Positions 1 through 64,000 of a stretch of DNA of 64,000 bases are shown one piece after another (the first letter of the stretch is position 1; each line of letters begins with the position of its first letter). The position numbers and the translations under genes were made by a program. A model generated the notes under the pieces. That model did not search any database, had not been told where the DNA came from, and saw only the letters and a list, made by a program, of their open reading frames with translations. The stretch lies in NCBI GenBank assembly GCA_033442325.1, contig JAWQFM010000006.1:155198-219197 (forward strand), written 5' to 3'. The stretch is from Salpingoeca rosetta. Taxonomy: Eukaryota; Protista; Choanoflagellata.

Positions 1-63
1 CTCACTTCTCGTGCATATGTTGTGTATGTGTGTACGTGTGTGTGTGTGTGTGTGCCTGTGTAG

Positions 64-3000
64 GCGCTGGAGCAGCAGCTCAAATCTGTTCGCGAGCAAG
101 CGAGAGAAACGCGTGCGCAGACGGTGGCCAAAGGTGAGAACTCCATACGATTCGCCACTCCTCTCACCAATCGCCAATATTTGCACCTGCACTCACTTCC
201 ACATCCATGACATTCACGTGATGCGTGTGTCTGTCTGTGTGCGTGTGTCTGTCTGTGTCTGTGTGTAGCGCCCACATCGGCCCGCGATGATTCAAGAAAA
301 CCGCACGTCTCGCGTGACCTCCAGGTCCGGCATGCGTGTACCGTGTGTGTGTGTATCTGTGTGTCTGTGTCTGTGTGTGTGTGTGTGTGTGTGTGCGTGT
401 GTGTGTGCGTGGTTTCACCCTAATGTGCTTCAGTCTTCGCTTCCGCGTTTTGCTGAAATCGCGCTGTTGTCTCTGCACATGTCAACAGGAACCTTCATCG
501 GTGAAGTGGGAAGCAGACAAGAAACTTCAGAAACGGTGAGAACCACCGCCTTCAGTTTGTTTCCCCTCCGTTTGCTGCTTCATGCGCATCTGCCATATCA
601 CGATGACACGCAAGCCATCAACAACATTGGGGGATTTTCAAGCAAGCAAGCTGTTTCATTGCCATTTATATCACCGTGTGCGTGTGTTTGTCGTTGTTGG
701 CTGCTGCTGTTGTTTGCGCTGCAGGATGGAGAACTTGAAGAGCAAACTTGCGACGAAGGAAGAGGAGTTGCAAGCGGCCAACAGCCAGGTGAGTGCGCAG
801 CGCACAAACCAAACATGATGCAGGAGAGCCAATCATGAACTGCGTGGAAGTACGATGGCTCGCACCACACGGCCGCATTCTTGCTGCCAAAATGACGCAA
901 TAACACAATCCATGTAACATAACACGTGTCACGCCCCCCCCCCCCCCAAACTCAAGGTGGCGAATTTGAAGGCGACAATTGAGCGCTTGAAGCGGGAGCG
1001 GAACGCGTTGCAGCGGAAAACAAAAGCGCTGGAGGCCGCGAGCGAGGGTAAGCACCCGATGCATGTGTGTGTGTGTGTGCATGTAAGCTTGTGCAGGTTG
1101 TACCCTGCAGGTTGCTTCTACTTTCCAGTGTCATGCACGCGGATCCTCACCGCCACTACCGCCACCACCGCCGTGGGGTGTGCAGACCACGCCACGTTGC
1201 GGGCGCGCGTCGAGCGGTTACAGGAGGAGAAGACGCAACTCCGCCGCGAACTCGAAGTCGACGCGAACGTGCGCGTGATGGAGCTACAAGCGATTGTCCG
1301 GGATTTGGAGGCCAAACTTGCGGATAAAACGTCCACAAGCGGGAAACATGACGACCTCGCCACAGACGGCAAGGTGCGTGCAGTGCAGCCTTGGCTTGGT
1401 TGCTTGTTGAGTTGGATGGTTGCTTGCGCGGTTTGCTCCTCGGTTAATTGCTCAGTTGCGTGTTTCTTTGCTTGGATATCATTCATATTTCAAAGTGGAG
1501 GTGGTTGCTGCGAGAGTGTTCATGATGAGTCCTTGCCATCGTCGCTGCTTCTGCACACGTGTCCTTCCTGGCAGAAGGGCACGCTGGAGAAGCAAGTCCT
1601 TGACCTGAAGGCAGAAAACCTGCAGCTTCAGCTGCAACTTGAACAAGCGCAAGCGGTGGGTGTTTTGTGCGTGTGTGCGCGGATGTGTGTGTGTGGGGGG
1701 GGGGTGCGTGTGCGTGTCTGTGCGTGCGTGTCTGTGTGTGCTTGTGTGTCACTTGTGTTACGTGTGCATCGCTGAAGCATTGATCTAGCGCACGCTCACG
1801 CAACGCTCTTCACATTGCCGGTGCCATTCAGACGGACGTGTCGGCGCTCAAGGCAGAGCTTGCATCCCTGCGTGAGCAACAGCAGCAACAGCAGCAGTCT
1901 GGTGGTGGTGCTGGTGGTGGTGGTGGAAAGGGCGGGAGAACGGCTGTGGAGGCATCGGAGCTGCAGCGCGTTCGAAAACTGAACCGCCAGCTCAGAACAG
2001 AGCGTGAGAAGGTGCAACCGACACGCATGCACATGTGGCGAGAGAGAGATGGAGATGGAGATGGAGAGGGTGTGTATGTGCGTGCGTGTGTGTGTATGTG
2101 CGTGCGTGCGTGTGTGTGTGTGCAAGATATTGGTTGGTTGGTTGGTTGGTGGCTGCTGTTTATGATAGGCGTTGATGCGACACCTCCTCACGCTCTCGTA
2201 ATTATTCACGTGCGCTTGCGTGCATGCGTGTACCTGAAACACTGTCGTGCCACAACCACGTGCGTAATTGTGCCAGGCGAATGAGCGTGCACATGAAGCA
2301 GACAAGACACGCGAGCGTCTGCAGCAGGAGCTCAACGACTGCCACAGGTTGGGCGTGTGTGCGTGTGTGCGAAAGAGCGTATGTGGGAGTGGGTGTATGT
2401 TCATGTGTACGACGGCTGTCAATGTTGCGCCGTGTTTGAATACACATGTACGCTCACGCAGATTTTGCACACACCGACGCGCGCACGTGCACATACCCTC
2501 TTCACGCTTAGAAACCAAGAGATGTTGGAAGCGGAGATCCAACAGAAACAGCAGCGCATCGACAAGGTTGATTGATAATCAGCAGTTCATTTGCAGTCGT
2601 GCTGATGTCATGTACGAGGGTGTATATGTGTGTTTGCAACGCCGTGTGTGTGTGTGTGTTGGTGCGTTTGAGCTCGTTTCTCCATCCTTCTCCCATCCAC
2701 TCAATTATCTTCATCTGTCGTTCACACGCTCGTGTACGCTTCCGTGTTGTTGCTTCGACAGCTGCAGGCGTCGCTTGAACGCATGGCAGCGAATGAAGAG
2801 CGGCTGCAGTCCAGGTACTGATTGCTGTAACACGTCTCGTGCTCGTGCTGCCAGCCCATGCACAGGCCATGCCAATGCCACTTGCAAGGGCCGCACTACA
2901 TCATGTGCACAAGCACAAGGCACGAGCCTGCATCACACAACTCAAGGGGTTTTCTTTCTTTCTCACTCACTCACTCACACACGTATACTTTTGCACGATT

Positions 3001-3332
3001 TCATGCACAGGGCTGCCCTGCCAGCGCAAGCAGAGACGCGGCTGGAGGAACTGGAGGAGGAGAACCGCGAGCTGAGGGCGGAGCTGTCTGCGTTTGACCC
3101 GGAGTTCTTCGAAGAAATTGAGACCCTCAAATACGAGCACCAGCAGGCGAAGCAGGAGGTAGCGCGGCTACGTGCCCTCCTCAGCCAACAACAACAACAA
3201 CAGCAGCAGCAGCAGCAGCTACAAAGCAGCACCCGTCAACAGGGTGTCGTTGACGTTGACGCTGATGATGATGACATTGATGGTGATGATGGTGATGGTG
3301 CGCAGAAGGATAAGGGCGAAGAAGAAACGTGA
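64..3332 (+). CDS. CEP290: CEP290 (ciliary transition-zone coiled-coil protein), 3' portion; 5' end lies upstream of the window
   Basis: About 12 short coiled-coil exons bounded by AG/GT (e.g. 957-1047 VANLKATIERLKRERNALQRK, 1186-1373, 1832-2011). The last exon 3011-3332 encodes LEELEEENRELRAELSAFDPEFFEEIETLKYEHQQ, matching the CEP290 C-terminal motif (ELENFDPSFFEEIEDLKYNY in human, from recall). Confidence 0.8.
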
Positions 3333-3561
3333 ATGTTGTGATGTGACATGACACGATGGAGGACTGATTAGCTGTTGTTTCATACCACCTTTGCTCGTGT
3401 TACACTCCCTTTGATGCACATAGAGACTTGCTGTTCTTATCTTCTCCTCTTCTTGTACACACACTTTACACCGTCATGGCAGTGGACTGACTGATGATGA
3501 AGCGAGCGAGACAGCAACAAGCGTGTGATATGACATGAGTCGCAACAAGTGAGGAAGCACA

Positions 3562-3629
<68 letters not shown>

Positions 3630-3851
3630 CACACCACCCCTCTTTATGGTGTCGTATTGACATTTTCGAATCTGCCTCACCGACGACAACCGACTTCCCA
3701 GCCAGCCACCCATCAGTTGCGACCACACACATCCTCGCACCCCTCCCCACCACATCCTTGCGTCGAATCAGGCAGACGAGTGCAAACATCACACGCGTCT
3801 CCACTGCAGTGCATTGGCCGTCCCTAGTCTCAGAGAGAAAGTGCAACAACC

Positions 3852-5682
<1,831 letters not shown>

Positions 5683-5965
5683 CTCCACATCCTGCTGTTG
5701 CTGCCTCTTTGTTGGTGCGCTTGCTTGCTGCCGACACAATGTGTTATATTTGATGCTTTTCTCTCTGGTGTCAGGGAACGCTTTGTCTGCTGTCTTGTTG
5801 CCGTTGTCACGTTCATGCACATGTGTTGCTGTTGTCTCGTGTTTCCGTCGTTCACTGTTTTGTGCGTCGCGGTGGCACGACTGTCATATGTACAGCAAGA
5901 AAACAGAAGGAGGAAAGAACGTTGCACACTTGCTTGCATGTGAGAGAGGTGCGCAACACACACAC

Positions 5966-6025
<60 letters not shown>

Positions 6026-6229
6026 CGCGCGCGCGCATGAAAAGGATACAGCCAGCAGCCTGCTTGCGTGACAAGGGGTGCGTGTCTCAGATGTAACATG
6101 AAACATAATTTGAACAAGAGGCGCCCAGCACGCAGTGATGAACGTGTACAACGACAGCATGACAGCACAACAGCGACAACACTGTTATGCACACACGCGC
6201 ACTTCACTACATTGACATGTGCATTTGCA

Positions 6230-7532
6230 TCACCACTCGCTGTCCTCTGAGCCGTCTGAATCCCACCCACTCGCCTCCTTTGCAGGCTGTGGTGAACACA
6301 TGAGGTGATGGCGAGATACGTGAGGTGGTGGTGATGGTGACACGACCGTTGCGAACAATGAAGTAGAGCCACAACGCAGCGGAGGCACTGCACATCTCAA
6401 TCTCTGTTGACGTGAAAACGCAAACATGTGCAAACACACACACACATACACACACACGCACGCACATACACACGCGCACACACATACACACACGCACACA
6501 CACACACGCACACGCACACGCACACACACACACCCCAAATTCCTTCTGCACGTCGTATTCAAAGTCGGTGCTGTCTTTGCTCACGCGGTTGCGCTCAAAG
6601 TCCGCATCCATCTCCTTCTTCTTTGCCTCCAGCACCTGTTAGGCGCGTGTGCGCGTGCACGAGCTGTGAGTGGAAGTGTGGTCTCGAACCAGCCCTGCAT
6701 ACATCAGGCGTGACACGTGCAGTGGCGCGATGGTACTGTTCACTTCATGTCGCGGTCGTGGCCACCAACCTCATCTGGCAGCACGTTTAAGTTGCCTTCC
6801 TTCACATTGTCCATCGCATCCACCAGCGCCTGCAGCGCCTGCAACACCTGAGCACGTTCACATGTTTGTAGTGTAAGTATGGTGTGTACATGCCAACGAG
6901 AGAGTGTGTGTGCATGTGTGTGCATGTGTGTGTGTGTGCATGCATCAGTGTGGTTGTGTTTGCAGGACCACAGAAGTGACGGACTGCAAAGCACACGGAG
7001 CGCAAGTGGGACGAACAAGCGCACCTTTGTCTCGCCAATGCAGTCGAGGTACGTCTCGTGATGTAGTCGCATCATGTCCAGAAGTTGGGTGGGCCTGATC
7101 ACGCCAGCACAAATACCGACGACGCCAACAAGTGCAACCACCGGCACACACAACACAGCCGTGAGCGGCATTGACTCGACCTCACGTTGCAAATGCAAAC
7201 CGCCCGCTTCACCAGCAGTTTCAAGCACGGTCTGCCCTCATGTTGGCCTAATGCTTACGTTTCGTTGTACTTGCGTCTCACGGGAATGATCCGTCTTCGT
7301 CTCCTTCCTGCTCCACCGCAGACACACACGCGCGCGCACACATCCGCCAGCCGTTGTGGGTACATGAGGGTGTACCAAACACACGAACCACGACACAACA
7401 CACCGTGCAGGTGTCCCTCGCACACAAGCCACAAGCCACAAGCGCACCTGTTGCTCGCTCAATGTAGTCAATGATGACAGCTGGTGGCTCCAGCCTGGCT
7501 CCCACGCCAGCCGCCTGCAGCGTCGCTGACAT
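6230..7532 (-). CDS. CEP19: CEP19 (distal centriole protein that recruits RABL2)
   Basis: Spliced peptide [28 protein letters not shown] / [16 protein letters not shown] / ..[21 protein letters not shown] / [26 protein letters not shown] / [33 protein letters not shown] / [18 protein letters not shown]. Parallels human CEP19 motifs GIRFQPPAIILIY, RQRIMPVR, DLNKLDD, MDELFEKN, DPNFVYDIEVEF and GWD. Confidence 0.88.
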
Positions 7533-7744
7533 GGCTGTGTGTGTCTGTATGTGTGTGTATGTGTGTGTGCGTGCGTGTATGTGTGTGTGAGTGTCTTGTT
7601 TGTGTGTGTGTGTGTGTGCGCGCCTGTGTGTGTCCTTCCTTTCCGCAACGGTCCTGGTGCGACAGAACGACAGACAAAAACATCTAAATCGAAAGGAGGA
7701 CACAAGACAAGCAAGAAGCAAGCAACAAGCAAGCACACGGCAAC
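7533..7744. promoter_or_regulatory. Putative bidirectional promoter region between CEP19 (-) and PEX5 (+)
   Basis: The two start codons are head-to-head and only 212 bp apart. No motif identified. Confidence 0.5.
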
Positions 7745-10700
7745 ATGGATGCATGTGGTGGGAACGCAGCGCTCAAGGCTGCAGAGACACTGCGACGTGC
7801 ACACCGGGTAAGCCTCCTCGTCGTCCTCGTCGTCGTCATTGTCGCTGTTGGTGTTGTTGTTGGTGTTGGTGTTGTTGTTGGTGTTGGTTGCACTGCATTC
7901 TTGGAGCAAGAGAGGCCTTCGTGGTGGGGCTGTCTCTTCCCTTCACCCTCTCATAGGCACCCTAGCTCACACCAATCCAAACCCACTCTCACCTCCCAGC
8001 CAAGCCAGGAGCACTCTGCGACTGCCCACGCCGCGTTTGCGCAGCAAGCGGCCCAGCTCGCGTTCCAGGAGGCGCAGCTCCAACAGCAACATCAGCGCCT
8101 ACAGCGCCAGCAACACCATGCACATCGACAGCGGCAATACGCATCACAGGCGCGACAACAGCACAGCAGCTCCGCGAATAGCAGCAGCGCTCGCAGCGGT
8201 CAAACACGTGCACCGCAACGCCCTTGGTCAACAAGCACACATCAGCCACAAGATACATCCATAGCCACAGGTATCTGCGGTGATGTAGTGTGCGTGCTTG
8301 ACTGTCTCTGTCGGTGTTCCCTCTTGCCACTTGTCAACTTGTGCATGTGCAAGTCCACAACCGCATCCTCCTCACCTTTGCTCTGCCGGCTGGGCTGGTG
8401 CGCTGTGTTGAGTAGATCAACGGTACTGGGGAACAGGATCAGTCCGAACACAGCCCGAGCATGCCCCAGCCTCTTTCATGTCTCCGATGCACCGCCATCA
8501 TCACCTTTACCGCACTCGCGATTTCATGGGTATGCATGCATGCACGCAAGCATTTGGCGCACCTGTATCTCGTCCTCTAGCTGCATGGCCTGTACCCTGC
8601 TGTGTGCAACGCATGTTCGTTGAGCTTACCCGTTGTTGATGTGGTCCCTTACGACAACTTGCTTCCTTGGACAGCCCGACACATGGGTCGAAGCGACCAC
8701 CATCATGATCACTCTTCCCCATCTTCCTCATCCACTCAGGTGTGCAGTCAGTGCGCACGAGTGTGTGTGTGTGTATGTGTGTGTGTGTGTGTGTGTGTTG
8801 GTTGATGGGTTTACGCCAGTGTCTTCGTGTGGGTCTGCGTTGCAATGATCAAGCTTTTGCTCAGCGTTCCCACCAACCAATACCACCACTGCTACTGATA
8901 CGACCACCGCGTTAACCACTGCTTGTCATACGTGCAGGTGCTGGACCATCCCCACGCGTGGGCAGAATCGATGCTCGCACCAGACACGACAGATGCGCAG
9001 GAAACCACGCGCACCGCTGAAAACGATGATGAGGTGGGCATGGGGTGGTCGAAGTGTGCAACGCCTGCAATTGTTGCTGTTTGATCGTGTGCCCTTTCGT
9101 AAGCGGCAGCCCTGAGCCAACGTGAACTTGCCCCCCAAACCCCCTGCGCAATCTCTCTCACATGCGCGCGTACGTCTGAATGCCCGCGTGGACTTGCACA
9201 CACGTGCGTGTCAATACAGGCGCTGCGCTCGGCTGCCCGCGACATTCACGCGCGGGCGTCTGTTGATTCTGATTTGCAGCAGTCGCAATTCATGGCGCTG
9301 ATGGAGCAGCTCGCTGCCGGTGACGTCTCCGTTGTCGATGGAGAGGTGCGCAACATGTGTGTGTGTGTGTGTATGTGAGTGTGAGTGTGTATGTGCGTGT
9401 GTGAGTGTGTGCGTGTGTGTGTGAGTGTGTGAGTAAGCGTGTGTGTTTGTGTGAGTGTGTTTGTGTGAGTGTGTGAGTGTGTGAGTGTGTGAGTGTGTTG
9501 ACTTTTGAGTGGCAGTGCTGACAGCGCTCTTGTTGCCACACACCTGGCTTTTTCAGCTCCAACGCAATACCGCAGCGACGGCACCTAAACAACAAACACA
9601 ACAACAACAACAGCAGCAAACACCACAACAACAGCACCAACAACCACAACAACAGCAGCAGCAGCAGGCGCGATACCCGCACCAGGTTGACGTTGACGTG
9701 GATGCGCAGGCCGTGGACGCAATGATGGAGGAGTTCCGGCGAGCTTTCCAGTCACCCGACCCAACAGCTACAGCAACACCCAACACAGGCGCCACCGCCA
9801 CCACCACCGCCACCACCACCACCACCACCACCACTGCCACGACGTCTACCACTGCTGCGAGCTCAACAGCACCAGCAGCAGCAAGGGATGCACCGGCATA
9901 TGCGTTTCAGGCCACACTTCAGGCCGAGGACCACCAGAGAACAGCAGACGATTTCGTGCAAATGGGACAACACGAGCTCGCAGCAGGTGTGTGTGTGTGT
10001 GTGTGTGTGTGTTGTGTGTGTGTTGTGTGTAACCTTACATCTGAGCTGCTGATGTGCGAACTGTATCGCTTTGTGCGTGTCTTGTCCTCGCCTCTTTCGT
10101 CGTTTCACATCCGCGCATGTGTACACGCCACCACCACCACAGGACGACTGGTCGCGGCCATCCTCAACTTTGAGCGCGCATGCCAGCTGGATGCATCGCA
10201 TGTGGAGGCCTGGCAGCTCCTCGGTACCAGGTAATCACATGATGCCCGCACCACCACAACCCACAACCTGTTCTTTTTGATTCTAATGCTCCCACCTCCT
10301 CCTTCTCCTGCTGATGCTGTTGAAACCCTCCCCCCCCCTCTCTCTTCACCCTGCACCAACACCAACACTGTCACCACTTTATATGCTACCCTCATCCTCA
10401 TCCACACCTGCCGCCTCTTCCACGCCCTTCGCAGCCGTGCCGAGAATGAGCAAGACGAGATGGCCATTGCGGCGCTGCGCACATGTCTGCAACTCGACCC
10501 AACACGCCGTCCAGCCCTCCTCGCAATCGCCACAAGCTATGCAAACGAGGTGTGTCGAGTGTGTGTGTCTGTGTGTCTGTGTGTCGATGTGTGTGTGTGT
10601 GTGTCGGAGTTGATGTGTGTGTGTGAGTCGATGTGTGTGTGTGTGTGTTTGTCGATGTGTGTGTGTGAGTCGATGTGTGTGTGTCTGTGTCTGTGTGTGT

Positions 10701-11770
10701 GCCTGTGTGGTTTTATCTGCGATCGCTTCCTACGTGCTGACACATCCACACAACCCACACGCTACTTCTGCCTCCTCTCGTCATCACCACCCTCCCCCAT
10801 CATTGGTTCCCCGACCGCTGGCAGATGCAACTTGAGGCTGCGTACGATGCCCTCGAGAGCGTTGTGCGTGGCGACTCGCGGTTTACCGGCATGACTGTCC
10901 AAGAACACCACGTCCCGCACGATGACAGCACCACTCTTGGACGACAGAGACAAAGGTGAGGCAATGCTGGTCTCTGTGCGAGCAGGTCATTTGTGTGCGT
11001 GTGCGTGTGTGTGTGTGTGTGTGGTTTGTGTGGCTGAGCGCACTGTCGCTGCCCAGCGAAGATGTTCTATGCGAACATACTCATATGACGCCTTGGTGTG
11101 TACATGTTGCTTCGCTCATGCCATCACCACGCCATCGCACTGCCGCTGCGATTGCCGCGCCCGTCAGCTCTGTGAGCTCGCTTGGTTCTGATTCGTCCGT
11201 GAGCGCAATGCTGGAGCAGAGACACGACGCTGTTGTTGACCTCTATCTCAGCGCAATCGAGGTGTGTGTATATACGTGTGGGTGGGGGGGGGTTGCCCAT
11301 ATGCATGCGTTAATGTGTGCGGTACGCACACGCGATTTCTTTCACTCTGCGTCTGCGTTCTTGTTTGTCCGCGCGCTTGTCTTCTTCCGTCACGTTGATG
11401 CCTGCTCATCGTGGTGACGTCGATTTTGTTATTCTGCAGGCGTGCGGCGATGTTGTGGATGCAGACCTTCAGATCGGCCTGGGCATACTCCAGCACATGA
11501 AGTAACGACCACGCTGTAATGCTCGTGCTTCTGCTGTTGTGCCATGCGCGGAGTCAGAAGCCCACGCACGCACACGCAAATACACGTACACATGTGCACT
11601 CACTCACTCACGCTGATTTAACGTGTGCAACGACGCTCATTGTGCTAGGGGAAACTTTTCGCGTGCCATCGACTGCTTCGAACTCGCCCTCTCTGTCAGG
11701 TGTGACCGTCATGATCATCATCTTACTATTCCGTCCGTTTGAGTTAGCAAGTGTGTGTGTGTGTGTATGT

Positions 11771-11838
<68 letters not shown>

Positions 11839-12802
11839 ACGGGCACAGCGCCCCCTCCCAAAGTTTTGCATCACTCACCCCTTGAACTGCACAACTGGTA
11901 AATGCCCCCCCCCCTTCCCCAGGCCTGATGACTTTCAGCTGTGGAACAAGTTGGGCGCGTGCCTGGCAAACGGAAACCGCAGCGCCGAGGCCGTGGATGT
12001 GTACAGACGCGCACTCGAACTCAGGCCAGGTTCGCATCGCGTGCCCATTGTGTTTATGGACACGGCGCGTGCTTTGTCGCCAGCTGCTTGCCTGTTGTGC
12101 GTGCGAATGGGGCAGATCTGGTGAACCGATTGACGGTGCCCGCGGATGGGCGTACTCTGCTCACCGTGCTACTTTGTGTCAAATGCGTTGTCTTGCCGTC
12201 GCCTGCTGTAGGGTTTATCCGAGCCATGTACAACATGGGCGTGAGCTGCATCAACTTGAAGGCGTATGAGCAAGCAGCTGAATATTTCCTTACCGCGCTC
12301 GATCATCAGAGCTCCGATGCCAACGGCAATACGAGCACCACCATGTCAGACACCATCTGGTGCGTCACATGTACAACCTGCGTGTGTGTGTGTGTGTGTG
12401 AGTGTGCGTGTGTGCGTGCGTCCCTGTGTGTGTATGTGTCTGTGCGTGTGCGTCTGTGTGTGTGTGTGTGTGTGTGTATGTGTGTGTGCGTCTGTGTGTG
12501 TGTGTGCGTGCGTCCCTGTGTGTGTGTGTGTGTCTGTGCGTGTACATGTGTCTGTGCGTGTGCAGTTGTGTGTGTCTGTGTGTCTGTGTGTGCGTTTAAA
12601 TTCCCCCCAACGCACACACACACACGCACAGCCCGGTGTCATCTATCTCCCTCACCAACCACACGTGCACCCACATCAACCGTGTGACTGGTGCTGCAGG
12701 CAATCGCTACGCATGACACTGATGATGATGGAGAAATACGAGCTCGCCCTCCTCACTGAACACCGCAGCGTCGCCATGTTCAAGTCCTTCTTTAAGTTCT
12801 AG
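7745..12802 (+). CDS. PEX5: PEX5 peroxisomal PTS1 import receptor (TPR protein)
   Basis: N-terminal conserved Cys motif [13 protein letters not shown] exons include [99 protein letters not shown], and the terminal SDTIWQSLRMTL..FKSFFKF*. Confidence 0.93.
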
Positions 12803-13402
12803 CCGCTTCGTGCCATCGACTGTCCGTCCCACTACACCATGCTTGGTTCGCCTTTCTGGTCGCCCTCCGCTATGCGAGCTCGGCTTAGCCGCCTGCTACC
12901 TTTCAACCCCCGCCCTGGACGACGTGCACTGGTGTGCCATGGAGCCTGCCTTGCAGCCGATACGCGAGCACTGACTGGCGTCTACCGGTTGTTTTGGTGG
13001 ATGTTTGTATTGAATGATAGTTTGGCTCGCAATGGCTCGGTTCTCACTCCACCGCCAAGATAAACAAACAACTCAGGACGACGTGACATGATGACAGCTA
13101 CGTTGCTTGCCGCCGTTCAGTTTTGAGTGTACACCCAGTACCACGACGCCAACAACACCAGCAAAACGGAACAGGGAAGAAGCAGTGAATCAGAATTACC
13201 CGACACCACATACACAGTGGCCGGCTCACACGGGGAGACGGGAGAACAGCACCCATCGCCCCTCAACACAACACAGACGCACACAAGAGTCACGAGATAA
13301 ATGCTCCAGCACGAGGTCCAAGGGTGTGACAATGTTGTTACGACAGGAAATAATAAAACCACGAGGAAGAGCGTCGTCCATTGTCAGCGCGGCTTGGCGG
13401 CC

Positions 13403-14600
13403 TCAGTACTGGCCCTGCTCGCGCGTGGCGAGGAACTGCTCAATGCGTGCGCGGGCGGCAATCTTGTCGTGGAACTCCTTCAGCTTGGGGTAGGGGCGCA
13501 CCTTGTTCAGGCCGTGCAGCTCAGTCACGGCGTTGACAGCCTCGAACAGTGCAATGTCCGCAAATGTCAGGTGCTGGTAGTCGTCGTCGTAGTCGTCGTG
13601 TGTTGGGGTGAAATGGGCGAAAGACCGAGGTGTGAAACGGGGATGTGAGTGCATGTGTGTATGTATTTGTGCATGCATGTGCATGTGTGTATGCATTTGT
13701 GCATGTGCGTGCGTGTGTGGGCAAGTTCACATCGAAGCACACGAGTAACGAAACCCATCAAACGCTGGGCATCAACGTGCTCTGATCAACTGTCACTTTG
13801 CACACAACTCTCCATGCGACACGAGGCGTCTCACCTTGCCGTACATGTACTCGTCAGTGCGCACATCGTCATCGTCGTTGCGCTCCAGGATGTTCTGTTT
13901 GTGTGTTGTTGGGTCAACGCATGCACACATGTAAGCACACACACACACACACAAATACGAACACAAACAGACTTGGTGCGGCTATTCTTCCAGCACTTGC
14001 AAGATAACTGTCACGATATCCATTCAAACGGTTGCAAGGCTGACCTGGAAGTATGTGAACCACTTGGGGATGATGACCGAGTCGAGGTTGGAGGGTGCAC
14101 CGTCCTTACCCAGGTGTGTCTTGGCCTCCGTCTGGAAGTCGTTCACCTGTGTTGTGCGGTGGTTGTGAAGGTGAGCCGGGCTGAACTGTCAGGCATATAT
14201 GCAGTGCATGACACATGGCGTGTGTCGGTTTGATTGGACAGCTTGATTGCTTCCTTCCACCCACTGTCAAGCATGCAAGGTTGTCTGTCGTAACACACCG
14301 CCATGGCAAAAGAGCGGACGATGGGGCGCTCATCAGCCTCGCCGCAGTACTTGTTGGTGGCCTGACCAAGACCAAGCTTGTCAGCGTATTCAGCAATGTA
14401 CTCCATGATGCTGGGGCTAAATGGTGAACGAGAGAGAGTGTGTGTGTGTATGTGTGTATGTGTGTGTGAGTGAGTGTGAGTTGACGAGTGTCCAAAATTA
14501 TGTGAGTACGTGAGCGCATGAATACGTGGGTGCGAGGAACACACATCAGCTTCGGTGCACAAGCCACCACCCCGTTTCGACACACACACACACACACACA

Positions 14601-14650
<50 letters not shown>

Positions 14651-14857
14651 TACTCACGTACAAACACATACTCACTCACGCACGCACACAAGGACACGAA
14701 CAACAAATCAACACACAACACACCTCTGCTCGATGATCTTGCCGTCGTGCTCGAGTGCAGGGAGCATGCCGAAGTTGACCACACCGTCCTTGATCATCTG
14801 CTGCATCTGGTCACGGTTCACAGGAACATCCTCGTACTTCTGTCCTCACCACACAGC

Positions 14858-14898
<41 letters not shown>

Positions 14899-15104
14899 CG
14901 CCCACCTCGTCAGTCTCTCTTCGACAAAAGGCAACAGTGCACACAGCAACTGCAGCACCCTTCGTCTCACCTCCCCACCTCAACAAGCAGCGCTTTCCTA
15001 CTCAGCGTTTTGGTGGTACTTACGATGCCGGTCTCGGCGAGCATGACGCGGACCTTCTCGGCAAAGCCGCGCTTGCCTTCATGGTAGTACAGCTTCATGG
15101 CCAT
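13403..15104 (-). CDS. Cytosolic glutathione S-transferase, Tyr-type (sigma/pi/alpha-like)
   Basis: MAMKLYYHEGKRGFAEKVRVMLAETGI; NFGMLPALEHDGKIIEQSPSIMEYIA (cis-Pro loop and QS motif); C-terminal YMYGK/HLTFADIALFE..YPKLKEFHDKIAARARIEQFL. Confidence 0.9.
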
Positions 15105-15868
15105 GGTGGATGGTGGCGTCAAACAAAACAAGGGTCGGGGAACCAAAACAAGGCAGAAGGACAAAGGGAGAGTGATGAAGTGGGCGGTGCAAGGCTAGTA
15201 CGCTCAGGGGGGGGGGGGGTAAAACAAGGTGCGTACAGTCGTCGACAACCTGCAACGTTGCACACGACAATTCGACAACATCTGGTGGATAGCAAGATTC
15301 AACGATTGCTGTAGTTTGTTTGTTTGTTTGTTTGTTGTTTTGAGGCAGCATGACGACACTGTGCGAGGTGTCGTTGAGTTGTTTACTGGCATGAGCTTGA
15401 TGGCCTTCCCCTTGAGGGGAGGTTTGGACAACCAACGAAAATGAAGGACAACCAACAAGGAATCAACAGGACAAGACACGTATGCGAGGCAACGCAAGCC
15501 AAGCGACGTCAACAAACGACAAACGAGACAGGCGGAAAAGACAAGGCAGACACACGCACACGCACACACAACTTGAACCCAGAACATGTCGAGAAAGTGC
15601 ACGCAGAAAGAAACCAAGAAGCCAAGAAATGGGGACAACGCGATCATGTGTGCATGCAGATAAGAAAAACAATCAACGTCACAGGGACAACGAAAAGTGG
15701 GAGTTGGTGTTGATGGAGTGTCAGAAAGCAAAGTTGCCGTCGATGGGGTTCATGCGTGTACTTGCTGAGCCATTTTCGACGGGACGCGTGCTGGTGCTGT
15801 CGATACAACACAGCCACACCACAGCCGGCACCCCCCCCCCGACAGCAACAGCGGCAGGGACTGCCACG

Positions 15869-26384
<10,516 letters not shown>

Positions 26385-26793
26385 GGTGCTTTGTCAAACA
26401 ACACAAATGCCAGCACCTGCTGTGGTTGCGCTTCTGGCGCGTGGTGCTGTCTGCTCTGTGCTCTGTGCTCTGCTCTTGAACTTATGTTCGTCACACAGCA
26501 CGTCACCCCCCTCTTCTTTGCACTGCAGCAACGAACAACAGCAACGGGCAAATGCAAAGCAAAAGCGGCGCACAACAACAACAACAAACCCTTCTCACTG
26601 GTGCCGCGAAAAATGACACAAGATATTCACCAATCATCGGCAACGCCAACGAGAGCGGGACGACAAACGAGAAGAAGGAAGCACCACTCGTGCTGGCTCT
26701 GCGCTCCCCTTCCTTTCGTATTGTTTGCATTGTCTTGTGTTGTTGTACCTCGCTCCGTTCTGTTCTGTTTGGTTGTCTTGCTTGGGAGCAGCC
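26385..26793. promoter_or_regulatory. Putative bidirectional promoter region between the myosin (-) and TRAF7 (+)
   Basis: Head-to-head starts 409 bp apart. Confidence 0.4.
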
Positions 26794-32838
<6,045 letters not shown>

Positions 32839-32924
32839 CGCGCACCAGCACGCGGATAACAGACAGCCAATTCATGTTCTTTCCTTCCTCTTCTCCTCTG
32901 TACCCCCTCCCCTTGGTTTCTTCT

Positions 32925-34380
<1,456 letters not shown>

Positions 34381-34614
34381 TCTTCGCCCTTCTGCGTGTG
34401 TGTGTGTAAATGTACGTGTATGTATGTACGAGAGAGTGTTCGGAGGGGAGTGCGGAGTGTTGGTGGTGGTGTTTGCTTGGCCTTGCTGTCTCGTGACTTG
34501 CTTGCTGTCTTGTGTTTGCTTTGCTGTGTGTTGTTGGTGTTGCTTGTCCGCTGCTGTTGTCGTTCGCTCGTCGCAGGGATGAGGCGTTTACTGAAATTCA
34601 CATAAAATCATTCA

Positions 34615-34861
34615 CTAATTATCGGCAATGCAAGGTGAGTCGTGCGTCATCATGGTGGGTGCTGGTGGGTGTGGTGTGGGGAGAGTGACCACACCATGTT
34701 CATGTTCATGTTCATGTTGCTGGTGTTGATGTTGGATGGTGAGGACAGATGACGGTGCTGCCGTTCGAGCTGTTGCTGTTGAGGCCACGGTTGTCATGTA
34801 ATGGGGACGCTTAAGTACAGGCCCCACACCTTCTTCAACCATTGTCTGCTGCTGCTGCTGC

Positions 34862-34901
<40 letters not shown>

Positions 34902-35265
34902 GGTGTTGTTGTTGTTGTTGTTGTTGTTGTTGTGTTTTGCGTTGCCTTTTGGCCTTTCGCTTCTGCCGCTGTCGCGCTGCCTGCTTCTCGCTCTTTGCCT
35001 TTCGCTCGTGCGCAGGCTTCTTCCAATAGTCAAACTGGCTGCTGATGACGCCGTAGATGCGCTTGCACAGGTCGTCCTTGCCGAACCGCAGCCATGCGTT
35101 GCCTTGTGCAGGTATCGCCAGCTGCTCAAACGCCGCCTTGACCACGGTCGGCCATTCTGGTGTGGCATCCAAGGCGCAGGCAACAGACACAAACGCAAGC
35201 GCGAAAACGGCGTGCGGGTGAGCCTCCGATCGGCAAGTACACATGGTGCACACGCAGACACGATT

Positions 35266-35341
<76 letters not shown>

Positions 35342-37604
35342 AGAAACACACAGAAACACACAGAAACACACACAGCGCACACAAACATAAACAAATTGTG
35401 CACGAACCCGCTTTCTTGTGCTGTCCCCGCTCGAAGCAGATGTCGTGGGCCTTGAGTTGCTCCTTGACAACCTGGCGCAGTTGCGCGCGAAGTTTGCTCG
35501 TCAGGACAGCACAGGTCTCCCCGCCATACCCACCGTGTGCGCTGCACCATGTACGCGTCCCCGCCGTGATGGGGGGCATCGTGGTGGCTGGGCATGGCAC
35601 GACAGGGCTTGGTGCAGTCATCATATTGCCGGTCGCGGGTGTCGCATGATGTGCACGAGCAGCAGAAGCAGCAGCGGCAGCGGCAGCGGTGGCAGGATGG
35701 CTGACATCACTGATGCCACGCGTCGTGCACGCGAGACACTGAGAATGCGGAGCATGGTGGTGGTGGTGCTGTGGTGGCCGATGGGGATGGTCGCTGTTGT
35801 CAATGCCTACGTCATCATGGCCGGTGCTTGCGTGTGCGTGTGCGGCGGCAAACGCTGCAGCTGGTGCTGGCACTGCATCGTGCTGGTGATGATGATGATG
35901 GTGGTGAGTGTCATGGGCATGGTCGTGGCAGCAGCGGGCTTGGTGGTGTGTGTCCAAACCCAACGCCACCATGACGTCTGTCAGCACGTGCGCATGGATG
36001 TCGCGCGCCATGTCCTGCACGTGTGTCAGCACTGTGTTGAGCACCTTGGATGAGAGCGTGGCTTCAAGCTGCGCAACCCTCTCCTCCAGCCGGTGCATGT
36101 GGGCAGCGCACTGACCACTGCACACATCCCCACCATGCATAGTCGAGGGTGGTGCCACAACTGCTGCTGCTGCTGATGCTGATGCTGATGCTGATGCTGA
36201 TGTTGATGCCAGTGCAATTGTTTGCGTTGTTGCCCGTGCTGCTGCTGATGAGGAAGACGAGGAGGAGGAAGACGAGTGCGATGACAGCTCAAGTGCCGGT
36301 GGCTGCGCCTGGGGCTGGTGCTGGTGCTGGTGCTGGTGCTGCAGCGGTGGTGGGTGCAGCGGGGTGTGTGGGGTGGGGCCTGCTGGTGCAGGCGCAGACG
36401 CGGCGCGTGGGAAGAGGGAGAGGGGATCTGGAAGCAGCGGGCGAGTGCGTTGGTCGAGTGCGAGTATGAGGCGGTCGTGGATGAGTCCGGGTGGTGGCGG
36501 TGATGGCGGGGACGCGAGTGGCAGCGGTGCCGGTGCAGACGAGAAGCGGTGCAGCGACGACACCGTGTGGGATGGGGTGTCACAAGCCAGAGCATCACCT
36601 GATGCGTGTGCTGCTGACGACGACGACAATGATGAGGGGAGTGTCGGCGTGAGATTGGGCTGGCTCAAGGGCACGCTGGTGTTTCTGAGCGCGAGCGACG
36701 TTGGCGCATCTCTTTGATGGGGTTGTTGGTGTTGTTGGTGTGATGCCAGAGTAGAAGGGGCATCAGTTGGGAACCCCGTGCTGCCACCGGCTGAACATGC
36801 GCTTCTTGACGCGGTGACTGCACCTGCTGTTGCAGCATTGCTCGTCTGCTGGTGCACCAAGGGAAACGGGTCCACAGCATACATGCTCGGTATCACGGGT
36901 GGCGCGCGAGGGCGGATGGCTCCAAGCAGCGGCGACTCTGGCCCAAGGTGGTGCTGGGCCATATTGGCTTGACTGGCATGAGCTACCGTGGTCGCTGCGT
37001 TTGTTGCTTGGATGCTCGTGTTGGCGGCGGTGGTGGCGGCGGTGGTGGTGGCAACGGTAGGGGTGGTGATGGTGCTTGATGTGCTCAAGTCAAAGCTGGG
37101 AAAGCTGTCCACCTGCTGCCCAAGCTGAACATGGGAGTGGGGATGGGCGTGGGGATATGACTGGTCGTGGCGTTCTTGGTGATGATGTGGGTGAGCGCCA
37201 TAGTGCTGCTGGTGCTGGTGTTGAGGGTGGTGGTTGTGGTTGTGGTGCTGGCGATGGTGTTGGTGCCGGGTGTAGGCTTGAGCTGAGTGTGTGGTGGGCT
37301 GGCTGCTTGCACACGAGCCCGGCGCTGCCGTGGGCCTGGTGTCATGCATCACGTGCTGCTGCGCTACCTGATGCAGTGGTCGGGGCTGAGTGCTCGATGC
37401 ATGCACGCTCGATGACAACAGCAAAGGTGCAGATGCAGAGGAGGTATGGGCTGCACTACCACCTGCATCTGAGACAGCATCAACGGCAGAGGGTCCAGAG
37501 ATGGGAAACGAGAACAGGTCTGTCGTGCTGAGGGACGATGGGCTAATCAGCGCAGCTGTTGTCGTCATTGCCGAGGTGGACGTGGAGGCTGGCATGGTTA
37601 GCTC

Positions 37605-37673
<69 letters not shown>

Positions 37674-38477
37674 CGCTGTTGTTGCTGTTGTTGTTGTTGC
37701 CGTCGTTGTTGCTGCTGTTGACACCGCTGCTGTTGTTGTTGTTGTTGCCGTCGTTGTTGCTGCTGTTGACACCGCTGCTGTTGTTGTTGATGCTGCTGCT
37801 GTTGATGTCGTCGTTGTTGTTGGTGGAGGTGTAAATGACAGGGCCTGTGTGGTGGTGGTGGTGGCGGTGATGTTTGGGGCTGTGGCCGATGTTGTTGTGG
37901 GTGATGCTGAAGCAACCGGCCTCAATGCTGGTCTTTGTGCTGATGTTCCCGTTGTTGCCGGTGCTGCATTTGCAGTGTGAGTGGTTGCTGTCGTTACAGC
38001 AACAGATGCAGAGCTGGTTTGACAAGCGAGCTCCAGCGGGCTGTTGGCGGTTGTGTTGTTGGCGGTGGTGTCGTGGTGGGAGGGCGTATTTGTGTAACTG
38101 TCGCTGTGGCTGGCTGTGGTTGCATGGGTGAGGGTTGTGGACGGAGGAGTTGCAATGAGAGGATGCTCCTCGATGGGCGTGCTGTGCAAGACAGACGGCG
38201 TATCATAGGAGTGTGTTTGCTGATGGTGCTGTTGTTGTGGGGGTGGACACTGTTCGTGATGGTGCTGTTGCTGCTGGTGTGGGTGTGGGGGTGGCTGCCG
38301 GAGAAGAGGCGAAAACGGGTCTGTGAGGAAGGCATTGTCGGACGCTGTGATAGCGGTGGCAAACAGGTCCTGGTTGTCTGTGACGGGTGTTGTCAGCTCC
38401 TCCGGCGCTGCCCATTCCGAGACTGCAGCATGGCTCTGCGGGTCATGGCTGTGACTGGGATGAACGTGGTGTGCCAT
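34615..38477 (-). CDS. Hypothetical ~1200-aa protein: His/Gln/Ser/Thr/Pro low-complexity regions, short coiled coil, small C-terminal helical domain and basic NLS-like stretch
   Basis: About 3.07-kb open first exon from the ATG at 38477 to a GT donor near 35408. A microsatellite intron follows, then a second exon EWPTVVKAAFEQL..SSQFDYWKKPAHERKAKSEKQAARQRQKRKAKRQRK, polyQ and stop at 34615. Confidence 0.7.
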
Positions 38478-38819
38478 CGATCATGTCACAGCAACATCCA
38501 CTCACGACGGCGGCACAAAAGCAGCCAGCTTCGTCTTCTTGGATGTGTGTGTGTTGTGTGTGTGTGCGTGCGCCGTATTGTGTGTGTGTGTGTGTGTGTG
38601 CGCGCGCCGTATTGTGTGTATGTGTGTGTGTGTGTGTGTGTCCGACAACAAAGGCAAATTGTACATTGCGTGGCTCAAAGGCAATTTTTACTTTGCGGGT
38701 GTGCAGAAAAGAAAAGCACAACAAGCGCGGGTTGAGATGTTGGATTGGCATGGTCAACACAGAAACAGAGCGAGGGCAGCGCAGGCCATATGGCGTGTGG
38801 GATGGAGGGGGCTCCTGAT

Positions 38820-41875
<3,056 letters not shown>

Positions 41876-43934
41876 ATGTACTTGCTGGATGCAAAGCGAA
41901 AGGCTGAGCGCAAGCAGAAGGAGCGCGAGGCCAAGGAAAAGCGGGAAAGGAAGAAACAAGAGCTGGCACAAGCCAAGGCGGAACGCAAGCGAGCGGTGGG
42001 TGTTCATGTGTGTGTGTGCGTGGTGTGTGTTCTTGCGTGCGTTCTTGCGTACTGCGTGTGTGCGTACTGCGTGTGTGCGCGTACTGCGTGTGTGTGTGTG
42101 CGTGTGTGCGTGCGTGTGTGTGCGTACTGCGTGTGTGTGCGTGTGTGTGTGCGTGTGTGTGCGTGCTTTTGGAGCACGCTTGCGGCCCAACTTCGTCGTA
42201 ATGGTCTCACACAGCGCTGATGTGCACAAACGCGTGCGTCACGCAACACGAAACCATGCGTAGCTGGAGGCGGCAGCTGCGCAGAAGGAACGGGCGCAGA
42301 TGGAGCGGGCCATGGCCGCATCCAAGGCAGAGGAAGAGCTGAGGCGCAAGGAAGAAGCGCAGATGCAGGAGGCCCTCCGCCGTTCCGTCGAGGAGGAGCA
42401 GGTACGCTTGGCGTATGCAATTGGGAATGTACGCGACACCGGTTATGTGGTACTGTGTTCGACGACGGTGTACAAACGCCTGTCAGAACACAGAGAGAGA
42501 GAGAGAGTGTGTGTGTGTGTGTGAGAGAGTGTGCGAGAGAGAGAGAGAGACATGGAGAGACAGAGAGACAGACAGAGACAGACAGAGACAGAGAAGGGTG
42601 GAGGAATGCACGGGCATGCATGCGTTTGCTTATGTGCATGTGTGTTTGTTTGTGTGGACGGGGTGTGCTCAATTGCCAATTGTTGGTTGTGGCTATGCAG
42701 CGTGCCCAGGCGCTCGCTCGACGACAGGCGCAAGCACGCCAGAAGCAGCAGGCAGCTGCCATGGAGCGGCAACGCCAGCGGCAACTCGAGCAGCAACAAC
42801 AGCAACACCGACAGCAGCAAATGCAGGCGCAGGCTGGGCGGCGACCAACTGCACCACGCGCAGCGCCGCAGCAGCAGCAGCAGCAGCAGTCCGCCTCTGA
42901 GGACCCCGAGCAGATGCTGCGGCAGTGGCGCGACGTCAAGGTCATGTGCAAGGTGATGTCCAGATTCTGTTTGCGTGTGTGTGTGTGGTTGTAATGAGAC
43001 ACGTTTGCACGGGTGTTTGGGTATTGGATTGTTGTGGTGTGTCCCTGTACTTGCGTGTGTTACATGCGTCGGCTTTGTGTAAATCACACCGCGTGACACA
43101 CACACACACCCCCACACGCACACACACACACACACACACCCCACACGCTCGCACGCACGCACACACACACACACGCTCGCACGCACGCACACACGCACAC
43201 ACGCACACACACACACGCACGCACACACGCACGCTGACGCCTGGCTCCGGCACCGCATCGCACCCTGTGCAGTATGTGGGGACGTTTGAGGTTGGCACGG
43301 GCGCCGTTGATCGCGAGTCTGTCAAGGCAGGCATTGCCGTCATGAAGGTTCGTCAACGCACCAGCTGTTGGCGACTGCTCCTGTGTCTGGTGTGGATGTT
43401 GCTTGTCGCATCCATTCGTGTCATTCTCACCACCGCCATCATCATGATGACATACACACACGCACACGCACACGCACGCACACAGGAGTATATTGCGCAA
43501 GGCCGCCCAGCGTGCCTGCTCGTGTGCCTCGAGGGCATCAAAGTGATTGACAACTCTGCATTTGCCGTGGTGATGGCACACGCCCTGCAGAACGTGACCA
43601 TGTGCACCGTTGTCAGAGACCACGCTCTGTTTGGCTTTGTTGCCCGCGACGCAACGCGGCGACAGCAGCAATACTGCCACGTGTTCCACATGCCGAGCCC
43701 ACGCCACGCACAGGGCACCCACACCACCGTCAGCAAGGCGTTCAAGCTCGCCTTTTACAAGCATCGCACGCGACAGGGCCTCGGTGCGTATGTGTGTGTA
43801 TGCGTGTGTGTGTTGTGTGATGTGTATGCGTGTGTGTGTTGTGTGATGTGTATGCGTGTGTGTGTATGCGTATGTGTGTTATCTTCATGCGTACATGTGT
43901 GTGTATGCGTATGTGTGTTTATCTTCATGCATAA

Positions 43935-43984
<50 letters not shown>

Positions 43985-44584
43985 ACGTGTGCTTTCGTGC
44001 GTACCTACTACAAATGTATGCATGTGCACTCCAAACTTGGCATCACCTGCCACGATTTGTCTCTCACCATTCCCCCCTCCCCCTCTTCCCATCTGGCAGA
44101 GACGAGCAGTGACGAGCGGGCGGAGCGGCGGCAGTGGGCGAAGCACAACCCGCTGCAGGGGGCGCCCCACCACAAGGACGTGCGCTCTCTCAGCACAAGC
44201 ACCGCATCCGAGCACTCACCGCGCCGCACACCGTCCAGTGAGGCGGGCCTGAGGGGGATGCCTGCCTCCCCATCTGCTCCACAGCACCACCACCACCAGC
44301 AGCAGCAGCAGCAGCAGGAGAATGATTTGTTGGAGGACGTGCAGGAAGAAGAGCCGCCAGCTGTTGTGGTGACGATGGAGGAGAGATATGACGCGCTTGG
44401 CTCGCAGCACCCCAGCCAGGACCCAGACCTGCAACCCCGCCCACCACAGCGGCAGCAGCGCCAGCAGCGCCAGCAGCAGGGCATGCGGTATGATGGCATT
44501 GTTGAGGAAGAGGTGTTCCCGGGCCCACAGCGCGCGACGCAACCGAGCGCCCCATCCATGGCCGCGCTTGATCGCGAAAGTGAG

Positions 44585-44624
<40 letters not shown>

Positions 44625-44667
44625 TGTCTGTCTGTCTGTGTGTGTGTCTGTGTGTGTGTCTGTGTGT

Positions 44668-44699
<32 letters not shown>

Positions 44700-45443
44700 C
44701 TGTGTCTGTGTGTGTCTGTGTGTGTCTGTGTGTGTCTGTGTGTGTCTGTGTGTGTGTGTGTGTGTGCCTGAATCATGCCAGCTTACCACCATCCGTGGTT
44801 CTTTTCGCGACACCACTCGCTTTCCCTCCTGCCCCCAACCACCTCCACACAACCCTGACCGTGCGACCATCCCACCTTTGTGCAGTGCAAGAGCTTGAGC
44901 TGCTGGCTGAGTCGCAGCAGGAGCAAGACGATGGTGGCCTTGCCTTGTTGGAGAGCGCACCGTGGTACCAAGCAGGTCGGCCACGCGGGGTGTTTGCGGC
45001 GGCTTGGACACATGTTGATGGATGCTGGGTTGCCGTTCTGCACGGTTGATACACAAGCCCACATTTGCATGTGCTCCACATGCACGCTCTCTCAAATGCT
45101 GAAATCTTCGCTTACATTCACTCACCCACTCAAATGCTTGCTCACTCGAACACCCACTCACTCGAACACACATGCACACGTGCATGCACACACAGGGCTG
45201 CCACGCGAGATTGCGATGGAGCTGCTGAGCATGAGCGATGACGGGGCGTTCCTTGTGCGCCAAAGCCAATCGCATGCCGGCCACTTTGCCCTCACCATGA
45301 AAGCCCTCGGCCGCATCCACAACTTCATCATCAAGGTGAGCACCAAGCCAGGACACTGTGCTGCTGCCTCGCTCTGCGCATCCACTGCTGGCAGTCGCTC
45401 ACTGACGATGTGATTGCATGTATCACTCGCGCTCACGTGATGT

Positions 45444-45498
<55 letters not shown>

Positions 45499-46030
45499 AG
45501 CGAACGGCGGGCGGGTTTATGCTGGGCAGTGAGCACGACGGAGAGCGCATCTTCCACGACCTCGGCGAACTCATCCTCTTCCATTCAGAGTGAGCACAGC
45601 AACCACCTCATGTCGTGTGTGTGTGTGTGTGTGTGCTGTTTCCATTTGTTCTTGCTTCTCCTGTTGCTTTTTCTTCTTGTTCATCTTCGTCTTCTCCTGC
45701 TTGAGCGCATCGCTGACATGCACACGCGTGCGCATCTGCACTACAATTAACCACACCAGGCATCGCGGCCTGCTTCCCTGCACGCTGAACCTTGATGCCA
45801 TGAATGCCCTCTCCAACGATCCATCCCCAGAGGGCGACGGCGATGAAGCCGGTATGTGAATTGTGATTGCCTTGGCTCTGCGTGTTTGTGCCCTATGTGT
45901 GTGATTGTTTGTGCCATGTGTCATCTCACACCGCCTCAAACCACTTTGTCTTGCTGCGTGGTGTTATTACACAGATCGTACATCGTTTATTGACCCAGAC
46001 TACGAGTCCCTGAGAGACATCAACTTCTGA
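41876..46030 (+). CDS. Adaptor protein: charged helix, two tandem UIM-like motifs, PTB domain, Tyr-containing linker, SH2 domain (SHC-like domain order)
   Basis: UIM-like MERAMAAS and MQEALRRS (exon 42264-42401). PTB: CK/YVGTFEV..LLVCLEGIKVID..FGFVARD..YCHVF..VSKAFKLAF. SH2: APWYQA/GLPREIAMELL..GAFLVRQSQSHAGHFALTM..IHNFII..FHDLGELILFH..LLPCTL. Final exon 45975-46030 RTSFIDPDYESLRDINF*. Start codon uncertain. Confidence 0.88.
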
Positions 46031-46465
46031 CACCAGCATGTACACACATACACACACCACACACACACACACACATCGCACACATCGCACACATCGCACA
46101 CACCACACACACAACACACACATCGCACACATCGCACACACACACAAACTCGACCTGACGATTATTGTGAATGGTTTCAGTAAACATTCGACTCAATTTT
46201 CGCCGCGAACGATTTGAAAAACCACACACACACCTTGTCATCGCTGTTGTGCTCCGCGACAAGAGCACTCGCTTGCGCTACTGGTTGGTTGTTTGGGTGC
46301 GTTGTTGTCGTTGTTTGGGTGTGGGTGTCTGGACTGAGCAACCACCATCCATCTTGCCACCAGTCTCAACGCCACAGTTGCCAAGAACCTACTCCCTGGT
46401 TGAAGCTTTGAAGACCGCGAGAACAGCTGTACTAATGCATATTCTTTCTGCTTGTTGCACGCGTG

Positions 46466-50833
<4,368 letters not shown>

Positions 50834-52804
50834 GCACTTCGCTGATTTGCATGTGCTTCATGCCCCCCCCCCCTTCTTCACGTACACACTACAGTCGCGT
50901 GCTGACGGTACTCGCATGGCCATTGTAGGTTCGAGGAATCCGTGCATGACCTTCTCACCCCAGCTGGCTTTGTATAACTTCTGGCACGCCATCATCACGC
51001 ATCCCTCCGCCAATGAACTGCTCGAGCGCACGTGTTGGTCATTGTTGCGCTCCCTCCCATCTGCTCGCGTGCGCGTGCATCGCAGCGTCTGCAACAGTGG
51101 TTGCTTCACGCGCTGCAACAATGGCTTGTTTGTTGGTTGTTGTGATGGTTGTGTGAGTTAGCTGCTGTGTCGTGTTGTTGTTCGTCTCGAGCAGAAGGTT
51201 TGTTTCTGCGTCGTCTGCAAGTTGCGCGCAGCCTTGTTTGTGCTTGTTTGGCGCTTGGGACGTGCCCGCATGTGGTTTGTGCCCATCAGCGCACCTCTTT
51301 GTTGCTTGTTCATGTTCTTGTCACTAGTTTGTGAGAGTCAGAAAGCCGACACGGGAGGCGCGAGACGTTGTTGTTCATTCTTGTTCACGTGCATTGTGAC
51401 ATGCGCGATGCACGCGAAAGAACGCACGTGTCCATGCCTCCCCTGCTTTGTTTGCTTGCTTGCTTTTTTTTGGTCTTCTTGTTCTTGTTCTTCTTTCCTT
51501 CCTGCTCATCGTATCTCCTCGTGTGATTTGTTCTCGTGACGCTCGTTGTTTCTTTCGCTCGTGCCATCCACCCAAAACACGCCACGTTCTCACCTGCACC
51601 TTCACCTTTGCCTTCTTTCTCTTTTCCCGCCCATTCGTTCATCATCACCTCCCCCCTCCCCCCTCGAGCGCCATGAATCGTCCTTCACCCATCAATCATC
51701 GTTGTCGTTGTTGTTCTCCCTGTTTTGGGGCTGTGCTTGCTTGTGGTTGCGGGGGGTCGCGTGAAGTCGTTCCCTGCTCCGTCCTGCCTGTTCCGTTACA
51801 ACCGCTACAACACAGCAGTGCACAAGGAAGAAATCTCTGCAACTTGCACGCACGTTCTAGCATGGGCGCGTGTGCACGAGACAGGACAGTGCTGCTGCAT
51901 TCCTCCCAGGGAGAGACACTTGAGCATACCGCACGCGCGCTCATGCCGCCACCCAACTGGAATGACAACCCAACAGACAAGTGTTGTTGTTGTTGGATGA
52001 CGTGACGTGTGTTTGGCTCGTGGACACATTCGCCACTTACTTCGCGTCAAAAAGTGGCGTTTCCTGACAAGTCGGGAGAGGATTGAAGGATTTGGGGGCT
52101 CCTACTTGGCATTTGGTTGGGATGCGTTGGTCAGCCATCCACGTGCATCGCCACCTTTCGCTTCACATGCCAGTGACAACGCCCCAAAACACATGCAGCG
52201 CTACCCAAGCAAAAAGTCACACAACAATGCACACCAGCAGCCGCATTCCCCAAACCTGCCGCACCGTCTTGTTGCTCTCTGCTGAGGTCGTCCGTGTTCC
52301 TCTCGCCCTGACCACACATGCAGGGCAACGTCCATCTGCGCAACGACATCGACGAGCAGCCACGCAGCAGCAGCAGCACATTGGTTGACGTCGTCAATTT
52401 GACCAACAACCGTCGTCACCACTTCCATTCATCCATCGACATACACAACCAGCATTACACGCAGCACCAGCAGCAACCACGAAACTCTCCAAGCACAGCA
52501 CACCACGAGAAGAAAGTCAGACAACAGCACGCAGCCAAACCACAGCAGGCAGGCGTACAACAGCACACAGCCAAACCACAGATACTACATACAGCAGGCA
52601 GGCAGACATACAACAGCAAACACCACATTCAAGCCATCCTCCGCTGATTACAAGCCAACCTCAGAGTCAGAACCTCAGACAGACAAACACACACTTGCTT
52701 GGGGAGGACCTTCCCCTCCTTCCAGCAGCAAGCAGGTCGCGCTCATCACACCACAGACAGAGCAGCCGACACCACACATCAAGAACACAGAAACAGGAGG
52801 CATC

Positions 52805-55800
52805 ATGATGCGGACCACACAGCAACAGGTGTTCATCACCATCGCTGCGATGATGCTGGCATCAACAGCAGCCCCGACAACCGCAAGTTCACAGCCAGAA
52901 CTGTGCTACCAGGTGGCATGGGGAGTTGGAAGCACGTACCGCAGGCAGGTGATCCGACCCGTGACAGCATTTCCAGCTGAGCATGCCCTGGTGCAAGAAC
53001 AGTATTGTGGCGGCAAGGACGCAGGTACGCGAGCACCTATTGCTGTGCTTGTAACTGTGTGTTGTATGTGTTGTGTGTGAGTGTGTTTGTAGCTTTGTGT
53101 TGCGCGCGTGTGTGTGCGTATGTGTGTGTATGTGTGTTGCAGTGTTGCGGCGCGCTCTCTCTCTCTCTTGCACGCACACTCTCTCGCACACACACACACA
53201 CACTCTCTCTCTCTCTCGCTTTCTGTGCCAACTTTAAGTACTTGTTGCACGTGCAGAAGTGCCTGCTTCCTCACAGCGCTTTCGTTACGATGCGTACACT
53301 TACACAACGCCACAACACATCTTCAGGTGATCCCATCCCTCACGAGGCCCTTTGGAGCAGACGCGGTCGGCACGACCCTAGCCGCTGCCAGCACGTCTCT
53401 GGCGCTGAAGCGTTCTACGTAAGCGGCCCTGCCTCGCTTGAATCTTGCCTGCAGGCAACGACGTGCCAGATGCACACACCACACATTGTCTCGTGCCACA
53501 ACTTTGCCATTGCATGCCCTGGCAGTGCCTTATTCCCTTCAACACCTGTCAAACCCCATCTCACCCTTCATGCGCCACTACTCCCATCCTTGTGGGCCGT
53601 GCATAGGCTTACAACGCCCCTTACGGGTCCTCCAGTAACACTGGGTTCGAGCAAACGGTGAGTCACTCGTCCAAAATACAACGCCATGTCCTGCGCACAT
53701 TGCACTGACTTGTCTCGCACCGCCTCACGTTGCCTGCATACAAACCACTGCCACACAATGCTCTCGTACAGGACACGGACCTTCTCTACTTTGTCGTGGA
53801 CGATGCTGGCGAGGTCTCGTTCGTCGTTGTCCATGACCTGGCCGACGACGGAACAGGCGGCCAAATCAACATCGAGCTCAGCACACCCGGTAAGCAACAC
53901 TGCAGGCACGCCTGATAATTGGCTCTGGCAACTGGGTTCACACGCAAGGACAACAATATGCTTCCTCAACAGCTCAACAACGCGTTTCCCAGTTGCTGCC
54001 ATCACTCAACTATGCTCGCTTCCTGCGTGCGTCTTGTCCTGTGCACAACTATTCGTTTTTTTTTTGTTTCATGTGTTTGTTGCAGATCTCATTGGCGAGG
54101 GTGTCACGCTGAGTGTTCGCGACGATCCCGGCACAACCGCCGACCGCACAACATGCGAGCAGTCCACGGTACGTACACACACACACGTTCACACACGTTC
54201 ACACTCGTACACACGCATACAGAGGCAGCAGGCCTGGCCCATGTTTGATGCCGAAAGTACAACTCAATGTCTGACTCACACCAACACTCGCCTTTGGTCT
54301 TTCAACTCACACCTTGACTACGGTGCATACCTTTTGACAGAGCACGTCCGATTGCTACACTTTCGATGCGTACACCATGACCGGCTATTTCAACCAAATC
54401 TGGGTACGGTGTTGCGGTCCAATGCAATCACACTGCGGCAATGCGTGAGCAAATGATGTGTGACACCGCACATACAGTACGCCGCTGGGTTTTGTTGGTC
54501 AGTGCAACACACCCAAAACACAACACCTCACTGAACGTTGTCTCTTCGCCCGCTTGAAACTGAACAGGCACCATGCTGCACAGACGGCTTTGTCCTGAGC
54601 AAGCTCCCGCTCTTCAACTGGCGGTTCAACTTCAAGTATGACGTCGTTGACCACATCTACAACTTCCGTGTCGGCAACTTCAACCCGGACACGTTTGACA
54701 TGTCCTTCCTGGACTTGGACGCCGCAGAGGTGCTGGCAAACGGCGTGGAGGTCTCCGCCTTCACCTGCAACGACTACTGCAGGGACAAGGTGCTTGATTG
54801 CCCTGCCATGCGCATGGAGGCATGCATGCATGCGTGATTTGTTGTTGTTGTTGTTGTTGTTGTTGTGGTGCGTGTGTGTGGTTTTGGTTGTGTGTCTGCT
54901 TGTGGATGTGTGCGTGTGTGTTTGTGTGTGTATGCTTATGCGTGCGTGCGTGCGTGCGTGTGTGTGTCTGCCTGTTGTCTGCTGCATATGTGTGTATGTG
55001 TTTGCCTAGACTTGTGCACATGTTTCTGCATGGTTCCACGTCCAGGCTTCCACCTGTGTGAGGCCATTGCTCCTTCTTTGCTCACCACACCAACTTGTGT
55101 GCACATGATGTTTTGGTTGCGACATGCACAGTCATGTGGAGAATGCTCCCTCGACCCCCAGTGCGGCTGGTGTGACACCTCCCGCTGCCTCGCCCGCTCA
55201 GAAGAGGTGTGCGCACGGCTTGCATGTTGTTGGATGTGTGTGTGTGNNNNNNNNNNNNNNNNNNNNNNNNNNNNNNNNNNNNNNNNNNNNNNNNNNNNNN
55301 NNNNNNNNNNNNNNNNNNNNNNNNNNNNNNNNNNNNNNNNNNNNNNCACCTCACACACACACACAACACACACACACACACACATCATCGCTCACCACCT
55401 CACGCGCAGGCAACTGGCTGGAGGATACACACACACACACATAACTGCAACACAGCCGACGTGCGCAGGCAACTGGCTGGAGGATGCGTGCTGCCCATCG
55501 TGCGCCGCCCACACAGACTGCCAGGCCTGCCTCAATGCAGACGGGTGCGGCTGGAGCTTCAGCCTCGGCCGCTGCCTCTCCGGCACAACCGACCTCGGCC
55601 TGTGCGAGGCGTCCGAGTTCTACCAAATCCCATCGCCAGGCAACACCATCTGCCGCGTTCTCCCGGGACCCGTCATCTCACCAAACACAACCGCCACCGT
55701 GCCCAGCGCTTACAACAGGTGCGGCACACACACACACACACACGCTAGTTGTGGGCTCGTGTTCACGCACACACAGGCATGCACATTGCGTATGTTTCGT

Positions 55801-58800
55801 TTTGATTCAATGCGCCTTCTCGCTTCCAGTCACACTCACAAACAACACACACCCATACACTCACAAACAACACACACTTGCCCCGTCTCTGCGCACAGCC
55901 CAATCCTGGACTGGTGCAGCGGTAACGGCGACTATGTGTGGGGCGTATCCACAACATGCGACTGCCACGAAGGATGGGCAGGCGATGACTGCAGCATCCA
56001 GGTGAGAATGCCCGTGTTTCCTCTCCTATACGCACGCACAAACACACACAGTCACTTACCACGTGTCTGCTTGTGTGTTCGACTGCAACCACCACCATGC
56101 TCATTTACGCATGTGCTCTCCTGCTGACTTTGTGGCCCATCCCTACACCCCCCACACACCTCACAAACCCACAAACTCACACACTGACAACCTGACATCC
56201 CCCCGTCTTCCTTTCTGTAGTGCCCGCGCGACACAAACGGGCAGGTGTGCGGCGGCCACGGCACATGCGACCAGGGCGGGTTCTGCCTGTGCGAGTGCGG
56301 CTGGGGCGGTCCTGACGGCGACTGCAGCCAGGAGATCCAGTGCGACTGCGAAGTTGTCAACAACGTCAACACGTGCTTCATCAACGAAGAGGACAACTGC
56401 CCCGTGCGCTGCGGCGTTGTGGCCACGGCAACGGACACATGCACGGGTGTGGACGTCGACTTCCACTCCCAGGGCACAGACCGCCGGGTCAACGGCTCCG
56501 AGTGCGTGTGTGCCGAAGGTTGGTGGGGCGAGTCCTGCGACAACGCCTGCCCTGGCATCGACCCTGTCACGGGCGAGGGCGAAGTGTGCGATGGCAACGG
56601 CGTCTGTGACGTCAACACGGGCCAGTGCACGTGCGCCCCTTGCTTTGCGCCAGACAAGTACGGCAACTGCCAGCCCAAGCGCTGCCCAAGCTGCAACGGC
56701 GGTGGCCGCTGCGAGTGCGATGCCGACACGGGCGAGCGCGTGTGCCGGTGCCCCGGCCAGCGCTACGGAACCCTCTGCGAACTCTGCGCCTGCGAGGTAA
56801 TATTATCAAAACACAGTGCAACCCACCTTGCTTCTCTTGCCCTCTCTCCTGTTTGTTGCTGTGTTTGTGTGAGATGCACATCGACGGTGGTTTGTATCGT
56901 GTGGCTCAAAATGCACCTGTACTCACACAACGCGAAACATACACACACGCACAATACTGCAGAACGGCGATTGCAACGCACTGACGGGCCAATGTGACTG
57001 CGATGAAGGCTGGAGTGGCGAGTTGTGCACTTTCCAGTGCTCGCGCGAATCCAAGTGCCACGGCCACGGCACATGCGACCAAGACACAGGTACTGCCAGC
57101 ATCATGCACACACACGCACACAAGCACACTTGCCTTTGGAGTACAGTTGTGTCTGTTGGCGTGTGAGAGGCATGCAGACCTGTTAACCAACACCGCGTCT
57201 GTTGAACCAACCTCACATCTTACCATCGTCTTTGCTTCATTCGGTGTACACAGGAAACTGCGTTTGCGACACGGACTACATTGGCTCGGCGTCGCACCAG
57301 TGCGAGTTCTACTGCCCGGCATCAAAGTGCAACGGGCACGGCTTCTGTGACGGTGACACGGGCGAGTGCGTGTGCCAAAATGGGTACATTGGAGACTCGT
57401 GCCAGGCCGCGTGCGACCTCGACGTGTGCCAGAACGGCGGCACGTGCACGATGGATGAGACAGCGGACCGCGGGTACACATGCGACTGCCCATCGGTAAG
57501 AAAGCACCGGAAGAGCGGGAAGGGAAGAATGCATTGTGCCTTCTGCGTGGAATAAGAGCGAATCAAAGCGTTGTTGTGCTGGTGGCGGGGTTGGCCCGTG
57601 CGACGGCAGCCACGGGGTGTGCAGCAACATGATGCTGACTAACAGTGCTTTCCACAACATTCAATATTTCGCAGGGCTTTACCGGGTACACGTGTGACCG
57701 TGACATCGACGAGTGCCGGAGCAGCGACAGCAACGGGTGCGACGAGGCGCACGGGGTGTGCAGCAACACGGCCGGGTCGTACCAGTGCAGCTGCGAGAGC
57801 GGGTGGCAGCTTGCGTCCAACGGGCGCGACTGCGAGGACGTGAACGAGTGCGCGGATGAGGCGGACAACGAGTGCGACGCGCTTGTTGGCTCGTGCGCGA
57901 ACACGATTGGGTCGTACACGTGCAGCTGCGATGCCGGGTATGAGCTGGGCAGCGACGGGCACACGTGCGAGGACGTGGACGAGTGCGCGAGCGACGAGGA
58001 CAACCTGTGCAACACGGACGTTGGGACGTGCACGAACACGGTTGGGTCGTACGAGTGCGGGTGCGGTGCCGGGTACGAGCTTGGCAGCAACGGGTACAGC
58101 TGCCTGGACGTGAACGAGTGCAGCGCTGCGGAGCTGAACGAGTGCGACGCGAACGCGGTGTGCACCAACACGGCTGGGTCGTACGCTTGCAGCTGCGCGA
58201 GCGGGTACACGGGCGACGGGTTCACGTGCGCTGACCGGGACGAGTGTGCCGGGGACAGCAACCCGTGCGACGAGAACGCGTCGTGCACCAACACGGCGGG
58301 CAGCTTCACGTGCCAGTGCCGGTCTGGCTGGCAGGGCGACGGCGCGACGTGCGCTGACGTTGACGAGTGCACGACGGAGGACGCGTCGCTGGCGCACCAG
58401 TGCGACGCTGCGCACGGGACGTGCGTGAACACCGCTGGGTCGTACGAGTGCACGTGCGAGAGCGGGTTTGAGCTTGCGTCTGACGGGCTGAGCTGCGTGG
58501 ACGTTGACGAGTGCGCTGAGAACGGCGGGGTTGGCCCGTGCGACGGCAGCCACGGGGTGTGCAGCAACACGATTGGCTCTTACGAGTGCGGGTGCGACGC
58601 CGGGTATGCGCTTGGCGCTGACGCGCACGCGTGCGAGGACGTGAACGAGTGCCGGAGCAGCGACAGCAACGGGTGCGACGAGGCGCACGGGGTGTGCAGC
58701 AACACGGCCGGGTCGTACCAGTGCAGCTGCGAGAGCGGGTGGCAGCTTGCGTCCAACGGGCGCGACTGCGAGGACGTGAACGAGTGCGCGGATGAGGCGG

Positions 58801-61212
58801 ACAACGAGTGCGACGCGCTTGTTGGCTCGTGCGCGAACACGATTGGGTCGTACACGTGCAGCTGCGATGCCGGGTATGAGCTGGGCAGCGACGGGCACAC
58901 GTGCGAGGACGTGGACGAGTGCGCGAGCGACGAGGACAACCTGTGCAACACGGACGTTGGGACGTGCACGAACACGGTTGGGTCGTACGAGTGCGGGTGC
59001 GGTGCCGGGTACGAGCTTGGCAGCAACGGGTACAGCTGCCTGGACGTGAACGAGTGCAGCGCTGCGGAGCTGAACGAGTGCGACGCGAACGCGGTGTGCA
59101 CCAACACGGCTGGGTCGTACGCTTGCAGCTGCGCGAGCGGGTACACGGGCGACGGGTTCACGTGCGCTGACCGGGACGAGTGTGCCGGGGACAGCAACCC
59201 GTGCGACGAGAACGCGTCGTGCACCAACACGGCGGGCAGCTTCACGTGCCAGTGCCGGTCTGGCTGGCAGGGCGACGGCGCGACGTGCGCTGACGTTGAC
59301 GAGTGCACGACGGAGGACGCGTCGCTGGCGCACCAGTGCGACGCTGCGCACGGGACGTGCGTGAACACCGCTGGGTCGTACGAGTGCACGTGCGAGAGCG
59401 GGTTTGAGCTTGCGTCTGACGGGCTGAGCTGCATGGACGTTGACGAGTGCGCTGAGAACGGCGGGGTTGGCCCGTGCGACGGCAGCCACGGGGTGTGCAG
59501 CAACACGATTGGCTCTTACGAGTGCGGGTGCGACGCCGGGTATGCGCTTGGCGCTGACGCGCACGCGTGCGAGGACGTGAACGAGTGCCGGAGCAGCGAC
59601 AGCAACGGGTGCGACGAGATTCATGGCTCATGCGTCAACGTTCCAGGCTCGTACGAGTGCGCATGCGAAGCCGGATGGCAGCTGTCTTCTGATTCACGCA
59701 CATGTGAAGATGCTAATGAGTGTGCGGCAAACGGCGGTGTTGGCCCCTGTGACAGCGAGCGTGGCTCGTGCGCGAACACGATTGGGTCGTACACGTGCAG
59801 CTGCGATGCCGGGTATGAGCTGGGCAGCGACGGGCACACGTGCGAGGATGTGAACGAGTGCTTGAGAAACACGCACGAGTGCTCGCACTATTGCAAGAAC
59901 ACGCGTGGGTCGTATGTGTGCACGTGTCCTGACGGCTTTGTGCTGGATGCATCGGGCCACAACTGCTTCTTCTTCTTCTCGACCCCTGTTGGCGAGACTA
60001 CCACGACAACGACCACCACGACCACCTCGACCACGAAACCAGCACAACGCCCACCACCACGACCACGACCAGCACGAACACCAGCGAGCCTGCCACGACC
60101 ACCGCTGGTGCCTCTGACGACGACAACCTTCCAACAAGTGGCGACCTCTCGCTGTTGGCCCGGTGCAGGTGCTGCTGAACGGAAAGCCTGAGCTACGCGA
60201 ANNNNNNNNNNNNNNNNNNNNNNNNNNNNNNNNNNNNNNNNNNNNNNNNNNNNNNNNNNNNNNNNNNNNNNNNNNNNNNNNNNNNNNNNNNNNNNNNNNN
60301 NCTGCACACCTGACGAGAAGCATGTGCAGCTTGCGGAGGATGCGGGCGTGCGGGATGTTGTGATTTCGGCGTTTGCGTCTGTTGCGCAGGTGTCTGAGAT
60401 TGTTCCAGTGCTGTTTATTTCTCCGGCGGAGCAAGCGCTTGTGCTGCAGTATGCGGTTGTTGTGAATGAGGAGGATGTGGCAACTGCTGAGCAGATCGCC
60501 AGCGACGTTGCCGATGAAGTCACCAACATCATGAAGGTGTGTTGTGTTAGACATGCCGTCTTCCTTTCGTGCGGTGCTTCGTGTGTTTGGTCCACTTCTT
60601 GCTCGCATGTCTTTTTTTCCTTGTGTACGTTGCTCACCTTATCACCGCTTTACTTGCTTTACACCTCGCTTTGTTGCAGGGCATCGAGCAACAAGATGCA
60701 GTTCAGTGCCTGTTCTTCGTCGGCATTGATTTCACACGCGAGTCTGACAAGGAAGTTGTTCCCTCAGATACAAACTCATCATCGAACTCCAATGGCATCT
60801 CTATTCCCGTCGCCGCCATAGCTGGTGCGTAAATGCGCATTCGTGTGTCATCACCTGCCTGTGAGTGTTTAGAGAGCTCTGTGCTTTGGATGCTTTCATT
60901 GTGTCTTTGATACTCACATTTGTGCTGGTTGTGAATGCTTTTGAAACAGGCTGTGCTGGCGTGCTGGTCTTGATTGCGCTGATCGTGCTGGCGACGGCGG
61001 TTCGCAAACGCGCTTCTGCCTCTTACGGCTTCGATCTCGGCGCTGGCACGGGCGCAACCGACGATGACTTCAGCAACCCGATGTACTCTGCCAAGGAGCG
61101 CAATGTTGCCTTTGACAATCCCATCTACGATGACGTGGCAGAGAATGACGAGGAGGAGCACGACACTGCGCCAATGGAGAAGCAGGGCAGCTTGGTGTGG
61201 GACTCGTACTGA
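52805..61212 (+). CDS. Type-I membrane receptor: signal peptide, unassigned N-terminal domain, two PSI-like domains, tenascin/teneurin-type EGF repeats, 17 calcium-binding EGF repeats, Thr-rich stalk, SEA-like domain, TM helix, double-NPxY tail
   Basis: Hydrophobic leader [15 protein letters not shown]; PSI-like [14 protein letters not shown] and [14 protein letters not shown]; repeated C.GHG.C EGFs; DVDEC..C.NT.GSY.C.C consensus x17 in exon ~57675-60536; [17 protein letters not shown] followed by RKR; tail [20 protein letters not shown]. Confidence 0.9.
57709..59618 (+). repeat. 936-bp tandem duplication (7 cbEGF modules per unit, two units plus a 38-bp start of a third)
   Basis: 57709-58644 matches 58645-59580. 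Identical shadow ORFs are offset by exactly 936. The only difference I saw is G58497 vs A59433 (Val/Met). Confidence 0.95.
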
Positions 61213-64000
61213 ATGAAGGAAGAACACGACGTAATTGACTGATTGAATGTCTGCATTGTGTCGCACTTGTGCTTCGTACATCGTGAGTGTTTGTGCAATG
61301 AGGGTGTTTGTGTAGGGCGAGCTTGCTGTGTACATGTATGTGTTGTTTGTTTGCTTGTGGCTTTGCTTTGTGAGCAATAGCTTGAAGTGGTCACGAAGTG
61401 ACTTGGTCTCGCAACACGGCGATGTGTTGCAGCGCGAAAACCAAACGCGCGCAACCATCTGCCGAATATGTTCGTTTCATAGCTTGACTTTGTACTGTTT
61501 ACTCATGAGAGCAGAAATAAAACCGTCTGAAGCACCGTTGCATGGGAATCAACGATGTCATGTGACTCGCACAAGACACACACTCATGGGCGTGTCCTGC
61601 ACGCAGGAGAGAATGAGATGCAAATACGAAAAGACACGAGCAGCGAAATTGAACAAAGACATGAACAGCAAAGGACACACAACGAAAGGAGCACGTACGT
61701 AGTTGCATTCAAGCACGACACAGAACAAATCCATAAACAATGCTGAGCATCAAGAAAGATAACTCGAGCAACGACAGAGAACGGGATGGAACAAGGAGAG
61801 GGAAGCCACGGCAACCGGGGTTGTGAGGTCACAAGCTTGTGACTCAAGTCTTCATTCAGTAGCTGTCCCACTCCAGGGACCCGCGACGCTCGTGGTCATG
61901 GTCTGTCTCTTCCCCATCATCCAGGTCATCATAGCTGCAACACAAGAAAGACAGCAGAGCATGGTAAGCTCAGTCCCGTCTTCACTAAGAAACGCGCGCA
62001 CCCAGACACCTACAAACAACCAAGCACACAAGCTTCCAGGGAAGGGGTTCATGCACTCACATTGGGTTATCAAATCCAACGTTGCGACGACGTGTTGAAT
62101 ACATCGGGTTGTCAAAGTCGCCTGTCTCGGCGTCCTTTGCTGCGCCAAGACTGAAACCGTACCCGCCTTGTGCCCGGCGTCGCCGTGTCACTCCAACAGC
62201 GATGACCACCAGCACGAGCAGGACGCACACAGCGGCCACGCCTGAAAAATAAAATAAAAAGCCCAAGGGAAGAAGCAAGGTTAGATAGAATTGGAAGGCA
62301 CATGCGTCAGCATAAGCGAGTGAGGCCACACATGAGGAGGGGGTGAACGAACCGGCAATAACGACAATCGGGATGCCGGCACCCGTCGACTCATTCTCGA
62401 GCTTCGTGTCGTTGGGAATCACTTCTTTGTCAGACTTGCGTGTGAAATCAACACCCACAAAGAAAACACACGAAACCGCATCGTCTTCCTCGATGCCCTA
62501 TCAGAAACGACAAAAGCAGGAAGTGGTGTGACGTGAGTACCAAACGCACAAGACAAGAAATTCCAATCAATGACGGCATCCAAGAAGGAATCAAACACAC
62601 GAAGCACCGCACGAAAGGAAGACGGCATGTCTAACACAACACACCTTCATGATGTTGGTGACTTCATCGGCAACGTCGCTGGCGATCTGCTCAGCAGTTG
62701 CCACATCCTCCTCATTCACAACAACCGCATACTGCAGCACAAGCGCTTGCTCCGCCGGAGAAATAAACAGCACTGGAACAATCTCAGACACCTGCGCAAC
62801 AGACGCAAACGCCGAAATCACAACATCCCGCACGCCCGCATCCTCCGCAAGCTGCACATGCTTCTCGTCAGGTGTGCAGTTCAGGTTCGCGTAGCTCAGG
62901 CTCTCCGTCAGCAGCACCTGCACCGGGCCAACAGCAGACGTCGCCACTTGCTCTGATGTTGTCGTCGTCGAGGCAACAGCCGTCGTCGTTGCAGGCTCGC
63001 TCGTCGTCGTGCTTGTCGTCGTCGTCGTGGTTGGCGTTGTGCTTGTTGTCGTGGTCGAGGTGGTCGTGGTGGTCGTTGTCGTGGTAGTCTCGCCAACAGG
63101 GGTCGAGAAGAAGAAGAAGCAGTTGTGGCCCGATGCATCCAGCACAAAGCCGTCAGGACACGTGCACACATACGACCCACGCGTGTTCTTGCAATAGTGC
63201 GAGCACTCGTGCGTGTTTCTCAAGCACTCGTTCACATCCTCGCACGTGTGCCCGTCGCTGCCCAGCTCATACCCGGCATCGCAGCTGCACGTGTACGACC
63301 CAATCGTGTTCGCGCACGAGCCACGCTCGCTGTCACAGGGGCCAACACCGCCGTTTGCCGCACACTCATTAGCATCTTCACATGTGCGTGAATCAGAAGA
63401 CAGCTGCCATCCGGCTTCGCATGCGCACTCGTACGAGCCTGGAACGTTGACGCATGAGCCATGAATCTCGTCGCACCCGTTGCTGTCGCTGCTCCGGCAC
63501 TCGTTCACGTCCTCGCACGCGTGCGCGTCAGCGCCAAGCGCATACCCGGCGTCGCACCCGCACTCGTAAGAGCCAATCGTGTTGCTGCACACCCCGTGGC
63601 TGCCGTCGCACGGGCCAACCCCGCCGTTCTCAGCGCACTCGTCAACGTCCATGCAGCTCAGCCCGTCAGACGCAAGCTCAAACCCGCTCTCGCACGTGCA
63701 CTCGTACGACCCAGCGGTGTTCACGCACGTCCCGTGCGCAGCGTCGCACTGGTGCGCCAGCGACGCGTCCTCCGTCGTGCACTCGTCAACGTCAGCGCAC
63801 GTCGCGCCGTCGCCCTGCCAGCCAGACCGGCACTGGCACGTGAAGCTGCCCGCCGTGTTGGTGCACGACGCGTTCTCGTCGCACGGGTTGCTGTCCCCGG
63901 CACACTCGTCCCGGTCAGCGCACGTGAACCCGTCGCCCGTGTACCCGCTCGCGCAGCTGCAAGCGTACGACCCAGCCGTGTTGGTGCACACCGCGTTCGC
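59085..64000. repeat. Large inverted repeat: arm 59085-60589 pairs with 62592-64000 and continues beyond the window
   Basis: Reverse-complement identity read by eye and confirmed by mirrored ORFs (59905/63180, 59623/63462). Identity ends 53 nt into an intron. Confidence 0.93.
61856..64000 (-). CDS. Inverted paralog of the EGF-repeat receptor (3' portion; 5' end beyond the window)
   Basis: cbEGF array, Thr stalk and SEA-like exon (62645-64000); GIEEDDAVSCVFFVGVDFTRKSDKEVIP; TM GVAAVCVLLVLVVIAVGV followed by TRRRR; tail [25 protein letters not shown] with stop at 61856. Confidence 0.9.

What the first reader, a model, noticed from the sequence alone, without database searches (positions are those of the whole stretch)
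41876..46030. UIM-UIM-PTB-SH2 adaptor: an unusual domain combination
Seen: exon 42264-42401 encodes KERAQ-MERAMAAS-KAEEELRRKEEAQ-MQEALRRS-VEEE, two in-register matches to the ubiquitin-interacting motif core (hydrophobic-x-x-A-hydrophobic-x-x-S with acidic flanks). These precede a PTB domain and an SH2 domain with the intact FLVR arginine. Known: PTB-linker-SH2 is the SHC order, and tandem UIMs mark endocytic sorters such as epsin and Eps15. I do not know an animal protein that combines all three. Inference: one protein able to read ubiquitin, NPxY and phosphotyrosine marks on a receptor tail.
Basis: partly seen in the sequence, partly recalled or inferred. Interest (0 to 1): 0.75.

Follow-up and report, generated by a model that had tools for sequence, protein, structure and literature searches.

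The report
Choanoflagellate PTB-SH2 adaptor with UIM-like motifs
The gene is real and encodes the Salpingoeca rosetta member of an old PTB-SH2 adaptor family (relatives of animal SH2D5/EGFRAP, not SHC) that, in choanoflagellates only, carries a conserved short helix resembling a ubiquitin-interacting motif, which could link ubiquitin reading to phosphotyrosine reading but has not been tested.

Summary
An 11-exon, all GT-AG gene at 41876-46030 (+) encodes the 609-aa Salpingoeca rosetta protein PTSG_01002. It has a 127-residue N-terminal helix, a PTB domain, a linker, an SH2 domain with the FLVR arginine, and a DPDYESL tail.

Exon 2 carries two in-register hydrophobic-x-x-A-hydrophobic-x-x-S motifs. 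Neither reaches Pfam's UIM threshold. Even so, at least one copy is kept in 20 of 21 choanoflagellate orthologues, against 0.7-4% per sequence by chance. A profile of the motif finds the tandem UIMs of ataxin-3 as its best match in the whole PDB. A model built only from other S. rosetta UIMs scores motif 1 at 12.7 bits (shuffle maximum 6.1), but motif 2 at only 1.5. Protein-language-model neighbours are UIM/RAP80 clusters.

The interpretation needs correcting. The organism is a choanoflagellate, not an animal. The PTB is Dab/Numb/ARH-like, not SHC-like. The nearest outside relatives are animal proteins named SH2D5(-like) and EGFR-adapter-protein-like. They share the terminal motifs but have no UIM-like motif. 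Two copies occur only in S. rosetta and Microstomoeca.

Ubiquitin binding is plausible (about 0.6) but untested. I rate this a new variant of a known kind, of moderate interest.

The parts
41876..46030 (+). Whole gene PTSG_01002: 11 exons (41876-41995, 42264-42401, 42701-42952, 43273-43347, 43486-43783, 44100-44579, 44886-44975, 45196-45335, 45501-45589, 45760-45851, 45975-46030), 609 codons plus stop
   Evidence: All introns are GT-AG. Every exon translation is found consecutively in P0001. P0001 is XP_004998474.1 / F2TY40. The gene is single copy in the genome.
41876..41995 (+). Exon 1: N-terminal MYLLDAKRKAER motif and the start of the long charged helix
   Evidence: MYLLxAKK is conserved from choanoflagellates to ctenophore, priapulid, annelid and mollusc relatives. 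AlphaFold2 predicts a helix over residues 2-128 with pLDDT about 90.
42276..42338 (+). UIM-like motif 1 (AAQKERAQ-MERAMAAS-KAEEE; core residues M53, A56, M57, S60)
   Evidence: Scores 12.7 bits against an HMM built from 8 unrelated S. rosetta UIMs; the shuffle 99th percentile is 3.3 and the maximum 6.1. Pfam UIM_2 gives 9.1-9.9 bits on this stretch. The family profile scores it 21.7 bits.
42339..42401 (+). UIM-like motif 2 (LRRKEEAQ-MQEALRRS-VEEEQ; core residues M74, A77, L78, S81). This is the 'hydrophobic-x-E-A-hydrophobic-R-R-S' type kept across choanoflagellates.
   Evidence: Scores 27.8 bits against the family profile. The same type is present in nearly all orthologues. It scores only 1.5 bits against the S. 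rosetta UIM HMM.
42701..42952 (+). Exon 3: Q/A-rich end of the helix, a disordered linker, and the first PTB residues (W..DV.V.C)
   Evidence: helix ends at residue 128; pLDDT below 50 for 128-151; PTB starts near 165.
43273..43783 (+). Exons 4 and 5 (43273-43347, 43486-43783): core of the Dab/Numb-type PTB (PID) domain, residues 171-295
   Evidence: Pfam PID scores 34.8 bits on exon 5. pLDDT is about 97. The top Foldseek hits are the PTB domains of AIDA-1, ARH, Numb, Mint, APPL1, GULP and Dab. Best PDB sequence hits are ANKS1B, Numb and ARH.
44135..44161 (+). Conserved linker motif WAKHNPLQG (residues 307-315) in exon 6
   Evidence: W307, A308 and N311 are nearly invariant in choanoflagellates. 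R-x-W-A-K is also kept in many animal relatives. Its function is unknown.
44963..45790 (+). SH2 domain, residues 481-562, split over exons 7-10. FLVR arginine R506 lies at 45258-45260.
   Evidence: Pfam SH2 scores 48.6 bits on P0001 and 38.2 bits on exon 8. W481, R488, G501, F503, R506 and S508 are invariant in 40 relatives. pLDDT is about 95.
45992..46012 (+). C-terminal tail motif DPDYESL (Y601 at 46001-46003)
   Evidence: D598, D600 and Y601 are at least 90% conserved across choanoflagellate and animal relatives.

Best explanation
The gene encodes a cytoplasmic adaptor. It is the single S. rosetta orthologue of a PTB-SH2 family shared by choanoflagellates and animals, whose animal members are annotated SH2D5(-like) or EGFR adapter protein-like.

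Shown here:
- the gene model;
- a Dab/Numb-class PTB domain;
- a canonical SH2 domain with both pTyr-binding arginines;
- terminal motifs (MYLLxAKK, DPDYxxL) conserved across the family;
- a conserved motif, acidic-hydrophobic-x-x-A-hydrophobic-x-x-S, inside the long N-terminal helix and found only in the choanoflagellate members. It places a hydrophobic, Ala, hydrophobic, Ser stripe on one helix face, as UIMs do.

Inferred:
- The SH2 docks on phosphotyrosines of activated receptor tyrosine kinases, as shown for fly EGFRAP and EGFR.
- The PTB binds NPx[YF]/NxxF-type peptides without needing phosphorylation.
- The UIM-like helix binds the Ile44 patch of ubiquitin weakly.
- The three weak contacts would then add up on receptors, or receptor complexes, that are both phosphorylated and ubiquitinated. 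A Cbl gene is present in this genome. This would favour sorting or attenuation of the receptor.
- Alternatively, the motif could drive coupled mono-ubiquitination of the adaptor itself.
- The second motif in S. rosetta is a lineage-specific duplication.
For: Gene model. Identity as PTSG_01002.

Domains: PID and SH2 by Pfam. AlphaFold2 gives pLDDT 97 and 95 for the two domains. Foldseek places the PTB with the AIDA-1, ARH, Numb and Dab class.

Family: exon 5, searched against 1.84 billion representatives, returns choanoflagellate orthologues and then animal PTB-SH2 proteins. Those proteins are named SH2D5(-like), EGFRAP-like and similar. N- and C-terminal motifs and the SH2 sequence are shared. 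The choanoflagellate rows form one clade with 100% SH-aLRT support.

UIM reading:
- The motif is kept in 20 of 21 orthologous N-termini, against 0.7-4% per sequence by chance.
- Pfam UIM/UIM_2 give sub-threshold hits at the homologous site in three orthologues.
- The family profile's best hit among 177,635 PDB sequences is the tandem UIMs of ataxin-3 (2KLZ, E 0.011), with both UIMs in register.
- An HMM built from 8 other S. rosetta UIMs picks out the motif at 8-13 bits in five orthologues, above all 1000 shuffles.
- The language-model neighbours of residues 41-95 are three UIM/RAP80 clusters (scores 0.75-0.81, so a lead only).

Context: a Cbl_N domain gene is present in the genome. Fly EGFRAP binds phosphorylated EGFR through its SH2 and restrains signalling (PMC8407591).
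Against: - No Pfam UIM model reaches threshold (best 9.9 bits here and 13 bits in an orthologue, against a cut-off of 21). A genome-wide PF02809 scan did not list this gene.
- The widely conserved form has Arg-Arg between the Ala-hydrophobic pair and the Ser, and a weak acidic run. It scores only 0-5 bits against canonical S. rosetta UIMs.
- Other solved UIMs (Vps27, S5a, Hrs, RAP80) were not recovered by the family profile.
- The motif lies in a 127-residue continuous predicted helix, so it could have a structural or other binding role.
- The link to vertebrate SH2D5 and fly EGFRAP rests on names that NCBI gives to invertebrate relatives, not on a direct comparison with those reference proteins.
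- No binding data exist for any family member's N-terminus.
Confidence: 0.6

Rival explanations
1. The conserved motif is functional but is not a ubiquitin reader. It could be a docking helix for another partner, an intramolecular contact with the PTB or SH2 domain, a short coiled-coil heptad, or a regulated site. On this view its likeness to UIMs is convergent.
For: All Pfam scores are below threshold. The Arg-Arg form scores near background against canonical UIMs. The motif sits in a long continuous helix. Its i, i+3, i+4, i+7 pattern also fits a coiled-coil heptad.
Against: Four independent similarity tests all point to UIMs and to nothing else. The invariant residues are exactly the Ala and Ser that define UIMs. 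Acidic residues precede the core in most orthologues.
Confidence: 0.28
2. The two motifs are chance matches inside an ER/K-type single alpha helix and have no specific function.
For: The region is 45% charged and is predicted as one helix over residues 2-128. There is no significant Pfam hit.
Against: Shuffles produce the motif in only 0.7-4% of N-termini, yet 20 of 21 orthologues keep it while the flanks diverge beyond alignment. Animal relatives with similarly charged N-termini score at most 0.3 bits. The helix is rich in Ala and Gln and carries a net charge of +13, which is unlike classic E/K/R single helices.
Confidence: 0.05
3. The protein is the choanoflagellate orthologue of SHC (PTB-CH1-SH2).
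For: It has the same domain order, with a long proline- and glutamine-rich linker between the PTB and SH2 domains.
Against: The SHC PTB scores E 0.08, against 1e-4 for ANKS1B, Numb and ARH. SHC ranks 49th by fold. None of the clusters whose names were looked up among the 114 hits with E of 0.001 or better is called SHC; they are called SH2D5-like, EGFRAP-like or tensin-like. The linker tyrosines (YDAL, YDGI) are not YxN Grb2 sites. SHC's SH2 is not among the best 60 solved SH2 matches.
Confidence: 0.04

Closest known systems
SH2D5 (vertebrates) and EGFRAP/PVRAP (Drosophila): PTB-SH2 adaptors
   Same: N-terminal Dab-like PTB followed by a C-terminal SH2. Invertebrate proteins carrying these names are the nearest non-choanoflagellate hits. 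They share the MYLLxAKK start, the R-x-W-A-K linker motif, the W[YF]QAGIPREIA...F.VR.S SH2 sequence and the DPDYxxL tail. Fly EGFRAP binds phospho-EGFR through its SH2 and dampens signalling (PMC8407591).
   Different: None of the 20 animal N-termini examined carries the UIM-like motif; many have an LPDGACFRPK motif instead. The reference human and fly proteins were not compared directly. From memory, mammalian SH2D5 has lost the FLVR arginine, whereas it is invariant here.
Ubiquitin-interacting motif (Pfam PF02809/PF23625), for example the tandem UIMs of ataxin-3 (PDB 2KLZ)
   Same: A core of hydrophobic-x-x-Ala-hydrophobic-x-x-Ser preceded by acidic residues, in a helix. Ataxin-3's two UIMs are the best PDB match of the family profile. 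The 21-residue spacing in S. rosetta is close to ataxin-3's 20.
   Different: Scores are below Pfam's threshold. The acidic run is weak (KERAQ, KEEAQ). The conserved form has Arg-Arg at the two variable positions. The spacing between copies is not conserved in other species (28 residues in Microstomoeca). Ubiquitin binding is untested.
SHC family (PTB-CH1-SH2)
   Same: The domain order, and a role as a receptor tyrosine kinase adaptor.
   Different: A different PTB class, no YxN Grb2 sites in the linker, a different SH2 lineage, and conserved terminal motifs of its own.
Endocytic UIM adaptors (epsin, Eps15, Hrs/Vps27, STAM)
   Same: They combine UIMs with other cargo- or membrane-reading modules, so that weak ubiquitin binding gains avidity. 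The model proposed here uses the same logic.
   Different: Those proteins have no PTB or SH2 domain, and this protein has no ENTH, EH, VHS or FYVE domain. The similarity is one of proposed function only.

Membership tests
UIM (PF02809 / PF23625) | Core of hydrophobic-x-x-Ala-hydrophobic-x-x-Ser with acidic residues N-terminal to it | tested here: met
   MERAMAAS follows KERAQ and MQEALRRS follows KEEAQ. Ala and Ser are invariant in the 9-row alignment A2. The rows were chosen by that pattern, so the real test is that the pattern occurs in 20 of 21 orthologues.
UIM (PF02809 / PF23625) | Score at or above the Pfam gathering threshold (21 bits) | tested here: not met
   PF02809 gives no hit. UIM_2 gives 9.1-9.9 bits, E 1.4-2.4. 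Orthologues reach 11.3-12.8 bits. The gene is not among the 8 genome-wide PF02809 candidates.
UIM (PF02809 / PF23625) | Similarity to accepted UIMs beyond what chance gives | tested here: met
   The family profile's top PDB hit is the ataxin-3 tandem UIMs at E 0.011. An HMM of 8 other S. rosetta UIMs scores the motif at 8-13 bits in five orthologues, above all 1000 shuffles (maximum 6.1). The result is weaker for the Arg-Arg form, at 0-5 bits.
UIM (PF02809 / PF23625) | Single helix exposing the Ala/Ser face | tested here: met
   AlphaFold2 predicts a helix over residues 2-128 with pLDDT about 90. The motif residues fall at i, i+3, i+4 and i+7.
UIM (PF02809 / PF23625) | Binds the Ile44 patch of ubiquitin | not testable with these tools
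   This needs a binding assay or a complex prediction. The structure tool here folds single chains only.
SH2D5 / EGFRAP-type PTB-SH2 adaptors | N-terminal Dab-like PTB followed by a C-terminal SH2 | tested here: met
   PID lies at residues 165-295 and SH2 at 481-562. The same order is seen in 15 of 16 and later in all full-length relatives.
SH2D5 / EGFRAP-type PTB-SH2 adaptors | Nearest relatives outside choanoflagellates belong to this family | tested here: met
   Hits at E 1e-9 to 1e-3 include 'SH2 domain-containing protein 5-like' (Ptychodera), 'SH2 domain-containing protein 5' (Argiope) and 'EGFR adapter protein-like' (Panulirus), together with ctenophore and sponge proteins. Shared motifs are shown.
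SH2D5 / EGFRAP-type PTB-SH2 adaptors | Groups with reference human SH2D5 or Drosophila EGFRAP/PVRAP in a rooted tree | not tested
The link rests on names given by NCBI.
SHC | SHC-class PTB domain | tested here: not met
   SHC scores E 0.08, against 1e-4 for ANKS1B, Numb and ARH. SHC ranks 49th in Foldseek.
SHC | CH1 linker with pYxN Grb2-binding tyrosines | tested here: not met
   The linker tyrosines read YDAL and YDGI, with no Asn at +2 (exon 6 translation).
Tensin C-terminal module | SH2 followed by a PTB of the PF08416 type | tested here: not met
   The order here is PTB then SH2. PF08416 gives only weak hits in orthologues (15-19 bits, cut-off 27). Tensin-2's SH2 scores E 6.6e-8, behind SHP2, RasGAP, Abl and Crk.
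ER/K single alpha helix | Long helix dominated by alternating E and K/R with few hydrophobic residues | tested here: inconclusive
   Residues 2-128 are predicted as one helix. Only 45% of them are charged, there are 26 Ala and 26 Gln, and the net charge is +13.

The most novel reading that the evidence does not exclude
Choanoflagellates turned the ancestral SH2D5/EGFRAP-type adaptor into a three-way coincidence reader of ubiquitin, an NPx[YF]-type peptide and phosphotyrosine. It would be the first adaptor known to join ubiquitin and phosphotyrosine reading in one chain. It would also indicate that receptor attenuation was the original job of a family that the literature still treats as a poorly understood 'mammalian-specific' protein.
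Probability: 0.3. Interest if true: 0.6.

Novelty: new variant of a known kind. Interest (0 to 1): 0.4.

Why it matters
Choanoflagellates have very large phosphotyrosine toolkits, but how they switch receptors off is little known. A conserved ubiquitin-reading helix on a PTB-SH2 adaptor would give a concrete, testable link between Cbl-type ubiquitination and phosphotyrosine signalling before animals arose, in an organism where transfection and gene editing are available (my own knowledge).

Whatever the UIM question turns out to be, the work shows that SH2D5/EGFRAP-like adaptors are not mammal-specific. They form a family shared by choanoflagellates, ctenophores, sponges and bilaterians. It has conserved end motifs (MYLLxAKK, DPDYxxL) and an ancestral SH2 that looks competent for pTyr binding. 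That can guide work on the poorly understood human and fly proteins.

Tried and rejected
- Pfam on each motif alone (21 and 20 aa) gave nothing.
- phmmer of exon 2 against the PDB gave nothing.
- A genome-wide PF02809 scan did not list the gene.
- The word-based protein search with P0001 found only choanoflagellate orthologues, and none has a precomputed UIM annotation.
- Literature searches for UIM with SH2 in choanoflagellates, and for PTSG_01002, found nothing. Manning 2008, Liu & Nash 2012 and Gray 2014 are not held, so I could not check whether those papers already list this architecture or the family's age.
- The structure-based Atlas neighbours of residues 41-95 are generic long helices and carry no information.
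- The SHC and tensin readings were considered and rejected.
- A tandem, linkage-specific di-ubiquitin reader was considered. It is set aside because the copy number and the spacing (21 or 28 residues, or a single copy) are not conserved.
Searches were done exon by exon by reference. Whole-protein steps used the database entry P0001 returned, which one search shows to hold all 11 exon translations in order.
- No locus fetched looked human.
Full report
**1. What is in the sequence**

Reading the three forward frames across 41800-46100 and choosing GT/AG boundaries gives an 11-exon gene on the + strand. The exons are 41876-41995, 42264-42401, 42701-42952, 43273-43347, 43486-43783, 44100-44579, 44886-44975, 45196-45335, 45501-45589, 45760-45851 and 45975-46030. 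Together they hold 1830 bases, which is 609 codons plus a stop. All ten introns are GT-AG, and most of them hold TG/AC microsatellites.

Searches were made exon by exon, by reference. A search with exon 5 returned the database protein P0001, which is 609 aa long and 100% identical over the exon. A local check shows that all eleven exon translations lie consecutively in P0001, separated only by the five split codons. P0001 is PTSG_01002 / XP_004998474.1 / UniRef F2TY40, a 'hypothetical' or 'SH2 domain-containing' protein of Salpingoeca rosetta. The gene is single copy. None of the loci I fetched looked human.

**2. The observation**

Exon 2 encodes LEAAAAQKERAQMERAMAASKAEEELRRKEEAQMQEALRRSVEEEQ.

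- Exon 5 alone scores Pfam PID at 34.8 bits, and exon 8 scores SH2 at 38.2 bits.
- The whole protein scores SH2 at 48.6 bits. Oddly, PID is not reported for the whole protein. The same gap appears in the precomputed annotation, so public annotation misses the PTB domain.
- AlphaFold2, run with a 40-row alignment, gives one continuous helix over residues 2-128 (pLDDT about 90), a PTB domain at 165-295 (pLDDT about 97), a disordered linker, and an SH2 domain at 481-562 (pLDDT about 95).
- The FLVR arginine (R506), the alpha-A arginine (R488) and W481, G501, F503 and S508 are invariant in 40 relatives.

**3. Are the UIM-like motifs more than chance?**

Pfam does not support them at threshold. PF02809 gives no hit. 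UIM_2 gives 9.1-9.9 bits (E 1.4-2.4, cut-off 21) on motif 1. Each motif submitted alone gives nothing. A genome-wide PF02809 scan lists eight other places.

Conservation tells a different story. The exon-5 search and a later whole-protein search found orthologues in:

- Microstomoeca roanoka
- Salpingoeca infusionum
- Monosiga brevicollis (MONBRDRAFT_27493)
- Choanoeca flexa
- Barroeca monosierra
- Acanthoecidae sp. 10tr
- about a dozen unnamed transcript or metagenome sequences.

Their N-terminal regions are barely alignable. Even so, 20 of the 21 with an N-terminus keep at least one motif of the form acidic-hydrophobic-x-x-A-hydrophobic-x-x-S. The usual version is [DE]-hydrophobic-x-E-A-[MLI]-R-R-S-K. 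The exception is the Barroeca gene model, whose N-terminus is unlike all the others. Shuffling each N-terminus produces such a motif in only 0.7-4% of trials.

Two good copies occur only in S. rosetta and Microstomoeca, spaced 21 and 28 residues apart. S. infusionum has a second copy in which Glu replaces the Ser. Some acanthoecid-like sequences carry degenerate upstream repeats.

**4. Is the motif UIM-like by objective tests?**

Four tests that do not depend on my own pattern agree.

(a) Pfam UIM or UIM_2 give sub-threshold hits (11.3-12.8 bits) at exactly the homologous motif in two further orthologues.

(b) I built a 21-column alignment of nine motif copies entirely by reference (window, L001-L007) and searched it as a profile against all 177,635 distinct PDB sequences. 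The best hit, and the only natural protein with E below 1, is the tandem-UIM peptide of ataxin-3 (2KLZ, E 0.011, 18.7 bits). Both of its UIMs align in register. The remaining hits are designed helical repeats. In the S. rosetta genome the same profile finds only the two window motifs and one other exon. That exon reads EDAMMAEAIRRSLQD and lies in a gene with STI1/ubiquilin-like repeats, supported only by weak Pfam hints.

(c) In the reciprocal test, I built an HMM from the eight Pfam-scoring UIMs found elsewhere in the S. rosetta genome. In 16 of 20 choanoflagellate N-termini it picks the conserved motif as its best segment. Scores are 13.0, 12.7 (S. rosetta motif 1), 10.4, 9.3 and 8.4 bits for five of them. 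Across 1000 shuffles the 99th percentile is 3.3 and the maximum 6.1. The highest score among 20 animal N-termini is 0.3.

(d) Language-model neighbours of residues 41-95 are three clusters carrying PF02809 or RAP80_UIM. Their scores are 0.75-0.81, so this is a lead only.

Against the UIM reading:

- The widely conserved Arg-Arg form scores only 0-5 bits in test (c).
- S. rosetta motif 2 scores 1.5 bits.
- Other solved UIMs were not recovered in test (b).
- The motif sits in a very long helix.

I conclude that the motif is a real, conserved element with UIM character. I put ubiquitin binding at roughly 0.6.

**5. What family is it?**

The PTB is not SHC-like.

- By sequence, the best solved matches are ANKS1B/AIDA-1, Numb and ARH (E about 1e-4). 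SHC scores 0.08.
- By fold, the top matches are AIDA-1 bound to NPxF, ARH bound to the LDL receptor tail, Numb, Mint, APPL1, GULP and Dab. SHC ranks 49th.
- The SH2 is a generic canonical type. Its nearest solved relatives are SHP2, RasGAP, Abl, Crk and PLC-gamma. Tensin-2 comes further down, and SHC is not in the best 60.
- The linker has no YxN sites.

Beyond the choanoflagellates, the exon-5 search returns about 90 proteins at 28-40% identity. At least 38 of them also match this family's SH2 profile strongly. Those whose names I could look up are:

- 'SH2 domain-containing protein 5-like' (Ptychodera)
- 'SH2 domain-containing protein 5' (Argiope)
- 'EGFR adapter protein-like' (Panulirus)
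- 'tensin-like' misnomers (tick, damselfly)
- uncharacterised proteins of ctenophores (Bolinopsis, Mnemiopsis), a sponge (Ephydatia), a priapulid, an annelid, a mollusc and a cestode.

These animal proteins share several features with the choanoflagellate proteins:

- the MYLLxAKK start
- an R-x-W-A-K motif after the PTB
- a nearly identical W[YF]QAGIPREIA...GAF.VR.S stretch in the SH2
- the C-terminal DPDYxxL motif.

A maximum-likelihood tree of PTB plus SH2 puts the 18 choanoflagellate rows on one side of a branch with 100% SH-aLRT support. Inside that group the pairs are sensible: S. rosetta with Microstomoeca, and Monosiga with Choanoeca. The tree is unrooted.

None of the animal N-termini has the UIM-like motif. 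Many have an LPDGACFRPK motif instead. The UIM-like element is therefore either a gain in choanoflagellates or a loss in animals. No outgroup was available to decide between the two.

**6. Known biology of the relatives**

Fly EGFRAP binds phosphorylated EGFR through its SH2 domain. Together with its neighbour gene PVRAP, it restrains EGFR/Ras signalling. The authors discuss endocytic down-regulation but do not mention a PTB or UIM (PMC8407591).

SH2D5 is described as a PTB-SH2 adaptor that binds BCR through its PTB, and it is called 'mammalian-specific' (PMC11684657, PMC12406720). The distribution found here contradicts 'mammalian-specific' if the NCBI names are right. I did not compare the reference human or fly sequences directly.

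**7. Proposed mechanism**

Shown: the modules and their conservation.

Inferred:

- The SH2 docks on pTyr of activated receptor kinases.
- The Dab-class PTB binds NPx[YF]/NxxF peptides independently of phosphorylation.
- The UIM-like helix adds a weak contact with ubiquitin.
- The protein would then prefer receptors or complexes that are both phosphorylated and ubiquitinated. A Cbl N-terminal domain gene is present in this genome.
- Alternatively, the motif could promote mono-ubiquitination of the adaptor itself, as described for other UIM proteins (my own knowledge).
- The conserved C-terminal tyrosine (Y601, DPDYESL) is a likely phosphorylation site, or a YxxL-type site, of unknown partner.

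**8. Verdict**

This is a lineage-specific variant (added UIM-like motifs) of a known kind of adaptor. Its novelty depends on a check that I could not run, namely whether InterPro, SMART or PROSITE already annotate these motifs. Interest is moderate.

Noticed in passing
L009:1501-1560 (G000:C17:319559-319618, + strand): The only other place in the genome that matches the family's motif profile (23.9 bits) is an exon reading ...QAQEDAMMAEAIRRSLQDQ.... It lies just downstream of exons with repeated NPQV/MMQQ segments and a GMGG repeat, and these give weak Pfam hints to Ubiquilin-1-like and STI1 DP domains. It may be a ubiquilin-like gene with a UIM.
   Followed up: partly
P0047, P0059, P0106, P0064, P0032 and other relatives: Papers call SH2D5 'mammalian-specific' (PMC11684657). 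Yet proteins named SH2D5(-like) or EGFRAP-like, with the same PTB-SH2 layout, occur in ctenophores, a sponge, many bilaterians and choanoflagellates. The FLVR arginine is invariant in all 40 aligned.
   Followed up: partly
window 41876-41911 and 45992-46012: Two short end motifs, MYLLxAKK at the very N-terminus and DPDYxxL near the C-terminus, are conserved from choanoflagellates to animals. They have no known function. The tyrosine is at least 90% conserved.
   Followed up: partly
window 44135-44161: The linker motif WAKHNPLQG is nearly invariant in choanoflagellates. Its R-x-W-A-K part is also kept in many animal relatives. It lies in a region predicted to be disordered.
   Followed up: no
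P0001 (whole protein): Pfam PID is not reported on the full-length S. rosetta protein, although exon 5 alone scores 34.8 bits. Public annotation therefore shows only the SH2 domain and hides the PTB-SH2 architecture.
   Followed up: no
window 42008-42166, 42492-42594, 43096-43232, 43791-43983, 44587-44766, 45446-45496, 46042-46146: Six of the ten introns, and the 3' flank, carry long dinucleotide or near-dinucleotide microsatellites, mostly TG/AC and one AG run. Some are GT-rich and others CA-rich.
   Followed up: no
L002:143-1594 and L004:181-1677: Orthologues on marine metagenome scaffolds are uninterrupted open reading frames, whereas the S. rosetta gene has ten introns. They may come from intron-poor choanoflagellates or be cDNA-like.
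   Followed up: no
P0027, P0068, P0069, P0070: These are short (236-319 aa) complete proteins from protist transcriptomes. They have the MYLLRAKEK start, a short charged stretch and the same type of PTB, but no SH2 domain and no UIM-like motif. Their taxon is unknown.
   Followed up: no

Follow-up and report, generated by a model that had tools for sequence, protein, structure and literature searches.

The locus described here raises the question of how two neighbouring genes can be identical in their middle, introns and synonymous sites included, and yet be anciently diverged at both ends. In Salpingoeca rosetta, the window (the whole 64,000-nt stretch of DNA that was analysed) bears a giant gene for a membrane protein with EGF repeats in two copies that converge tail to tail, the right copy running on beyond the window, and the inverted duplication comprises the whole gene: its arms extend on the left from 54615 outwards and on the right to ~240.8 kb of G000:C6, and are much longer than those delimited in an earlier sequence-only reading of this DNA. 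The stop codons are found at 61210-61212 (+) in the left gene and at 61856-61858 (-) in the right one; recomputed, they are 643 nt apart, the same spacing as in that reading. Each gene encodes, in order, a signal peptide, an N-terminal domain, a PSI domain, teneurin-like EGFs, an array of 936-nt (7-cbEGF) units, a Thr-rich stalk, a ferredoxin-like juxtamembrane domain, a TM helix and a tail with two NPxY motifs. The pair represents anciently duplicated convergent genes for type-I membrane proteins. This corrects the public annotation: the 470-aa "gamma-carboxyglutamic acid protein 3 splice variant A" is no complete protein but the C-terminal piece of a much larger one, its cbEGF array being concealed by a 15.5-kb gap.

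The outer ends of the two genes are old. In the left gene, the outer zone (52805-54614, +) holds the signal peptide and N-terminal domain, encoded by exons 1-6 (52805-53024, 53327-53418, 53607-53657, 53772-53889, 54086-54168 and 54341-54403) and the first 47 nt of exon 7. All boundaries of exons 1-6 are GT/AG, the frame is open and the start codon coincides with the start of the NCBI gene model. The left-gene protein is 1760 aa long. Compared with the right copy, these six exons encode protein that is 78% identical (dS 1.37, dN/dS 0.13), and their introns are unalignable. Pfam searches with N-terminal exons 1 and 7 returned nothing useful, and an Atlas look-up of exon 7 gave scores below the useful range.

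The inner ends are old as well. The left tail exons (60680-60824 and 60950-61212, +) were defined by translation and an RNA splice joint, and encode the last juxtamembrane strand, the TM helix and a cytoplasmic tail, in which DFSNPMY and FDNPIY occur and which terminates in WDSY. In turn, the right tail exons (62497-62353, 62241-62061 and 61934-61856, -), supported by P0001 (NCBI model), translation and RNA joints, contain one extra intron, which splits FDNP|IY. Over 132 codons the tails share 58% of their amino acids and 60% of their nucleotides, with a saturated dS of ~1.8 and dN/dS of 0.22, and both are open. They have a motif set in common (GF-L-G, a stretch opening with DFx, and the WDSY end), and both keep the same two NPxY motifs, FDNPIY and (F/W)xNPMY; motifs of the NPxY type are conserved across 16 related tails. 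Within the genome, each tail has the other as its sole close relative. Yet the right tail groups with L032, a contig from another organism (support 97/91, based on short sequences and a single outgroup organism), which shares its extra intron and a YDDLDDG...SLEWD-Y end. Because another organism possesses a right-type tail with the same extra intron, the split between the two tail types is ancient and older than the identity of the arms. The sequence-only reading had taken the pair for an old inverted duplication whose TM and tail exons, past a sharp boundary, are diverged though still open, and had asked whether the N-terminal domains differ; the dS values of ~1.4 and ~1.8 and the unalignable introns agree with the former, and the N-terminal ~210 aa of the two copies do differ, by 22%.

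Between these ends the picture is entirely different. The outer step is located exactly at 54614/54615, inside exon 7, where differences drop from one per ~3 nt to ~1-5 per 100 nt. The intermediate zone that follows (54615-55873, +), comprising the rest of exon 7, the exon encoding the PSI domain and a scaffold gap at 55247-55346, shows ~3-4% substitutions and microsatellite indels relative to the right copy; the substitutions are scattered over 54669-55220 and 55439-55873, some at sites far from contig ends, others adjoining the contig ends at 55247-55346 and possibly errors. The zero-difference zone (55874-60589, +) then spans the teneurin-like EGFs, 17 cbEGFs, the Thr-rich stalk, the first juxtamembrane exon (60303-60536) and the initial 53 nt of the intron behind it. 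No mismatch to the right copy was found in 55874-57584 and only one (59433) in 57628-59618. Separating the two is a 44-nt intron patch specific to the left copy (57584-57627), which is a fragment identical to cbEGF coding sequence and is replaced in the right copy by unrelated sequence of nearly equal length. Further inward, 59085-60041 is the reverse complement of 63044-64000 (957 nt, 100%, the match running off the window end) and 60302-60589 that of 62592-62879 (288 nt, 100%). Altogether, introns and synonymous sites included, there are 0-1 differences over 1711, 1991, 957 and 288 nt, although the perfect identity of the arms is possibly in part a consensus effect. At the inner boundary, 60589/62592, the exon ends at 60536, and the identity is lost abruptly after another 53 nt, within the intron, as the sequence-only reading had it. 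In the right arm, as far as the window extends (62592-64000, -), the juxtamembrane exon ends at 62645 and is flanked by 53 nt of intron on one side and by the Thr-rich stalk and the last cbEGFs on the other, after which the arm meets the 15.5-kb gap. The tandem units have a GC3 of 0.89 and the teneurin-like EGFs one of 0.76; in the innermost arm GC3 is 0.60-0.69, equal to that of the old zones; as it is not raised there, a long history of GC-biased conversion is not visible beside the centre.

The cbEGF array is built of a 936-nt unit encoding 312 aa and 7 cbEGFs, a period that was detected by self-BLAST (the maximum period of TRF being 500). The left gene possesses 2.04 copies (57709-59618, +) that differ at one base (58497/59433). 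Matches to Pfam PF07645 (EGF_CA) above the gathering score comprise 17 stretches (534 bits) in 57639-60188 and 7 stretches in the right arm. Contigs of the 936-nt unit occur at ~20-23 times the single-copy k-mer depth in two DNA runs, and the right arm is followed by the gap at 64001-79506. That this N run might be withheld sequence was rejected, as the NCBI assembly shows the same Ns, and the gap is a real one. This gap probably holds ~16 more identical units of the right gene, so that the genes would carry about 2 (left) and ~20 (right) units, or ~17 and ~140 cbEGFs. The earlier description of homogenised ectodomains therefore stands for the middle ~6 kb, which is identical or nearly so, but not for the N-terminal ~210 aa or for the number of cbEGF units.

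Since the reference is a 2010-era Sanger/454 assembly, with the centre on a contig of 3.7 kb that has a gap at either end, we considered whether the assembler put the reads of a single copy into both arms or merged a near-identical repeat into one consensus. The gaps at 60202-60301 and 64001-79506 speak for such an artefact, as does the sequence at 60042-60201, which is set apart from the other arm by 17 substitutions, mostly to C, and by 6 frame-breaking indels of one base each. Apart from low-complexity matches, this version has no backing among the contigs of four independent runs. The loose-end contigs at 60053 and 63010 were rejected as support for it, these being Thr-rich low-complexity matches from another locus (C13). 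The stretch 60042-60201 looks like a low-quality contig end. Opposite the adjoining 100-N gap (60202-60301), the right copy has 6 nt (CCTGAA) and an unbroken frame, and the C14 paralog is likewise continuous at this position; the true size of the gap is probably 6 nt, and the frame of the left gene is broken by the bad contig end alone. Against an artefact, both arm/centre junctions are present in independent DNA runs. The X4 unitig (60560-62621) covers the centre and enters each arm by exactly 30 nt (k-1). For the arm contig 62592-63157 the k-mer depth is 187, compared with 110 for the centre (~1.7x, contig depths not being formal copy numbers), without variant bubbles. The X1 contig (60571-63266) shows 0 differences, and no variant letters occur inside the arm; the right arm is likewise covered without variants by both DNA contigs, from an archive (Logan) whose contigs drop rare variants, while RNA contigs extend over 62644-63088. 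In addition, the assembler did separate the copies, as is evident from marks specific to each: the 44-nt patch, the 3-4% zone and the distinct N-terminal exons. The ends of the unitig k-1 nt into each arm, the ~1.7x arm depth and the RNA-confirmed tail introns together establish that the inverted repeat is real, and we regard it as very unlikely that the identity of the arms, or even the second arm itself, is an assembly artefact.

The RNA data also speak for the activity of both genes. The splice joint of the left tail (60823/60949) was found in two RNA runs and those of the right tail (61934/62061 and 62240/62352) in RNA contigs; spliced RNA contigs thus confirm three tail introns and, moreover, show both tails spliced to a shared upstream exon, which again argues against an artefact. 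A single spliced 1498-nt RNA contig (runs X17 and X19) joins both tails across the spacer between the stops (61213-61855). Because RNA contigs span all of its 643 nt, the 3' UTRs of the two convergent transcripts overlap or abut. The two genes are intact as well as expressed, and purifying selection acts on both of their ends.

The juxtamembrane domain had been labelled SEA in the sequence-only reading, a label that is not proven. Pfam SEA (PF01390) gave no match even at E<=10 on P0001:225-470, Pfam returned nothing useful for the split juxtamembrane exon, and a profile of 9 homologues compared with PDB retrieved no SEA chain. The Atlas feature match of this part to a mucin-16-like SEA cluster (0.79) is below the useful range, and the beta2-beta3 turn lacks a GSVVV-like motif (SEA domains being alpha/beta sandwiches beside the membrane, with autoproteolysis at G|SVVV). 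The AF2 model (pLDDT 80, a single-sequence model being too poor at pLDDT 39) has a beta-alpha-beta-beta-alpha-beta order, and its structure matches are generic ferredoxin-like folds (Z<=8.8), with no SEA structure among the matches listed; the predicted fold is ferredoxin-like.

How, then, did the middle become identical? The identical stretch is flanked on both sides by homologous, anciently diverged sequence (outer dS 1.37, inner dS ~1.8), and we consider it highly probable that old inverted paralogs had their middle ~6 kb overwritten by non-allelic (interlocus) gene conversion, the old ends being kept. Arm-to-arm conversion had been proposed from the sequence, and an island of identity between anciently diverged ends, with nested zones, is in keeping with it. 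A break in one copy would have been repaired with the inverted paralog as template, such breaks perhaps starting in the highly repetitive cbEGF array. An older tract would have reached outward to 54615 in exon 7 and since gained 3-4% differences, while a very recent one would correspond to 55874-60589, ending within the intron that follows the first juxtamembrane exon, 53 nt from the start of that intron. The N-terminal and TM/tail exons, outside the tracts, would keep their old divergence under purifying selection; the boundaries may hold because divergence blocks heteroduplex extension, because selection keeps the ends distinct, or both. A recent whole-gene duplication with fast tail divergence was rejected, because synonymous divergence has reached saturation at both ends, the introns defy alignment and there is an orthologue of the right type. 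The succession of a 3-4% zone and a zero-difference zone implies at least two nested conversion events, whose number and order we infer from this layout. A single recent replacement, by one long conversion tract or a partial re-duplication, with the 3-4% zone due to sequencing error or an unrelated older event, seems fairly unlikely: the 4.7-kb zone with zero differences does suggest one very recent event, the innermost arm shows no rise in GC3 and part of the intermediate zone borders a gap, but the scattered substitutions at 54669-55220 and 55439-55873 include sites far from contig ends, and a diverged zone between the sharp step at 54615 and the zero zone is the layout expected of nested tracts of different ages.

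Two other readings concern what the arrangement might do. Homologous recombination between long inverted arms is known to invert the spacer. Here, a 2-kb centre lies between inverted arms that match perfectly over 4.7 kb or more, and a flip would re-pair real differences, given the 22% divergence of the N-terminal domains and the roughly ten-fold difference in array length. Short-read junctions are blind to the orientation of the centre, an inversion within identical arms leaving them unchanged, and the assignment of tails to N-termini depends on assembly mate pairs. Yet the repeats are long homologous arms, with no short specific sites seen, and the same motifs in both tails leave a functional gain in doubt; an inversion system that flips the ~2-kb centre, whether as passive polymorphism or as a diversification switch, is therefore highly improbable as an account of the locus. 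The receptor switching suggested in the sequence-only reading finds no support, because both tails keep the same two NPxY motifs and no signalling difference is visible between them. That the centre inverts at an appreciable rate in cultures, re-pairing N-termini and arrays with tails, and that conversion or inversion of inverted paralogs perhaps reshuffles surface proteins genome-wide, we hold to be quite unlikely; if true, cells would carry either pairing of N-terminal domains and array lengths (~17 vs ~140 cbEGFs) with the two tails. Selection could also maintain paired receptors, the tracts being kept since the two proteins would need a common cbEGF stalk or ligand surface even as their ends diverge. 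This appears unlikely: intact, expressed genes under purifying selection at both ends and a mosaic resembling Siglec-5/14 and Siglec-11/16 (PMC5701461, PMC4042635) are consistent with it, but the tails show no difference in recognisable signalling motifs, introns are included in the converted part, and conversion alone accounts for the identity of synonymous sites.

Interlocus gene conversion thus remains our preferred explanation, and the locus would be a very clean natural case of it, with both tract boundaries resolved to the base, nested tracts of different ages and selected old ends. It affects a gene for a surface receptor in an organism that ranks among the nearest unicellular relatives of animals. 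When the literature was searched for gene conversion in S. rosetta, nothing on this locus emerged. If common in this species, concerted evolution of inverted paralogs would matter for orthology calls and CRISPR targeting.

The LDLR family uses an FxNPxY internalisation signal. FDNPIY in both tails fits FxNPxY and is accompanied by a second motif, (F/W)xNPMY; the S. rosetta proteins lack LDL-A and YWTD modules and have the short motif alone in common with this family. The arrangement of the locus recalls the human and primate Y and X palindromes (PMC8600007, PMC8327919, PMC8981503), whose inverted arms are also ~100% identical, introns and synonymous sites included, around a non-identical centre, with genes inside the arms. 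In contrast to these, the S. rosetta arms are short (~6 kb plus the tandem array), the locus is of autosomal type in a unicellular holozoan and GC bias is not evident beside the centre; moreover, the centre and outer flanks are old diverged homologues, so that the identity forms an island in an older inverted duplication. In turn, the Siglec-11/16, Siglec-5/14 and CEACAM pairs (PMC5701461, PMC4042635, PMC2832619) differ in that the S. rosetta tails share NPxY motifs without an activating/inhibitory contrast, the most N-terminal domain is diverged and outside the tract, and the ectodomains are cbEGF arrays rather than Ig lectins. Yet they offer the same mosaic of neighbouring receptors, with ectodomains near-identical by conversion, distinct TM and cytoplasmic exons, and sharp tract boundaries.

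The sequence-only reading had described two EGF-repeat membrane-protein genes that converge with 643 bp between their stops, and this holds: the left (+) gene ends at 61210-61212 and the right (-) gene at 61856-61858, a spacing of 643 nt. The inverted arms are likewise as reported, with 59085-60041 being 100% complementary to 63044-64000 over 957 nt and 60302-60589 to 62592-62879 over 288 nt. The shared juxtamembrane exon ends at 60536 (left) and 62645 (right), and arm identity extends 53 nt past it into the intron, then collapses. Beyond this sharp boundary lie clearly diverged transmembrane/cytoplasmic exons (tails), two in the left gene (60680-60824 and 60950-61212, + strand) and three in the right (62497-62353, 62241-62061 and 61934-61856, - strand), where an additional intron interrupts FDNP|IY. 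The tails share 58% protein identity across 132 aligned codons, with a pS of 0.68, a saturated dS of about 1.8 and a dN/dS of 0.22.

We found that the arms belong to a much larger structure. Past an N run at 64001-79506, a real assembly gap of 15.5 kb, the minus strand carries a second copy of the whole gene (the window is C6:155198-219197 of the S. rosetta genome, positions beyond 64000 continue it as C6 position minus 155197, and NCBI scaffold GL832956.1 agrees with it at every base and in its gaps). In exact registers, 55874-57584 shows 0 mismatches with the right copy and 57628-59618 a single one, at 59433. The stretch 54615-55873 differs by about 3-4% in scattered substitutions and by indels in microsatellites, and at 54614/54615, within exon 7, differences rise to about one per codon. 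Outward of 54614, six small exons are alignable between the copies, whereas the introns are not. Spliced, these N-terminal exons form open frames in both copies, with differing signal peptides, and from ELCYQ on they show 78% protein identity, a dS of 1.37 and a dN/dS of 0.13; the NCBI 1760-aa model begins at the start codon of the left copy, at 52805. The N-terminal domains, flagged earlier as worth comparing, thus differ by 22% in protein. The domain comprises about 270 aa over seven exons (52805-54834 and C6 ~240820-242825), with no match in Pfam or Atlas.

The identity map, together with the diverged N-terminal exons and introns, shows that the near-identity is a ~6-kb island within a much older inverted gene pair. 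The island is older in its outer part and brand-new in its inner part, a pattern that two or more conversion tracts would leave. With old ends, a near-identical middle and stepwise identity, the earlier proposal of an old inverted duplication homogenised by gene conversion is well supported. Most inter-copy indels are (CA/GT)n and related intron microsatellites at 54860-55060, 55350-55430 and 55725-55873; the scaffold gaps at 55247-55346 and 48012-48111 also sit in microsatellite tracts. One intron that is otherwise the same in both copies differs at 57584-57627 (right copy C6 ~237950-237993): on the left it contains 44 nt that match cbEGF coding sequence exactly (compare 58524 and 59460), on the right an unrelated stretch of nearly equal length. 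A patch templated by the neighbouring repeat could explain this, as could a local error in the assembly.

Could identical arms be an artefact of assembly? The copy-specific marks (N-terminal exons, the intermediate zone at 54615-55873 and the 44-nt intron patch) indicate that the assembler held two copies apart. In the independent DNA run X4, a single unitig (60560-62621) takes in the centre and, on either side, exactly 30 nt of arm; a k=31 graph yields this result when the arms are identical and both junctions are present. Mean k-mer depth is 187 for the arm contig 62592-63157 vs 110 for the centre, a ratio that is only suggestive, these depths not being copy numbers. A contig of DNA run X1 (60571-63266) shows no difference, and no variant letters occur in the inner arm among contigs of the independent DNA runs. 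The contig that carries the centre is 3.7 kb long and bounded by a gap at either end, and since the arms are identical, short reads are blind to the orientation of the centre; the pairing of tails with N-termini is therefore given as in the assembly.

The 100-N gap at 60202-60301 corresponds to 6 nt (CCTGAA) in the right arm, whose frame is open across the matching site (466-aa ORF); the paralog on contig C14 is likewise continuous there. Independent runs provide DNA contigs (62592-63157, 60571-63266) and RNA contigs (62644-63043/63088) that span the right-arm equivalent with no difference. Left of the gap, 60042-60201 departs from the right arm at 17 substituted positions, where the change is mostly to C, and through 6 indels of one base each, which end the long ORF at 60188. 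No contig of the independent runs supports this left version; contigs touching 60053 were ruled out as support, their source being a Thr-rich gene on C13. Our interpretation is that 60042-60201 represents a contig end of poor quality in the Sanger/454 assembly, and that the left gene is then probably in frame.

Two RNA runs yielded a 1498-nt spliced contig leading from the right exon B (the first tail exon) through the right tail, the 643 intergenic nt and the left tail to the left exon B. It stops 19 letters past each exon B, which again corresponds to k-1 of shared sequence. In a second contig the shared exon continues into GCATCGAG, with which both exon Bs begin. The two tails are thus expressed, spliced as modelled and joined to the same upstream exon. 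As spliced RNA contigs from two studies run unbroken over 61213-61855, the 3' ends of the convergent mRNAs overlap or meet, and the two mRNAs could form a natural antisense pair.

The ectodomains contain a tandem array of a 936-nt unit (312 aa, seven cbEGFs), of which the left gene has 2.04 copies (57709-59618, + strand) and the right gene, as far as it is assembled, at least 2.6, all identical. In two DNA runs the unit contigs, one of which forms a loop, reach a k-mer depth 20-23 times that of single-copy sequence; with ~6 units assembled, ~15-17 are missing, which fits the gap length (15.5 kb / 936 = 16.6). The gap (C6:219198-234703) probably holds about 16 further identical units, and the right gene would then probably encode about 140 cbEGFs, although the left gene could account for some of the missing units, as collapsed copies. 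The NCBI model of the right gene (protein P0001, 470 aa) covers only a fragment of it.

Pfam recognises PSI, teneurin-like EGF and EGF_CA domains. The SEA domain proposed for the ectodomain was not recovered: Pfam gave no SEA match, the juxtamembrane domain lacks a GSVVV-type site, and no SEA structure is among the listed matches to its AF2 model, which are generic ferredoxin-like folds. That model, built with a 9-sequence alignment, is a confident (pLDDT 80) beta-alpha-beta-beta-alpha-beta domain, and the inner conversion boundary falls between its helix 2 and last strand.

The left and right tails are each other's only close relatives in the genome, the next matches having 26-34% identity and marginal E-values. 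An exhaustive profile-free search retrieved 23 related tails. The cytoplasmic tail is one of a conserved family marked by GF-L-G, two NPxY ((F/W)x... first), an acidic run and a W-D-x-Y/F end. The module (TM plus cytoplasmic part with two NPxY) occurs on different ectodomains in environmental eukaryote sequences (P0004-P0023; L032, L033), e.g., HYR+EGF in P0004, and appears to be an unnamed tail family. A maximum-likelihood tree pairs the right tail with P0006 (support 97/91) and places the left tail as their sister (91/90). The source of P0006 is a genomic contig of 1 kb that belongs to a different organism (L032, SRR24908157); this contig shares the additional intron of the right tail, at the same codon, and ends in YDDLDDG...SLEWDTY*. 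This grouping and the common intron indicate that the left/right split predates that speciation, as judged from short sequences and a single outgroup organism. A more distant member of the family is a third gene, at C14:430318-433575, in which the Thr-rich stalk and the first juxtamembrane exon are related (DNA identity of 73-84% across ~250 nt) and the tail lacks a close match.

FxNPxY is the LDL-receptor internalisation signal. The FDNPIY of the tails fits it, and by analogy a role in endocytosis or PTB-adaptor binding is likely, equal for both tails. Receptor switching by inversion of the centre, as had been envisaged, finds no footing here, the tails showing no difference in recognisable motifs. 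Yet, a flip would re-pair real differences, as the N-terminal domains (22%) and array lengths (~ten-fold) differ, and a passive inversion polymorphism is possible. As for gene conversion, GC3 is 0.89 in the tandem units and an ordinary 0.60-0.69 in the innermost arm, so long-term GC-biased conversion is not evident beside the centre.

The value of the locus lies in its clear boundaries, hidden giant array and corrected gene models. Contrasting tails are the defining feature of paired receptors, and the S. rosetta pair is without them; still, the locus works in the manner of conversion-homogenised paired receptors (PMC5701461, PMC4042635, PMC2832619) and of sex-chromosome palindromes (PMC8600007, PMC8327919, PMC8981503).
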